A stretch of 64,000 nucleotides of DNA from Candidatus Bilamarchaeaceae archaeon (GTDB lineage Archaea > Micrarchaeota > Micrarchaeia > Anstonellales > Bilamarchaeaceae): positions 66,792 to 130,791 of the forward strand of contig JAVZJR010000002.1 in assembly GCA_038870635.1 (NCBI GenBank), read 5' to 3'. Positions within the stretch are counted from its first letter, which is position 1, and every line of letters begins with the position of its first letter. Shown here piece after piece: positions 1-64,000 of the stretch. The notes under the pieces are model-generated. The model saw nothing but the letters and a program-made list of their open reading frames with translations, made no database searches and was not told the DNA's origin. Made by a program: the position numbers and the translations under genes.

Positions 1-3000
1 GCAGCAGACGTGCAAAATATTTCTATTATAAATTGTATTATAGGAAATTTCTCTTCTTCTATTATTCTATCAAATGTAAATCATTCTCTATTCAGGAACA
101 ATACATTATATAAGTCTACACATGGTATGCTGATTGATCCATCCTATAACAATACGATAATAGAGAACACTATTTTCGGCAATTCGCAGTATGGTCTTTA
201 TCTTGATGATTCACACAATAATACGATAAGGTACAACATATTTGAAAATAACACAGATAGTGGTTTAAGACTTAATCGTTCAACTAGCAACTTAATTTCT
301 AACAACTCTTTCTATAATAATACAATTGCAATATATCTGGGGATGGGAAGCAATTCAAATAACATAACAGAAAATAATATATCGGTTGGTTCAGATTTAG
401 TTTTATCTTACGAATCCAACAACAACAGGATAATCTCTAATAGAATTTATAATACAGACAGAACCCTCGTGCGTTTAGAATATTCAAATAACACAATAGT
501 TGAAAATAACTCATTAAGCATTTCAAATATGAAATGTCTCTATTTGTATATAACTAATCAGATTACTATTAGGAACAATACTATTATGAATTGTAGCGAG
601 GAGGGCATCTACTTAAGTTTGCCTAATAATTCTGTTATAGATAATAACCATATATTTAATACATCAAATGGTATTTATACTTATTATGCTGAATGGAGCA
701 ATTTTACTAATAATGAAATACATAATAATTCAGTGACAGCAGTCTACTTTGATTTCTCAAAATACCTTATTGTTAGTAACTCAAAAATGTATTACAACAA
801 CTATGGCATTTATTCCTATAATACTTCAAATCTGTCTCTGTTTAATTCAAATCTTTCAAACAATGTTTATAGCGGAGTTGAATTAAGATACAACAATAAT
901 GTAAGTGTTTCAGATAATAATATTAATTCTTCAACAAATGGGATTTTCTTGTATTATACTTCATCTAGTTCTATATCAAACAATTCTATTAGTTCTTCAA
1001 CAGGTATACTCTCCCAGTATTCATATAATAACTTAGTTAAAGAAAATAATATAACCTCATCAAATAATGGTATATCAATCGTACTGTCTAATCATACTAA
1101 TTTTTCAAATAACATCGTATGTAACAACGGAGGTATAGGTTTGAGATTAGCGTATACTAATCAAGTTGTTTCATTTAATGATACTTTTTGTAACAGCGGT
1201 AGCGGCATAGAGGTATATAATTCAAACAATACTAATCTAAATAACACACATCTATACGGGAATGTTTACTTTGAATTACTTATAAGTAGCGATAGTTTTG
1301 CTGTTTATAATTTGACCACTACGAACTTAACCATAGATAACCCAGTAGGCAATTATGAAAACTATACAATATTAGATATTGAAGATATGTACGGTAATCT
1401 TACTTCAGAAGAATCTTATGGAATAAGATGGTCCTCTCAACCTGCTACTTTGCCTAATGATAGGATGAGTTTTAGAAACAAATACGTAAACATTACACAA
1501 GAAGGAGGGGCGGTAAATATTGATAAGATAAGTTGGAGATGGTTTGATAGTGAGTTAAATGGTTATAACGAGAACATGTTTGAACTTTGGAAATACAACA
1601 CATCCGGTTGGGTTAGATTAAATAATACGCCAGATACTGTTAATAATCGACTATCCTTTGTAAATATGAATCCGCTAAGTACGTACGCCATATTACAAAA
1701 TAATAATTGTCCTCTGATAACTTCTGCTGGTTTATACACACAAAACCAAAACTATAGCGGGGCCCCCAACAATGCAGCACCATTAAGCGGGTATGCTTGT
1801 GTAAAAATTACTTCTTCAAACGTTGTATTTGATTGTAATGGCTATTCCATATCAAATAATGGTACGGGTGGTACAACGTATGGTATATTAATTAACGGTT
1901 CTTTGAATAATATAACAATAAAAAATTGTGAAATATCTAGTTATAGATATGGTGTTTTTGTTTATAATTCTAATAATACAAATATCTTTAATAACACTGT
2001 TAAAAATAGTATTGATTACAACATATATATTTATATCGCTCAAGGGGGCTTATTAAATAATAACACATTATATAATAGTACTCGTGGCTTTTATCTATAT
2101 TCCGTTAATGCTTCTGAAATATACAACAATATTATATTTAATCATTCAGCTATTGGTTTTTATGGTAATTCTATAACAAACAATAAAATATATAATAATT
2201 CTATTTATTCAAACACAATCTCAAATTTAATGCTTGATTCAAACTCACAGAATAATTATGTGCTGGATAATTTAATTTATAATAGTAGTCTGAGTCTTTA
2301 TATTTACTCAAGTGATAATAATACTGTTCTAAACAATAGCGCTTACAATTCGGAATATGGCGGTTACATCTATACCTCTAATTACAACAATTTGACTAAT
2401 AACTATTTTTACAATAACGTAGCGGGTTTATTTTTAACTGATTCGCAAGGTACTTACATTTCAGATAATATAGTTTATAATAACTATTATGGTTTTGATT
2501 TTGAAGATTCTGGCAGTGCCTTCAATTATATAAATAACAACACAGTATATAACAATACGATTGGTTGTTTATTATATTCGGTAAGCGGCTTCAAATTTAC
2601 TGATAATGAATTTTATAAAAATACAATCGGCATAGAATTTTCTTCATCAATTTTTAATGATTTACTAAATAACAAGTTTTATAATAACTCACAATATGGG
2701 GTTGATATAAGCTATACTTCATACCTAAATCTAACACAATCTGAAGTGTATAATAATGCTGTTGGCATATTAGTTTATGTTTCAGCTTATGTTCTTATCA
2801 ATAACACCCATTCATATAACAACGAACAACTAGATCTTTTAGTCAGCGCTGACGATAATATATTTTATAATCTTAGCATCTCTAATTTTACTCTTGACAA
2901 TCCTTTAGGCAATTATGAAAACTACACAATATTAGATATCGAAGATATATACGGTAATCTTACTTCAGAAGAAGCTTATGGAATAAGATGGTCCTCTCAA

Positions 3001-6000
3001 CCTGCTACTTTGCCTAATGATAGGATGAGTTTTAGAAACAAATACGTAAACATTACACAAGAAGGAGGGGCGGTAAATATTGATAAGATAAGTTGGGTAT
3101 GGGTCGAGAGTGAATTATCAGGCTATAATGAGAGTAATTTTGAGTTATGGAAATATAACTCTTCCGGGTGGTCATTACTCAATAATACCCCAAACACTAT
3201 TACCAACCGTCTTTCGCTTACAAATCTTAATCCATTATCAACATATGCAATTCTACAAAATTTAGAAATGGAAAACTGTCCAGTGATAATTTCTCCAGGT
3301 ACATATATACAAAATAAAAACTATACCGGTGCACCCAACCCAGTATGGAGTTATGGTGGTTATGCTTGCGTTTACATACAGGCCGAGAATGTAACATTTG
3401 ATTGTAATGGCTATTCTATAATAAACAATGGCACGTCGAACTCGTACGGTATTTTTATAGATGAAACGTCAAGCAATATAACAATAAAGAATTGTAATGT
3501 ATCAAATTATACCTATGGGTTGCTTGGTTACAGTAACGTAAACATCGCTGCATTTAATAACACATTACATTCTAATGAAGTAAGTGGTTTTGCAGCTGAT
3601 GCTACATCAAACATAACTGTTATCAATAATACTATTTATAATAATACTTACTATGGCGTGTACATAATTTCTGGTGCAACAGCGAATTTTGAAAATACTC
3701 TTCTTTATAACAATTTAGAAGATGGAGTATTCGTTGATAACTTTAACAATGTATTTGTAAATAATGTTACATCAAAAGATACGTATGGTGATTGCTTTTT
3801 ATTTACGAACTCAGAAAATATATCTATACATAATATTTCTGCTTCTAATTGTAGTGATGCTGGTGCTTATGGCGGCGGAGTGAAAAATGTTACTATTTCT
3901 AATTCTTCGATAATGCTGTCATCTTACGGTGTATACCTATTCAGTTCACAGAAGATTAACACTAGCGGAAATCAAATTTATAATTTGTCCACGAATAGTT
4001 TTTATGCTATAAACTCTAAAGAAATTTTTATCTTAGATAATTCGATTGTAGATGCTTCCAATGGCATCTACTGGCAAAATGTAACCAACGGTAGTATAAA
4101 AAACAATTACGCGTTTAATTCTTCTTCTTTTTCTAATATTTATTACGCTACCTTTATAAACTTGAATAATAATACATTAAAAAACATTTCTAATAACATA
4201 ATATTTTTATATTCTAATCTATCGAACATCACTCTTAATAACATATATTGTAGAAATACTGCAGGAACTTACGGTCTGTCTGTATCAAACGGATTCGGCT
4301 TTAATGTTGTTGATAACTTTATTATTGGTTGTACTAGTTATGGCATATCATTTTCTGGTGTAGAAAACTCACAGATTAGAAGTAATAATATAAGTGGTGG
4401 CAGCTCTTTAGTATACTTGCAAAGTTCAAATAATAATCTATCTGTAGTAAACAACATTTTGCAAAATTCTATAAATAATGGTTTGATTACAGTTTCTTTA
4501 ACTAATTCTACAATAGAGAACAATACTATATATAATGTTAGTTATTATGCACTCTACTTAACTTCCTCCTCTAATTATAATTTGATTTCATCTAATAAGA
4601 TATATTCGAATAGAAGAGGAATATACAATATATATGTTGATTTCTGTAACTTCACCAATAATGAAATCTATAATAGTTCTGAATATTTGGTATATTCTTC
4701 GTCGTCAAACAACAATCGTTTTATTAATAATTCTATGTACAATAGCACTTCATACGGTGTTCATTTATACAATTCTCAATTCTTTAACTTTACCCATAAC
4801 ACAATCTATGGGACATCAAACCGTGCTTTTACTCTGCAATCTAGTTCAAATAATACGTTATCTAATAACGACATAAAAAGAATTTCTCAAGTGGCGGTTT
4901 ATTTGTACGCTAACTCTAGTGATAATCTATTTATCGATAATACCATTCACGATAACACTAACTACGCTTTTTACGTTTATCAAAATTCAGTTAACAACAC
5001 ATTTTACAATAACACATTATTCAACAATTCTTATGGATTTTTTATACTGAACTCAAACTTCCAGAACATAGATCATTGTAATATATATAATAATACTCAA
5101 ATAGGTGTTCAATTTTCTAATTCAAATTATAGCATTATTAGTAATTCTATGATTTATAACAATACAAATCATGGCGTATCAATTGGTAGTTCTAGTAACA
5201 TAATTATTACAAACACAACTATCCATAACCATAATTATCACGGAATAGTGTTGTCATCATCTGATTATAACAACATAACAAACAATACGGTGTACAACAA
5301 TAATTGGCATGGTATCTACGTGCAGTTTTCCAACAATACTGTTATTGTTAATAATACAATATACAAAAACTCGCAAAATGGTATATACTTAACAAGCAGT
5401 CACAATGCAATAATTTCTGATAACAATGTCACCAATAATAGTGTTTATGGTATATTCTTTTCTTCATCCAATTTAAACACAATGTCTGATAATTACGTAT
5501 GTTTCAACACCCTTGACATAAATAACTCCGGAAGCAGTAATATAGGTGCATATGACAGATGTGATAAATGGTATAATTGGTTTGAGAATAGTCATCCCGG
5601 TTGTACTTTCACATGCTCTAAGATATGGCACAGGTTCTTTGGCAATGTGAGCGGTAATATCCTTCTTGCTCCAAATGAAACATCGATTTTCTATAACTGG
5701 ACATGGAATACAAATAAGGGAAAAGTCTATGTTATAAACGGAGATGCTGTAATTGACTGGGCAGCTGTTTTTGCATTGGGCAGAAATATATCTGAACAAA
5801 ACTCAACAAACGATTTTGCAGAATTAAATAACTTACTTAATATGGGGGACGAATATGACAATCTCACTAATCTTTACTCTTATGATGGCAGTAATCCATT
5901 GATAACAAAGAATATTTCTGTTTATGGAAAAATGATTAATTTTATACCACTTGCAAATTCATCTTATCAAACCGCAGGGGTTCACTACACCGGCATAATG

Positions 6001-6174
6001 TGGGATTCATCGCAAGGAGGGCCTGAATTTAGTCAAGCCCAAAACCAAGATGTGATTTTTGTTAATGAGATCAACGGAAGTTATGACCCACAATATGATA
6101 TAAGAGTTCCAGCAGAGTTGGGTACGTACAAAGGAACAAGCGGTGTTGTTGAGTTTTGGTTAGAATTAGATTGA
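1..6174 (+). CDS. Giant secreted parallel beta-helix (PbH1/NosD-like) repeat surface protein; 5' end lies outside the window
   Basis: The frame is open from nt 1 (no stop upstream of the ORF-caller GTG at 10) to TGA 6172-6174. It encodes >2050 aa of ~22-residue N/S/T/Y/I-rich coils (e.g. NNTIYNNTYYGVYI) typical of right-handed beta-helix repeats. A recurring cap motif is present: CP.I.S.G.Y.QN.NY.GAPN..ACV.I...V.FDCNGYSI.NNG. Family call by eye. Confidence 0.8.
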   Translation, partial: AADVQNISIINCIIGNFSSSIILSNVNHSLFRNNTLYKSTHGMLIDPSYNNTIIENTIFGNSQYGLYLDDSHNNTIRYNIFENNTDSGLRLNRSTSNLISNNSFYNNTIAIYLGMGSNSNNITENNISVGSDLVLSYESNNNRIISNRIYNTDRTLVRLEYSNNTIVENNSLSISNMKCLYLYITNQITIRNNTIMNCSEEGIYLSLPNNSVIDNNHIFNTSNGIYTYYAEWSNFTNNEIHNNSVTAVYFDFSKYLIVSNSKMYYNNYGIYSYNTSNLSLFNSNLSNNVYSGVELRYNNNVSVSDNNINSSTNGIFLYYTSSSSISNNSISSSTGILSQYSYNNLVKENNITSSNNGISIVLSNHTNFSNNIVCNNGGIGLRLAYTNQVVSFNDTFCNSGSGIEVYNSNNTNLNNTHLYGNVYFELLISSDSFAVYNLTTTNLTIDNPVGNYENYTILDIEDMYGNLTSEESYGIRWSSQPATLPNDRMSFRNKYVNITQEGGAVNIDKISWRWFDSELNGYNENMFELWKYNTSGWVRLNNTPDTVNNRLSFVNMNPLSTYAILQNNNCPLITSAGLYTQNQNYSGAPNNAAPLSGYACVKITSSNVVFDCNGYSISNNGTGGTTYGILINGSLNNITIKNCEISSYRYGVFVYNSNNTNIFNNTVKNSIDYNIYIYIAQGGLLNNNTLYNSTRGFYLYSVNASEIYNNIIFNHSAIGFYGNSITNNKIYNNSIYSNTISNLMLDSNSQNNYVLDNLIYNSSLSLYIYSSDNNTVLNNSAYNSEYGGYIYTSNYNNLTNNYFYNNVAGLFLTDSQGTYISDNIVYNNYYGFDFEDSGSAFNYINNNTVYNNTIGCLLYSVSGFKFTDNEFYKNTIGIEFSSSIFNDLLNNKFYNNSQYGVDISYTSYLNLTQSEVYNNAVGILVYVSAYVLINNTHSYNNEQLDLLVSADDNIFYNLSISNFTLDNPLGNYENYTILDIEDIYGNLTSEEAYGIRWSSQPATLPNDRMSFRNKYVNITQEGGAVNIDKISWVWVESELSGYNESNFELWKYNSSGWSLLNNTPNTITNRLSLTNLNPLSTYAILQNLEMENCPVIISPGTYIQNKNYTGAPNPVWSYGGYACVYIQAENVTFDCNGYSIINNGTSNSYGIFIDETSSNITIKNCNVSNYTYGLLGYSNVNIAAFNNTLHSNEVSGFAADATSNITVINNTIYNNTYYGVYIISGATANFENTLLYNNLEDGVFVDNFNNVFVNNVTSKDTYGDCFLFTNSENISIHNISASNCSDAGAYGGGVKNVTISNSSIMLSSYGVYLFSSQKINTSGNQIYNLSTNSFYAINSKEIFILDNSIVDASNGIYWQNVTNGSIKNNYAFNSSSFSNIYYATFINLNNNTLKNISNNIIFLYSNLSNITLNNIYCRNTAGTYGLSVSNGFGFNVVDNFIIGCTSYGISFSGVENSQIRSNNISGGSSLVYLQSSNNNLSVVNNILQNSINNGLITVSLTNSTIENNTIYNVSYYALYLTSSSNYNLISSNKIYSNRRGIYNIYVDFCNFTNNEIYNSSEYLVYSSSSNNNRFINNSMYNSTSYGVHLYNSQFFNFTHNTIYGTSNRAFTLQSSSNNTLSNNDIKRISQVAVYLYANSSDNLFIDNTIHDNTNYAFYVYQNSVNNTFYNNTLFNNSYGFFILNSNFQNIDHCNIYNNTQIGVQFSNSNYSIISNSMIYNNTNHGVSIGSSSNIIITNTTIHNHNYHGIVLSSSDYNNITNNTVYNNNWHGIYVQFSNNTVIVNNTIYKNSQNGIYLTSSHNAIISDNNVTNNSVYGIFFSSSNLNTMSDNYVCFNTLDINNSGSSNIGAYDRCDKWYNWFENSHPGCTFTCSKIWHRFFGNVSGNILLAPNETSIFYNWTWNTNKGKVYVINGDAVIDWAAVFALGRNISEQNSTNDFAELNNLLNMGDEYDNLTNLYSYDGSNPLITKNISVYGKMINFIPLANSSYQTAGVHYTGIMWDSSQGGPEFSQAQNQDVIFVNEINGSYDPQYDIRVPAELGTYKGTSGVVEFWLELD
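1347..1536 (+). repeat. Intragenic repeat copy A (partner 2907-3096, offset 1560 bp)
   Basis: Hand alignment gives 190 bp with 4 mismatches (1365, 1380, 1389, 1414). This includes a 122-bp perfect run, 1415-1536 = 2975-3096. Flanking sequence is only loosely similar. Confidence 0.9.
2907..3096 (+). repeat. Intragenic repeat copy B (partner 1347-1536)
   Basis: Same alignment as copy A. Both copies encode ...GNYENYTILDIED.YGNLTSEE.YGIRWSSQPATLPNDRMSFRNKYVNITQEGGAVNIDKISW... Confidence 0.9.
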
Positions 6175-6227
6175 AGAGCGATACATAATTTTAGTTTTAC
6201 AAAAATAAAAAAATAAAAATTTTAGGT

Positions 6228-6887
6228 TTACGCCAATTCCAACCAGAAGTAGTATGTTTCTGTTGCGCCTAAGGCTGCATTTGTTGCAGTAAGTAATTCG
6301 TAATCGCCATTTTGGCCATTAAATAAGGGTACGTTGTTTTGTATTGTTGTACAGAACGCAACATCGCTTTTTGCAGCTGGTGTGTCACTATCTGCAATTG
6401 CACATGTTGTTAATGAACCACCAGTTGTTGTACCTACACTGTTTGTTACGGATTGATTATTGACTACTATGTTGCATGAAGTAGTGAGTGTGTTTGCTGC
6501 ATTATCTGTCGCTGTGCCAAAACCCCAAATAGTATCAACTGCAGTTGCTGTTATCGGCTTAAGATTTGTCCAATCAAAACCAGTTTGTGCAGCTACTGCG
6601 CACACTACTCCTCCGTTTGCAGGTGACCAAGACCACGAGTAAAATATAGCTGTGGTGTTTGGTGCAAGCACAATGTTTCCTGCCACATCACCCCAGAAAC
6701 CTGCCCACTTTTCTGTGGATACATTACCAGTTAGGTTTAACTGAGTGACATTACCGCCCTCTGTTGTGACGTTGGCATGTGTTAATGGTTCGTATCTACC
6801 GATTTGCCCAACTGTCCACGTTTCGGCCGGTTGAATGGCAAAAGCATAAGCCATTACCAACGACAAAATCAAAAAAATTTTTTTCAT
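6228..6887 (-). CDS. Small secreted protein consisting of the unassigned ~180-aa W-G-F-W-G domain (paralog of the C-terminus of the giant protein)
   Basis: N-terminal signal-like MKKIFLILSLVMAYAFA. KWAGFWGDVAGNIVLAPNTTAIFYSWSW aligns with IWHRFFGNVSGNILLAPNETSIFYNWTW of the 1-6174 protein. Both end in FWLEL[AD]. The gene is visibly more GC-rich and A/T/G-rich than its neighbours. Confidence 0.75.
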   Translation of the reverse strand: MKKIFLILSLVMAYAFAIQPAETWTVGQIGRYEPLTHANVTTEGGNVTQLNLTGNVSTEKWAGFWGDVAGNIVLAPNTTAIFYSWSWSPANGGVVCAVAAQTGFDWTNLKPITATAVDTIWGFGTATDNAANTLTTSCNIVVNNQSVTNSVGTTTGGSLTTCAIADSDTPAAKSDVAFCTTIQNNVPLFNGQNGDYELLTATNAALGATETYYFWLELA

Positions 6888-6986
6888 ACTATATCACCAC
6901 GTTTTTCGAAAAACCAAAAAAACATCTCCTGATAAATTTATAAATGTTGTTTTTGCTTATTAATGTTGTCTAAGTAGAGGGAGTTT

Positions 6987-8636
6987 ATGAAAAATGTGTT
7001 TTTGTTCTTATTACTTCTTATGGGGCAACTTTTTGCAGCAGTGATTGTTAATTCGCTTGATGGCCGTGATGTAATCTCTGCTACCTACTACGCTGCATTA
7101 ATTGGCGAAAAAATAGTGATTGCTTACCCAGATTCTGATTTACAAAATATTTTTTCTTCTGTAGGAGTTAATGAGAATGTTTTTTTAGTACAATCAGAGA
7201 AAAATCCTGTTTTTGTAGGTCTTGCGGATTCTCTCAAACAGAGAGAAAATAAAGTAACACTTTTTGTTTCTAAAGATCCATTTGAAACAAATCTAGAGCT
7301 TGCAAAGAAGAGTGGTGTTAAAAGATTAATCTTAATTGATCCGATATATGGGTATAACACAGTTTCAACCCTTGCATATGGAAAACAAAATAAGATGTTC
7401 TTGATATTTGTGAGTAAAGAGAATTTAGACAAAGCAACCGAAACAATTAATAGCATTAAACCAAACGAGGTTTTGATTTACGGATATGTCGATAAAGAAA
7501 TCAAGGACGCGCTCTCCAAAAATGCAATCGCATACAAAGAAATAAATAATGGCGATAAATTCGACGATAATATGGAAATTCTTAATTTATACTTTAGCAA
7601 AAATCCATCTAAAAAGCAAGTTATACTTGCAGATGGAAATGGTATAGAAGATACGATTGCAGGTGGCGATGACCCGGTTTTGTTTATTGGTCAAATAGTG
7701 CCTATAAGTGTTTACAATTATTTGAAAGAAAAGGTTGCAAAAGATCAAATAACTGTCGGTTTAGTTGTTGATAAAGATTATTTCCAAACCTCTTATAATC
7801 TTAAACAATCTATAAACCAAGATTTAGGCCAAAAGAAATTTACTGTTTTAGCAAAAATCGGTCAAAGCGCAGGTGGTCAGCAAGGTTCTCCTGCAGCTGT
7901 ACCGCTATTCCCTCTTCGTGGTCCTATAAGTGGTTTAAGTATAGAGAAGGTTGAATATAACACTGCGAAGAAAGCGATTGAAGTTATTTACAAAAACACC
8001 GGCAACGCACAGGAGTATGTAAAATCAACTATTGCAATTTACGTGAATGGTAACAAAGTATCGGTTGTTGGTGATGAAGAACCTTTTATTTTAGATAAAG
8101 GAGCTATTTTTGGTCGTGTTTATCCAATTGATATAGAAGAAGGTGGCATATCAGTAAATATTACTTCGTTTTTCGGTATATCCAAGAAGAACCTTGACAA
8201 TGGTATCATTGGTTATTTTGATGTTGGGAAAGTAGATTATGTAGACAACTCTCAGATAGAGATTACTTCAATAAATGTGGACAAATCGAGCGGAGATATC
8301 GTCGTAGTGTTTACAAATATTGGAAATATCCCAGCTTATTTTAGAGCAGATGTTTTAACGCAGATAAATAATCGCTCAACTAAAATAGAGGACAATGTTG
8401 TATACAGCTTAAAACCAAACGAGGGGAGGGCAGTTAAATTTATAGGAATTGGAAAAGATAGCAACAAGATAATTGCAGGCGCCAATTATGGTTCGCGCGA
8501 AGCTTTTCTTAACAAAAGAGTGGAGAAAGAATATGTAGAAAGTAGCACTGCCTTTAATGAAACTTTGCTTATTGGCTTAGTAATTCTCTTGATCATCATA
8601 GTCGCTGTTTATTTCTTGGTTGGGAAGAAGAAATAG
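6987..8636 (+). CDS. Secreted surface protein with C-terminal transmembrane anchor
   Basis: 549-aa ORF with signal-like MKNVFLFLLLLMGQLFA. The C-terminal tail is LLIGLVILLIIIVAVYFLVGKKK. The middle part resembles CARDB-like beta-sandwich repeats (weak, by eye). Confidence 0.65.
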   Translation: MKNVFLFLLLLMGQLFAAVIVNSLDGRDVISATYYAALIGEKIVIAYPDSDLQNIFSSVGVNENVFLVQSEKNPVFVGLADSLKQRENKVTLFVSKDPFETNLELAKKSGVKRLILIDPIYGYNTVSTLAYGKQNKMFLIFVSKENLDKATETINSIKPNEVLIYGYVDKEIKDALSKNAIAYKEINNGDKFDDNMEILNLYFSKNPSKKQVILADGNGIEDTIAGGDDPVLFIGQIVPISVYNYLKEKVAKDQITVGLVVDKDYFQTSYNLKQSINQDLGQKKFTVLAKIGQSAGGQQGSPAAVPLFPLRGPISGLSIEKVEYNTAKKAIEVIYKNTGNAQEYVKSTIAIYVNGNKVSVVGDEEPFILDKGAIFGRVYPIDIEEGGISVNITSFFGISKKNLDNGIIGYFDVGKVDYVDNSQIEITSINVDKSSGDIVVVFTNIGNIPAYFRADVLTQINNRSTKIEDNVVYSLKPNEGRAVKFIGIGKDSNKIIAGANYGSREAFLNKRVEKEYVESSTAFNETLLIGLVILLIIIVAVYFLVGKKK

Positions 8637-10683
8637 ATTTTTTATTTTCTTTATTTTTATTTCTGCTTTCTTTTAGAATTAGAATCACCAAGCTAAAGAT
8701 AAACTGTAAGATTGCGATATTCGACATTACGCAAATATTGAATACCCAGAAACTTGGTAGTGAAAGGATGATGGGTAAACTGTAATAGATTACACGTTTT
8801 AGTTTTCCCCATTCTAATCTCTTGCCTATAATAAATATTCCAAAAATAGCTAAGATTATAGTAATAACCCAAAGTACGTAATAACTTGGCGCTATCGCAA
8901 ACCAATTAAGCAACATAGGGAAATAGCACATCGCCTTTGCTTCTTCATTTATTTTTATACTTGTTTTTTTTATTATATAACCTGCTTTTGTCGCTATTAT
9001 TATTTTTTCACCAACAGTATCAGGTATATAGATGATCTCGCCGTTTTTATCTGTTTCATACTTTTTGCCATCTATGCTTACTACTGCGCCTTCTATTGGT
9101 TTTCCTTTCGTATCGACTAACTTTATTATGACTCTTTCCCCTATCCATGCTTCTTTTGCCGCGTCTATTCTTCCTAATCTTATAACTGGTAACATTACTC
9201 CACTTTGCGGGTATCCTTCTTTTGATGCTATTATCATTCCATCATATGGTGTTTTTATTCTAGTGAAACCATTTTCGTCGGCAATTGTTTGCATCTCTGA
9301 AGTGAATACATTAGCGTATGGTATAAATTCACCTTTATTATTTATGATTTGAATAAGCAGCTCATTTCCTTCTATTGTTTCGCCTTCAATCAACTTTATT
9401 TGGAGCTCTTTTTGTACACATTTGTTGGATACGCAGTTTTTATTTGATGGGCAATCACTATCCTTGCAACATTCATAAGTGTTGCAGCGATGGTTTTGGA
9501 TATATCCACATTCGCAGATTATTTTTTTACATTGAGCCATTTCGCAAACTTCGTTTTCTGCGCAATCGCTATCTTTTTTGCATAAAACACATTCTTCATT
9601 TTCGCATAAACCACTTTTACACTCCTCCCTTCTTTTACATTTTTCCTTAAAATCTTTTTTTGGCTTACAAAGTCCTTCTTCACAGTAAGAAAACTGGTTG
9701 CATTCTTCATCTTTAATGCATTCTGGTACTATTGTTATCTTAAATTCGTTATAACTTGACGCCACTGCATTTTTTGCATGTACTACCAATACGTATGTAC
9801 CAACTTTATGACCAATTAAAGTAAGATTGACATTTTCTGGTTGCCCTTTATAGAGTTTTGTTATTTTATAAGAAGTGCAATCAAAATAAGAAATACAATC
9901 AAGATAAACATCTACATCATTTTCAATGTAGTAGTCGCCGCTATTCTTTACTGTTACCGGTATCTTTATTTTTTGTCCTATAATCGCCGTAAAGTCAGGT
10001 AATGGTTCTATTTCTATTTTGTGCTTTTTGCCTTCTGTTGGTTTTGTGCCAGGTTGCTGGCAGGTGTAATTTACATCAGCTCGGATAGTGTAATTCATAG
10101 CCGCAGTACCTTTTGGTAGCATTATTTGATAATCATTAAGAGAACCGTTCCATCCTGGTTTATCATTTACTACCTCCGCCACGAAAACAATATTATTATT
10201 GGCGTCATTTAGGTATCCTATTCTGAAATTATCAGAAGAGGTATTATTTACATAGGTGTAGGTAGTTGGAACATTATTATAAGTGCCATAAGTGAGAGTG
10301 AAATTGGTTATGTTTTTGAATGTGTTTGTTCCGTTTTCTGTGCCCGAAATCAATGAATCAAGAATAGACAAATTACCTGCCTTGAGTGGTAAGAAAATAT
10401 TGCTTGAATTCACAGCAATTATATGTATTTTAATCGTATTGTAAATGCACGGCGGGTTTTGAGCGATTATATTTATTTCAGTTATGTTGTTTCCAGTTAC
10501 AGTATGATTGTATACCACTCCATTTCCTAGTAAGACATTTCCGTATACTCCATCCCAATAGGTAGAGTTAGAAAAGATAGTAAATGTTGTTTGAGTTGTG
10601 TTTCCGCCATCTATATTTAATTGAGAATAAACTAGTGAAATCATTAAAAGAAGCAGTAAGTTGGTTTTGATATTATTCATCAT
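8596..10683 (-). CDS. Multidomain surface protein: W-G-x-Y-G domain, CARDB-like domain, Cys-rich modules, CarboxypepD_reg-like domains, polytopic C-terminal membrane region
   Basis: The ORF-track start at 10719 is probably too long. ATG ATG at 10683/10680 precedes the signal-like NNIKTNLLLLLMISLVYSQ. Cys-rich block at aa 333-436. The motif VDTKGKPIEGAVVSIDGKKYETDKNGEI looks CarboxypepD_reg-like. Three hydrophobic segments lie at the C-terminus. Confidence 0.7.
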   Translation of the reverse strand: MMNNIKTNLLLLLMISLVYSQLNIDGGNTTQTTFTIFSNSTYWDGVYGNVLLGNGVVYNHTVTGNNITEINIIAQNPPCIYNTIKIHIIAVNSSNIFLPLKAGNLSILDSLISGTENGTNTFKNITNFTLTYGTYNNVPTTYTYVNNTSSDNFRIGYLNDANNNIVFVAEVVNDKPGWNGSLNDYQIMLPKGTAAMNYTIRADVNYTCQQPGTKPTEGKKHKIEIEPLPDFTAIIGQKIKIPVTVKNSGDYYIENDVDVYLDCISYFDCTSYKITKLYKGQPENVNLTLIGHKVGTYVLVVHAKNAVASSYNEFKITIVPECIKDEECNQFSYCEEGLCKPKKDFKEKCKRREECKSGLCENEECVLCKKDSDCAENEVCEMAQCKKIICECGYIQNHRCNTYECCKDSDCPSNKNCVSNKCVQKELQIKLIEGETIEGNELLIQIINNKGEFIPYANVFTSEMQTIADENGFTRIKTPYDGMIIASKEGYPQSGVMLPVIRLGRIDAAKEAWIGERVIIKLVDTKGKPIEGAVVSIDGKKYETDKNGEIIYIPDTVGEKIIIATKAGYIIKKTSIKINEEAKAMCYFPMLLNWFAIAPSYYVLWVITIILAIFGIFIIGKRLEWGKLKRVIYYSLPIILSLPSFWVFNICVMSNIAILQFIFSLVILILKESRNKNKENKKSISSSQPRNKQRL

Positions 10684-10733
10684 TTTTTTATCTGCCTTAT
10701 ATTTATTAATATTTCGCAATCCTAATCCTCTGG

Positions 10734-10797
10734 ATGATGACCAAGGTGATCGCTGAGAGCCATCTCATGGTTCGGTGATGATTGACGTGCGGTCTGA
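10734..10797 (+). ncRNA. C/D-box sRNA (2'-O-methylation guide), candidate 1
   Basis: C box ATGATGA 10734-10740. 12-nt guide CCAAGGTGATCG 10741-10752. D' box CTGA 10753-10756. 18-nt spacer with small hairpin (AGCCAT/ATGGTT). C' box GTGATGA 10775-10781. 12-nt guide TTGACGTGCGGT 10782-10793. D box CTGA 10794-10797. It sits in a GC-richer intergenic patch, with a TATA-like ATTTATTAAT at 10701-10710 about 25 nt upstream. Confidence 0.75.
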
Positions 10798-10830
10798 TTA
10801 ATTGTTTAGTCTAGTGCGGCAGTATATATT

Positions 10831-13800
10831 CTATCTAGGCGGTTTAACAAATTTATTCCAAAGGATGAAAGATATAGCTAAAATACCGCCAACTATAACA
10901 ATCCATATTATTGCATCGAGATAGTTACTTTGTTTCAACTTTTCTTGAGTAGTTGGTAATGATGTCTCTTCCTTCTCTTTCGCTAAACTCTTTATAGTGA
11001 GTGTGGACCTTATGGGCCCATTATTTATTATATAAGAAATTTTATATTCTTCTTTTTCTACCACAAACTGGCCTTCACCGTTTTCTGATGTTTGTAAAAT
11101 TTTCCTTTCCCCTGAAGAACTTTCTAATAAAACATCTCGTTTAGCTAGCGGTCCTAAGTGGCAAATATGGTTTTCACAATAAGGCCCAACTAATGTAAAT
11201 TTATAAATGTTACCTATAAACTCCTTTTCTTTACCTACTATTTTATATTCTCCTTTACAGTCGCTATCCTCACAACATTCATAATCTTTCCAAGAGTGAT
11301 TGGCAATATAGCCGCATTTTCCTTTTTCTATTAACTTACATTTATTTGTTGTAAGGTCGCAATACATGCTTTCACTACATTGTGTGTTATCTATGCATTC
11401 CTTTTTTTCTTTACAGATATGCTCTTTCGCATCACAGTAAAAATTACTTTCAATACAATCACTGTCAGTGCAGCATTGGTATTGTATACATTTATGATCA
11501 ACTATTTCACCGCAGCTACATTCGATTAATTTGCAAACGCCTTTTGTCTTTTCATTTTCTATATAACAATATTCTTTTTCATTACATTCTTGATTACTCT
11601 TACACCCATGACAAGATGTGTAATTGAATTCTTCTTTTGCGGGACAATAATAGCCCCTTCCTTCAAATTCTAAATTATATAAAATTGTATCTAATGTAGA
11701 TGGTAGTTTGTATAATATTTCACCACTATCATTACTCTTAAGACGCTCAATGTTATACTTACCATGGCTTATTAATATATACTCATTATCTATTAGTTTA
11801 TTGTTTGTTTCATCAATAAGTTTTATAATTAATATATCATTTAAACAATCAATGGTATAATTTATTTTAACTTTTCGAGAGCAGTATTCACTTTTACTTT
11901 TACTACTTTCGATAAGTTGTTTACGGCCCAATATTGTTAGGATACTTTCGTTAGCGAAATTGTTTATAGTGATTGATTTTGCTGTAGTATTTATTGTTTG
12001 ATTAGAGGCTTTTTCTATCCAATCGGTTTCATTATTTAACCATACTTCAAGACTGGAAGGATTATAGCCGCTTACCTCACTAGGATTCCAACTAAAAGTA
12101 ATTGAATCGATAATTAATAAATAGGCCGGGTAGTATTTACCTATTCTTATACTCTTACCGAAAAGTGCATAACCAGTAGGAGGCGTTCCAGAAGGGTTTT
12201 CAGACCAATTTATAAAAAACGAATATTTCTTTTTTAATGTAGTGTTTAATGATATATTTGCATAATTGCGAAGAGATAATTTACCATCAGGTGCATCAAA
12301 AATAACATTTTGTAAAGTAAGTATTAAAGAACCCACATTGTTTTTAACTATAAAGTCATAGCTGTTATTGTAGTAGTGGTCTTTCTGAATAAATAATACA
12401 CTCCCGTCTTCTAAAGTAACTCCGCTTATTTTATTTTTATAGATGGTATTGCTAGCGAATAGCGTAGTCGTTTTACCTAAGATTAGTACACCGCTCTCTT
12501 CGTTACTGTGTATTGTATTTTGGATTAGTGTATTATTATCTGCAGGTTCGTCTATTTGGATACCAATTCCATCGTTATTATAGATAGTATTATTAGAAAT
12601 AGTATTATTAGAAGAGTAGCCACTTATAACGAGGCCGTAATAATTTTTATAGATAATATTTTTATCTAATGTATTGTTAGATGAAGTATATAAAGAAAAT
12701 GCTATATCTGCTATATTATAGATGCTGTTATTTGAGAAAAAGCTATTGTTTGTCGAGATAAGAACAAAGCCTTCCGTAGCATTATATACGCTGTTATTTG
12801 AAAAAAAGTTGTTACTAGATGACTCACTTATTACAGCCGTGTCACTGTTATCATATATTTCATTATCTAATATGGAATTATTATTTGAAGCAATTAAGAC
12901 AATACTTACTTCGTTACTATATATTATATTTTGGCTGACTGTCGTATTTGTAATCCCTATCATTTCTAGACCAACAGTGTTATTATTTAGAGAATTTGTT
13001 TGGATGGTATGATTGTTAGAGAATTTTAATAATATACCAAAATTGGAGCCGTAGATGTTATTTTCTTTTATTTCCGTGTCATTTGATGAGGTTATGTCTA
13101 TGGCAGTTTGCAGAGCGTCATATATCGTATTGCTCAAAATAATATTTTGGTTTGACTCCTCATTTAATTTAATACCATAAAATATATTGTCGTATATTTG
13201 ATTATGAGTTAATAAATTGTTAGAAGATTTATATAACTCAAAACATTTATTATTTCTATATATTTTGTTATTTGAAAAATTATTTTCATTAGCATTATCT
13301 AAGTAAATGCCCCAATAATTATCATATATTTCGTTGAGTGTTATGTTATTTTTTGATGAAAATGAAACATGAATTCCTCTGCTTGTATTGTATATTAAAT
13401 TTTCTGATAAAGTGTTAGTATGTGTTGACCCTCCCAAAAAGAAACCATCTCCGTTATAGTAAACAAAATTTTTTGAGAAAGTGTTGTTAAAACCTCCAAT
13501 TGCACCAAAACCATAAGTGTTATTATGGACAGTGTTGTTTGTTATAATGTTGTCTGAAGATGATATTAAATATATCCCGTAAGTCGTGTTATATACAGTT
13601 GTATTTAAAATTTGATTGTATTGCGAGTTTTCAATACGAATACCATATGTATAATTTAAAATAGCTGCACAATTCTTAATAGTAACATTTGAAACAGAAA
13701 GCAAAGAAATACCATGTGTTGGAGTAGCGCCGTCCCCATTATAAGTTATGGTTTTGCCATTACAATCTAAAGTTATTTGAGAAGCTGTTATTTTTATACA

Positions 13801-13977
13801 TGCTTTATCATTGTCTGGAAAACCTGGTAGTTCATTTGGTGCTCCTACAAGATTGGAAGTAAGTATATAAGTTTCACCTTCTTGAGTAAGGTTAGAACAG
13901 CTATCAACGAGTATGTCCGCGAAACTTACACTGATCATTAACCCAATAAATAAGATATATTTACTATAGCTTGTCAT
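10831..13977 (-). CDS. Secreted beta-helix (PbH1/NosD-like) surface protein with beta-sandwich, Cys-rich modules and C-terminal TM anchor
   Basis: 1048 aa. Signal-like MTSYSKYILFIGLMISVSFA. Cap motif CIKITASQITLDCNGKTITYNG. About 20 coils of type NNTIYNN. Cys-rich block at aa ~778-940. C-terminal tail AIIWIVIVGGILAISFILWNKFVKPPR. Confidence 0.8.
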   Translation of the reverse strand: MTSYSKYILFIGLMISVSFADILVDSCSNLTQEGETYILTSNLVGAPNELPGFPDNDKACIKITASQITLDCNGKTITYNGDGATPTHGISLLSVSNVTIKNCAAILNYTYGIRIENSQYNQILNTTVYNTTYGIYLISSSDNIITNNTVHNNTYGFGAIGGFNNTFSKNFVYYNGDGFFLGGSTHTNTLSENLIYNTSRGIHVSFSSKNNITLNEIYDNYWGIYLDNANENNFSNNKIYRNNKCFELYKSSNNLLTHNQIYDNIFYGIKLNEESNQNIILSNTIYDALQTAIDITSSNDTEIKENNIYGSNFGILLKFSNNHTIQTNSLNNNTVGLEMIGITNTTVSQNIIYSNEVSIVLIASNNNSILDNEIYDNSDTAVISESSSNNFFSNNSVYNATEGFVLISTNNSFFSNNSIYNIADIAFSLYTSSNNTLDKNIIYKNYYGLVISGYSSNNTISNNTIYNNDGIGIQIDEPADNNTLIQNTIHSNEESGVLILGKTTTLFASNTIYKNKISGVTLEDGSVLFIQKDHYYNNSYDFIVKNNVGSLILTLQNVIFDAPDGKLSLRNYANISLNTTLKKKYSFFINWSENPSGTPPTGYALFGKSIRIGKYYPAYLLIIDSITFSWNPSEVSGYNPSSLEVWLNNETDWIEKASNQTINTTAKSITINNFANESILTILGRKQLIESSKSKSEYCSRKVKINYTIDCLNDILIIKLIDETNNKLIDNEYILISHGKYNIERLKSNDSGEILYKLPSTLDTILYNLEFEGRGYYCPAKEEFNYTSCHGCKSNQECNEKEYCYIENEKTKGVCKLIECSCGEIVDHKCIQYQCCTDSDCIESNFYCDAKEHICKEKKECIDNTQCSESMYCDLTTNKCKLIEKGKCGYIANHSWKDYECCEDSDCKGEYKIVGKEKEFIGNIYKFTLVGPYCENHICHLGPLAKRDVLLESSSGERKILQTSENGEGQFVVEKEEYKISYIINNGPIRSTLTIKSLAKEKEETSLPTTQEKLKQSNYLDAIIWIVIVGGILAISFILWNKFVKPPR

Positions 13978-14014
13978 AATACCATCTTTAGCAAAAAATT
14001 TAAATAGTTATTCT

Positions 14015-14863
14015 TTAACTCCATTTGCATTTTCCTTCGATACATCTGCAAACAACGCCATAAGTTGTTGGCCTATAGCAATCTTTCCATTCGCAGCTTG
14101 ACATAATTATGCCTTCTGATTTTGATTGGCATATCTGCGAGTTACAACCGCCGTGTGTGCAATCGCTATCAGTGGTGCACGGTCCTTCTGTTGACCATCC
14201 ACAAAAATCTTCCTTTGGTTTCTCTTCTTTATCTACACATTTAACTATTGTTGGGAATGATGTTGATAAGATACACTTTTTATCAGACGGACATAACTCG
14301 CATGGGTCGCCTGAATAGCATCTAGGTTTAGCATATCCGGGTAACCTATAACAATCCGCTCCTCTTGGGCAGTCTTTTATTGAATTGCATTCCGGGCCAA
14401 CTTTTGATTCGCTCTGAGCTTCTTTCTTTACAATTTTACATTGGTGGTTAACACACTTAGTTTCAAACATACCTCCTATGCCTGTACAGTAATCCGGGCA
14501 TTGTTTCTCTACATTTACAAAATTTTTCGAACCAACAAAACACTCACCTGTTTTTATGTGAGTGCCACAAGCACAATCTGCATCATTTGCGCAATAGTTT
14601 GGTTTTTCAGGTGAGCATTCCCCTCTTTGGTATGCCCATTCCTCACATTTAGCACCATTTGAGAATTCGCAAACTCCATACTCTCCGCTTGCTTCTTGGA
14701 CTATATTTAATCTTCCGCCATGGTTGATACAGAATTCCGAGGCAGGATTTGAGATAGTCGTGTCATTGCCTTTTTGGTCTTCGTTTTTAGAGTTTAGTTC
14801 TGGCATTATACATCCAAACATCAAGATAAAGCTTAAAATTAAAATTATTTTTATCATTTTCAT
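14015..14863 (-). CDS. Secreted Cys-rich protein with N-terminal DUF333-like domain (lipobox-like signal)
   Basis: MKMIKIILILSFILMFGC signal/lipobox-like. NPASEFCINHGGRLNIV..GVCEFSNGAKCEEWAYQRGEC matches the DUF333 pattern as I remember it. 31 Cys in 282 aa by my count. Confidence 0.65.
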   Translation of the reverse strand: MKMIKIILILSFILMFGCIMPELNSKNEDQKGNDTTISNPASEFCINHGGRLNIVQEASGEYGVCEFSNGAKCEEWAYQRGECSPEKPNYCANDADCACGTHIKTGECFVGSKNFVNVEKQCPDYCTGIGGMFETKCVNHQCKIVKKEAQSESKVGPECNSIKDCPRGADCYRLPGYAKPRCYSGDPCELCPSDKKCILSTSFPTIVKCVDKEEKPKEDFCGWSTEGPCTTDSDCTHGGCNSQICQSKSEGIIMSSCEWKDCYRPTTYGVVCRCIEGKCKWS

Positions 14864-14915
14864 GCCTTCTATATTTTTATTTAAGTTTTTAATGCTAATG
14901 GTGTAACTAAAAGAT

Positions 14916-15814
14916 ATGAAAATAGGTTATCCTTGCATAAACACCAGCATAGGTTGTACTGCAAATTCTACATTTAGACTAAAAAACTACTCAGAAGAAA
15001 ATATGGTAGAGAAAATAAATAACAACCTCGATTGTCTTGAAAAGATCCTCAATTATAATGTTGAAAAAGGATTTTTGTTTTTTAGAATTAGTTCAGATTT
15101 GGTTCCATTTGCAAGTCACCCCATCTGTACTTTTAATTGGAGAGGTTATTTCAAAAAAAGATTTAGGGAAATGGTAAATTCATAAAAGAAAACGAGATTA
15201 GGATATCAATGCACCTAGATCAATTCGTGCTTATAAATGCAACCAAAAAGGCCATTATAGATAGTAGTATCGCAGAATTAAAATGGCATTGTGATGTTTT
15301 GGATTTGATGAATTTAGATAACAGCGCAAAAGTTCAGATACATGTGGGTGGTGTTTACGGCGATAAAGAAAGTGCCATAAGCCGTTTTATACAAAACTAC
15401 AAAGCTTTGTCGCATAACATAAAGAAAAGACTTGTTATTGAAAATGACGATAGAAATTTCTCATTGAGGGATTGTCTAAAAATAAGTGAAAACGTAGGGG
15501 TACCAGTTCTTTTTGATTCTTTTCACCACGAATGCCTAAACAATGGAGAGAAAGTGTGCGACGCCATTAAACTTCCTAGCGAGACGTGGAAAAATGAAGA
15601 TGGCATACTTATGGTTGATTACAGTTCGCAGGAGCCAAATCAACGGGTAGGAAAACATGCTGAACACATAGATTTAAACCATTTTAAAAATTTCTTAAAC
15701 TCTACAAAAAGATTTGATTTTGATATAATGCTTGAAATTAAAGATAAAGAGACAAGTGCAATAGAAGCCATTCAAGTCTTAAAAAAACTAAATATCGACA
15801 AAAAAGCGAACTAA
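14916..15814 (+). pseudogene. uvdE: UV damage endonuclease UvdE, interrupted by a frameshift
   Basis: ORFs 14916-15185 and 15209-15814 together give a UvdE-like protein (RISSDLVPFASHP ... GGVYGDKESAISRF ... VIENDD ... FDSFHH). The second frame is already open from 15167 and reads GNGKFIKENEIRISMHLDQF. A 1-nt frame change must therefore lie between 15167 and 15185. Confidence 0.7.
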
Positions 15815-15844
15815 TTATTAATTTTTTTTGTTCTAATTGCTTTC

Positions 15845-16303
15845 ATGAAAATTAAATTGCTCTTTCTTATTGGATTGCTGCTCGTAGACGTTTTATTTGC
15901 TGGATGTGCCTATGATGGATATTCAACTGCATGTAAAGCTTGTAAATTCAGCGATAATGGGAAAATTGACCAAGCATGTATGAAAGATTTGAAGGAAAGA
16001 AGCCTGATTTGTATAAGCGGTAAATACCCTATAATGAGTGCAAAATATTCATTGGGTCAATGTCCTGGCGTTGACGCCTGTACCTCGCAATTGTCTGCGT
16101 GTATATCTAAAAGTTCAACAGGTAATGATGAAAAAGATTGCAAAAGTGGTGTGGTTGCTGACTGCTATTACGAAGCTGATGAGTGTATACACAAAGTTGC
16201 ATTAGAGTGCGGCGATCAGCCTGCGAGTTCATCTTGTGCGCTTCCCGTAATATTAATGACAGTTGTTTTATGCTTAGGTCTATACTTTGGTATTACAAGA
16301 TAA
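15845..16303 (+). CDS. Small secreted Cys-rich protein with C-terminal Cys-TM-basic tail
   Basis: Signal/lipobox-like MKIKLLFLIGLLLVDVLFAGC. Many Cys. Tail SSSCALPVILMTVVLCLGLYFGITR. Confidence 0.6.
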   Translation: MKIKLLFLIGLLLVDVLFAGCAYDGYSTACKACKFSDNGKIDQACMKDLKERSLICISGKYPIMSAKYSLGQCPGVDACTSQLSACISKSSTGNDEKDCKSGVVADCYYEADECIHKVALECGDQPASSSCALPVILMTVVLCLGLYFGITR

Positions 16304-16324
16304 ATGAATTTTTACAAAACATAG

Positions 16325-17845
16325 GTTTTTTGCATTGGTTCTCATCGTCAATACCTTTTTTCATACATAAACGAAGCGTATCAGTGTGGGGGTTTGCCAA
16401 AAGGCAGCCACGAACGAGAGTATGATTGCATAATGGTTGGTGGATGTCTTAGAAATGCAACTATCTCTATACGCTTGGAAACAAATGTTACGGCAAATAT
16501 GATGATTCTAACTTTTGCCCAAAAGTAGTTTGCAGCGGCACGACAATAAAGAAAAACTGTAGATGTGATTCTGTTACAGGAAATTGTGTTTATGATGAAG
16601 GTTATTGCAAGTTGGGTGTAACGCCGATGGCACAGACTGTGCATTAGAAAAACCAGTAAAACCAAAGCAAACCTATCAAAAAGGCGATGAGGTATTGTGG
16701 GGAAGGAGTATCATTACTGTGGTACTGCTGCGGGTGAGAATTGTGCAACTTGTAGTTTTGACTGCAAATGCGATGCGGGTTATGTATGCGACCCAACTTC
16801 TGCGAATGCAAATTATATGGGTTGTGTTAGAGTAGAAGAGAAAAAAGAAGAGAACGCGATGGTATGCGGTGGCAAAGTATGCAAAATGTTTTGCCTTAAG
16901 GATTATAGATATGATATAAAAACCGGCCAGTGGGTCCCTGCTGATTACTCTATGATTCCGGTGAGATGTAGCGAAGGTGTGCAGTGTACTTATGCACCAG
17001 CGATGTACTGCAAAACAGGGTGTAATAGCAACACGGGCAAATGCTTGCCTGATGATGCGAGCGCAGATGGATGCATAGAGGATGGCGAGTACATTATTCA
17101 GTCAGCTTCTGGAAAATTGCCAGTAAAACGCGCAATAAACAAGGACGGCTCTTCTGAAATTACAATATTGCAGCTAGTGAGTCATGCTAAGCACTGTGTT
17201 GGAGATTACATATCAACAGATGCAGAGACAAAGGTGTGGATAAAACACAAGAACGGTATGATCTCTTATATAGGTCCAGGTTCGCAGTACGTTGATGGAT
17301 CTCGGGGCAAGAATGTTGTTGAAGCAAAAGGAAAGATACAAATTAAAAATCCAGGTGCACCTACTGAGGAAGAAAAAGGTATCGTTACAGTAGTTCCTCT
17401 TCAAATTGCTGCTGAAATACAGGAAGGCGCTGATTATGGAACTGTTTCCCATATTCACCATGACTTGAGGGATTTCTATATAAAGAATACTCTAAAAGGC
17501 GGCCCCATTGATATATGGGTATACAACCAACACTCCAATGTGATATATGATATATACGATGATCATGAAATCGTGACCGTGCTTGAAGGAGAGGTAGTGG
17601 TAACTGACTCTAAGACAAAACAGCAATTTTCACTGACCGCAGGAAAGCAACTAACTCACGAGCTCGGACAAGAGATTCAGCCAAACATGCAACAAAACAT
17701 AGAGGATGTTGATTTAAGTAGGATGGAGGATAACTCAACACCTCCAGAAGGTAGTGTAAGCGCTAATGGGGGCGTTTGCACAATTGGGTTGTTTATGATT
17801 TTACTTCTAATCAGTCTTTATATAATAAAAGGAAGGGTTGATTAG
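16325..17845 (+). pseudogene. Cys-rich membrane-anchored protein with a frame-scrambled 5' region (intact part 16697-17845)
   Basis: Cys-rich coding-like signal runs in frame 2 (16325-16525). It continues in frame 1 (16453-16644, ..KCYGKYDDSNFCPKVVCSG..CRCDSVTGNCVYDEGYCK..) and then frame 0 (16605 onward, CNADGTDCALEKP..). It ends in frame 2 again (GTG 16697, GKEYHYCGTAAGENCATC...). No signal peptide was found. The C-terminal tail is GGVCTIGLFMILLLISLYIIKGRVD. Confidence 0.5.
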
Positions 17846-17856
17846 ACTAAATTTAT

Positions 17857-18144
17857 TTACTTTTTTATTAAAATGAGAAATAGCAAAGTTCCTAATATAA
17901 GAGCGCCTATCTTACAGACTATCGGATTTTTGATATCGCTCTTATCAATGTGCCCTGAGTATTTGTGAATGGTTTCAGCAGTGCAGTTTGATACGCATTC
18001 TTCATAACCTGCTTGCGGTTTCCAGCACCTGTCCCATTCCTTATCCCATTTGCCCTTGTAATCCTTGCAGCATTGCACCTCGCAATTTGTGCCTGCAAAA
18101 AGAAGGCCGCCAAGCGTCAAGAGCGTAAATATCATCTTAAGCAT
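17857..18144 (-). CDS. Small secreted Cys-rich protein with C-terminal Cys-TM-basic tail
   Basis: MLKMIFTLLTLGGLLFAG signal-like. Contains CEVQCCKDYKGKWDKEWDRCW. Tail NPIVCKIGALILGTLLFLILIKK. Confidence 0.6.
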   Translation of the reverse strand: MLKMIFTLLTLGGLLFAGTNCEVQCCKDYKGKWDKEWDRCWKPQAGYEECVSNCTAETIHKYSGHIDKSDIKNPIVCKIGALILGTLLFLILIKK

Positions 18145-18169
18145 CTAACCACCTTTCTTATCCAAAACT

Positions 18170-20890
18170 TCAACCATTACTTAAACTTAGCCCAAAAAGT
18201 TGCTTGGCCAAGTCAAACAAGTAATTGAAAACCCCTTTAAAGAAATTCAGCACCTGCTCGATAAATCCGGTTTTTTGGCCACTTCCTCCTGATATTGTTG
18301 ATGACTGTGATTCTACAATAGATGAAAGAGCATAAAAGTTAAGTTTCCCGCTTTTGTATTCTGCAACGTAAATGCCAGTTTCAGTTGCTTCCATCCCTAT
18401 GGGCATGAGCTGTGAAGTTTTATTTATATCTATCTTTGTGTAATTAACAACTTGGTACATCTCAATACCCATAGGATCCCGCCACTCAACTATATATTTA
18501 CTACCAGGGGAAAGCGAGACTCCATTTAAGTCTTTCTGTAAATATCCTCTTAATCTGCCATTTTCGTAAAAGAGGATTTTATTGTATTTCCATGCAACAA
18601 ACTTGTTTTCATCAGCATATGAACCAAGAACAATCTCGTCATTATATTGTATGCCATCATTATCCCGTTGGCCGATATACCGTAATATTTGATGGGCGGG
18701 AGAGTTTAGTGTATAAATACATGAAAATGTATTGCATTCGCCTATAACTCGATTTCTTGATACATCTAATCTTCTTATAATTGTGTTATGTGTTTCTCCG
18801 TTGCAATCGTTCTCAGAACTTAGGAGGCATTCGTCGATATAGCCGTAGCCGGGCGCATAAAATTTACCAGAAGATGTTATAATATCAAGCAACGGAGTTG
18901 CTGATGAATCAGTTAGGCTTTCAGCATATTCTGGCCATTCCCAAATCTCAATTACATTTCCGTTTTGATCAAAGAGATATCCTTTAGGTGTTGTATCTCC
19001 TCTTTTCGCATTTTTTCTCGCCGCGATACCTGCATACAATCGCGAACCATCATACGCAGGTATAAGAGTTGACGCTTGCTTACCCAAGCACATACTATTC
19101 GTCTTATAGGCGTATAATTGATTACCATTCGAGAGGTCATATGCATATATTTTACAGAATAAATCTGTGCTATCTACTGTTAAAACATATGCGTACTTTC
19201 CATTCTTGCTGAACTTAACAACATGTGGTATTTCATTCTGATAAGTTTTTGACCATAAAAGATTAGGCTGTGAAAGTGGCGTGTAATCATCTACAGAATC
19301 TGGTTGTAAGCATTTTATTTCATGTGGTGGTATTTTGATATCAAAAGCATTTTCACTTATCGTAAAATTCTTTATAAGCGCAGTGCAATTTGATGAGGTT
19401 ATTACAATTATACCGTTTGTACCTTTTATTGGTGCGCTTATTACTTCTTTAGCAGTTTCTTCACTGGTGCCGTTAATCTTGCCATACTCTCCTCGATACT
19501 GTCCTTTATCTGTTAGAATATTATACCATCCGCTCGATGGATACCCAACATAGATATTTTTAGGCTTTTCAACGAGTACAAAATCTACGTAGTTATATAT
19601 GTCATGGACATAAGTTATATCGCTATTATTGTAAACGAAATTGATGGTTGTTGAGTTATCAACATATCCATTTTTATGAGCAGTTAGTTTATACTTTCCC
19701 TCTGTCGTAAATGGCCGTAAGTGTCTGAAAGTATACGAACCATCTGCGCGTGTAAGTACTGGTGTTTTACCATTATCTATGTAAACACTTGCGTTTGGGA
19801 TTGGGTTGCCGACTTCATCAACAACTTTCCCTTCAACAATAAGGAATTGGGGATTTACATACACGACCACATAATCAATTAAATTATTATCTACGTCTGT
19901 TATTTCTATTCTAACGTAATCCGGATATGCATCTAAACAGTGAACTTCTGTACTGAAAGTTATAGTCTCGTTGGCGTTAATCGCGAAATCATTGTATGAA
20001 TATTTTTGGTTTCCCAAGTAATAATTTATATAGTAATTGCCTGGCAACTCGCCACGGTTTGTTACGTTGACTTTTATTTCGAATCTATTCGTATGCGGCT
20101 CAATGCGTTTCACTACTGTAGAGCCATCAAAAAATACATCTGGTGGTAGCGGCAAATCGTTAACAATTAATTTATAAGTGTTGTATGACGAATACTCGTC
20201 ATTGTCATCTGCTTCTACCACATTTGGATCTGAAGGCTGAACAACAACTTTTACAACATTAAACATGTCTTTCTCGTGCTCCCAGGGTATGCTGAAGCTC
20301 TTTTCATACCAACAATTTGGATACGGAACATAAGCAGGATTGTAGGGCGTTATGCACTTTAATTTTTCAGTATGTATTAGCTTCATATTGGGCGGGTCGA
20401 GGTTGATTCTATCATCATACCCTGCATAAATGTAAACATCAGCGCTATCTATATAAGCAAAACCTGCATTGATTACGCGGACATATAGTCTTTTTTCTTT
20501 CTCAATATATTTTACAGTGTCACTCGCAACAACCAAATCAGGTGCAAATGCTTTATCATCTCTTGCGCACTCTTCCTTACAACTTTTTATAATAGGTACA
20601 ATGTAAGCATTGATATCGTGTGCACATTGGAGTGATTTCATAACCGTCATAAAATCCGGTCCACGTGTTACATAGCTCGCCCACGCATTTATAATATCCA
20701 AAAACATATCTTTTGTACCGTACGAGCACCATTTAGTTATGAAGACATATGCTGGATTTTGTCTCCAAGCCAAAGTATACGCAGCGCATTGTGAAACACA
20801 AACCTCGGTTTGGTTTACTGCATTTTCAGCATAAAAAGACCCTAAAAACACGATCATTAACAAAAGAGTTTTCAAAACTTTGATTTCCAT
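18170..20890 (-). CDS. Large secreted protein with CarboxypepD_reg-like domain and probable C-terminal beta-propeller-like region
   Basis: 906 aa. Signal-like MEIKVLKTLLLMIVFLGSFYA. VEGKVVDEVGNPIPNASVYIDNGKTPVLTRADGSYTF..YKLTAHKNGY is the CarboxypepD_reg pattern. The propeller call is weak. Confidence 0.65.
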   Translation of the reverse strand: MEIKVLKTLLLMIVFLGSFYAENAVNQTEVCVSQCAAYTLAWRQNPAYVFITKWCSYGTKDMFLDIINAWASYVTRGPDFMTVMKSLQCAHDINAYIVPIIKSCKEECARDDKAFAPDLVVASDTVKYIEKEKRLYVRVINAGFAYIDSADVYIYAGYDDRINLDPPNMKLIHTEKLKCITPYNPAYVPYPNCWYEKSFSIPWEHEKDMFNVVKVVVQPSDPNVVEADDNDEYSSYNTYKLIVNDLPLPPDVFFDGSTVVKRIEPHTNRFEIKVNVTNRGELPGNYYINYYLGNQKYSYNDFAINANETITFSTEVHCLDAYPDYVRIEITDVDNNLIDYVVVYVNPQFLIVEGKVVDEVGNPIPNASVYIDNGKTPVLTRADGSYTFRHLRPFTTEGKYKLTAHKNGYVDNSTTINFVYNNSDITYVHDIYNYVDFVLVEKPKNIYVGYPSSGWYNILTDKGQYRGEYGKINGTSEETAKEVISAPIKGTNGIIVITSSNCTALIKNFTISENAFDIKIPPHEIKCLQPDSVDDYTPLSQPNLLWSKTYQNEIPHVVKFSKNGKYAYVLTVDSTDLFCKIYAYDLSNGNQLYAYKTNSMCLGKQASTLIPAYDGSRLYAGIAARKNAKRGDTTPKGYLFDQNGNVIEIWEWPEYAESLTDSSATPLLDIITSSGKFYAPGYGYIDECLLSSENDCNGETHNTIIRRLDVSRNRVIGECNTFSCIYTLNSPAHQILRYIGQRDNDGIQYNDEIVLGSYADENKFVAWKYNKILFYENGRLRGYLQKDLNGVSLSPGSKYIVEWRDPMGIEMYQVVNYTKIDINKTSQLMPIGMEATETGIYVAEYKSGKLNFYALSSIVESQSSTISGGSGQKTGFIEQVLNFFKGVFNYLFDLAKQLFGLSLSNG

Positions 20891-20971
20891 GCACTATATC
20901 TTTTTTCGAATATTTTAAGATTCTTTTCATATCTTATATATTTATAAACGTATTCATTTAAACTTATATTC

Positions 20972-21232
20972 GTGAAAACTAATATAAATTACAAGATTGT
21001 GCAAGCAATTTCTTCAGAAACAAGGATAAAAATTATGGAAGTGCTGGCAAAAGGCGAAGAATGTGCATGCAAACTTCCATCAGCGGTAAATAAGAGTCAG
21101 CCCGCGGTATCGCAGCATCTTGCTATTCTACGAAGCGCAGGGTTGGTAAGAGTAAGAAAAGAAGGTACTATGATGAAATATTCGCTCAGTGAAAAAGGAA
21201 AAAAAATAGTTCAAGACATGTGGAGGTGGTAG
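20972..21232 (+). CDS. arsR: ArsR/SmtB-family HTH transcriptional regulator
   Basis: 86 aa. ECACKL..SQPAVSQHLAILRSAGLVRVRKEG is the ArsR wHTH signature. GTG start. Confidence 0.8.
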   Translation: MKTNINYKIVQAISSETRIKIMEVLAKGEECACKLPSAVNKSQPAVSQHLAILRSAGLVRVRKEGTMMKYSLSEKGKKIVQDMWRW

Positions 21233-21233
21233 T

Positions 21234-21461
21234 ATGAAAATAGAGATATTGGGAAGCGGATGCTCAAGATGCAAAATGCTTGAATCAAATGTTGTAGACG
21301 CAGTCAAGCGCAGCGGAAAGAAAGCAGAGATTGTTAAAATAACGAAATATGAAGATATCGTGTCTTACGGTGTTATGTCCACTCCTGCACTGGTCATAGA
21401 TGGCAGGATAGTATCACAGGGAAGGATACCGAGCTCTGATGAAATCTTAAAAATGTTGTGA
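21234..21461 (+). CDS. Small thioredoxin-fold protein (redox-active disulfide protein 2 type)
   Basis: 75 aa. MKIEILGSGCSRCK (CxxC) ... STPALVIDGRIV, which matches the MTH895-like thioredoxin pattern. Confidence 0.75.
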   Translation: MKIEILGSGCSRCKMLESNVVDAVKRSGKKAEIVKITKYEDIVSYGVMSTPALVIDGRIVSQGRIPSSDEILKML

Positions 21462-21465
21462 TAAA

Positions 21466-22431
21466 ATGGGCGTATTGGAAGATTTTGGCGGATGGGTGGT
21501 GTATAATCTATTCGGAATGGTGCATGGCGACCCTTTAGCAGAAGCCCTCCATTTTTTTATCTACGACACAATAAAAATATTTCTTTTATTGTTTTTTATA
21601 ACGTTTATTGTTGGCATACTCAGAACATACATCACACCAGAAAGAATACGCGCATTCTTAGCGCATCGAAAATACGGAAGTGGAAACATAATGGCGGCGT
21701 TGTTAGGGATACCAACACCATTTTGCACCTGTTCTATTATACCTCTCTTCATTGGTTTTATACGTGCAGGTGTACCTTTGGGTATTACTTTTAGTTTACT
21801 TATAGCCAGTCCAGTTATCAACGAAGTTGCAATAGTTATGCTGCTTGGCTTAGTTGGCCCTTATATAACAGCATTGTATATAGGGATTGGTTTTGTCATA
21901 GCAGTAGTCGTTGGCTATATTTTGGGGTTAATGAACCTCGATGATCAGATAGAAGAATTTGTTACTAAGGGAAATGCAGGAAAGATTGCGGAAAATGAAA
22001 ATTCAAACTTAAAATTCAAAGAAAGGATTACGATTGCGTTAGAAGAAAGCAAAGATTTACTTTCACAAGTATGGTTTTATATTTTTATTGGGATAGGGGT
22101 AGGTAGTTTTATTCATGGTTATGTACCCGAGGATTTTTTTGTTAATTACGCTGGACCACAAAATCCATTTGCAGTGCCAATCGCCATTATAATAGGAATT
22201 CCTTTATATTCAAATGCCGCAGGAGCAATACCAATAATACAAGCACTTATGAATAAAGGAATGGCTACAGGAACAGCATTGGTGCTGATGATGAGTATAA
22301 CTGCGTTATCTTTTCCCCAGTTGCTTATACTGAGAAAAGTAGTAAAGACAAAACTTCTCTTGACGCTTGTGGCTATATTGGCGATTTCATTTATATTTAT
22401 CGGTTACTTGTTAAATTACTTGATTGGATAA
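21466..22431 (+). CDS. Permease of the ArsP/DUF318 family
   Basis: 321 aa, polytopic. TPFCTCSIIPLF contains a vicinal-Cys motif. It is coupled to arsR and the small thioredoxin gene with gaps of 1 and 4 nt. Confidence 0.7.
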   Translation: MGVLEDFGGWVVYNLFGMVHGDPLAEALHFFIYDTIKIFLLLFFITFIVGILRTYITPERIRAFLAHRKYGSGNIMAALLGIPTPFCTCSIIPLFIGFIRAGVPLGITFSLLIASPVINEVAIVMLLGLVGPYITALYIGIGFVIAVVVGYILGLMNLDDQIEEFVTKGNAGKIAENENSNLKFKERITIALEESKDLLSQVWFYIFIGIGVGSFIHGYVPEDFFVNYAGPQNPFAVPIAIIIGIPLYSNAAGAIPIIQALMNKGMATGTALVLMMSITALSFPQLLILRKVVKTKLLLTLVAILAISFIFIGYLLNYLIG

Positions 22432-23196
22432 TTAACTTTTCATATTTTCGAATGCCTTTGCGCCCACGATGTTTGCAACTATCACAAAAACCAGTGTTAT
22501 TACTAAATCAGTTGTTGTATCATACTGCCATATGTTAACTACGGTGCCTCGCATAAGATCAACAGTATATGTAAGCGGGTTAACTATTGTAAGCAAAGCC
22601 AAAATACCTGTAAGATTGGTAACTGGAAAGAGTGCACCAGAGAGGAAAAACAAAGGGAATAATATCAGTGAAGAAAGGAGTTGAAATCCTTCTGGTGATT
22701 CCATAAAAGCGCCAACTGTTAATCCGATAGCAGTTAAGCCTGCTGAGCTAAGTGCAACAAGACTAATTGCGTTAATTATCACACCAAATGAATAATTCAT
22801 GCCAATAAGATAGCCAAAGAGAAGTATTACAAGCGCCTCAATAATCGATGTTGTTACACCACCTAAAACTTTTCCAATAAAGATAGACGACCTACCCAGA
22901 GGAGAAACAAGCACTGCTTTTAGTACATCTATTTTTTTATCCCAAACAAGATATGCCCCGTAAAATAATGACGAAAAAAGGAATGTTTGAACAAGAACAC
23001 CTGGGAATATGAATTTTTGGTAATCCGCTCCTTCGATTATTACACTGCGGGATAACCCGGCCCCAAAAATAACTAGCCAAATTATAGGTCCAACAAGGAC
23101 CGAAACTAATCTTGGTTTTTCCCTGTAAAATACTTTTAATTCTCTCCACCATATAGCGTATACCCCTGCCAAAGTGCTTATTTTGTTTTCTTTCAT
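22432..23196 (-). CDS. ABC-2 type transporter permease
   Basis: 254 aa, about six hydrophobic segments. There is a 4-bp overlap with the upstream ATPase gene. Confidence 0.75.
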   Translation of the reverse strand: MKENKISTLAGVYAIWWRELKVFYREKPRLVSVLVGPIIWLVIFGAGLSRSVIIEGADYQKFIFPGVLVQTFLFSSLFYGAYLVWDKKIDVLKAVLVSPLGRSSIFIGKVLGGVTTSIIEALVILLFGYLIGMNYSFGVIINAISLVALSSAGLTAIGLTVGAFMESPEGFQLLSSLILFPLFFLSGALFPVTNLTGILALLTIVNPLTYTVDLMRGTVVNIWQYDTTTDLVITLVFVIVANIVGAKAFENMKS

Positions 23197-24155
23197 TTAT
23201 TTGTCACCTCATACTGTATGACCTTTTGAAACCAGCTGCTCTCTTCTTCTTCAAGTCCTTTTCCAGTAAATCTTAGAAAAACATCTCCTAATGTAGGTCT
23301 GTGTACCTCTACATATTCAGTATCAATATTTCTTAAGATGGTTTGTAGGTTTTGTGCCGCATTTTCAACAGTAACTAAAAAGCGGCCTTTCTTTTTTTCT
23401 ATTTTCTTAACGAAACTGAATTGCTTTAACTTTTTTATGTCGAGATTTTTTGCTGTTAACAATACAAGGTCGCCCCCCATCATTTGTTTTAATTTTTCAG
23501 GTTTGTCTGTTATTACTGCGTGACCATGATCTATTATACAAACGCGATCTGTAAGGCTATCCGCTTCCTCCATGTAGTGTGTTGTTAATAATATAGTCAT
23601 CTCCAACTCTTTAACTAAGCGTTTTATATACCTCCAAATAATCTCTCTGCCGCGGGGGTCAAGACCTAGCGTGGGTTCATCTAAAAAAAGTACTTTTGGC
23701 TTATGCAGAAGGCCACGTGCAATCTCCAATCTTCTTCTCATTCCACCAGAATATGTTTTTACAAGTGAATCTTTTCTATCGTATAACTCAACAAGATTTA
23801 GATTTTCCTCTATACGCTTTTCTATTTCATCCTTTGGTATACCATATATCAATGAATGCATTTTAAGATTCTCGTAACCTGTGAGTAGTTCATCAGAGCT
23901 TGGTTCTTGGAATACTATTCCTATACTCTCTCTTACTTTAGTTTGTTGCGTGCAGATATCGTATCCATTTACTTTTGCAGTCCCTTTGGTTGGAGCGATT
24001 AATGTAGAAAGCATCTTTATTGTAGTTGTTTTCCCAGCGCCATTTGGTCCAAGGAATCCAAAAACTTCTCCTTCTTCTATATTTATATTTAAATCTTTAA
24101 CTGCTTTTATTTTACCATAGTTCTTTGTTAAATTAATGGTTTTTATAATTGGCAT
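23193..24155 (-). CDS. ABC transporter ATP-binding protein (ABC-2/DrrA-like)
   Basis: Walker A GPNGAGKTT, signature YSGGMRRRL, Walker B VLFLDEPT. Confidence 0.9.
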   Translation of the reverse strand: MPIIKTINLTKNYGKIKAVKDLNINIEEGEVFGFLGPNGAGKTTTIKMLSTLIAPTKGTAKVNGYDICTQQTKVRESIGIVFQEPSSDELLTGYENLKMHSLIYGIPKDEIEKRIEENLNLVELYDRKDSLVKTYSGGMRRRLEIARGLLHKPKVLFLDEPTLGLDPRGREIIWRYIKRLVKELEMTILLTTHYMEEADSLTDRVCIIDHGHAVITDKPEKLKQMMGGDLVLLTAKNLDIKKLKQFSFVKKIEKKKGRFLVTVENAAQNLQTILRNIDTEYVEVHRPTLGDVFLRFTGKGLEEEESSWFQKVIQYEVTNK

Positions 24156-24180
24156 GCCTAAAATAATGCAAACAATTAAT

Positions 24181-24357
24181 TTAATACTTTCTTAAATTAA
24201 AATTTATTATAAACTCTTCATCGTCCTGTTTTTTTACGAAAGATATTCTATCATCATTAGCGTATACCATTTTGAAATCATTCCAGCCTAACGCTAACAT
24301 AAGAAAGCTCATCGCTTCCCATTTTTTTTCTTTGTCTTCATTTAAGATATATTTCAT
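24181..24357 (-). CDS. Possible small protein (58 aa), hypothetical
   Basis: An ATG..TAA ORF below the ORF-track cutoff (MKYILNEDKEKKWEAMSFLMLALGWNDFKMVYANDDRISFVKKQDDEEFIINFNLRKY). It fills an otherwise empty 305-bp gap between same-strand genes. No family was recognised. Confidence 0.25.
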   Translation of the reverse strand: MKYILNEDKEKKWEAMSFLMLALGWNDFKMVYANDDRISFVKKQDDEEFIINFNLRKY

Positions 24358-24460
24358 TATTTTTTCAATTTTTTCATATTTTTCAAACGCTGTCTTATTT
24401 TTGTTCAGTCCTCTTTTGTGTTCTTATTTTGCTATAATTGTTATAAGATGAAAAAACTAT

Positions 24461-27142
24461 TTATTTGTTTTGATTTTGATTAAATTCTGCCTCCTCATTG
24501 TTCTCGAAATTTTTTATATACCACATTTTTACTAATTGCGTAAGCACAAAATAAGACGCGATTATGATTGGGAGTACTATCCAATAAGTGAGTGGCAATT
24601 CAACAAAACCTAAAGCAGGAGCAAGAGGTGAAAAAACAAGAGCGATGGCTATCACAGATATTGCTACAGACGCAAATAACAATTGAGGGGAGGCCATGCT
24701 TTCTATAAAAGGTATCCTATTTGTTCTTATAATGTGTATGATTAAGCTTTGTGTTATGAGCGATTCTATAAACCAACCAGTATGGAATAATGCCGCTTTT
24801 TCTATTGTGTTCGCACCGATTACAAACCACATAAAACCATAAGTTATGTAATCAAAAATAGAACTTACCGGTCCTATGAATACAATGAAATTTTTTATTT
24901 TATCAAGGTTCCATTTTTTTGGTTTTGATAGCCATTCTTTATCAACGTTATCCGTAGGGATAGCAGTTTGAGAAAGATCATAAAGGAGATTATTTGTTAA
25001 TATCTGGAGAGGAAGCATTGGGAGGAATGGTAATAAAATCGATGCACCAACAACAGAAAACATATTCCCGAAGTTGGAGCTTGCAGCCATTCTGACATAT
25101 TTTACAATATTGCCAAAAACTCGTCTTCCTTCTATTATTCCATCTTCTAATACAAGAAGATTTTTTTCTAATAGTATTACATCAGATGTTTCTTTTGCTA
25201 TATCTACAGCAGAATCAACTGAAATGCCCACATCCGCTGCTTTTAGAGCCGGCGCATCATTTATACCATCCCCAAGATAACCTACTGTATGCTTATTTTT
25301 TTGGAGCGCTCTTATTATTCTTTCTTTGTGCATTGGCGAAAGTTTAACAAATATGTTATTATGTTCAACAGTTATCTTAAGCTCCTCATCATCCATCTTA
25401 TCTATATCATTTCCAAAAACTATTCCTTTTATTTCCATTCCTATATCACGTGCTATTTTTTTAGTGACTAAGTCATTGTCACCGGTCAATATTTTTACTT
25501 CGATACCATTGTCTTTCATTAGTTTTACTGCTTCACTTGCGCTTTCTTTTGGTGGGTCTAAAAATGCAACAAAACCTATTAGGGTCAAATCATTTTCGTC
25601 TTGTATTGAATATATTTTTTTCTCCATTGGTACTTCTTTATAGGCTATTGCTATCACTCTGAACCCATCTTCGCAAAGCGATCTTACTAAGTTTTTCATC
25701 TCTTCAAAGTCATTGGTGGTTGGTTTCCTTTTCTTACCATTGTACTCTACATTTTTTGTTACCTCAAATATTTCCTCCACCGACCCTTTGCATATCAGGA
25801 GCTGTTTTTCATTCTTTTGGTTTACGATAACTGACATTCTCTTTCTTTTAAAGTCCCACGGTATCTCATCTACTTTTGTGTAGTTCTTCATTTGGTGGGT
25901 GAGATTTTTTTGATTACCATATTCTACTACTGATATGTCCATCATATTCTTCAGGCCTGTTTGGTGATAGCTGTTGGTATACGCATAAAGTAATACTTCA
26001 TCGTTTTCATCTCCTCGTATGTCTATGTGTTTTTCCAATATAACGCGCCCTTGTGTTAAGGTGCCTGTTTTATCTGTGCAAAGTATGTCTATGGCACCAA
26101 AATTTTGAATTGAGTTGAGTCTTTTGACTATGACTTTTTTCTCCGCCATTTTTGTTGCTCCCTGTGCAAGGTTAACGCTTACTATCATCGGCAGCATCTC
26201 TGGAGTTAAACCAACTGCAACTGCTATTGCAAAAAGGAGCGCTTCTCCAAGGTCGTTCTTTGTTATTGCGTTTATAAGGAAAATAAGCGGCACCATAACG
26301 AGCATGAATTTTATCATCAAAATTGTGAATCCTTCTATTCCCTTATCGAATTCTGTTTTCACTTGTAGATGCTGAAGGCTTTCTGCTATTGCACCAAAGT
26401 AGGTGTGCTGGCCAGTGGCAATTATAACTGCAGTAGCAGTGCCGCTTTCTACGTTAGTGCCCATAAAACACATATTCTGCAGTTCAAATGGGCTATGCAC
26501 CTCCTTGTGGTCTCGCGGTATTGCGTGTTTCTCAACTGGCAATGCTTCTCCTGTGAGCGTGCATTGATTAACGAAAAGATCTTTTGATTCTATTAACCTG
26601 ACATCTGCTGGCACTATATCTCCTGCGGATAAATATATCACGTCGCCCGGCACAAGGTTAATTATTGGTATTTCTTGCTTTTGTCCATTTCTTATTACTG
26701 TTGCAGTTGTTCTTACCATTGCTTTTAGTTTTTCAGCAGCCTCATCTGCTTTTGTTTCTTGTAAAAATCGCAACAGCACTGCCACTAAAATCATAAATAA
26801 TATTATTATTGTGGATGGAATGTTTTCTGTAAGATATGAAACTATTGCCAACAAAGTGAGGAGGAGGTTCAATGGATTTTTATATGCTTCTATAAGATAG
26901 TCGAGCTTACTTTTTTTAACTATCTTAATCGCTCTGTTTTCGCCATACGCCCTAAGTCTTATCTTCGCTTCTCTGGTCGTTAATCCAGTTGGCGTAGTCT
27001 TAAGTTTTTCAAAAAGGGCGTTTATTTCCATTCCAGATGTTTCTATTATATTGCTTGAAAGTCGGATGTATTTCTCTATTCGTGGTTTGTATTTTTTTTT
27101 CTTTGGCTGTGTTAGAAAATCTAATACGCCCACGTTTCCCAC
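24461..27142 (-). CDS. mgtA: Magnesium-transporting P-type ATPase (MgtA-type)
   Basis: 893 aa. Contains ICTDKTGTLTQ (phosphorylation site), TGDN and GDGINDAPAL. The N-terminal GLTTREAKIRLRAYGEN and overall layout resemble MgtA/MgtB. The exact start is uncertain. Confidence 0.85.
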   Translation of the reverse strand: MGNVGVLDFLTQPKKKKYKPRIEKYIRLSSNIIETSGMEINALFEKLKTTPTGLTTREAKIRLRAYGENRAIKIVKKSKLDYLIEAYKNPLNLLLTLLAIVSYLTENIPSTIIILFMILVAVLLRFLQETKADEAAEKLKAMVRTTATVIRNGQKQEIPIINLVPGDVIYLSAGDIVPADVRLIESKDLFVNQCTLTGEALPVEKHAIPRDHKEVHSPFELQNMCFMGTNVESGTATAVIIATGQHTYFGAIAESLQHLQVKTEFDKGIEGFTILMIKFMLVMVPLIFLINAITKNDLGEALLFAIAVAVGLTPEMLPMIVSVNLAQGATKMAEKKVIVKRLNSIQNFGAIDILCTDKTGTLTQGRVILEKHIDIRGDENDEVLLYAYTNSYHQTGLKNMMDISVVEYGNQKNLTHQMKNYTKVDEIPWDFKRKRMSVIVNQKNEKQLLICKGSVEEIFEVTKNVEYNGKKRKPTTNDFEEMKNLVRSLCEDGFRVIAIAYKEVPMEKKIYSIQDENDLTLIGFVAFLDPPKESASEAVKLMKDNGIEVKILTGDNDLVTKKIARDIGMEIKGIVFGNDIDKMDDEELKITVEHNNIFVKLSPMHKERIIRALQKNKHTVGYLGDGINDAPALKAADVGISVDSAVDIAKETSDVILLEKNLLVLEDGIIEGRRVFGNIVKYVRMAASSNFGNMFSVVGASILLPFLPMLPLQILTNNLLYDLSQTAIPTDNVDKEWLSKPKKWNLDKIKNFIVFIGPVSSIFDYITYGFMWFVIGANTIEKAALFHTGWFIESLITQSLIIHIIRTNRIPFIESMASPQLLFASVAISVIAIALVFSPLAPALGFVELPLTYWIVLPIIIASYFVLTQLVKMWYIKNFENNEEAEFNQNQNK

Positions 27143-27438
27143 CTTGCAAAAATCTTTTGCAGCTAAGATATATATTCTTTTCTCAATTACATTTTTTGAT
27201 GAATACCATTACAAACAAAAAAATGCCTCAATCACTTGCCGTAGGTTTACTTAAAGATGATGAGCGTATTCTTTTTTTAATTTAGATGAAAAAGAAAAGA
27301 AACATTTGAAATCCCCATAGTTCCAGTTTTTGAAGGAGAAAATCATATTTTTTTGCTTAAGAATTTTTTTCTAAATGTTGCAAATTTGGATGTGGAGGGA
27401 GGTGATGTTCTATAAAATTACAGTTAGTTATTACCTTT

Positions 27439-27958
27439 ATGGCGGATGACAATATTCAAATTGGAAGTAAACGAAGTTTTCTTTTTGTATTACTAGTTAG
27501 TATCCTTACTTTGGGTTTGTATTGGTTGTATTGGTTTTACAAGACTAATGATGAGGTTAAGAACTATGCGCGCTTAAATTCTTCTCCCATTTTGCGCTTA
27601 CTTGGGCGAATATTTTTTAGTTGGCTTTTTGTTTCCGGCACCTATGTTATTTATGTTTAGCTCAAAGATGTAAAAGAGGTGGCGGAGAAACGCTCAATTG
27701 ACGCGCCAAGCCCTTTGCTTAATTCTTTGCTTTTTTCGTAGTTCCTTTTTGGGGCTTTATGTAACCTCTCGTGTGCAAGCGACCTTGAATAACTTGTGGG
27801 ATGCACCGCTAAATAAAAATATAACCATAAACCAAAATGATGCGCAAAAAGAGAAATCTAATAACGAAAGTGTTTTTGTTAAATGCCCGTGCTGCAAAAC
27901 CAAAAATCCGGAGAATAATAATTTTTGCTATAAATGTGGAGAACGTTTGGCAAACTAA
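27439..27958 (+). pseudogene. DUF4234-like membrane protein with C-terminal zinc ribbon, broken by stop/frameshifts
   Basis: 27439-27660 encodes TLGLYWLYWFYKTNDEV (DUF4234-like) and ends at TAG. Coding-like signal continues in the same frame (LKDVKEVAEKRSIDAPSP) and then in another frame (27698-27958: ..FLGLYVTSRVQATLNNLW..CPCCKTKNPENNNFCYKCGERL). These could instead be two genuine small genes. Confidence 0.4.
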
Positions 27959-28065
27959 TTTGTGGCGCATACCGTTCAACCGACCCGTCACGGCTTTTTG
28001 CTCTGGTGGCCATTAAGTATGCACCACGTAAAAATTATTAATTTTCTTTATTTAATTCTTTCGTG

Positions 28066-28482
28066 ATGCGTATGAAGACCTATACTGATTACTTAGTTTT
28101 TAATACAAGAAGTAGAATTGAGTTCGTTAGAATAACTGATCAAGTGAATGACGTAATAGAGCGTAGCGGCATTCGAGATGGAATCGTATTAGTAAATCCA
28201 ATGCACATAACTGCAGCAGTTATCGTAAACGATGATGAAAATGGGTTGAAAAGAGATTTTATTCGTGTTCTTCAAAAACTTATTCCATACGATGATAATT
28301 ACGAGCACAACGTAGGTGAAGACAATGCCGCAGCCCATATATGGCGGCAATTTATGGGCCATCAAGTTGTTATGCCTGTCCGAAATGGACGGCTTGAGCT
28401 TGGCAGATGGGAACAACTTTTCTATTGTGAATTCGATGGCCAGAGAACAAAAAGAGTTTTGGTGAAAGTGATTGGAGAATAA
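28066..28482 (+). CDS. YjbQ/UPF0047 family protein (secondary thiamine-phosphate synthase-like)
   Basis: 138 aa. [38 protein letters not shown]......P....[12 protein letters not shown] matches the UPF0047 pattern. Confidence 0.75.
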
Positions 28483-28484
28483 TT

Positions 28485-28922
28485 CTATACTTTTCTTGGT
28501 ATTAACCTGCCAAGAGCTCCAAATTCCTCTTTTTTTGGACCTATGCTTATCGAAGACGGCCATTTTATCTCTATGATACCATCCTCTGTGTTTATTTCAA
28601 GAGGTAGTTCATGAGGGGCGATCTTTGTATTTTCGAATTTTACAACCTCGTTATTTTTTGGTTTTTCTATTAAATTTAATTCTTTTTTCAATGAGAGTGT
28701 AAATTTTTCAGCTAATTCTTTGTCACCTACATTTAAAGTGTATGAAGTCATTGGTTCGCCATTAATAGAATTCATGATTATCTTTGTAATGCTTGCGACA
28801 AAATTGTCTTTTTCTTTTTTTAATCCATCTAAGATATTTTTATTGATTTGAATATTTGCAGTTACGGATATTTTTATTTTTCTTTCACTGCGTTCTTCTA
28901 TATCAGCTAAATCTTTTAACAT
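28485..28922 (-). CDS. Hypothetical protein (possibly the 3' part of a longer disrupted gene reaching 29232)
   Basis: 145-aa ORF. The same frame stays open upstream to 29020 without an ATG. See the finding on 27143-29232. Confidence 0.45.
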   Translation of the reverse strand: MLKDLADIEERSERKIKISVTANIQINKNILDGLKKEKDNFVASITKIIMNSINGEPMTSYTLNVGDKELAEKFTLSLKKELNLIEKPKNNEVVKFENTKIAPHELPLEINTEDGIIEIKWPSSISIGPKKEEFGALGRLIPRKV

Positions 28923-29218
28923 CTCTGCAGTATCTTTTTTTGATACATTTTCAATATCATTTTTATATTTTTGAATTTCTTCTTTATTTCCTCTATAATT
29001 GACCTTAACTGAAAAAGATAGATATTTTTTTCATTCATTTCATCAGCGAGTTTTCTGAGTTCATTAGCATTCATCTCTTTATTTTTGAAACTTTTGTTAC
29101 CTTTTTTTATTTATTCCGCAATATTATTTATTGTGCGCTCATATGCATTTGATAGCCTATCTCTAATTTTTTTTCATTTAATTCTGCAGCATACTCTTCA
29201 AGTGTAATCTTATTTTCT

Positions 29219-29782
29219 TTAGTTTTTTGCATTCCCTATCACCTTAGCAGGCACCATTTTATCACTGTTTACAATTATCATCACTTCATTATCTAATAAA
29301 AATACTACGTTTTCATCGACTATTTCAATATTTTTGATGTTCCCCATTTCTTTTAGCGGCTGAATTGAAATAAATACTGCGTTTTGGAAATATATTGTAC
29401 CATTTCTTTTACCTAATATTTCTTTTCCATTCCTAATTTCTTCACAGCCCAAAGTTCTTATAATATAATTTTCAGTTATGAGGATTGTTCTCTCGGCCTG
29501 ATAAGAAGTTTTAATTATATTTTCTTTGTTGAGGTCTATATTTGATGGAATGTCAAGTTCTAATTTTTTATTGTTAGTGCTACATATTATCTGTTCGTTA
29601 TTTAAAACACAATTCATTTTGCATTGGAGCCGAGTTTGTTCTATTTCTTTTTTGAAGGTTGCGCATGAAATTAAAGGTGGAAGAAGTGCAAAGCAAGTTG
29701 CCTTTAAGAAGTAATTTTTTATTTTTTTGAGTCTCTCCCTGAAGCATAACTTTTTTCCATTTTTTTCCTGTTTTTCTGTCAT
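29219..29782 (-). CDS. Hypothetical protein, possibly lipoprotein-like
   Basis: 187-aa ORF. Hydrophobic segment ATCFALLPPLISC. No family recognised. Confidence 0.5.
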   Translation of the reverse strand: MTEKQEKNGKKLCFRERLKKIKNYFLKATCFALLPPLISCATFKKEIEQTRLQCKMNCVLNNEQIICSTNNKKLELDIPSNIDLNKENIIKTSYQAERTILITENYIIRTLGCEEIRNGKEILGKRNGTIYFQNAVFISIQPLKEMGNIKNIEIVDENVVFLLDNEVMIIVNSDKMVPAKVIGNAKN

Positions 29783-29894
29783 ATGTTATAATAAGTGCAT
29801 AAATATAATTATAAATGTTTGCTTCTATTGTATATTTAAGATATTTGTATATTAAGATATAAATAAATAGATGGCCATTTTTATATTATAGTCG

Positions 29895-30488
29895 GTGAGT
29901 AGTTTGGTAACGAAAAAAGAGTGGTGTTTAAATAGTTTTTTGGCCAAAGCGCTAGAAACTCAAAAACAAAAAAAATTAGATGCGCCATTTCGCTTTCCTT
30001 TAGAAAGACCATTAAGTGAAGATTTAATGAAAAAAATCGAAACCTATCTTCCTTATCTTACAACAGAAACAAGAAGAAGGATTGCGGCAGACCTTCATGA
30101 AAGGCCAGCAGTGGAAGCTGCCAACCTTATGTTTTTTATGTGTAAAGAGGAAAAAGATGTCGAGATAAGACTTCTGCTTCTTCAAACATTAACTTGTGAT
30201 TTAAAATATAAGAGGGCCTCTGAAATAATTAGAGCGCGTTCTGTTTATTTAGCAGATTATCCTGGTCAAATCTCTCGTACGGAAGTTTCTTATTTTTTGA
30301 AATTTATCCGATATATAAGAGATGAGAATTGCCTTCATTCTTTAGCTCTTTTATTACATGGCTTGAAAGGTGTCGATAGAGATAATTACGAAGATTTAAT
30401 AAAAGAGGCCAACTCGCTTTTTCTTGAGATTTATGATAAATATCTAATTAGATTGTATGATAAAAAAGATGCTCCGACCGGGATTTGA
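29895..30488 (+). CDS. Hypothetical helical-repeat protein
   Basis: 197-aa ORF with GTG start. HEAT-like helical-repeat feel (..RRRIAADLHERPAVEAANLMFF..EIRLLLLQTL). The last 19 nt overlap the 3' end of the opposite-strand tRNA-Glu. Confidence 0.4.
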   Translation: MSSLVTKKEWCLNSFLAKALETQKQKKLDAPFRFPLERPLSEDLMKKIETYLPYLTTETRRRIAADLHERPAVEAANLMFFMCKEEKDVEIRLLLLQTLTCDLKYKRASEIIRARSVYLADYPGQISRTEVSYFLKFIRYIRDENCLHSLALLLHGLKGVDRDNYEDLIKEANSLFLEIYDKYLIRLYDKKDAPTGI

Positions 30489-30544
30489 ACCCGGGTCGCC
30501 GGATTGAAAGTCCGGTATCCTTGACCGGTCTAGACGATCGGAGC
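30470..30544 (-). tRNA. tRNA-Glu (anticodon UUC), no intron, CCA not encoded
   Basis: Minus-strand sequence is GCTCCGATCGTCTAGACCGGTCAAGGATACCGGACTTTCAATCCGGCGACCCGGGTTCAAATCCCGGTCGGAGCA. Acceptor stem GCTCCGA/TCGGAGC (7 bp). Anticodon stem CCGGA/TCCGG with loop CTTTCAA (anticodon TTC). T stem CCGGG/CCCGG with loop TTCAAAT. Discriminator A. Confidence 0.95.
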
Positions 30545-30667
30545 GTAAGCGAAGAGATGAAACCGAAACGTCGGTTTCACGATCGGAGCGTAAGCGAAGA
30601 GATGAAACCGAAACGTCGGTTTCACGATCGGAGCAACGCGAAGAAATATGAACGAATCGTCGTTCAC
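30536..30667 (-). repeat. Tandem repeat in the tRNA-Glu leader: two identical 45-bp units plus one diverged 42-bp unit
   Basis: Plus-strand units are 30536-30580 = 30581-30625 (gatcggagcgtaagcgaagagatgaaaccgaaacgtcggtttcac, identical). The third unit is 30626-30667 (gatcggagcaacgcgaagaaatatgaacgaatcgtcgttcac). The first unit overlaps tRNA positions 1-9. Each unit contains a hairpin. Confidence 0.9.
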
Positions 30668-30707
30668 TGGCCAAGTACAATATGTTTTAAGAACTTGTAA
30701 GAAAAGG

Positions 30708-30715
30708 TTTATAAG
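30708..30715 (-). promoter_or_regulatory. TATA-like box upstream of the tRNA-Glu leader repeats
   Basis: Minus strand reads CTTATAAA. A start ~25 nt downstream (~30685) would transcribe all three repeat units as a ~140-nt leader. AT-rich context makes the call tentative. Confidence 0.3.
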
Positions 30716-30762
30716 TGCAACTGAGGTATCGCCAATTTCATAAATAATAAAAAAATAAAAAA

Positions 30763-31179
30763 TTATTTAGATGCTAAATCGTATACTAGTTTTAATGATA
30801 CTACTAATGCAGCCGGTGCAACAAAAGCAGCAAGAGCTGATAAAACATTGGCCAACTTTGTTACTATTATTAGTCCAATTTCACTCATTCCTACTTGTGT
30901 TGCGATAGAAGTAATCATTTGTGCGAGGGGTGCCCAGGAGTTAAGAACGCTAAGCAAAGCAATTGTGGCCACTAAGAAAGAGACGGTTTCCTTTTCAGCT
31001 ATGTTCATGAAACCTACAATTAGACCAAGCAGCGCTAATACGCCCAAGATGTAAACTGCTGCAAAGCTTAATTCAGTGGAGAAAAGACCAACTATCAAAG
31101 CCAGTACTACCCCTAACAAAAACGCCCATTCACCATACTTCGGGACAAACTCCTCTGTTTTTACTTTTTTTTCTGGCAT
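30763..31179 (-). CDS. Small integral membrane protein, hypothetical
   Basis: 138 aa with four hydrophobic segments. No family recognised. Confidence 0.55.
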   Translation of the reverse strand: MPEKKVKTEEFVPKYGEWAFLLGVVLALIVGLFSTELSFAAVYILGVLALLGLIVGFMNIAEKETVSFLVATIALLSVLNSWAPLAQMITSIATQVGMSEIGLIIVTKLANVLSALAAFVAPAALVVSLKLVYDLASK

Positions 31180-31231
31180 ATTTTCACCTTTTTCTGTCTA
31201 AAAACCTCAGGTAAAGTTTTTAAAGCTATGC

Positions 31232-32077
31232 TTAAATTACGACAGAGGCGAGATATGCCAAAAGACCAAAAAAAAGTGCTATTAGACTTAACACGCGGGC
31301 TTTTTTGTATTGATTTTTTACAGCATAAAATATATTCGCAGCCACGAGAACGATTGCAACACTAAAAAGTACGGTGGAGAAGATGTTAATGTTAAGACCA
31401 AAGTAAAATGGCAAAAATGATAATGGAATAAACATCAGATAGAGTAAAAGCGCAAGAGCTAATGTTGGTTTTTCACCTATTAGAATTGGCAATGTCATGG
31501 CTTCTCTTGCTTCCTTATCCCCTTTCATATCCTCTATTGACTTTATAAGTTCGCGTGCGAGTCCAACTATGAAACCAAGCAAGAAAAGCACGAGATTTAT
31601 TATTTTTATTTCTTGAGAAACTATTAAATTTCCGAATATGAACGGAATACCCATCGTAAAGGCTATGTAAAAATTCCCAACAAGCGGTAAAAGTTTTAGT
31701 TTAAGATTGTAGAGTATAGCTAATGAATTTAGCGCAACTGTTAGCATAAAAATTTCTTGATTAACAAAAAACGATAGGGCTATCGCGATGGTTATGCATA
31801 TAGAGGAAAGCAAAAGAGCAAATGAAGGAGAGAGGGAAGCGGTCGCTAATGGTCGATCTTTTCTATTATTTTTTCTATCTGCTTCTATATCAAAATAATC
31901 GTTTAGTGCAAACGCTCCCATCTCGCTTAAAAGCGGAATCAATAACACAAAAAGAGGAAGATTTGATAAACCATCTGCAAAAACCACTGCTGCCAATACT
32001 GCCAATGAATACATAACGCCGTGTTCTATTCTTGTTAGTTTTGCAATCTCTAAAAGCATAACAATCTTTCGCAGCAT
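31232..32077 (-). CDS. UbiA-family prenyltransferase, probably digeranylgeranylglyceryl phosphate synthase
   Basis: 281 aa, polytopic. ALNDYFDIEADRKNNRKDRPLA is the UbiA Asp-rich motif. Size and pattern fit archaeal DGGGP synthase. Substrate is inferred. Confidence 0.7.
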   Translation of the reverse strand: MLRKIVMLLEIAKLTRIEHGVMYSLAVLAAVVFADGLSNLPLFVLLIPLLSEMGAFALNDYFDIEADRKNNRKDRPLATASLSPSFALLLSSICITIAIALSFFVNQEIFMLTVALNSLAILYNLKLKLLPLVGNFYIAFTMGIPFIFGNLIVSQEIKIINLVLFLLGFIVGLARELIKSIEDMKGDKEAREAMTLPILIGEKPTLALALLLYLMFIPLSFLPFYFGLNINIFSTVLFSVAIVLVAANIFYAVKNQYKKARVLSLIALFFGLLAYLASVVI

Positions 32078-32109
32078 TGGTTAAAAAATCATTATGCCTT
32101 ATTATTGTT

Positions 32110-32502
32110 ATGGAAATTTTACGCTTAAAAAATACCTCTGAACTTCTACTTCATAAAAGCAAGAAATCAGTTGCCATAGTTGAAGATTTAGTTTATGATG
32201 AGGGCGTATTGCGCGTAATAGGGGAAAAGAAATCTCTCATAGTTTTTGTTACTTTTGATTCTTTACTATCAACCAAAGGAATGGCTCGAAGTAGACTTCT
32301 TTATAGGATAAGGAATTTCCTAAATTTATGCACTCGTTTTGGTGTTTTATTTGTCATTGGATTTGAAAAAGACGCAGAAAATGGTACTTTTTTAACCAGA
32401 GAAAAGGATGAGGTAATTGCTTTAGGGGAATTACTTGGGCTAAACCGCGGTCAAGCTAAAATGGCTGTTGCTCGATTCGAAGATTTGTTTATAAAAAAAT
32501 AA
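32110..32502 (+). CDS. RNase P protein component 3 (Rpp30)-like, short form
   Basis: FDSLLSTKGMARSRLLYRIRNFLNLCTRFGV.....A.....R...D.IALGELLGL..GQAK parallels the C-terminal half of archaeal Rpp30 as I recall it. It is only ~130 aa (ATG 32110; the ORF track starts at TTG 32077). Confidence 0.45.
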   Translation: MEILRLKNTSELLLHKSKKSVAIVEDLVYDEGVLRVIGEKKSLIVFVTFDSLLSTKGMARSRLLYRIRNFLNLCTRFGVLFVIGFEKDAENGTFLTREKDEVIALGELLGLNRGQAKMAVARFEDLFIKK

Positions 32503-32518
32503 GAAAAAGTTAAAGAAA

Positions 32519-32836
32519 TTAACCAAATAAGCTTGCCAATCCTTCTGCTGCTTGCTCTTCTTTCTTGCTCTCATCCTCTTTTGGTGCTTCTTTCTTTGCC
32601 TCAGCTGCAGGAGCTGCTGCAGTAGGTGCTGCCGCTGGAGCGGCTGCAAGAGCTACGTTTTTGAGCAAGTCGTCAAAGTTCACTCCTTTGACAGCATCGG
32701 CAAGTACTTTGGCTTTAGCTTCATCAGCTTCCGCGCCACTTGCCTTTATAACTGCCATTATGCTTTCCTTCGTTATTTCCTTTCCTGCACCATGCAACAA
32801 AAGCACTGCATGCAAGTATGGATCTACTTTTGCCAT
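32519..32836 (-). CDS. rpl12: Ribosomal stalk protein P1 (archaeal L12)
   Basis: HAVLLLHGAGKEITKESIMAVIKASG..., then an Ala/Pro hinge, and an acidic C-terminal tail ending GLASLFG. Confidence 0.9.
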   Translation of the reverse strand: MAKVDPYLHAVLLLHGAGKEITKESIMAVIKASGAEADEAKAKVLADAVKGVNFDDLLKNVALAAAPAAAPTAAAPAAEAKKEAPKEDESKKEEQAAEGLASLFG

Positions 32837-32847
32837 TTTATCACCTT

Positions 32848-33759
32848 CTATTTATTAGCGTTTTCCGCTTTTGCCTCGGCCGCGGCTTCTGCCGTTTTTG
32901 TTGCCTCGGCTAATTTTTCTATCGCGCCACTCTGTCTTAGCGCATTTAGTATTTCTGCTTCTATTGTGACTGAATTATATGTCTTGCTGTTTACCGCAAA
33001 GTTTAGTCCTTGCCTATACGCTTCATCTAATATCACGTTTATGTTCTTTTCTGTTGGATAGCCTGCATTTACTGAGAGATTGAATGCATTTTGTTCTGCG
33101 TTAACCAAGTCCATAGGTAGCGTTTCATCGATATCGAGTAATGATTTTTCATATACATATTCGCCGTCATAAGCAAATATTAAGTTTGCTTTTATAGTGA
33201 ATGGTTTTATTCCGAGCGTCTGTAGCGCCTTTGCCTTTTGTGCATTTATTTTTTCTCCAGTTTTTGCGATTACGCTGTCTTTTGCAACAACTATTTTTCC
33301 TCCTTTTATTTGCGCGTTTATGCCAGCTGATTTTAATTCAGAAAGAGCAGGCCCTGGCGCTAAATCTGTTTCTCCTTCAGGCACAACAATATCAAAAGGG
33401 GCGATTTCGTCTATTTTTGCTGCCCTCTTTTTTGTATTCTGTTTAAATAGCTTGTTTAATTCATAAGGACTTTTGTTTGTAAGTATTATTGCAGTGGGTT
33501 TGTTTGCGTACTCAATTTTTGTTGCTAGTTTTTGGTTGCTCTGTAATATTCTCGTTAGCACTGCTTTTCTGAGCATTTTTACTTTTCCGCCTTCTTCTGT
33601 TACTTTTTTCCTAAGCATTTGGAAAAGCGAATCCGGTAATTTTTCAAGAGAGAGTAGAGCTGTTGTTTTATAATTTTTCATTTGTGCCAATACTTCTTCA
33701 ACTTCTTTTGCCTTTTTCTTAACATTTGGTCTATTAACATCAGCTGGAATTTTTGCCAT
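32848..33759 (-). CDS. rplP0: Ribosomal protein uL10 (P0)
   Basis: 303 aa. Sits in the position and order L1-P0-P1. The N-terminal uL10 pattern is present, with an Ala/Glu-rich C-terminus. Confidence 0.9.
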   Translation of the reverse strand: MAKIPADVNRPNVKKKAKEVEEVLAQMKNYKTTALLSLEKLPDSLFQMLRKKVTEEGGKVKMLRKAVLTRILQSNQKLATKIEYANKPTAIILTNKSPYELNKLFKQNTKKRAAKIDEIAPFDIVVPEGETDLAPGPALSELKSAGINAQIKGGKIVVAKDSVIAKTGEKINAQKAKALQTLGIKPFTIKANLIFAYDGEYVYEKSLLDIDETLPMDLVNAEQNAFNLSVNAGYPTEKNINVILDEAYRQGLNFAVNSKTYNSVTIEAEILNALRQSGAIEKLAEATKTAEAAAEAKAENANK

Positions 33760-33763
33760 TTTA

Positions 33764-34399
33764 TCACCCTACTTTAACTGGTTTTCCCATCGTGAGCTTT
33801 ACATATACTGATTTTATATTCCCGTCACCGCCTATCTTGTTTTTAACTGCTTCGTAAACCGCTTCAGCATTTTCAGCAAGCGCATCAACATCCATATTCT
33901 CTGTGCCTATCATTGCTTGTAACACTGGTAAATACTTTCCTTTTGTGGTTATCCTGACAGAACGTTTTGCAGCATCTATTAATTGTGCAGGATTCCCAAC
34001 TAATGGTTTTGGTAGTTTTCCTTTTTTGCCCAAAACCTGGCCAAGTGCTTTAGCAACTGCTGCCATTTGGTTTGGTTGCGCTAACAACGTATAGTCTCGT
34101 GCAAGTTCTTTAAGTTTTTTTGGCTCTTTGTAACTCTCTATTTCATTTGGGAGTATTGTGAGGTCTGCGCCTGCTTTCTTTGCTTGCACTGCCGTTGCCT
34201 CATCTCCTATAACTGCGACCTTTAATTCTTTTCCTCCTTTTCCTTTTGGTAAAGGTATATCTAGATTTATCCTGTTCTCAGTTTTTGAGAAATCAATTCC
34301 TTTGGTGTTGATTATTATCTCAACACTTTGGGTAAATTTTCTTTTTCCTTTATCTTCTAATGCTTTTTGTATTGCTGTTGCAAGTTGTTTTTTATCCAT
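33764..34399 (-). CDS. rpl1: Ribosomal protein uL1
   Basis: 211 aa. FTQSVEIIINTKGIDFSK..NRINLDIPLPKGKGKELKVAV is the uL1 pattern. GGAGGG Shine-Dalgarno 8 nt upstream. Confidence 0.9.
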   Translation of the reverse strand: MDKKQLATAIQKALEDKGKRKFTQSVEIIINTKGIDFSKTENRINLDIPLPKGKGGKELKVAVIGDEATAVQAKKAGADLTILPNEIESYKEPKKLKELARDYTLLAQPNQMAAVAKALGQVLGKKGKLPKPLVGNPAQLIDAAKRSVRITTKGKYLPVLQAMIGTENMDVDALAENAEAVYEAVKNKIGGDGNIKSVYVKLTMGKPVKVG

Positions 34400-34414
34400 A
34401 AGAAAACCCTCCTA

Positions 34415-34434
34415 CGCAACACGTAGTGCTTGCG
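34415..34434 (-). promoter_or_regulatory. Hairpin in the short 5' leader of the L1-P0-P1 operon (candidate L1 autoregulatory site)
   Basis: Minus strand CGCAAGCACTACGTGTTGCG folds as a 5-bp stem, a bulged G, a 3-bp stem and a triloop. It lies between a TATA-like ATTTATAAAT (34461-34470) and the Shine-Dalgarno. Function is inferred. Confidence 0.3.
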
Positions 34435-34561
34435 GGTGATTAGTGTCTTTGTATCGTTTTATTTATAAATCTGTTGTTTATCGGTTTTTACATGTTCTAC
34501 TTTTACCTTACAAAAACGCGAGTTTTTAAATAATAAACGTTGATTGCTTTATGGTGATTAT

Positions 34562-35392
34562 ATGGAAGGTGAACAACCTGTTTCTTGCGCATGTGTTGAA
34601 AGGCCAAATTGGTTTTTCTTTGTGCTTGTGCTGGTGGTTATGTTTGGCGGGTTTTACTTTTTATCTACAATAAAAACAATTTCGCCAACAAACATTTATG
34701 TTTCAACTAATGGGAGTGCAGTTGCAACAGAGCATAATACTATCTCGGTTTCTGGTAGTGCCAATGAGAAAGTGGAACCAAACATGCTTGTTGTAAATTA
34801 CTATGTGCAGACAAAAAGCGAAAGCGCAAAAGAAGCACAATCAAAAAATGCAGAAATTTCTAATGCGATAGTTTCTTCTCTTAAGGCTCTTGGTATTGGA
34901 GAAAAAGACATTAAAACAACTTCTTACAATGTTAATGTCAATCAAGAAAGCCATTATATATGCGATAACCAAAGTGGTAAATCTGACTGTTATTGGACTT
35001 ATGTTAACGTAGGCTACACTGCTACGCATACATTTACAGTAAATGTGTATGACTTGAATAAAGGCGGAGCTGTTGTTGATGCGATAGGTGCGGCAGGTGG
35101 AGAGGTCAGTGGCGTTTCTTTTGACTTAAAGCCTGAAACAAAAAAAGAAGTTTATGCGCGCTTGCTTTCATTGGCTGCAGCTGATGCAAAGAAAAAAGCA
35201 GATGCTATTGCGTCTGGTGCAGGAGTTTCTGTTGATAAACCGCTCTCTCTATCTGAATCATATTCCTATACTCCTATTTATTACCCGAAGGTTGCTTATG
35301 CTGATGCTCTATTAGAAGCTGCGCCTACACAACTATCCAGTGGGACAATAGATATTAGTGTTTCTGTTTCTGTTGTTTTTGAAATCAAATAA
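34562..35392 (+). CDS. SIMPL/DUF541-domain protein with N-terminal membrane anchor
   Basis: ISVSGSANEKVEPNMLVVNYYVQTKSESAKEAQSKNAEISNAIVSSLKALGIGEKDIKTTSYNV is the SIMPL pattern. A TM segment WFFFVLVLVVMFGGFYFL is present. The start is taken at ATG 34562. Confidence 0.7.
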   Translation: MEGEQPVSCACVERPNWFFFVLVLVVMFGGFYFLSTIKTISPTNIYVSTNGSAVATEHNTISVSGSANEKVEPNMLVVNYYVQTKSESAKEAQSKNAEISNAIVSSLKALGIGEKDIKTTSYNVNVNQESHYICDNQSGKSDCYWTYVNVGYTATHTFTVNVYDLNKGGAVVDAIGAAGGEVSGVSFDLKPETKKEVYARLLSLAAADAKKKADAIASGAGVSVDKPLSLSESYSYTPIYYPKVAYADALLEAAPTQLSSGTIDISVSVSVVFEIK

Positions 35393-35423
35393 TTTTTTAT
35401 TTTTTTATTTTTGTGATGATTTT

Positions 35424-35879
35424 ATGAAAGTTAAACCGATAATTATAGAAGATGAGAAAACAATTTTGAAATTGCGAAGTCTTGGTGGCGGCAATGAAGA
35501 AAACGGAAAGATTACTCTTCATCCATTAGAAGCAGCATTTTTTGCTAAATTGCGAGTTATAGAAGGAGATCCAAAGAAATTTCTTAAAATGAGCGGGAAG
35601 CTCGCAGATAAACTTTACGCGGTTCTTGAACTTCTTCGTGAGAATGGTTATATTGCAAAGCCTAGTTTTGATTCTGATATATTACGTGTTTATCGAAAGG
35701 GTTTTAGGCCAGGCGAGGATAGAACATTTTGTATTGTTAAGGTTGTGGATGGTAAATTGGATAAAAAGGAGATTTTAGATTTTGTTGAATTTGCAGGAAA
35801 ATTAAGAAAGGAAGCCGTTTTAGCTTTTGTTGAAAAAGAAATAACTTTCATAAAAATCTCAAAAACAACATTTTTATAA
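35424..35879 (+). CDS. tRNA-splicing endonuclease (EndA)-like protein
   Basis: 151 aa from ATG 35424. ITLHPLEAAFFAKLRVIEG is N-domain-like. ENGYIAKPSF..DILRVYRKG......FCIVKVV......L.FV.FAGKLRKEAVLAFV is catalytic-domain-like. The conserved His of the Y-H-K triad appears absent. Confidence 0.5.
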   Translation: MKVKPIIIEDEKTILKLRSLGGGNEENGKITLHPLEAAFFAKLRVIEGDPKKFLKMSGKLADKLYAVLELLRENGYIAKPSFDSDILRVYRKGFRPGEDRTFCIVKVVDGKLDKKEILDFVEFAGKLRKEAVLAFVEKEITFIKISKTTFL

Positions 35880-36054
35880 AAAGTTTTTATAATTTCTATA
35901 TTATATAATATATTGCGTAATTAGATAAAAATTCGATAAAAAGCGAATGTGTTTTTCGTTATCTGTCTTAAATTAAAATATTATTTATAAATTAGTTTTT
36001 ATATTTTTTAGAAATATTTTTAAATATTGCGCTTGACACTCTTTCAGAATATTT

Positions 36055-36184
36055 TTGAGAGAGATTGCGACATATCTCTCTCAAGCCCAAGAGAAAGATT
36101 TCTTTTGGGTTTATGGGGCCAAAAGCCCGAAAGGGCAAAAAAAGCCGCCGTTAATCATTATATATGGCCCTTATATAGGCGGCT
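36055..36184 (+). promoter_or_regulatory. GC-rich, hairpin-dense leader (or independent small RNA) upstream of the S-layer gene
   Basis: Four hairpins were found by hand. (1) 36055-36084, 11-bp stem TTGAGAGAGAT/ATCTCTCTCAA. (2) 36086-36109, 10-bp stem CCCAAGAGAA/TTCTTTTGGG with one G-T. (3) 36125-36136, GCCC-GAAA-GGGC. (4) 36143-36149 with 36178-36184, AGCCGCC/GGCGGCT, enclosing TATATA..TATATA. A GAGGTGA Shine-Dalgarno follows at 36189-36195. Confidence 0.5.
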
Positions 36185-36199
36185 ATTTGAGGTGAAAGA

Positions 36200-38974
36200 A
36201 TGAAAGTGAATTTGAAGAAAATCGGTGCCATTGTTGCAGGAGCAACAATTTTGGCAAGCACCGCGGCCTTCGGTGCACTTTGGTACGGAAACACCAAACT
36301 CGTTGACGAGAATGGTGTGCCAGTTGCCAAAGTAGTCGTCGGTGAAAAGGCAGCAGCATCAGATGGTGTGGGAGCTGCTTTGATAGCTTCCAGAATGATG
36401 GCTAGCGCCTATAAAACCGTCGAGTTAAAAGGCCAAGTTGTAGGAACAGCAACATGCACAGGTGGCGAGGGAAGCGGAAGCGGAACCTGCCCAATCTCTG
36501 ATGAGAAAGTAACATTAGAGATTAGCGTTCCAGGTGCAGTTGCAGAAGGAACATACACAATAAACACCTTGATCGGTGATTTCTTAAACAGAAGATTGCT
36601 TGACAGAAAAGCCAATAATGCTAGTGATACTGACGCAGCATATATAATAGGCGGAACAGATGTAAGTGAAAACGCAAACCCATTCACAAATGGTATAGGT
36701 GGGAATATTGGAGTTGGAGAAACTTTCCTTTATAGAGTAACTGGCTCTATGTTTTCACCATTGGCAACAGTTACAGTTAAAGATGACAACGCAGGAAAGA
36801 CCTACAAGGAAGAACAGAACATTTGGATAAAAGGAAAAGTCGAGTACTCTGACTCCGCAAACGAAGTTGTTGGCGAGCCATCATTTTTAGCTTACACACT
36901 TAAGTTCAGCGGCGCAGCAGATGACTTTGGTATTCCTGTATGTACTACTCCAAATGGACAAGACTATAATGCATGTTTGCCAGGTGGAAGCCAACCGAAC
37001 ATTGATTATGCAACGTCAACACACAAGGTTGCAGTTAAGTTTTTGGGTGAAGACTGGATAATAAGTGAAATGACTCCACCAGAAGGAGGGGGTAGTGAAA
37101 CTGAGATTTATTCAGGAGGTTCCATAAAATTAGCAAAAGAAGCAATATCTGGTTTAGTAAACCAAGGTGAATCACTTCCAGTGGACAATCTTAAGTTCCA
37201 CTTAGACGACTTGGAAGCACACGGCGATACAACCTCTGCTATTTTGTCTGTTCTTGATGCAAACGACAACATCTTAAAGAAAGACAAAGTAAACCCTGGT
37301 GAAACAAAAGAGTTTAACATAAATGGTAAACTCTACAGAGTGCACGTTTACAAAGTTGCTCCTGGTTATACTTTTGGTGCAAAATGGGCAGACATGGCAA
37401 TTTATGCAAAAGAATTGAAACTTGAAGACGGTCAAAAACTTGACCCAGACTATGACAACAACAAAGAATACCAAGTTATTCTTGGTTGGAAAGACAGAGG
37501 TGCAGATAATAGCACTGACCACTTAAGAACAATTATTCTATACGGTGATGACATTAGTGCTTTATCAAGCGGCGGAGACCAAAAAATGTCAAAAGGTGAC
37601 TACATACCAATTGTTCAAGACCCAGTTGCATGGAAACTTACCTATGCTGGTTTAGATATAACAAATGCTGACAGGAGTTCGCTTAAATTTACACTTGAAA
37701 GAACAACTGATTACGTAATATCCTCAACAAAAGGTCCATTGTCTGGCGGTGTAAGAGAACAATGTACTATATTCGCACCTTACGTTAAAGTAACAAGCGG
37801 AAAGAGTGGAAGCGTATTTGAATTGGATGGTATTGATGGTGACAACAATGCTACTTTGGCGGATAATGCCTTCTATGTTGCTACTAGTGGTGCCAACTGC
37901 ACCGACAGTGGTGATAAAACAGACGGTACTGTATTTATGAAATTGTCCCCAACAAGCCAATACTTCGGTTATTATCAATACGATGATGCTACACCTGAAT
38001 CTACTGTGGTTAGGTATAGCACAGCAGGTGATGGTGACACATCTTGGGATGTTGGTGGTGTAATAGAAATCGCTAAATACAATGATGCAATCACAGCTGG
38101 CCGATCATTTATGGGTGATAACCGTGGTGGTACTGGCCCGAGCTTTGGTACAGATAACTTAACCGAATCAGGTTCAGCAACAGACTTTTACTTTGCAATA
38201 TCTGAAAAAGCAGGTGTTGATACATCAAACAACTTTGCAGACTATATACTCTTTGGTCTTGACCTCAACGGTGCTTCATCAACATTCAACTATGATACCC
38301 AAACAAGTACAGGGAATTATATAACTAAGAAAGACTATGTGCTCTATAGGTATGCTGGTCCAGTAACCACAGGTATTAATACTGCTGAAGAAGGCTTTGT
38401 AACAGAAAGAGGCACTATATTCAATAGCATAGATGACACAACAGTAAGCTTCAGCATGGCAAACAAGCTTGCAAAGGCTCAATTCACATTGACCTCTAGC
38501 ACAGCAGGAGGCTCAACAGAAAGCACCTGCCAAGCAACATTGCCAGAGGGTGGTGAATACACCTGCAGCGGTGTTAAAGTTAAAGTAACCAAGATAGACG
38601 AAACAGTTGGTGCATGCTCTGCTTCTGGTGCATCAGCAACCTGCAAGCCAGACATGACTGGTGTAAGCGCAAAGGTTGTTGACGCAACTGGTGCAGAAGT
38701 AACAAAAGCATACATACCAGCTGCAAACGCATACAAGGGCTTGGTTATCCTTGACAGAGACGCAGCAGGCGTTAACACCTTGATATCCGTCGGTGGTGAC
38801 AAGGTCAACTCAGTTACTGCATCTCTTCTTGAGAGCTCTCCAGTTGAATGGACTCCTGGCACAAAGATAGTGAAGGAAGTCGTTCAAGGCTCCAAGATAG
38901 TTGTTGCTGGTACTGAGGCAGAAGACACCCTTGCAGCAGTCAGCGACTTCATTGCAGCAGTTAAAGAGGCGTAA
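36200..38974 (+). CDS. S-layer protein (Methanococcales-type S_layer_MJ family)
   Basis: 924 aa. LKKIGAIVAGATILASTAAFG is the signal typical of this family. The protein is T/G/A/D-rich and low in Cys. The C-terminus is ..KIVVAGTEAEDTLAAVSDFIAAVKEA. The gene is clearly GC-richer than its surroundings and is followed by strong T-tracts. Confidence 0.8.
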   Translation: MKVNLKKIGAIVAGATILASTAAFGALWYGNTKLVDENGVPVAKVVVGEKAAASDGVGAALIASRMMASAYKTVELKGQVVGTATCTGGEGSGSGTCPISDEKVTLEISVPGAVAEGTYTINTLIGDFLNRRLLDRKANNASDTDAAYIIGGTDVSENANPFTNGIGGNIGVGETFLYRVTGSMFSPLATVTVKDDNAGKTYKEEQNIWIKGKVEYSDSANEVVGEPSFLAYTLKFSGAADDFGIPVCTTPNGQDYNACLPGGSQPNIDYATSTHKVAVKFLGEDWIISEMTPPEGGGSETEIYSGGSIKLAKEAISGLVNQGESLPVDNLKFHLDDLEAHGDTTSAILSVLDANDNILKKDKVNPGETKEFNINGKLYRVHVYKVAPGYTFGAKWADMAIYAKELKLEDGQKLDPDYDNNKEYQVILGWKDRGADNSTDHLRTIILYGDDISALSSGGDQKMSKGDYIPIVQDPVAWKLTYAGLDITNADRSSLKFTLERTTDYVISSTKGPLSGGVREQCTIFAPYVKVTSGKSGSVFELDGIDGDNNATLADNAFYVATSGANCTDSGDKTDGTVFMKLSPTSQYFGYYQYDDATPESTVVRYSTAGDGDTSWDVGGVIEIAKYNDAITAGRSFMGDNRGGTGPSFGTDNLTESGSATDFYFAISEKAGVDTSNNFADYILFGLDLNGASSTFNYDTQTSTGNYITKKDYVLYRYAGPVTTGINTAEEGFVTERGTIFNSIDDTTVSFSMANKLAKAQFTLTSSTAGGSTESTCQATLPEGGEYTCSGVKVKVTKIDETVGACSASGASATCKPDMTGVSAKVVDATGAEVTKAYIPAANAYKGLVILDRDAAGVNTLISVGGDKVNSVTASLLESSPVEWTPGTKIVKEVVQGSKIVVAGTEAEDTLAAVSDFIAAVKEA

Positions 38975-38978
38975 TTGC

Positions 38979-39010
38979 CTTCTTTTCTTTTTTTCTTTTT
39001 TTATTTTTGT
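38979..39010 (+). terminator. Oligo-T archaeal terminator after the S-layer gene
   Basis: cttcttttctttttttctttttttatttttg: several T5-T7 runs directly after the TAA stop. Confidence 0.6.
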
Positions 39011-39147
39011 TCTAATTCTGTGTTTTTATAAATCCCTAAATTCGAATTAGTTTTTTAGATGGAGTCTCGAACTATTTTTGTGCAATAAAAAAAGGAGTTT
39101 GTTTTATTTTGCTTACTAAATATAAAAACTAAAAAAAGAAAAGTTAG

Positions 39148-39747
39148 TTATTTTTGTAGAGTAGGTTCTTCTGCACGCGCTTTTGCTGCAGCTTTTCCGT
39201 GCTCTTTTGCAAGTTTCTTTCTTAATGCTTCTCTTCTTCTCTTTTTATTCATTCTGTCTGTTTTTGATGGTCTGCCTTTTTTGCCTGCTGATGTTAGGCC
39301 TCTAAAAGCACGCCCGCGATTGTTAAGGGCGCTTATCTTTACTATTGTTGGGTCTGCGAGTATAACTTCGTAATAACTATGATTACCATCATCGCCAACC
39401 CAATAGCTGTTTAAAACTTCCATATTTTTATAAACGCGAGCAACTCTTTGCTCTGCTATTCTTTGATAGGAAATGCCAGGAGAAGTATATCGATAGTAAT
39501 TCTTCGGTTTTCTTCCGCCCATTGGTTTTGGCCTTTTTCTTGAACCTCTTTTCACCTTTGCCCTTACTACTGCATAACCTTTTTTTGCCTTGTACCCAAG
39601 CGTTCTTGCTCTGCTTATATTAGTTGGTCTTTCTATTCTTTCAATAGGCGGGCTTCTTCGCCATTTTATCAAGCGATTTCTATATTCTTCATCTCTTTCT
39701 TTATACTCCTTTTGAAAAGTTTCACTGATGTATTTGTATGCTCCCAT
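39148..39747 (-). CDS. rpl15e: Ribosomal protein eL15
   Basis: MGAYKYISETFQKEY...WRRSPPIERIERPTNISRARTLGYKAKKGYAVVRAKVKRG is the L15e signature. Confidence 0.9.
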   Translation of the reverse strand: MGAYKYISETFQKEYKERDEEYRNRLIKWRRSPPIERIERPTNISRARTLGYKAKKGYAVVRAKVKRGSRKRPKPMGGRKPKNYYRYTSPGISYQRIAEQRVARVYKNMEVLNSYWVGDDGNHSYYEVILADPTIVKISALNNRGRAFRGLTSAGKKGRPSKTDRMNKKRRREALRKKLAKEHGKAAAKARAEEPTLQK

Positions 39748-39872
39748 AAAAACACCATAAATCGTGTTAGTTATTTTTGTCTTACATCTTTTTAAATGTT
39801 TTTAATCTTGCAGAAGAAACATTTTTAAATTATTTTGTTTTTTATATGCACACAGCTTGTTTTGGTGTTCTT

Positions 39873-40202
39873 ATGGAGAAACATTCTGATCAGTTAGCAT
39901 TAATGAAGAGCATTAAAGAAATAAGAGAAGTAGAAGAAAAACGTGAAAGGCTGATTTTATCTGCAAAAGAAGAAGGGGAAAAAATACTGCGTGAAGCAAA
40001 AGAAAAAATAGCTACGGAAAGGGCCAAAATGGAAGAGGAATTAGTTAATTATAAAAATGAAGAGTTAAAGAAGGGGAGAGCAGATATAGAACGGCAAGTA
40101 GAAGAAGTTTTAGCAAAGGCTAAAAAAGAAGCAGAGGTACTCAAAAAGAAAAAAGTTGATAAGAACAAGTTAGAGAAAATCGCACTTTCAGTTTTTGAGT
40201 GA
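39873..40202 (+). CDS. atpH: A-type ATP synthase subunit H
   Basis: 109-aa E/K-rich coiled-coil protein from ATG 39873, first gene of the atp operon. The ORF-track start at 39777 adds an implausible extension. Confidence 0.75.
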   Translation: MEKHSDQLALMKSIKEIREVEEKRERLILSAKEEGEKILREAKEKIATERAKMEEELVNYKNEELKKGRADIERQVEEVLAKAKKEAEVLKKKKVDKNKLEKIALSVFE

Positions 40203-40210
40203 GGGGTTTA

Positions 40211-42106
40211 ATGTTAAAGCCTGCAAAGATGCGAAAAATTAGAATATTCGCACTTTCGTCTAGTATAGAGAATATAATAAAGAGACTGCATGAACTTGGT
40301 GTTGTTGAGATAAGAAAGTTTAAGGCAGAAGGGCTTGAAGAAGGAAGACCGCTCGAATCTTTTGACCAAATATCAGAAAAATTGCTTAAGGTTCGTTCGC
40401 TTGCCAATGCGCTTAAACTTTCTGGCGATGGAGAAAACCAAGAAAGAAGTTTGTCTTCTCTTTTTGATGAAGCAGAATTTTTGGTTAAGACAATAGGAAA
40501 TAAAGTTGATTCACTGATTGCGAAAAAATCAAATAACGACGAGGAAATCCGACGTATTAAAACAGATATCCAAACAGTGGAAAAACTTTTACCATTTGAG
40601 ATTGATTTCCAAAAGATAAGCACAAATGCTATTTCTTATGTTGTTGGTGAAATCGACCGATCAAAAATAGAAAAATTGCGCGCAGTAATATCGCAAGTTT
40701 GCGATTCTTTTGAAATTTTAGAAGGAAAATCCACAAAAGGTTTGGTTCCTCTTTTAGTTGTATTTAAAAAAGGCGCACCTGTTGAAGCTGCTCTTGCTTC
40801 CGTAAACTTCAATACAATAGAAGTGCCAAAAGACACAACCGTTCCGGCAACCACCCTTAAAATACTTAAAGAAAAGTTAGAAAATATAATAAGCGAAAAC
40901 AAGATGGTAGAAAAAGAACTTGTCGAAATTTCAAAAAATGAAGGAAAAAGAATACTCAACTTACTTACCGAACTCTCAATACACGCAGACCGCGCAGTTA
41001 TTGCTTCTAAATTCGCAAAATCAAAAACAGTTTTTGTAATAGAAGGTTTTATCAAGGAAGCAGATTATCCATTTTTAGTTAAGGAAATAGAAAAAATGAA
41101 AGAACAAGCAGTACTTCAAGAAGCATCAATTGGTCATGATGAGAAAGTGCCAACTGTTTTAGAAAATCCCTCTTATGCTTCTCCTTTTGAGTTTGTTACA
41201 AAAGAGTATTCCTTGCCAAATTATTTTGAATTTGACCCAACGATGCTTTACCTTATAACATTGCCAATTTTGTACGCCATGATAGTTGGTGATGTTGTTT
41301 ATGGCGTTTTGTCTATATTCATAGCAAAATTCTTTTTAGATAAATTTAAAAACAGCTATATAATGCAGAATGTTTGCAAGCTTTGGCTTTATTCATCTAT
41401 ACCTACAATAATATTTGGTATTATTTTTAATGAATGGGGCGGGATGACGCTTGCGCAACTTGCGGCCTATCTTGCTAGTTGGGGTTTGCCTGATTTGTCT
41501 AGACAGTTAACATATGCTGGTTTGAGCCGTCTTCACGGTTTCTCACTCTTCTTAGGAGTTACCCTTCTTGCTGGTTTCTTGCATCTAGCGCTTGGTTTTA
41601 TACTTGGCGCATTAAAGAATTGGGAGCATCACAGAAAGCACGCTTATGCTAAAATCTCATGGCTTGGCGTAGAGATTGCAGGTACTATTCTTGTGTGTTC
41701 TTCTTTTCTTGGCTTGCTTCCCCAATCATTCGTCTTGCCTGCAGGCATAGTTTTTGCAATATCAGTAATAGGCCTATTTTGGACAGAAGGCATAGTTGGA
41801 ATATTTGAATTACCTGGTCTCGCAGGAAATATCCTTTCCTATGCACGAATTGCAGCTGTAGGTGTCGTAGGTGTTGTTCTCGCCGAGATTATAAATGAGT
41901 TTTTCTTACCTAGCACAGCTAATGGAATTATGGCATTAATTTTCTTTCCGATATTGATCGCCTTGCACGCAATTAACGCATTTATAGCAATGTTTGAAGC
42001 CTTGATACAAGGCGGCAGGCTTAATGTTATAGAATTTAAATCAAAGTTTGTTGATGGTGGCGGGGTTTTGTTCTCGCCTTTTAGTTTACGCTCAAAAAAG
42101 AGGTGA
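40211..42106 (+). CDS. atpI: A-type ATP synthase subunit I (membrane stator, a-subunit homolog)
   Basis: About 630 aa. Soluble N-terminal half, then a polytopic C-terminal half with LSYARIAAVGVV. Confidence 0.9.
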   Translation: MLKPAKMRKIRIFALSSSIENIIKRLHELGVVEIRKFKAEGLEEGRPLESFDQISEKLLKVRSLANALKLSGDGENQERSLSSLFDEAEFLVKTIGNKVDSLIAKKSNNDEEIRRIKTDIQTVEKLLPFEIDFQKISTNAISYVVGEIDRSKIEKLRAVISQVCDSFEILEGKSTKGLVPLLVVFKKGAPVEAALASVNFNTIEVPKDTTVPATTLKILKEKLENIISENKMVEKELVEISKNEGKRILNLLTELSIHADRAVIASKFAKSKTVFVIEGFIKEADYPFLVKEIEKMKEQAVLQEASIGHDEKVPTVLENPSYASPFEFVTKEYSLPNYFEFDPTMLYLITLPILYAMIVGDVVYGVLSIFIAKFFLDKFKNSYIMQNVCKLWLYSSIPTIIFGIIFNEWGGMTLAQLAAYLASWGLPDLSRQLTYAGLSRLHGFSLFLGVTLLAGFLHLALGFILGALKNWEHHRKHAYAKISWLGVEIAGTILVCSSFLGLLPQSFVLPAGIVFAISVIGLFWTEGIVGIFELPGLAGNILSYARIAAVGVVGVVLAEIINEFFLPSTANGIMALIFFPILIALHAINAFIAMFEALIQGGRLNVIEFKSKFVDGGGVLFSPFSLRSKKR

Positions 42107-42110
42107 AAAT

Positions 42111-42362
42111 ATGGTAGAAACAGCAGTTGCAGGTGGATTGACAACCGGTGCTGCAGCAGCACTTGGTGCAGGAATTGCTATGGGCGTGAGTGCTTTGGCG
42201 GCAGCTTGGTCCCAAGGTACTCTCGGTGCAGCAGCACTTGGTGTTGTGGCTGAAAGGCCAGAGTTTGAGAGCAAGGTCTTAATTTACGTTGTATTGCCTG
42301 AACTCTTGGCGCTCTTCGGTTTTGTCATAGCGTTCTTGCTTATAGGCTCTCTTGGTCATTAG
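42111..42362 (+). CDS. atpK: A-type ATP synthase subunit K (proteolipid c)
   Basis: 83 aa from ATG 42111 with AGGTGA Shine-Dalgarno. Two G/A-rich TM helices. Carboxylate in VVLPELLALFGF. Confidence 0.9.
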   Translation: MVETAVAGGLTTGAAAALGAGIAMGVSALAAAWSQGTLGAAALGVVAERPEFESKVLIYVVLPELLALFGFVIAFLLIGSLGH

Positions 42363-42385
42363 ATTTGCCCTTAATGGGTGGACTA

Positions 42386-42943
42386 ATGGGGTTGGAGAAG
42401 ATTACCTCCTCCCTTCTTAAAGAAGGAGAGGATGAAGCCCAGAAAATTCTAGAGAGCGCCAAATGGCACGTAAGCAAGATGATTGAGGAAGAGCGAGCAA
42501 AAGGAGAGCAACTTAAGGCAGGAGTGCAGAATGAAGTAAAGAAGTTGCTGGAAGAGCAGAGAAACGAACGATTGGCGTGGGCACGTTTAGAGGCAAAAAG
42601 AATAGCAGCAGAAGCTCGAGAAGATGCTATAAAAAAAGCATTAGATGAAATATACGAGCTTGCACCTTCTTTGCGCAAGACTGAAAAATATTCTTCTTAC
42701 TTATCCAAGAAAGTCAGTGCTGCAGTTGAAGAAGTTGGAGGCAAAGCAGTAGTTCATGTTGTTAAAGGAGATAAAAAATTACTGACAAAAATAAAGGTGC
42801 CTGTGGAAGAAGACCTAAATGCACTTGGCGGTGCAATAGTTGAAAGCGCTGATGGAAAGATGCGAGTGGACCTTCGCTTAGAGACTCTTTTTGAGATGCG
42901 CTCTGATGATATAAGGCGAAAGTTGGCAGAAGAGCTTTTTTAG
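42386..42943 (+). CDS. atpE: A-type ATP synthase subunit E
   Basis: MGLEKITSSLLKEGEDEAQKIL.. is a typical subunit E N-terminus. ATG 42374 or TTG 42365 are alternative starts. Confidence 0.85.
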   Translation: MGLEKITSSLLKEGEDEAQKILESAKWHVSKMIEEERAKGEQLKAGVQNEVKKLLEEQRNERLAWARLEAKRIAAEAREDAIKKALDEIYELAPSLRKTEKYSSYLSKKVSAAVEEVGGKAVVHVVKGDKKLLTKIKVPVEEDLNALGGAIVESADGKMRVDLRLETLFEMRSDDIRRKLAEELF

Positions 42944-42956
42944 GAAGTTGGTGTAA

Positions 42957-44048
42957 ATGAAATTTCCACAAATGAAGCTTGAGTCCAGAGCGTTAAAATA
43001 CGGCTATTCAAATGCCCGCGTAAGGGCAATGAAAGGTTTGCTTATTCGTGAGCAAGACCTGGATGAAATGGTGCATTTGAATAGCGTCTCTGCTATGCTT
43101 GAGCTTCTCCGTCGCACTCCTTACAAACAAGATGTAGAAAGTGCAGCGGCTTACTCTGGTTCAGATGCAGTAGAGATTGCAGCAGCTAAAAACTTTTCTC
43201 GTGTTGTATCAAAAATACTATCCTTTGCGCCAAAGGAAGACTTGCCAGTCATACGTGCTTTACTTAAGAAGTGGGATTTGCTGAGTATAAAAACAATAAT
43301 ACACGCAAAGCAGGCTGGTGTGCCATCAGAGAGAATACGTCCTTACTTATTTTCAGTTGGCGGGCTGAGCCAAGAAGACTTTGAACGACTTATACGTGCT
43401 AATGGAGATGAGCTTTTTGCAGAATTAAAAAAGACAGATATTGGAAAAGAAATGCTCTCTATTGGGACCGCGGCGTTTAGCGGCCATATGCGCGCTGTAT
43501 TTAATAACGCGCTAAAGAATATGAACTCTTTCTTGCAGGTTGAAAGCATATTGGATGCTTACATCTATCTCTTTATGGACAGTGGTCTCTCTTCTGTTCG
43601 CTCTAAAGAAGTTGAAGGAATAAGATTACTTTTGAAAAAAGAAATAGATGCTAAAAATATTATGATAATAGAGAGATTAAAGGCAAGAGGGTTCCAAAAA
43701 AACGAGATAGAAAAATATTTAATCAAAGGAGGAACGCTAAAACCCAGCGTAATAGAAAAGCTGTGTGAGTCTAAAGAAAAGCAAACAGTGCTTGCTTTCA
43801 TAAAGTCAAAATTCAGAGGAATAGAGATAAGCGACGATTATTCTTTATCGCAGCTAGAAATCGCTTTAGAGAAACAGCTCGCAGCTGAGAAACACGCACT
43901 TTTTGGTAAAAGTATGCTTTCTATAGGTGTGATATTGGGATTTCTTTTAGTAAAAGAGGAGGAGATGAACAATCTCAGAAAAATAGCAAAAGCAAAAGAA
44001 TTTGGCATAAGCGCGGATGAAGTGAAAAAAATGCTCGTGGTTGTTTAG
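42957..44048 (+). CDS. atpC: A-type ATP synthase subunit C
   Basis: 363 aa. YGYSNARVRAMKGLL is the N-terminus typical of subunit C (V-type d homolog). Confidence 0.85.
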   Translation: MKFPQMKLESRALKYGYSNARVRAMKGLLIREQDLDEMVHLNSVSAMLELLRRTPYKQDVESAAAYSGSDAVEIAAAKNFSRVVSKILSFAPKEDLPVIRALLKKWDLLSIKTIIHAKQAGVPSERIRPYLFSVGGLSQEDFERLIRANGDELFAELKKTDIGKEMLSIGTAAFSGHMRAVFNNALKNMNSFLQVESILDAYIYLFMDSGLSSVRSKEVEGIRLLLKKEIDAKNIMIIERLKARGFQKNEIEKYLIKGGTLKPSVIEKLCESKEKQTVLAFIKSKFRGIEISDDYSLSQLEIALEKQLAAEKHALFGKSMLSIGVILGFLLVKEEEMNNLRKIAKAKEFGISADEVKKMLVVV

Positions 44049-44061
44049 GTGATGTTTTTTT

Positions 44062-44382
44062 ATGAAAGCTAAAATTGTTGTTATCGGAGATATGCCTCTT
44101 GTCTCAGGTATGCGTCTTGCCGGTGTGGAAAACTGCTGGCTTGCAGATGAAAAAAATGTACAACAACTTATAGAAGAGGCTTTGCAGAAAAGAGAGTTTG
44201 GAGTAGTAGTAATTAATGAATATCTCTTAAACAAGATTGATTGGAGGTTGAAAAAGAAACTTGATAGTATTGCTTATCCGGTTATAATACCAATGCCGGA
44301 TTACTCTGGCGTGAGCGCAGAAGGAGAGGAAATAAGAAATATGATAAAACGCGCTCTTGGTTTTGATCTTGGAAAGAAATAA
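44062..44382 (+). CDS. atpF: A-type ATP synthase subunit F
   Basis: 106 aa. [19 protein letters not shown] pattern, in the expected operon position. Confidence 0.85.
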
Positions 44383-44401
44383 TTTTTATGAGGTGTTAAT
44401 A

Positions 44402-46168
44402 ATGGTTGAGAAAAAAGAAATTTCAGGAAAGATAAAAAGAATTTCTGGTCCTGTTGTAGAGGCTTTTCTACCTGGTGCAAGATTATACGACCTTGTGCGA
44501 GTTGGTGAAGAAGGTTTGATGGGCGAAATCATTAAGATAGTTGGCGATGTTTCAGTTATTCAGGTTTATGAAGATACTTCTGGTTTAAGACCAGGTGAAA
44601 AAGTTGTTTCCACAGGCAAGCCTCTTTCTGTTGAGCTTGGGCCAGGCATACTAAAGAACATTTATGATGGGATTCAACGACCGCTTAAATTAATAGAAGA
44701 GAAATCAAAAGGTGTTTTTATTCAGCGTGGTATCGTCGCCGAACCGCTTGATAGAAAAAAGAAATGGGAATTTAAACCAAAAATGAAAAAAGGCGCGCGC
44801 GTTAAAAAAGGAGATATTATAGGCGTAGTTCAAGAAACTGAAGCAATAGAACATCGTATACTATCACTATATGATGGCACTTTAGATTCAATAGACGAAG
44901 GGGCTTTTACGTTAAATGATGAAATTGGATTTATATCTTCAGAAGGAAAAAAATATCCTGTAACGCTTTCTCATTATTGGCCAGTGCGAAAAGCAAGACC
45001 AGTTATAGAAAAATTTCCGCCAGTAATTCCATTAGTTACGGGGCAAAGGGTAATTGACACTTTCTTCCCAATAGCAAAAGGAGGAACAGCATGCGTACCT
45101 GGTCCTTTTGGTTCTGGAAAAACAGTTACCCAGCACAGCCTTGCGAAATATTCTGATACGCAAGTAGTGGTTTATATTGGTTGCGGTGAGAGAGGAAATG
45201 AGATGACTGAGGTATTGAAGGAGTTCCCACACTTAATTGATCCAAACACAGGCAAGCCTCTTATGGAAAGAACAGTTTTGCTTGCAAATACTTCTAACAT
45301 GCCTGTTGCTGCACGTGAAGCCAGTGTTTATACCGGTGTTACTATGGCTGAGTATTTTAGAGACATGGGCTATGACGTTGCTTTGATGGCTGATTCCACA
45401 AGTAGATGGGCGGAGGCAATGCGTGAAATTGGCGGCAGATTAGAGGAAATGCCTGGTGAAGAAGGTTATCCTGCTTACTTGGCAAGAAAACTCGCTGAAT
45501 TCTATGAGAGAGCTGGCCGTGTGCGCTGTCTCGGAAGCGATGAGCGATACGGAAGTGTGTCTATTATTGGAGCAGTTTCTCCACCTGGTGGTGATATTTC
45601 AGAACCTGTTTCTCAAAACACCCTTCGTGTCACTAAGGTATTTCTTGCGCTTGATGCTTCTTTGGCTTACAGAAGACACTTCCCTGCATTTAATTGGTTG
45701 AAGAGTTATTCGCTATACACAGACACATTGGAGCAATGGTTTATGGAAAACATATCTTCTGATTTCCCAAAACTCGCTAAAAAAGCAATGGCTCTTTTGC
45801 AAAAAGAAGCTGAACTTCAGGAAGTCGTACAGCTTGTTGGTCCTGATGCATTACCAGAAAAAGAGCAAGCAGTTCTTATGATTACAAAGATGTTAAGAGA
45901 AGATTATCTCCAGCAGAATGCTTTCAGCGATGTTGATGCGCGTTGCTCTTTGCAGAAGCAATACAAAATGCTTAAAACGATACTACGCTTTGAGGAGAAA
46001 ACAATGGGGGCTCTTGATTTTGGTGTACAATTAAAGAAAATACAGGAATTGCCTTCAAAGGCAAAGATAGGGAGAATGAAAGAGATACCAGAGAGTAATC
46101 TTGCAGAATTTGATAAATTGATGAAAGAGATAGACGAGCAGTTTGATATGCTCATAAAATCAAGGTGA
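44402..46168 (+). CDS. atpA: A-type ATP synthase catalytic subunit A
   Basis: 588 aa from ATG 44402. [13 protein letters not shown], Walker [10 protein letters not shown], then ..SRWAEALREI-like [17 protein letters not shown]. No intein. Confidence 0.95.
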
Positions 46169-46173
46169 TTGTT

Positions 46174-47553
46174 ATGAAAGAATATAAGACTATTACCGAG
46201 ATTGCAGGACCGCTTGTTTTCGTTTCTGATGTTAGCGGAGTTGCTTACAACGAGATAGTTGAAATAATGCTTCCTGATGGGGAGAGAAGAAAAGGCCAAG
46301 TTCTTGATGTTAGTGAAAATGTGGCTGTTGTTCAGGTTTTTGGTCAAACAACAGGCATAAACACAAAAGACACTTCAGTTAGATTTCTTGGAGAAACTAT
46401 GAGAATAGGGCTAAGCAGCGATATGCTTGGCAGGGCATTTACAGGTTTGGGCGAACCAAGGGATAAAGGACCGAAAATAATTCCAAAAGAAAAAGTTGAC
46501 ATCAATGGTCTTCCTATAAATCCTTATTCTCGTGAAACCCCGTCTGAGTTCATCCAAACTGGTGTTTCAACAATAGATGCTATGAACACGCTTGTCAGAG
46601 GCCAAAAACTTCCAATTTTTTCAGGTGCTGGTCTTCCGCATAACCAACTTGCAGTCCAAATAGCGCGACAGGCAAAAGTGCGAGGAAGCGGAGAAAAATT
46701 CGCTGTTGTTTTTGCAGCAGTAGGCATTACACACGAGGAAGCATCTTTCTTCATTCGTGATTTTGAAAAGACCGGGGCACTTGAAAATGCCGTTCTTTTC
46801 CTTAATTTGGCTGATGACCCATCAGTGGAGCGTTTGATTACACCAAGACTTGCTTTGACAACTGCAGAATATCTTGCTTATGAGCAGGATATGCACGTTC
46901 TCGTCATCATCACGGATATGACAAACTACGCAGAAGCACTTCGTGAAATATCATCTGCTAGAAACGAAGTTCCGGGTAGAAGAGGTTATCCTGGTTATAT
47001 GTATACTGACCTATCTACAATTTATGAAAGAGCAGGAAGAGTAAAAGGAGCAAAGGGAAGTGTGACTCAATTGCCTATTTTGACAATGCCTGGCGATGAT
47101 AAAACCCACCCAATTCCTGACCTCACAGGTTATATTACAGAAGGGCAGATAATTTTAAGCAGAGATCTTCATAGAAAGAATATCTATCCTCCTGTTGACG
47201 TGCTTCCTTCACTTTCACGATTGATGAATAACGGAATAGGGCAAGGAAAGACGCGAGAGGACCACAAGGGCGTCTCTGACCAACTCTACGCAAGTTATGC
47301 TACTGGTCGTGATTTAAGAAGCCTTAGCGCAGTTGTCGGTGAAGAAGCATTGAGTGCTATCGATAGAAAGTACTTGAGACTTGCAGATGAATTTGAAAAA
47401 CGTTTTGTTCAGCAAGGGCCCTACGAAGACCGTGATATAGAAACAACATTATCAATTGCATGGGACTTGCTTTCTATATTGCCAGAGGAAGAATTAAAGA
47501 GAGTGAAGAAAGAGCACATTGCAAAATATCTTCCAAAGAAAAAGGAAGAGTAA
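46174..47553 (+). CDS. atpB: A-type ATP synthase subunit B
   Basis: 459 aa from ATG 46174 with AGGTGA Shine-Dalgarno. [15 protein letters not shown] ... [14 protein letters not shown]. Confidence 0.95.
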
Positions 47554-47571
47554 TTTTGGCAGTTGATCATT

Positions 47572-48207
47572 ATGGCTGGCGCAACTGATGTAAATCCAAC
47601 GAGAATGGAGCTGATAAAGACAAAGGAAAGGATAGCGCTAGCGAAAAAAGGCCACAAACTTTTAAAGCAAAAAAGAGACGCGCTCATACTTGAATTTTTT
47701 AAAATTCTTAAGAATGCGCAGAATTTGCGCGGTGAGCTTGCTAAAAAAATAGCAGTCGCATCAAAATCTTTAGCAGTCGCACAACTTTACCATTCTATAC
47801 AGGAACTTGAAAAAGTTTCACTTGATATAAGAAAGGACATCGTGTTAGATGTTGAAGTAAAAAATGTGATGGGAGTGAAAGTTCCAACCATCCAAACTAA
47901 CATTGAGAAAAGGGACTTTATGAGGATGCCTTCTTATTCTATCCCAGCAACAAGCGCAAAGATTGACCAAGCAGTGGCTGATTTTGATGAAGTTCTTTAT
48001 ATGGTTTTAAAATTGGCCGAAACTGAAACTGCTATAAAGCGTCTTATATTGGAAATAGAAAAAACAAAGAGACGTGTTAATGCACTTGAGTATGTGCTCA
48101 TCCCACGATTGGAAGAGCAAAAAAATACTATATCTTTCCGTCTGGACGAAATGGAAAGGGATAGCTTTGTTTCTCTTAAATCAATAAAGAGAAAGCTTGA
48201 AGGCTGA
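47572..48207 (+). CDS. atpD: A-type ATP synthase subunit D
   Basis: 211 aa from ATG 47572. VNPTRMELIKTKERIALAKKGHKLLKQKRDAL is the subunit D N-terminus. Confidence 0.9.
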   Translation: MAGATDVNPTRMELIKTKERIALAKKGHKLLKQKRDALILEFFKILKNAQNLRGELAKKIAVASKSLAVAQLYHSIQELEKVSLDIRKDIVLDVEVKNVMGVKVPTIQTNIEKRDFMRMPSYSIPATSAKIDQAVADFDEVLYMVLKLAETETAIKRLILEIEKTKRRVNALEYVLIPRLEEQKNTISFRLDEMERDSFVSLKSIKRKLEG

Positions 48208-48248
48208 TTTTTAGTAACTTTTTTAAATTTCTTTTTTCTATTCCGATT

Positions 48249-48905
48249 ATGCAATTCTTTATTGAAGATATTTCTACGATTTCATTTTTAGATTGGGCAG
48301 CATTGCTTATTTTTATTATATGTATCATTTTATCAATATATCTTAGAGATAGGGCTCGTAAGATGGGCCGCATGACAGGAAAGAAAATTCGTTCGGTATA
48401 CCGTAGAAGTTGGGTAAAAGAAATGGTTGCACAAAATAGTTCAAAGATTCTAACTGATGTTGTAAGAAACCAGATTATGGTATCTACTGCCCTTTTGTCC
48501 GCCCTCGTTATTTCTTTTGGTTTTGTAATCTCTCTTTCAAACCTTCTTGGTTTATATGGGTCTTTATTGCTGATGATTAAAATTGCTTTAGTCTTAATTT
48601 TAATTACCTACGCTTTTTTTATGATTTTGCTTGAAACACGCACTCTTGTTTATGTGCCGGTAGCTTTTAACGTCGATCCTGTTTTAATAAAAAAATATGA
48701 AAAAATGGAAAAAGAGGATTATGTTGCAAAACTTTTGCATGAATCTTTCGATCATTTCTCAAACGCCATCAGAGCAATTTTTTTTGCAATTGCCGTAATC
48801 GCATGGTTGTATAATACATACTTTTTTATTTTCATTGTTTTAGCCTTTACTTTAGTTATGGTTAGAGAGGATTATGGTGAGCGCAGCGAGATTACACTTT
48901 TTTAG
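48249..48905 (+). CDS. DUF599-like integral membrane protein
   Basis: 218 aa. RRSWVKEMV....SKILTDVVRNQIMVSTALLS resembles the DUF599 pattern as I recall it. Confidence 0.5.
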   Translation: MQFFIEDISTISFLDWAALLIFIICIILSIYLRDRARKMGRMTGKKIRSVYRRSWVKEMVAQNSSKILTDVVRNQIMVSTALLSALVISFGFVISLSNLLGLYGSLLLMIKIALVLILITYAFFMILLETRTLVYVPVAFNVDPVLIKKYEKMEKEDYVAKLLHESFDHFSNAIRAIFFAIAVIAWLYNTYFFIFIVLAFTLVMVREDYGERSEITLF

Positions 48906-48907
48906 TA

Positions 48908-48965
48908 TCAGCACTCAAGATCTTCTTCATAGAGCAGAGCCCTCAGACTGTCGAACATTCATCAC
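48908..48965 (-). ncRNA. C/D-box sRNA (2'-O-methylation guide), candidate 2
   Basis: Minus strand reads as follows. C box GTGATGA (48965-48959). 12-nt guide ATGTTCGACAGT (48958-48947). D' box CTGA (48946-48943). 12-nt spacer. C' box ATGAAGA (48930-48924, degenerate). 12-nt guide AGATCTTGAGTG (48923-48912). D box CTGA (48911-48908). The 58-nt core sits in an intergenic gap. Confidence 0.75.
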
Positions 48966-49016
48966 ATCATTATTGTGGTAAGCAAACATTTTAACGCTTT
49001 TCTGAGAATGTTTTAC

Positions 49017-50057
49017 ATGAAAGAAGGAATGCTTTGGAAAAATACAAGTGGTAAGAACATTCTTTGTTATCTATGCTATCGTTTATGTAATATTAAACCA
49101 AACGAAATTGGTTTTTGCAGAGTAAGAAAGAACATAGATGGTAAACTTTACTCTCTTGTTTACGGTAAGGCTATAGCCGCTAATGTTGACCCAATTGAGA
49201 AAAAGCCATTTTATCATTTTATGCCCGGCGCTAATGTTTTTTCTATTGCTACTGTTGGCTGTAATTTTAGATGCAAATATTGCCAAAATTGGGAGATATC
49301 CCAAGTTGCAAGCGGAAAAATAGAAGGAGAAAATCTACCACCAGAACAAATAAGAAAAATATGTGCTCTGCACAATTTGCCCGGCTGCTCCTACACGTAT
49401 ACCGAGCCTACGGTGTTTATGGAATACGCTCTTGATACTGCAAAATTGTTGCGTGGAGATGGAAGGTTTAATGTTTTTGTAACAAATGGTTATATGACAA
49501 TGGCTGCAATAAGAGAAATGGACAAGTACATAGATGCTTCTCGTATAGATTTGAAAGGATTTGATGATAGGATTTACGCTGATGTTTCAGGTGGTGTCAA
49601 ATTGGAGTATGTCTTGCAGAATATAAAGGAACTTTATAAGAGACAGCACATCGAGATAATAACACTTCTTGTGCCAGGTTATAATACTGATGATGATAAC
49701 ATAAGACAGCTATCTCAATGGGTTTATGATCTTTCACCAGAAATACCACTTCATTTTATTGGTTTTTATCCATCTTACAAAATGATGGATACGCCGCCGA
49801 CCTCTCTTGAAACACTTATACGAGCAAGAAAAATCGCATTAGATGTAGGTTTACATTATGTTTATACAGGTAACAGACAGGATACAGAGACAGAAAGTAG
49901 CTATTGCCCTCATTGCAATACAATGGTAATAAAACGTTGGGGTTTTGAGGTTTTAGAGAACAAGCTTATGCCTGGTGCAAGATGTCCAGAATGCGGAAAA
50001 AAACTTAATTTTGTATTGGATATAGAAGAATATTGGAAAAAAAGAAAAGAAAAATAA
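49017..50057 (+). CDS. Radical SAM enzyme of the AmmeMemoRadiSam / pyruvate-formate-lyase-activase-like type
   Basis: CNFRCKYCQNWEISQ cluster motif preceded by C.LC...C.....GFC.VR.N..GKLY.LVYG...A.NVDPIEKKPF.HF.PG. C-terminal CPHC..(x)..CPECG. The start is taken at ATG 49017. Confidence 0.8.
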   Translation: MKEGMLWKNTSGKNILCYLCYRLCNIKPNEIGFCRVRKNIDGKLYSLVYGKAIAANVDPIEKKPFYHFMPGANVFSIATVGCNFRCKYCQNWEISQVASGKIEGENLPPEQIRKICALHNLPGCSYTYTEPTVFMEYALDTAKLLRGDGRFNVFVTNGYMTMAAIREMDKYIDASRIDLKGFDDRIYADVSGGVKLEYVLQNIKELYKRQHIEIITLLVPGYNTDDDNIRQLSQWVYDLSPEIPLHFIGFYPSYKMMDTPPTSLETLIRARKIALDVGLHYVYTGNRQDTETESSYCPHCNTMVIKRWGFEVLENKLMPGARCPECGKKLNFVLDIEEYWKKRKEK

Positions 50058-50726
50058 TTATCTTTTTTGTATGAATCTTGCTATATACGAAGCCAACCCG
50101 CGCGGACTTTCTGTTTGATAAAACACAGTGGCAGGTCCGCTTATCTTGAACATTATCCCTTCTCCACCAACAATTTTACTCAATAAATTCTTGCCGGCAA
50201 CCATTTTTTCTATTTTTGCGTTTGAATTAGCACCAACAAAGCAGCTATTATCAACATAAAAAGTTTCTCCAGCCTTTAGTTCTTTTTTGTGCAGACTTTC
50301 TGCACCTGCTATATAGAGTTTTCCTTTTCCCTCAACATAAAGAAACATCAGGCCAGAACCTGCTGTTAAAGAAGTTAAGCCGCCGAATTTTGATGTTATT
50401 TTTATATCGCCTGTATGCGCTAAATATACGCCATCGCCGAGTATTAAACTGCCATCAAGGTCAATTTCCATTATTTCACTCGGTAGGATACAACCAACTT
50501 CTACTTCTGCTTTTTCTTTTGCGGTTACTTTGTTTATGAAAAGGCTTTCGCCGCCACCTATCATTCTTAAAGCGCTTGTGGCTAAACCTCCTTGTATCTC
50601 GCTGCTTATTTCTATTTCACCAGTTGAAGATATTATAGCACCTGGTTCAATATTGACAGTTTCGCCAGCTGCCATCGAAAAGACTAATAATTCTCCAACT
50701 GTTGTTTTCTTTATTGTTGCTTTCAT
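50058..50726 (-). CDS. AIM24/DUF124 family protein
   Basis: 222 aa. GE.V.IEPGAIIS..G.I.I....QGG... then GEGIMFKISGPATVFYQT resembles the TIGR00266/AIM24 pattern. Confidence 0.65.
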   Translation of the reverse strand: MKATIKKTTVGELLVFSMAAGETVNIEPGAIISSTGEIEISSEIQGGLATSALRMIGGGESLFINKVTAKEKAEVEVGCILPSEIMEIDLDGSLILGDGVYLAHTGDIKITSKFGGLTSLTAGSGLMFLYVEGKGKLYIAGAESLHKKELKAGETFYVDNSCFVGANSNAKIEKMVAGKNLLSKIVGGEGIMFKISGPATVFYQTESPRGLASYIARFIQKR

Positions 50727-50758
50727 TCAATCACCTTATTTTAATATAAACTCATTAT

Positions 50759-51640
50759 TTAAAAATTTGTTATTTCTGTTCCGCCTTTTCCTTGCATAGC
50801 ATCTTCTGCATTCTCTAGTCCGCATATTATTGCTTTTTTACCGCCGTATTTAACAAAGTCTATTGCTGCTTCTATCTTAGGCTTCATACTTCCCTCTCCA
50901 AATTCTCCATTTTCTAAAAGTTTTTTTGCTTCGCTTATGGTTAACTTTCTTATTTCTTTTTGCTCTTTTCTACCATAAGACTGATAAACGGCAGGAACTG
51001 CTGTAACTATCAGTAAAAGATCCGCCTCTATTTCTTTCGCTATTAAAGCAGCGCACTTATCTTTATCTATGACCGCTTCTACGCCTAATCCTGCGGCTGT
51101 GAGCGGTATTCCGCCACCGCCACCTGCAACGACCACGAGGCCTTCTCTTAATAAAGGTATGATAGCTTTTCGTTCTACAACTTTTATTGGTTGGGGCGAC
51201 GGTACAACTTTTCTGTAACCTCTGCCTGCATCCATCTTCATATCTGGTGAAATTTTTTTCTCGTAAAATGGTCCTATAGGTTTTGTCGGATTTTTGAAAG
51301 CAGGATCGTCTTCATCTACAATAACTCTTGTTATCAGAGTAACTGACTTTCTATTTGTTTTTCGCATTAGCGCTCGTTGAATAAAGTATCCTATTTCTCC
51401 TTGCGTCATAGCGTCGCAGACATCTAATGGCATCGCAGGCACTTCGTTGGTTGCATTTTGCTGTATTAAAAGAGCGCCGACTTGTGGCCCATTTCCATGT
51501 GTTATTACTACTTCATTATTTTCTATAATTTCTTTCAGTGCCTCGATGGCTTCTTCTGCAGTCTTAAACTGCTCTTCTGCAGTTCCTTTTTGACCTTTTT
51601 TTATAAGTGCATTTCCACCGAGCGCGATGACTATTCTCAT
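50759..51640 (-). CDS. arcC: Carbamate kinase
   Basis: MRIVIALGGNALIKKGQKGTAEEQ...VVITHGNGPQVGALLIQ is the carbamate kinase N-terminus. 293 aa. Confidence 0.85.
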   Translation of the reverse strand: MRIVIALGGNALIKKGQKGTAEEQFKTAEEAIEALKEIIENNEVVITHGNGPQVGALLIQQNATNEVPAMPLDVCDAMTQGEIGYFIQRALMRKTNRKSVTLITRVIVDEDDPAFKNPTKPIGPFYEKKISPDMKMDAGRGYRKVVPSPQPIKVVERKAIIPLLREGLVVVAGGGGGIPLTAAGLGVEAVIDKDKCAALIAKEIEADLLLIVTAVPAVYQSYGRKEQKEIRKLTISEAKKLLENGEFGEGSMKPKIEAAIDFVKYGGKKAIICGLENAEDAMQGKGGTEITNF

Positions 51641-52917
51641 CTAACTACCTCCCCGAAAAGACTACCATGATTTGCGTTTTTTATTTTTACCTTTATGTAA
51701 CTGCCTAATGGCCATAACCCCTTTATAACTATTTGTTTGTAGTTATTGCTTCTTCCTTTTGTGCTTTTGTTAGCGCCTTTTTCTAATGTAAGAACATCTA
51801 TTTCCTTACCTATGTATTTTTTGTTTTTCTCAGCTGCGATTTTTTTTATTAATCTAGCTGTTTCTTCGCTTCTTCTTTTTATAATCTCTGTCGGAAGCTG
51901 CTTCATCGCTGCAGCTTTTGTTTTTGGCCTTGGAGTGAATTTTGACAAATTTACTATATCCGGTTTTATCTTTTTGATAAGAGCTAATGTTTTCTTGAAA
52001 TCGTCTTCTGTTTCTGTTGGATAACCAACAATAATATCTGTTGCTATTGTTACGCCTCTTATTGCTTTTCTAAATGCCTTTGTCCATTTTATGAAATCTT
52101 TTACCGTGTGCGGTCTATTCATTTCTTTACATACTTTTTCGCTTCCTGTCTGCACTGGTATATGAATAAACTTATAGAATTTTTTACTTTTCATTACATC
52201 TATTAACTCTTTTCCAAAACGGTTGAGATGTTGAGGATTTATCATTCCAAGTCGTATCTTAAAATCACCCTCTATTTTTACTAACTCTTTTATGAGAGAG
52301 ATTAGATTTGTTCCTATATCAATTCCATAAACTCCGCTATCCATTCCAGTAAGTTGTATTTCTTTTGCACCTCTTTCTATGCCTTTTTCTATCCACCACC
52401 TTATCGTTTTTGGCAAGTAGCTTTTGATGTAGGGCCGTGCCAATTTTGTTTGGCAGAAAAAGCAACTTCCCATGCAACCTTCTTGTATTGGAATTCTTAA
52501 TATAGGCGCTGTGTATTCTCTCTCTACACCTATTTTTTCTTCTTTTTGCACCAACCACAATTCTTTTTTCTTTAAGGCCGCATCTATACCCTCATTTATT
52601 TTTTCTATGGCGTACGGTCCGATGACAACCGGGTTTTTTATCTCGCGTTTTATTCTATCTTTATTGACATAGAGACAACCAGCAATTACTTTTGGTTTTT
52701 TTGTTCTTTTCATTTTTTCCATTATCTTGTTTTCTGTCGCTCCCTTAACAGTACATGTGACAAAAACAACTACATCTGCCTCTTTCTCATTTTCGACTAT
52801 TCTGTGCTCTTTTTTTATTATTGCCCTCATTATATCTGCATCTGCTTGATTAAGTGTGCAGCCATACACCTCAACATAAACCTTTTTTGTGCTTGTCATT
52901 GATTTTTTTTGCAACAA
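51637..52917 (-). CDS. MiaB-like tRNA methylthiotransferase, archaeal/CDKAL1 type
   Basis: 426 aa. N-terminal VYVEVYGCTLNQADA (UPF0004 domain). Radical SAM motif GCMGSCFFCQT. C-terminal TRAM-like domain. 4-bp overlap with arcC. Confidence 0.85.
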   Translation of the reverse strand: MLQKKSMTSTKKVYVEVYGCTLNQADADIMRAIIKKEHRIVENEKEADVVVFVTCTVKGATENKIMEKMKRTKKPKVIAGCLYVNKDRIKREIKNPVVIGPYAIEKINEGIDAALKKKELWLVQKEEKIGVEREYTAPILRIPIQEGCMGSCFFCQTKLARPYIKSYLPKTIRWWIEKGIERGAKEIQLTGMDSGVYGIDIGTNLISLIKELVKIEGDFKIRLGMINPQHLNRFGKELIDVMKSKKFYKFIHIPVQTGSEKVCKEMNRPHTVKDFIKWTKAFRKAIRGVTIATDIIVGYPTETEDDFKKTLALIKKIKPDIVNLSKFTPRPKTKAAAMKQLPTEIIKRRSEETARLIKKIAAEKNKKYIGKEIDVLTLEKGANKSTKGRSNNYKQIVIKGLWPLGSYIKVKIKNANHGSLFGEVVR

Positions 52918-52950
52918 TATTGTTTTTAATTACATAGTAGATTTTTCTTT

Positions 52951-53418
52951 ATGTCTCGTATTAAGTTTATTTCAATTGCAGGAAAAGAGGCACTTATTGG
53001 AATGAGAAAAAACGACGGCGGACCTTTTGGTGCAGTTATAGTAAGAAAAGGTAAAATAATTGCGCGCGGCCACAATATGGTTTTAAAAACAAATGATCCG
53101 ACTGCACACGCAGAAATAGTTGTGATAAGAAAGGCAACTAAACGCCTTAAGCGTTTTGATCTATCTGATTGTGTTCTCTACACAAGCGCGGAACCTTGTC
53201 CAATGTGTTTTGCAGCCATCCATTGGGCGCGAATAAAAAGAGTTTACTACGGGTGTACTGCAGCTGATGCAGCTAAAATAGGCTTTGATGATAAACTCAT
53301 TTACGATATACTAAAAGGAAAAGAAAAAAAGAAAGTGGATTATGTTAATATCCCTTGCGAAGAATGCAAACAAGCCTTTGAGGAATGGCAAAAAAAGAAA
53401 GACCGTATACAGTATTAG
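52951..53418 (+). CDS. CDA-fold nucleoside deaminase (guanine deaminase / TadA-like)
   Basis: HAEIVVIRKA ... PCPMCFAAIHWARIKRVYYG zinc motifs. The tail FDDKLIYDIL resembles GuaD-type enzymes. Confidence 0.8.
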   Translation: MSRIKFISIAGKEALIGMRKNDGGPFGAVIVRKGKIIARGHNMVLKTNDPTAHAEIVVIRKATKRLKRFDLSDCVLYTSAEPCPMCFAAIHWARIKRVYYGCTAADAAKIGFDDKLIYDILKGKEKKKVDYVNIPCEECKQAFEEWQKKKDRIQY

Positions 53419-53753
53419 CTTTTTTTACCTTTTTTAATTTTTTCATATTCCTCTATTGCCAATGCTAAATCATCCGTGACTGGTTCTAGTAGTTTTTCTG
53501 GATAAGGTTCTAGTGATGGATTTTCTATAGCTTGCTTTAATCTTCTTTCGCATTGTCTAATCTCAGCTAAGTAAAGCACTTTCAGAGTATCATTATCTGT
53601 CTTTTTGTATGCTTCTTTAGCTTCTTTCAGCTCTTCTTGTAGCGGCTCGATAACTAATTTTTCAAACCATTCTGGTCTTTCTAAATTATTTTTAGTTTGT
53701 TCTTGTTTTTTTGTTTTTATCACCTTTTTTCTTCTCACAATCTCACACTCCAA
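53415..53753 (-). CDS. Hypothetical coiled-coil protein
   Basis: 112-aa E/K-rich ORF. No family recognised. Confidence 0.4.
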   Translation of the reverse strand: MECEIVRRKKVIKTKKQEQTKNNLERPEWFEKLVIEPLQEELKEAKEAYKKTDNDTLKVLYLAEIRQCERRLKQAIENPSLEPYPEKLLEPVTDDLALAIEEYEKIKKGKKS

Positions 53754-53883
53754 TAAATCTCTTTTTTATTTTTTAAAACATTTAAGTAAAAAGGTTAGTT
53801 ATTTGTAGGGAATATTTAGTTAGGCTGTTAGCAAATGTTTTTAAAATACATTGTAATTATTTAAGATAAAAAAGTGATGTCTC

Positions 53884-55332
53884 ATGGTTGATACTAAAGG
53901 GGAGTACTTAATAAAAAAAACTGAAAAAGGCCCTCTGCAGAGGTTTAAAAATCAAAATCTCCTCCTTAAAAAATTTGGTGAAGTTGGCCTAAAGATTTAT
54001 CGTGCTATAACTGGTAAGCGCACTATTGAGGAATTGAAAAAAGATCTTAACTTAGAAGACCAAATGTTTTATCCAGTTATAGAATATATGAAAGAGACAG
54101 AGATGGTAGAGCTTATTCCAGTTGGCGGTGCAACTGAAGAAAGAGCTGCCGAAGTAAAAGAAAAACCAAAAGCAGTTGAGAAAGTTGAGAAGCCGAAAAA
54201 GGAAATAGAAGAGGAAGCGCCGCGCGAGGTTGAAGTTCCAGAATTTGAGGAAGAGGCAGAGATAGCTGAAGAAAAGGAAAAAGAAGAGGTCCTCTCTACT
54301 GAAGAAGAAAAAGCAGAGACAGAGGAAGAATCATTTTTTGAAGAAATCGAGCCAATAAAACCAGAAAAAGTAGAAAAAGAGGAAAAAGAAGAGGTTTTAG
54401 AAATAGAAAAAGAAGAAACTGAAGAAAAGTTAGAAGAGGAAAGTGTAGAAGAATCTAAAGAAGAAAGGGAGGAAGCGCCTTCTGAAGAAGAGTACGAAGA
54501 AGAAGCTTTTGAAATAGAAAGAGAAAAAGAGGAGGAGTTCTCTTTTGAAGAAGAGCCAGAAGAAAGTTCAGTAGAAAAAACAATACGTGATAAATACGGT
54601 GATGTTGGTATTCAAGTTTACAACCTCATTGATGGTAAAAGAACAGCAGAAGAGATAATGAATGAAGTTGGTATAAGCGAAGCAAAACTAATAGAAATAC
54701 TTGATTTTTTAGATAAGGAAGGAATAATAAAACTTGAATACCCTGGCGGCAAGAAGGCAAAAGAGGAGCCTAAGGTGCCGCCAAAAGAAGAAATAGAGGA
54801 GACTGGTTTTGCTCCTATCGTAGAAATGGAGAAAGAAGAGGCCGCAAAGGAAGTGACCATTCCTAACCCAATCGAAATACCTATGAAGCTGCCCATTGAC
54901 ATCGTTAAATCAATACAAATAAATGCAAATCTTTTATTGAAGTTTAAAGATGATGGTAAAAAGGTTTTTTCTTTAGTAAACGGGCAAAACGATGTCATAG
55001 ATATTGCATTGAAAACTGACCTACCGTTGCAAAAAGTTTATGAAATTCTTAATTATTTAGGAGAGAACGCCATGGTTATTTTAAAGCCTATGACCCGAGA
55101 CTTAGTTAAAAAGAAATACGGAGATGACGCCTTCACAATATACAAAAGATATGGCCGAGAAGGAGTTATGCTTTATGAATTAATAGGCAAAGACCTTTCT
55201 TTTAAGGAGATGGTCTCAAGAACAACTAATGATAAGCAGCGTGCCTTGGATATTTTTGTCTTTATTCACGAAGTTTTAGGAATAGAACTCCCACTCGATA
55301 AAGAGATATTGGCAAAACAGATTGGGCTGTGA
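53884..55332 (+). CDS. Acidic protein with three winged-helix-like modules separated by E/K low-complexity linkers
   Basis: 482 aa. Repeated pattern (V/I)Y.LI.GKRT.EE(I/L).......E.....I(L/E).......(I/V).L at aa ~35-80, ~240-285 and ~350-400. A long EEEKE linker spans aa ~95-230. Confidence 0.5.
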   Translation: MVDTKGEYLIKKTEKGPLQRFKNQNLLLKKFGEVGLKIYRAITGKRTIEELKKDLNLEDQMFYPVIEYMKETEMVELIPVGGATEERAAEVKEKPKAVEKVEKPKKEIEEEAPREVEVPEFEEEAEIAEEKEKEEVLSTEEEKAETEEESFFEEIEPIKPEKVEKEEKEEVLEIEKEETEEKLEEESVEESKEEREEAPSEEEYEEEAFEIEREKEEEFSFEEEPEESSVEKTIRDKYGDVGIQVYNLIDGKRTAEEIMNEVGISEAKLIEILDFLDKEGIIKLEYPGGKKAKEEPKVPPKEEIEETGFAPIVEMEKEEAAKEVTIPNPIEIPMKLPIDIVKSIQINANLLLKFKDDGKKVFSLVNGQNDVIDIALKTDLPLQKVYEILNYLGENAMVILKPMTRDLVKKKYGDDAFTIYKRYGREGVMLYELIGKDLSFKEMVSRTTNDKQRALDIFVFIHEVLGIELPLDKEILAKQIGL

Positions 55333-55716
55333 TTAGTTTTTAACTCTGCTAAGTGATATTCTCTCTAAATCAAGAGGATTACCTTCTTTTTTTATTTTTG
55401 CTTTTTTTTCTCCATCTATTTTCTCTTCCCCAAAAACAATTACCAACGCGCTTTTGCCTTTTTGCGGCGCAGTTGCTTCTAATGCTGATTTTATATCTGT
55501 TTTGCCTGCTAACCAAAGTAAAAATTCTAACTTGAATTTTTTTGCAATATTGTACCCTCTATCAAAAGCTCTTTTTGCTAACTCATAAGCGAGCAGAATC
55601 TCTTCTTCTGACTTTGCAACATTGGGCGATATCGCGATGGCGCTTTCTGGAATTTTTTCTTCGTTATATTTTCTTACTAATATTATTTTCACACTATTCC
55701 ATTGAAATGCCAACAA
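55333..55716 (-). CDS. Possible KEOPS subunit Cgi121-like protein
   Basis: 127 aa. ...SEEEILLAYELAKRAFDRGYNIAKKFKLEFLLWLAGKTDIKSALE is reminiscent of Cgi121. The start is uncertain (TTG 55716 or GTG 55692). Confidence 0.4.
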   Translation of the reverse strand: MLAFQWNSVKIILVRKYNEEKIPESAIAISPNVAKSEEEILLAYELAKRAFDRGYNIAKKFKLEFLLWLAGKTDIKSALEATAPQKGKSALVIVFGEEKIDGEKKAKIKKEGNPLDLERISLSRVKN

Positions 55717-55769
55717 TTTAAAAGTTGTCGTTATAAATATTTTTCACTACTTACTTAGAGGTGTAAATA

Positions 55770-56150
55770 ATGAAGCAGTATCATAAACCACAGACAAAAA
55801 AAGTAAGTCGTGGCACAGGTGCTAAGCGCGTAAAGTTCAGTGATAAGAAGCTTGCGCACATTGGCGGTGTTTTCTCAGCAACAAAAGTGAGCGAAGAAGA
55901 TGTTCGAACGATGCGAAGAAAAAGGGGAGGAGCGAGAGTTCCAAAGCTCAAAAAAGCAGCGTCCATAAATGTAGCTACTAAAGAAGGTGTTAAAAAAGCA
56001 AAAATAATACGTGTTTTGGAGAGCCACAATCCAGAATACGTGCGTATGAATATAATAACAAAAGGAGCAGTAGTTGAAACGAATATTGGTAAAGTGCGTG
56101 TTACTAATCGTGTAGGACAAGACGGAATAGTTAACGGAGTTTTAATCTAA
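55770..56150 (+). CDS. rps8e: Ribosomal protein eS8
   Basis: 126 aa. HKPQTKKVSRGTGAKR ... RRKRGGA ... pattern of S8e. AGAGGTG Shine-Dalgarno. Confidence 0.85.
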   Translation: MKQYHKPQTKKVSRGTGAKRVKFSDKKLAHIGGVFSATKVSEEDVRTMRRKRGGARVPKLKKAASINVATKEGVKKAKIIRVLESHNPEYVRMNIITKGAVVETNIGKVRVTNRVGQDGIVNGVLI

Positions 56151-58177
56151 CAAATTTTTCCTTTTTTTAATTTTGTTTTTAGTGGCAACCCACTAACAAA
56201 TATTGTTTTTCCATCAGCAACTGCGGTGTGGTCTATAACTTCGAGCTTCAATGATGAAAATTCTTTTATATTTATCTCTTTTTTTTGCTTTTCCATACTT
56301 CCTTCTGTTTTTGCTTTGTCTCCGACTTTCCACTCATCGCTTGATAGCACTTCCACTTCATTTTCGTCTTCAACCGCTAAGACCATTCCTTGTGATTGTA
56401 CCCCCCTAATGTTGGCGGGTGCAAGATTTTTAAGCACAAGTACTTTTTTCCCTATCAATTGATCTTCTGTATAATGTCCTACAAGACCAGAAACTATTTG
56501 TCTTTCTCCATCACTTAACACTATCTTTTCTATGAATAGTTTTTCTGCATTTGGATGTTTTTTTACTTCTTTTATCTTACCAACTTCTATATCTAAATCT
56601 TCAAATGTTATTTTCTGTTTTTGCTCTTTTTCTTTTGGCACAGTATCTTTAATCTCTATTTTTTTGAATAGTAGTTCTGGCTTTCCTATTTTATGCCCCT
56701 CTAAAAGTGAGAGTTTTCCTATTTCTTCCCATTTTTGTGGCTCAATATTCAGTTGTTTAAAGATTGAGGCGCCCGTTTGTGGAAGGTATGGTTGAAGCAT
56801 TATAGCTAAATCTTTTACCTGGTGCGCTAAAACATACATTACTGTTGCTGCCCGTGTTTTGTCTTCTTTTATTTTCTTCCATGGTTCGTTGTCTTGGAAG
56901 TACTTGTTTGCATTTTTTGAATATGTCATTATTGCGTCTATCCCTTCTTTTATTCTGAGGGAATTAATCAGTTCGGTTATTTTTTCTGTTTGCTTTTTTT
57001 GCTTATCTAAGAAATCTTTGTCCTCATTGCTTAAAGTTGCGTATGGTATCTCGCCGTTAAAGTTGTTTGCTATGAAAACCATAGTCCTATTGACAAGATT
57101 TCCTATGTTCGCAACTAATTCGTTGTTGTTTTTTTCTATCATAACTCGCTCTGAAAAATCCCCATCATCAAAAGTTGGTACTTCGCTTAAAAGGGCATAT
57201 CTTATAGGATCAACGCCGTATTTTTCAATTAGTGAAAATGGATCTACTATGTTTCCAAGCGTTTTGCTCATTTTTTGTCCATTTACAGTTATGTATCCAT
57301 GCACAAGAATTGTTTTTGGCAATTCTAAACCAGCAGACAGTAATATTGCTGGCCAATAAACCGCGTGGAACCTTAGTATTCCTTTTCCTATTACATGGAC
57401 ATCTGCTGGCCAATATCTTTTGAATTTTTTGTCATCTATCCCATAGCCAATTCCTGTTATGTAAGTGCCAAGTGCATCAAACCACACGTACATTATTTGG
57501 CTTTCATCGCCTGGCACTGGTACGCCCCACCCCTTTGCTCTTTTTACTGAGCGGGATACGCTAAAATCTTGTAATCCGCTTTTTATAAACGCAAGCACTT
57601 CGTTTTTACGAGTTTCTGGTAGTATTCTTAATTCATCACTTTCTATTAGTTGAAGAAGTTTGTCTTGATACTTTGAAAGTCTGAAGAAATAATTTTCCTC
57701 TTCTACTATCTCTGGTTTTGTGTTGTGTTCTGGGCAAACACCATCTGGTAATTCGCTTTCTTCATAAAATGATTCGCAGCCAACGCAGTAAAGGCCGCGG
57801 TACTTTTTTTTGTATATATCACCTGCCTCATCGCATAACTTCCATAGTTTTTGTACCCCTGGCCAGTGGCTTTCTTTTAAAGAAGTTCTCTGAAAGTTTG
57901 TAAAACTAAGACCTATATCTTCTGCCATTTTTTTAAAAACTGCAGCGTTTCTTTCGCATAATTCAGCAGGTGTTATTCCCTTTGCTTCTGCTGCATGAAC
58001 ATTCTTAAGGCTGTTCTCGTCTGCTCCAGTTATCAATTGTACATCTTTTCCCAGCGTCTTTTGATATCTTGCAATAACGTCTGTTTGCACAAACTCTAAG
58101 GCATGACCAAGATGGGGCGCAGCGTTCACATATGGAATCGCTGTTGTAAGATAATATTTTTGAACGATTTCAACCAC
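56147..58177 (-). CDS. metG: Methionyl-tRNA synthetase with C-terminal tRNA-binding (Trbp111/EMAP-like) domain
   Basis: YVNAAPHLGHALE (HIGH-type), KMSKTLGN (KMSKS), zinc knuckle CVGCESF..CPEH, and C-terminal DLDIEVGKIKEVKKHPNAEKLFIEKI. Confidence 0.95.
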   Translation of the reverse strand: MVEIVQKYYLTTAIPYVNAAPHLGHALEFVQTDVIARYQKTLGKDVQLITGADENSLKNVHAAEAKGITPAELCERNAAVFKKMAEDIGLSFTNFQRTSLKESHWPGVQKLWKLCDEAGDIYKKKYRGLYCVGCESFYEESELPDGVCPEHNTKPEIVEEENYFFRLSKYQDKLLQLIESDELRILPETRKNEVLAFIKSGLQDFSVSRSVKRAKGWGVPVPGDESQIMYVWFDALGTYITGIGYGIDDKKFKRYWPADVHVIGKGILRFHAVYWPAILLSAGLELPKTILVHGYITVNGQKMSKTLGNIVDPFSLIEKYGVDPIRYALLSEVPTFDDGDFSERVMIEKNNNELVANIGNLVNRTMVFIANNFNGEIPYATLSNEDKDFLDKQKKQTEKITELINSLRIKEGIDAIMTYSKNANKYFQDNEPWKKIKEDKTRAATVMYVLAHQVKDLAIMLQPYLPQTGASIFKQLNIEPQKWEEIGKLSLLEGHKIGKPELLFKKIEIKDTVPKEKEQKQKITFEDLDIEVGKIKEVKKHPNAEKLFIEKIVLSDGERQIVSGLVGHYTEDQLIGKKVLVLKNLAPANIRGVQSQGMVLAVEDENEVEVLSSDEWKVGDKAKTEGSMEKQKKEINIKEFSSLKLEVIDHTAVADGKTIFVSGLPLKTKLKKGKIC

Positions 58178-58257
58178 CCGCTTTTGTTGTTGATTTTTAG
58201 GCTTACGTTTTGTTTTTAAAGTTTGTGTTTTTTATTCTACTTTAAAAAAGGGGTAAT

Positions 58258-59367
58258 ATGTTAAAAAAAGTTTTTTTATTGTTGGCTCTTTTCTCGTTTA
58301 CATTTGCTTTAAATTTCACAATAGTTTTTTATTATGGCGATGGCTGTCCCCATTGCGCAAGAATGGAACCACTTGTCAAGGAGTCCATCAACTCCACCTT
58401 TTCTTCTTACAACATAAATCTTGTTGAAAAAGAGGTTTATAAAAACGCCTATAATAGACAGGAAATGCTAAACCTTTTTGTAAAGTTCGGGGTCGATCCT
58501 TCAGAAGGGGGAGTACCAACGACATTGGTGGATGGTCGTTCTATTATAATAGGGGAAGTAGATAAAAAAAGGTTTGAGGAAATTGTTTTTGCTCATATTC
58601 AAAATAAGTCTCTTAATGGTGTTTTTACACAAAAATCTTTCAGTCCTATAAAAACACTTAATCCAGAGGTAACGTTGACTATTCCTGTGTTGATTGGTGC
58701 TGCAGTAATAGATTCCATAAATCCATGCACAATTGCCATAATGGTTATGCTACTCAGTGTTGTCTTAGCAGAACAAGGAAGAAAAAAGATGCTTATATCA
58801 GCAGCAGTTTTCATATCTACTATTTTTGTATGTTATTTGGCTTTTGGTTTAGGCTTGCATAGCCTTTTGTCATCATTAGCAAATCCCGTAATAACTAACG
58901 CATTTTATATTATTATGACCATAGCGGCATTTATTTTGGCTTTGATGGAAATAAACGCTTATTTCAATTATTCACCTGGTTTTATTTCAGTAGAAATACC
59001 GATGTTTCTAAGGCCCTATGTAAAGGAAGTTATATCGAAAGCAACATCATTGCCTGCGATTGCAGTCGCAGCATTTTTTTGTTCCTTCTTTTTACTTCCT
59101 TGTTCTTCCGGTCCTTACCTTATGGTTTTGAGTATGCTTGCGAAAGCAGTTACCCTTAATGCTCTTTTATATCTTATAATATACAACATTGTGTTTGTTT
59201 TGCCTATGGTGATAATAGCCGGAGCAATATTGATTGGAAAAACAACAGTGGAACGCGTTGGTGCTGCTCGAGAAAAATACATAAGAGAACTTCATCTCTT
59301 CTCTGGTCTCCTTCTTCTTGTGCTGTTCTTTATAATGCTGTCTCAAGTTATAGGAATTCATCTCTAA
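58258..59367 (+). CDS. Exported thioredoxin-fold domain (CPHC) fused to a DsbD/CcdA-type membrane thiol-disulfide transporter
   Basis: Signal-like MLKKVFLLLALFSFTFA. FYYGDGCPHCARMEP. Membrane part with DSINPCTIAIMVMLL and FFLLPCSSGPYLMVL (paired PC motifs of CcdA/DsbD). Confidence 0.75.
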   Translation: MLKKVFLLLALFSFTFALNFTIVFYYGDGCPHCARMEPLVKESINSTFSSYNINLVEKEVYKNAYNRQEMLNLFVKFGVDPSEGGVPTTLVDGRSIIIGEVDKKRFEEIVFAHIQNKSLNGVFTQKSFSPIKTLNPEVTLTIPVLIGAAVIDSINPCTIAIMVMLLSVVLAEQGRKKMLISAAVFISTIFVCYLAFGLGLHSLLSSLANPVITNAFYIIMTIAAFILALMEINAYFNYSPGFISVEIPMFLRPYVKEVISKATSLPAIAVAAFFCSFFLLPCSSGPYLMVLSMLAKAVTLNALLYLIIYNIVFVLPMVIIAGAILIGKTTVERVGAAREKYIRELHLFSGLLLLVLFFIMLSQVIGIHL

Positions 59368-59468
59368 ATAATCGTTGGAAGAAAACAAAGATTTAAATAT
59401 TAAACGCAGAATAATTGAAGATGCTAAAAATGCGCCATTTTAATGGCTGCGATTTTTGAGGTGTATGA

Positions 59469-59882
59469 ATGGTAACTGCACTTGATGTAGATGCAAATGC
59501 ACTTATAGGAAAGGTAGCAGAAAAGCTTAAAGGGATGAACATAAAGAAACCTGAATTCGTAGGAATCGTTAAGAGTGGGGCCCATGCCGAGCGACCGCCA
59601 GAACAATCAGACTTTTGGTATATTCGTTGTGCCTCTATTTTAAGACAGGCTTATGTTCGTGGGGTTATAGGTACAAATAGGCTTAGAACTCACTACGGAG
59701 GAAGAAAAAACAGAGGGGTTAAACCACAAGCACACAGAAAAGCAGGTGGTTCTACAATAAGAAAGGCAATGCAAGAGCTTGAGAAGGCGGGGTTACTAAA
59801 AAAGGAAAAATTTGGTCGTTCACTTTCACCAGCCGGAAGAAAACTTTTAGATAACGCAGCAAAAGAGGTTGCTAAAAATTGA
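59469..59882 (+). CDS. rps19e: Ribosomal protein eS19
   Basis: 137 aa. ...ERPPEQSDFWYIRCASILRQAY..G.IG..RLRTHYGGRKNRG..P.H..KAGGSTIRKA.QELEKAGL. Confidence 0.9.
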   Translation: MVTALDVDANALIGKVAEKLKGMNIKKPEFVGIVKSGAHAERPPEQSDFWYIRCASILRQAYVRGVIGTNRLRTHYGGRKNRGVKPQAHRKAGGSTIRKAMQELEKAGLLKKEKFGRSLSPAGRKLLDNAAKEVAKN

Positions 59883-59895
59883 AAGTGTGAGGGCA

Positions 59896-60219
59896 ATGTC
59901 CTACGAGGGCGACATTAAGGAGGAAGAAGAAATAAAAAAAAAGAAGATGGCAGAATACAAAAAAAAGCTCGAGGCACAACAAAAAGCTAACGAAGAACTG
60001 AAAAAGATGTTAAGACAAGTGCTCGATGACAAAGGCTACGAACGTTTGAATAATGTTTCTTTCTCTAACCAACAACTCTATATGATGGCTGCGCAACAGG
60101 TTTTGCTTTTTGCGAAACGTGCTGGAAGAAAAATAACAGAAGAGGAGGTTTTGTATATATTAAATGCAATAAAAAAGCAAACAGAAAAGGAATCTAAAAT
60201 AACATTCATCAAAAAATAG
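59896..60219 (+). CDS. PDCD5/TFAR19-like double-stranded DNA-binding protein
   Basis: 107 aa from ATG 59896. ...LRQVLDDKGYERLNNVSFSNQQLYMMAAQQVLLFAKRAGRKITEEEV matches the archaeal PDCD5-homolog pattern. Confidence 0.75.
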   Translation: MSYEGDIKEEEEIKKKKMAEYKKKLEAQQKANEELKKMLRQVLDDKGYERLNNVSFSNQQLYMMAAQQVLLFAKRAGRKITEEEVLYILNAIKKQTEKESKITFIKK

Positions 60220-60233
60220 TTTTAGGTGATAAA

Positions 60234-60395
60234 ATGAGTAAAAAATCATTGCAAAAGAAGAAAAGGCTTGCAAAAGCCGCGAGAAAGAGCAGGGCGTTAC
60301 CGTCATTCGTTATCTTGAAAACTGCTAGAAAAGTTTCTTATAATCCCAACAGAAGGGATTGGAGAACGCAAAAATTGAGAATAAAAGAGGAGTGA
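60234..60395 (+). CDS. rpl39e: Ribosomal protein eL39
   Basis: 53-aa ORF absent from the ORF track: MSKKSLQKKKRLAKAARKSRALPSFVILKTARKVSYNPNRRDWRTQKLRIKEE. AGGTGA Shine-Dalgarno at 60224-60229. Confidence 0.85.
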   Translation: MSKKSLQKKKRLAKAARKSRALPSFVILKTARKVSYNPNRRDWRTQKLRIKEE

Positions 60396-60399
60396 TATT

Positions 60400-60831
60400 A
60401 TGGACAAGTTTGAACGTGTATATAATGTTCCATTAGGGGATGCTTATTTAACAACGCGCGTAAAAGCAACCCGAAGAGCAGTGAAAATTCTTAAGGAATT
60501 TATAAAGAGACACGCTAAAGTAGATGTTGAAAGCGTGAAGCTAAGTAACAAGCTAAATGCATTTGTTTGGTCACGTGGAAGAAAGAAACCACCTAGACAT
60601 GTTAAGATAAAGGTTATAAAAGATGGCGGAGTTGCTCGTGCTTATCTCCATGATGAAAAAATAGAAGAGAAAAAGAAAGAAGAGAAGAAAGCGGAAGAAA
60701 AGAAACCAGAAGAAACCAAACAGACAGAAAAAGAAATGGTTGAGGGCGAAGTAAAAGAAGAAGTTGCAAAAAAAGAAGTTAAGAAGACTGGTAAGAAGCC
60801 AAAGAAGGATGAAAAGAAGAGCGGAGAGTAA
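60400..60831 (+). CDS. rpl31e: Ribosomal protein eL31 with K/E-rich C-terminal extension
   Basis: ERVYNVPLGDAYLTTRVKATRRAVKILKEFIKRHAK...VWSRGRKKPPRHVKIKV is L31e. About 55 extra K/E-rich residues follow. Confidence 0.85.
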   Translation: MDKFERVYNVPLGDAYLTTRVKATRRAVKILKEFIKRHAKVDVESVKLSNKLNAFVWSRGRKKPPRHVKIKVIKDGGVARAYLHDEKIEEKKKEEKKAEEKKPEETKQTEKEMVEGEVKEEVAKKEVKKTGKKPKKDEKKSGE

Positions 60832-60832
60832 A

Positions 60833-61507
60833 ATGTCAATAAGGCAATTTACCTATTATGGCAACAGTTGGATCGGTATGTTCATTAAAGCTAATGATTT
60901 ATTTACTTTTATTCCTGTGGATTCTTTGGATGTAGTAGAAAGAACAGTTGCGAAATACTTAAAAACAAAAGTTGTCCGCACCACTGTGGCACAGAGTAAT
61001 CTTCTTGGTCTCTATATCGCTATAAACAACAATGGTGTTGTTCTCCCTAATGTTGTAGATGATGCTGAACTTAAGGCTTTTCGTGCAACAGGTCTAAACG
61101 TTTATATTTCTGAAGACAAGCATAATGCTCACGGTAATAATATAGCAGTTAACAACAAAATAGGGATTATAAATCCAGAAATAAGCCAAGCAGAAAGAAA
61201 AAAAATTTCTGATACGCTCGGGGTCGAGCTTATTCCTATGTCCATAGCAGGTTATAAAACCGTTGGTAGTAGCTGTATTGTAACTGATCGTGGTTTCTTA
61301 GTTCATTATAACACAAGCAACGATGAGTTTAAGCTTTTAGAAAGTATATTTAAGGTGAAGGGAGCAAAAGGAACCGTGAATACTGGTTCTGGTTTTGTTT
61401 CTTATGGTGTAATCACAAACAATAAAGGTTTTGTAGCAGGTGAAGATACAACTGCTTTTGAACTTGGCCAGCTCGTGAGCGCGATGGATTTTATTGATAA
61501 TGCTTAG
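60833..61507 (+). CDS. eif6: Translation initiation factor 6 (aIF6)
   Basis: 224 aa from ATG 60833. Five-fold pseudo-repeat with NLLGLYIAINNNGVVLP, GNNIAVNNKIGIINP and VGSSCIVTDRGFLVH. Confidence 0.9.
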   Translation: MSIRQFTYYGNSWIGMFIKANDLFTFIPVDSLDVVERTVAKYLKTKVVRTTVAQSNLLGLYIAINNNGVVLPNVVDDAELKAFRATGLNVYISEDKHNAHGNNIAVNNKIGIINPEISQAERKKISDTLGVELIPMSIAGYKTVGSSCIVTDRGFLVHYNTSNDEFKLLESIFKVKGAKGTVNTGSGFVSYGVITNNKGFVAGEDTTAFELGQLVSAMDFIDNA

Positions 61508-61515
61508 GTGGTTTT

Positions 61516-61692
61516 ATGATATTTAGGGTTGAAGGAAATTTAAAAATGGGCAAAGAAGAAAGGCCTTTTACTAAAGAAGTAGAGGCTAAAAGTGAAAACG
61601 ATGCACTAAATAAGGTTTTTGCAGAGTTTGGTTCTAAAAACGGTTTATTAAGAAGTGCTATTAAGGTAAATAAAGTTACAAAGGTAGGTTAA
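61516..61692 (+). CDS. rplX: Ribosomal protein LX (eL20/L18Ae family)
   Basis: 58-aa ORF absent from the ORF track: MIFRVEGNLKMGKEERPFTKEVEAKSENDALNKVFAEFGSKNGLLRSAIKVNKVTKVG. It sits in the conserved position between aIF6 and prefoldin alpha. Confidence 0.75.
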   Translation: MIFRVEGNLKMGKEERPFTKEVEAKSENDALNKVFAEFGSKNGLLRSAIKVNKVTKVG

Positions 61693-61693
61693 A

Positions 61694-62140
61694 ATGGAAA
61701 AGACAGAAGAATTATACGCTCGCTTGGCTTATGAAGTTCGTATGTATAAAAATCAGTTAAATCTTCTACAGAAGGAAATTGAGAAGCTTACGCTAACTGC
61801 AATAGATGCAAACAACGCTGCCCGTACGATAGAGTCATTAGAGCAAGGAGACACCATCATACCTATCGGCGGAAATGCTTTTGCAAAAGGTATCATATCT
61901 AGTACAAATATTTTGCTTGGTATTGGAAGCGGCTATTTAATTGAAGTAGATAAAGAGACCGCTACAAAGAAGATGAAACAAAGGGAAGAAGCTACAAAAG
62001 AAGCGATGAGTAAGTTATCGCAAGAGTATTCAAGAATATCTGCTAAGTTTGAAGCAGCAAGCCGGCAATTGCAGGAAATAGAGATGCAATTAATGGTAAA
62101 GCGTCGTGGAGAAGAAACTACTAGAGAAGACTATCTCTGA
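61694..62140 (+). CDS. pfdA: Prefoldin alpha subunit
   Basis: 148 aa. Coiled coil, then central beta hairpins (IIPIGGNAFAKG...LGIGSGYLIE), then coiled coil. Confidence 0.85.
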   Translation: MEKTEELYARLAYEVRMYKNQLNLLQKEIEKLTLTAIDANNAARTIESLEQGDTIIPIGGNAFAKGIISSTNILLGIGSGYLIEVDKETATKKMKQREEATKEAMSKLSQEYSRISAKFEAASRQLQEIEMQLMVKRRGEETTREDYL

Positions 62141-62179
62141 TTTTTTGCGTGTTTTCTTTTTTGAGGCACGCGTGGTGTT

Positions 62180-63346
62180 ATGTTTGATTTTTTAAAGAAA
62201 AAAATATCCAATTTTGTTAATAAGATAACCGGTAAAGAAGATGATGTAGAGAGCGCACCTCCCTCACAACCTTCCACATCACATCCAACTGAAAAACCTG
62301 CTCCTGATTTAGTAAAAGAAAAACCACAAGAAGAAAAAAAATCTGTTGAACATTTTCAAGAATTTTTAGAAGAGAAAAAAGTTCCTAAAGAAGAAGTCAC
62401 TAAACCACAAGAGAAAAAAGAAGTTAAAAAAACAGAGCAAAAAAAGGATAAGATCGCTCCTTCGTTAAGCATGGGCACTGTCATAAAAAGCATAATCAGC
62501 AAAGACATCGAGATAAAGAAAGAAGATATCAAGACGATGCTTGACTCTTTAGAGCTTGACTTAATAGAAGCAGATGTTGATATTGAAACATCATCAAGAA
62601 TAATAGCAGATATAGAAAAAAGACTTGTTGGAAAAAAAGTTGAGAAATCTGTTCTTAATGATTTTATAAAAAAAGAGATAAAGGATGCTTTGGCAGACGC
62701 AATGATTACTGGTAAGGAATTTTCTATTCTTGATGAAGTGAGAAAGGGGCCGCGACCTTTTGTTATTATATTTCTTGGTACGAATGGCTCTGGAAAAACT
62801 ACCACTATAGCGAAGATTGCAAACCTTTTTCTATCTAATAAAATCTCTGTTGTTTTGGCTGCGGCGGATACATTTAGAGCAGCGGCTATAGAACAACTTA
62901 AATTCCATGCTGAAAAACTCAACGTGAAATTAATAAGCAAAGACTATGGGAGTGATCCTGCTTCAGTTGCTTTTGATGCAATAAACTATGCTAAGGCGCA
63001 CAACATAGATGTTGTTCTTGTTGATACAGCTGGTAGACAGGAGACAAATACTAACCTAATGAATGAATTAAAAAAGATAAATCGAGTTATAAAACCAAAT
63101 TTAAAGATTTATATCGCCGAGAGCATCGGTGGTAGCGCGATCTTAGAACAGATAAAATCATTTAACAGCGAGGTAGGCATAGACGGTATAATATTAACAA
63201 AACTTGATTGCGATGCAAAAGGCGGCACAATACTTTCAGCAGCAAATGTAACAGGGGTGCCAGTTATTATGATCGGGGATGGGCAAAAATATGAGAACAT
63301 CAAGAGTTTTAATGCGTATGAAATAGCCAATAGAATAATGGAGTAG
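62180..63346 (+). CDS. ftsY: Signal recognition particle receptor FtsY
   Basis: NG domain with GTNGSGKTTTIAKIA, DTAGRQ and TKLDCDAKGG. Charged N-terminal A-domain. Confidence 0.95.
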   Translation: MFDFLKKKISNFVNKITGKEDDVESAPPSQPSTSHPTEKPAPDLVKEKPQEEKKSVEHFQEFLEEKKVPKEEVTKPQEKKEVKKTEQKKDKIAPSLSMGTVIKSIISKDIEIKKEDIKTMLDSLELDLIEADVDIETSSRIIADIEKRLVGKKVEKSVLNDFIKKEIKDALADAMITGKEFSILDEVRKGPRPFVIIFLGTNGSGKTTTIAKIANLFLSNKISVVLAAADTFRAAAIEQLKFHAEKLNVKLISKDYGSDPASVAFDAINYAKAHNIDVVLVDTAGRQETNTNLMNELKKINRVIKPNLKIYIAESIGGSAILEQIKSFNSEVGIDGIILTKLDCDAKGGTILSAANVTGVPVIMIGDGQKYENIKSFNAYEIANRIME

Positions 63347-63353
63347 TGAGTAA

Positions 63354-64000
63354 ATGCTTATTTTGGTTGGTGTTGGAGTAGCAAATGATATAACTATTAA
63401 AGGTTTAGAAGAACTCAAAAAATGTGATGTTGTTTATGCTGAGACATATACAAATCCCCTTCTAAAAGATTTTATCACGCTTCTTGAAAAAAGAATTGGT
63501 AAAAAAATAATTGAACTCAAGCGCGAGCAAGTCGAAAGTAGTTTTCTTATTTTAGAATCTATAGATAAAAATGTTGCTCTTGTTGTAAGTGGCGACCCGC
63601 TTATTGCCACTACGCATGTTATTTTTGTGGATGAATGCCGAAAAAGGAATATTCCATTTAAAGTTATTCATAACTCATCTATCTACTCTGTTGCCCCCGC
63701 GCGCGCTGGTTTGCAAATTTATCGTTTCGGGAAGAGTGCGACTCTTGTGAATCCTCGCCCTAATTATAAGCCGACTTCTTCTCTTGATGTTATTCGTGAT
63801 AATTTAAAACGAGACCTCCATACCTTAGTTCTTCTTGATACTGAACCATCTCCTATGAGTGCCAAAGTTGCATTAGAAATGTTATCGGAATTTGAATACG
63901 CAGTTGTGCTTTCTAGAGTTTGTTGCGAAGATGAAAAAATATCTTATGGAAAAATAAAAGATTTGCTCAACAAAATTAGTGATTTAGGTGTTCCACCTTT
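63354..64000 (+). CDS. dph5: Diphthine synthase, 3'-truncated by window edge
   Basis: MLILVGVGVANDITIKGLEELKKCDVVYAETYTN...VALVVSGDPLIATTH...GLQIYRFGKSATL. The frame is open to the window end. Confidence 0.85.
   Translation, partial: MLILVGVGVANDITIKGLEELKKCDVVYAETYTNPLLKDFITLLEKRIGKKIIELKREQVESSFLILESIDKNVALVVSGDPLIATTHVIFVDECRKRNIPFKVIHNSSIYSVAPARAGLQIYRFGKSATLVNPRPNYKPTSSLDVIRDNLKRDLHTLVLLDTEPSPMSAKVALEMLSEFEYAVVLSRVCCEDEKISYGKIKDLLNKISDLGVPP

Follow-up and report, generated by a model that had tools for sequence, protein, structure and literature searches.

A predicted box C/D sRNA gene of Micrarchaeota with a D guide complementary to the anticodon arm of tRNA-Leu(CAA)

The window analysed here, a single stretch of DNA of 64,000 nucleotides, contains two plus-strand genes, coding for a DUF599 protein and a radical-SAM protein, and most of the gap between them is occupied by a small element that lies on the opposite strand (Table 1). 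Read on the minus strand from 48965 to 48908, this element has the form GTGATGA-12-CTGA-12-ATGAAGA-12-CTGA, which amounts to a core of 58 nt. A previous reading of the window made from the letters alone, hereafter the sequence-only reading, had proposed this box string, the exact 12-nt guide spacing and the target complements that follow from the D' and D guides; the string and spacing are borne out letter for letter and the complements are correct. Specifically, the element incorporates the features that define an archaeal box C/D sRNA: 1) a RUGAUGA C box near the 5' end; 2) a CUGA D box at the 3' end; 3) internal D' and C' boxes; and, 4) a spacing of exactly 12 nt both from C to D' and from C' to D. 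The C' box, AUGAAGA, is a departure from the consensus, and the window copy shows no obvious terminal stem around its C and D boxes.

Table 1. Position and supporting evidence of the sRNA element, its parts and its neighbours in the window (guides, boxes and spacer are listed in the direction of the minus strand).
Feature	Position	Strand	Basis or comment
DUF599 gene	48249..48905	+	Pfam; stop codon 3 nt from the sRNA D box (opposite strand)
Predicted box C/D sRNA, core of 58 nt	48908..48965	-	Box sets, 21 parsed homologues, sub-threshold Rfam C/D matches
C box GUGAUGA (DNA GTGATGA)	48965-48959	-	RTGATGA in homologues, TTGATGA once
D' guide ATGTTCGACAGT (DNA) / AUGUUCGACAGU	48958-48947	-	Predicted target 23S rRNA CUGUCGAACA
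D' box CUGA	48946-48943	-	Sequence and 21 homologues
D'-C' spacer GGGCTCTGCTCT, 4-bp hairpin (GGGC/GCUC)	48942-48931	-	Homologue comparison
C' box AUGAAGA (mostly AUGAUGA in relatives)	48930-48924	-	Sequence, homologues and phylum pattern search
D guide AGATCTTGAGTG (DNA) / AGAUCUUGAGUG	48923-48912	-	Predicted target tRNA-Leu(CAA) anticodon arm, nt 31-41, with N+5 = C34
D box CUGA	48911-48908	-	Sequence, homologues and phylum pattern search
TATA-like TTAAAAT/ATTTTAA	48988-48994	either	Sequence and upstream regions of homologues
AmmeMemoRadiSam radical-SAM gene, corrected start	49017..50057	+	Pfam, TIGR04337, N-terminus conservation

The radical-SAM protein is an AmmeMemoRadiSam enzyme, matching TIGR04337 with 326 bits in an alignment that begins at residue 6. 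Its N-terminus, MKEGMLWK, begins at the ATG at 49017 and is found as MKE(A/G)xLWK in relatives, several of which have in-frame stops just upstream of this ATG. The conserved N-terminus and the upstream stops indicate that the gene starts at ATG 49017 and not at GTG 48975, and the suggestion of the sequence-only reading that 48975 is too far upstream is supported by both, as well as by the point at which the TIGR04337 alignment begins. The same reading had noted a TATA-like TTAAAAT at 48990-48997; the element exists, but its position is 48988-48994, that is 2-3 nt away. The sequence ATTTTAA is quasi-palindromic, and its centre is equally far, 26 nt, from the first base of the C box (minus strand) and from ATG 49017 (plus strand); the same layout is found in the syntenic relatives G001 (L074) and G003 (L075). 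One possibility, which we put forward tentatively, is that 48988-48994 acts as a shared bidirectional TATA element for the sRNA and for a leaderless radical-SAM mRNA; if this is the case, one TBP site would drive both a guide for wobble methylation and a radical-SAM enzyme. A scan for bacterial-type promoters and terminators found nothing, as expected for an archaeon.

The genome that contains the window comprises 859 kb in 8 contigs with 35% G+C, and is ~90% complete; the closest relatives of its radical-SAM protein all come from 'Candidatus Micrarchaeota' MAGs. Genes for fibrillarin (277 bits), Nop5 (207 bits) and L7Ae (99 bits) are present, and a C/D RNP can therefore be assembled by the organism. 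When the pattern RTGATGA-N10-14-CTGA-N3-20-NTGANGA-N10-14-CTGA was run on the whole genome it gave three matches, every one of them with 12/12 spacing, compared with none in 30 genomes simulated from it with a first-order Markov model and an analytic expectation of ~0.0015 matches per genome, which argues that the box set in the window is not a chance event. A looser scan revealed no additional sets. Thus, the impression of the sequence-only reading that there are no further box sets is true for the window, while the genome holds one more copy, on another contig.

The other set in the window, at 10734-10797 (+), is the first C/D sRNA candidate of the sequence-only reading. Its D guide TTGACGTGCGGT matches 16S rRNA ACCGCCCGTCAA at 11 of 12 positions, with one mismatch at N+6, and places E. 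coli C1402, in the decoding centre, at N+5, the base opposite the fifth guide nucleotide. The third set of the genome, at C1:385378-385426 (+), reads ATGATGA-12-CTGA-TTG-GTGATGA-12-CTGA, and its D' guide CGTGAACAACCT is complementary to the A loop of 23S rRNA, with E. coli U2552, the universally methylated U, at N+5. It seems that all three guide RNAs in this small genome are directed at universally modified sites.

A search of Rfam gave no family at gathering score. Below threshold, seven C/D-box families (six archaeal and one yeast) matched the element over its full length, on the sRNA strand only and at the same coordinates. Specifically, the boxes and spacing of sR5 (RF01304), sR2 (RF01139), snoPyro_CD (RF00095) and others align full-length with the window element, with 11-17 bits for the archaeal families against gathering scores of 37-50 bits. 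The best score, 16.7 bits against a threshold of 40, does not qualify it as a member of sR5, sR2, snoPyro_CD, sR33, sR23 or sR1. These scores fall far under the gathering thresholds because the guides differ, and the element lies outside every curated Rfam family.

Using BLAST to compare the sRNA locus with 60 relatives, we obtained near-full-length matches within the genus and, in many other families of the order, a 23-nt match spanning C', the D guide and D. Altogether 21 homologues could be parsed to one plan, which runs from the C box through a D' guide of 10-14 nt, a D'-like box, a spacer and C' to a 12-nt D guide, NNATCTTGAGNN, and CTGA. The D'-C' spacer forms a hairpin in 16 of the 21, and since the sequence of the hairpin differs among genomes this points to selection at the level of RNA; in the other five the spacer is 3-5 nt long. 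Upstream of the C box, at a distance of ~22-32 nt, every homologue copy has a TATA-like box rich in A/T, suggesting that the sRNA has its own promoter.

To describe conservation at the level of the phylum we sampled 401 genomes with the pattern TGA-N5-ATCTTGAG-NN-CTGA, which represents the module of C', D guide and D. The module was found in 278 of these genomes and in 96 of the 155 genera of the phylum, nearly always as a single copy, and a reversed-pattern control gave no matches. The homologues are conserved strand-specifically at non-syntenic sites: synteny with the radical-SAM gene is seen only in the two closest relatives, G001 and G003, and is absent at 17 other loci, and no consistent ORF was found downstream of the sRNA among 11 relatives checked. 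The sequence-only reading had named comparative conservation as one check of its assignment, and boxes, spacing and architecture are indeed kept in the 21 homologues and the 278 of 401 genomes. Its identification of the element as a C/D-box sRNA is supported, as all features of the class that can be judged from sequence are present and conservation extends across the phylum. Our limited literature search for C/D sRNAs in Micrarchaeota found nothing.

Some homologues show further elaboration. One genome of the order has two C'/D-guide/D modules 155 nt apart (G119:C22:16122-16143 and 16277-16298), perhaps through tandem duplication of the sRNA. In G002, G015, G057 and G019 (loci L006, L010, L013 and L028) the final 12 nt of the sRNA (CTTGAGTNCTGA) are repeated one or two times at a distance of 60-85 nt downstream, and each of these repeats directly follows a GC-rich hairpin; the window copy is without such trailers.

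The D' guide ATGTTCGACAGT forms 10 contiguous pairs with 23S rRNA at local positions 859-868, and N+5 is local U862, which is aligned to E. coli U789. We take U789 to sit in the helix 35a region of 23S rRNA. Six genomes of the genus share the core of this guide, GTTCGACAG/A, which is conserved within the genus only, and in the five further genomes of the genus the D' guide makes 9-11 pairs with the 23S rRNA of its own genome. In G002, G005 and G006, where the rRNA reads AACG and not AACA, guide nt 11 is C and not T, a compensatory change from T:A to C:G. The target of the D' guide is probably 23S rRNA, at the equivalent of E. coli U789, but this target is less certain than the tRNA-Leu(CAA) target of the D guide, and it rests mainly on conservation in one genus and on a single compensatory change because the match is only 10 bp long with unpaired ends. 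An 11/12 match to the D' guide is also found inside a protein-coding region.

It could instead be that the element is a real C/D sRNA with a tRNA-Leu D guide, but that its D' guide is an orphan, or recognises some other target, the match to 23S rRNA being coincidental or a folding-chaperone contact only. The shortness of the match would be compatible with this, the chance probability of a 10-bp run in 4.5 kb of rRNA being ~0.013 per guide, as would the unrelated D' guides of other families and the report that in tRNA-targeting sRNAs of Pyrobaculum one guide is often without a target (PMC7994747). However, the core is retained in six genomes of the genus, the guide tracks the A-to-G change in the rRNA, and the site falls in a region for which helices 35 and 35a have been named hotspots of archaeal methylation (PMC7994747), and we consider an orphan D' guide to be doubtful.

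A different D' guide, AAUGCAAUACC, is present in the sRNA of other genera of the family (G015, G028, G020 and G024; L021, L022, L025 and L030). It is complementary to 16S rRNA GGUAUUGCAU, a target that we confirmed in G020 and G028, and it indicates that the D' guide changes between lineages while the D guide is fixed. Insertions in rRNA were also observed in the genus of the window: G006 and G005 (L068/L069) have ~45 nt inserted in 23S rRNA immediately 5' of the D' target site, and G005 (L166) has an insertion in 16S rRNA near local position 1055.

In contrast to the D' guide, the D guide AGAUCUUGAGU is near-invariant, and its G5 is invariant. The sequence of the genome that complements it best belongs to an unannotated gene, C1:172065-172205(-), located directly upstream of tRNA-Pro. 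This is a gene for tRNA-Leu(CAA) with two introns, one of 27 nt in the D loop and one of ~30 nt after nt 37, and it was missed by ARAGORN whether intron mode was on or off. Once the introns had been removed by hand, with relatives as a guide, ARAGORN called the spliced sequence as an 84-nt tRNA-Leu(CAA) with a normal cloverleaf. The homologous gene of G001 apparently has three introns. The D guide forms 11 contiguous Watson-Crick pairs with ACUCAAGAUCU, nt 31-41 of the spliced tRNA, and the wobble base C34 is opposite guide nt 5 (N+5). We gathered the tRNA-Leu(CAA) genes of 18 further genomes that carry the sRNA, giving 19 with the genome of the window, and in 19/19 the D guide of each genome makes 9-12 contiguous pairs with the spliced anticodon arm of its own tRNA-Leu(CAA). 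With tRNA-Leu(UAA), the D guide would make 10 pairs and have a G-U at N+5. The D guide is of the type defined for sR47, being antisense to the tRNA-Leu(CAA) anticodon loop and having C34 opposite nt 5 (PMC3413156). A search for rRNA and tRNA targets had been suggested by the sequence-only reading, and it yields 11 bp to spliced tRNA-Leu(CAA) for the D guide and 10 bp to 23S rRNA for the D' guide; what that reading had named as evidence against itself, an element with neither a plausible target nor conservation, is contradicted on both counts.

As the tRNA-Leu(CAA) gene contains introns, the D guide might act on the pre-tRNA before splicing, as in the tRNA-Trp paradigm. In G003, G035 and G057 the 5'-most guide nucleotides pair with letters of the intron and not with exon 2, and on the basis of these three terminal covariations we at first favoured the pre-tRNA as the conserved substrate. 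This was abandoned when five more genomes (G001, G011, G021, G032 and G039) were found to give only 7 contiguous pairs with the unspliced RNA, against 10-11 with the spliced, and these five argue that the conserved target is the spliced sequence. In the genome of the window itself the difference is between 10 pairs unspliced and 11 spliced. Action on the precursor is thus unlikely. Moreover, since the guide pairs fully only with spliced tRNA in at least five genomes, Cm34 would follow splicing, which is the reverse of the order in tRNA-Trp; that C/D-guided Cm34 formation takes place after intron removal is, separately from the shared TATA element, a possibility that we likewise advance with caution.

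We also considered whether the true partner of the D guide is 16S rRNA at local positions 1055-1066 (GACUAAAGAUCU), where 10 of 12 positions pair with the guide. This site is fairly conserved, and it is only ~25 nt from the 16S GGUAUUGCAU that is targeted in the families with D' guide AAUGCAAUACC. However, in 11/11 genomes guide nt 5 faces A or G, and never C, although G5 of the guide is invariant; an insertion runs through the site in G005 and there are additional mismatches in G038; and the match to the tRNA is longer and present in 19/19 genomes. With a constant mismatch at N+5 and a site that does not covary with the guide, we rejected the 16S site as the D target and regard it as highly improbable. 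A reading of the box set as no more than a chance motif, or a decayed one, within an intergenic promoter region, from which no functional RNA is made, would agree with there being no Rfam match at threshold, but is scarcely credible given that 0/30 simulated genomes contain such a set, that conservation is phylum-wide and strand-specific at non-syntenic sites against a control of 0, and that the spacer hairpins covary.

We propose, with a probability of about 0.8, that the element is a gene, transcribed independently, for a box C/D sRNA of Micrarchaeota (DPANN), whose D guide is predicted to direct the formation of Cm34 in tRNA-Leu(CAA) and whose D' guide is predicted to act on the U789 equivalent of 23S rRNA. 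The anatomy of the element, its conservation, the complementarity and covariation of guides and targets, and the genes for the C/D proteins can be read directly in the genomes. From these we infer transcription, assembly of the RNP and the methylations themselves, following the established model for C/D RNPs. In this mechanism L7Ae would bind the C/D and C'/D' kink motifs, and Nop5 and fibrillarin would then be recruited. The 12 nt upstream of box D would pair with nt 31-41 of spliced tRNA-Leu(CAA), and fibrillarin would 2'-O-methylate the base opposite the fifth guide nucleotide, converting the wobble C34 to Cm34, while the 12 nt upstream of box D' may pair with the helix 35a region of 23S rRNA and lead to methylation of the E. 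coli U789 equivalent. Judging by the distribution of the two guides, the function of the D guide appears to be ancient and fixed across the phylum, and the D' guide appears to be a swappable module that differs between families.

With this, a DPANN genome gains an unannotated RNA gene to which a function can be assigned, and the start of a neighbouring gene is corrected. Of only three C/D guides that can be recognised in this reduced archaeon, one is kept for the wobble base of tRNA-Leu(CAA), and conservation of this guide across the whole phylum argues for strong selection on Cm34 of this tRNA. The sRNA also illustrates cleanly how guides evolve as modules, with the D guide frozen and the D' guide exchanged between families for different sites in rRNA. 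The current understanding of C/D RNPs is unchanged by the finding, which is an ordinary addition to a well-known class; it is useful for annotation, and bears modestly on how guides evolve in reduced genomes.

The product expected of the D guide, Nm34 on tRNA-Leu(CAA), is made in bacteria by TrmL and in eukaryotes by Trm7/FTSJ1, protein-only wobble 2'-O-methyltransferases that act without a guide RNA. In Pyrococcus and Haloferax, wobble C/D guides include sRNAs for tRNA-Met and tRNA-Leu(UAA) and sR50 of the tRNA-Trp intron, each of them serving one tRNA species (PMC7994747). The tRNA-Trp guide is part of its own target's intron and works on the pre-tRNA, whereas the window sRNA is a separate gene with conserved pairing to the spliced sequence. 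In Pyrococcus abyssi, the guide upstream of box D of sR47 methylates C34 of tRNA-Leu(CAA), as demonstrated in vitro with a reconstituted RNP (PMC3413156), and C/D guides for this C34 have also been predicted in Pyrococcus (PMC7994747, PMC7668247). In both the window sRNA and sR47 the box-D guide is complementary to the tRNA-Leu(CAA) anticodon loop and places C34 at the fifth position, and the cores of their targets are nearly identical (...AGACUCAAGAUCC... in P. abyssi and ...AGACUCAAGAUCU... here). They differ in lineage, sR47 belonging to Thermococcales and the window sRNA to the DPANN Micrarchaeota, and, unlike sR47, the window sRNA has a target tRNA gene with two introns and a second guide that matches 23S rRNA. 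The boxes, together with a guide whose sequence is forced by its target, leave little else to compare between the two. On the likeness of guide and target, the window sRNA is predicted to be the functional counterpart in Micrarchaeota of Pyrococcus sR47, to which a genus-specific 23S guide has been joined.
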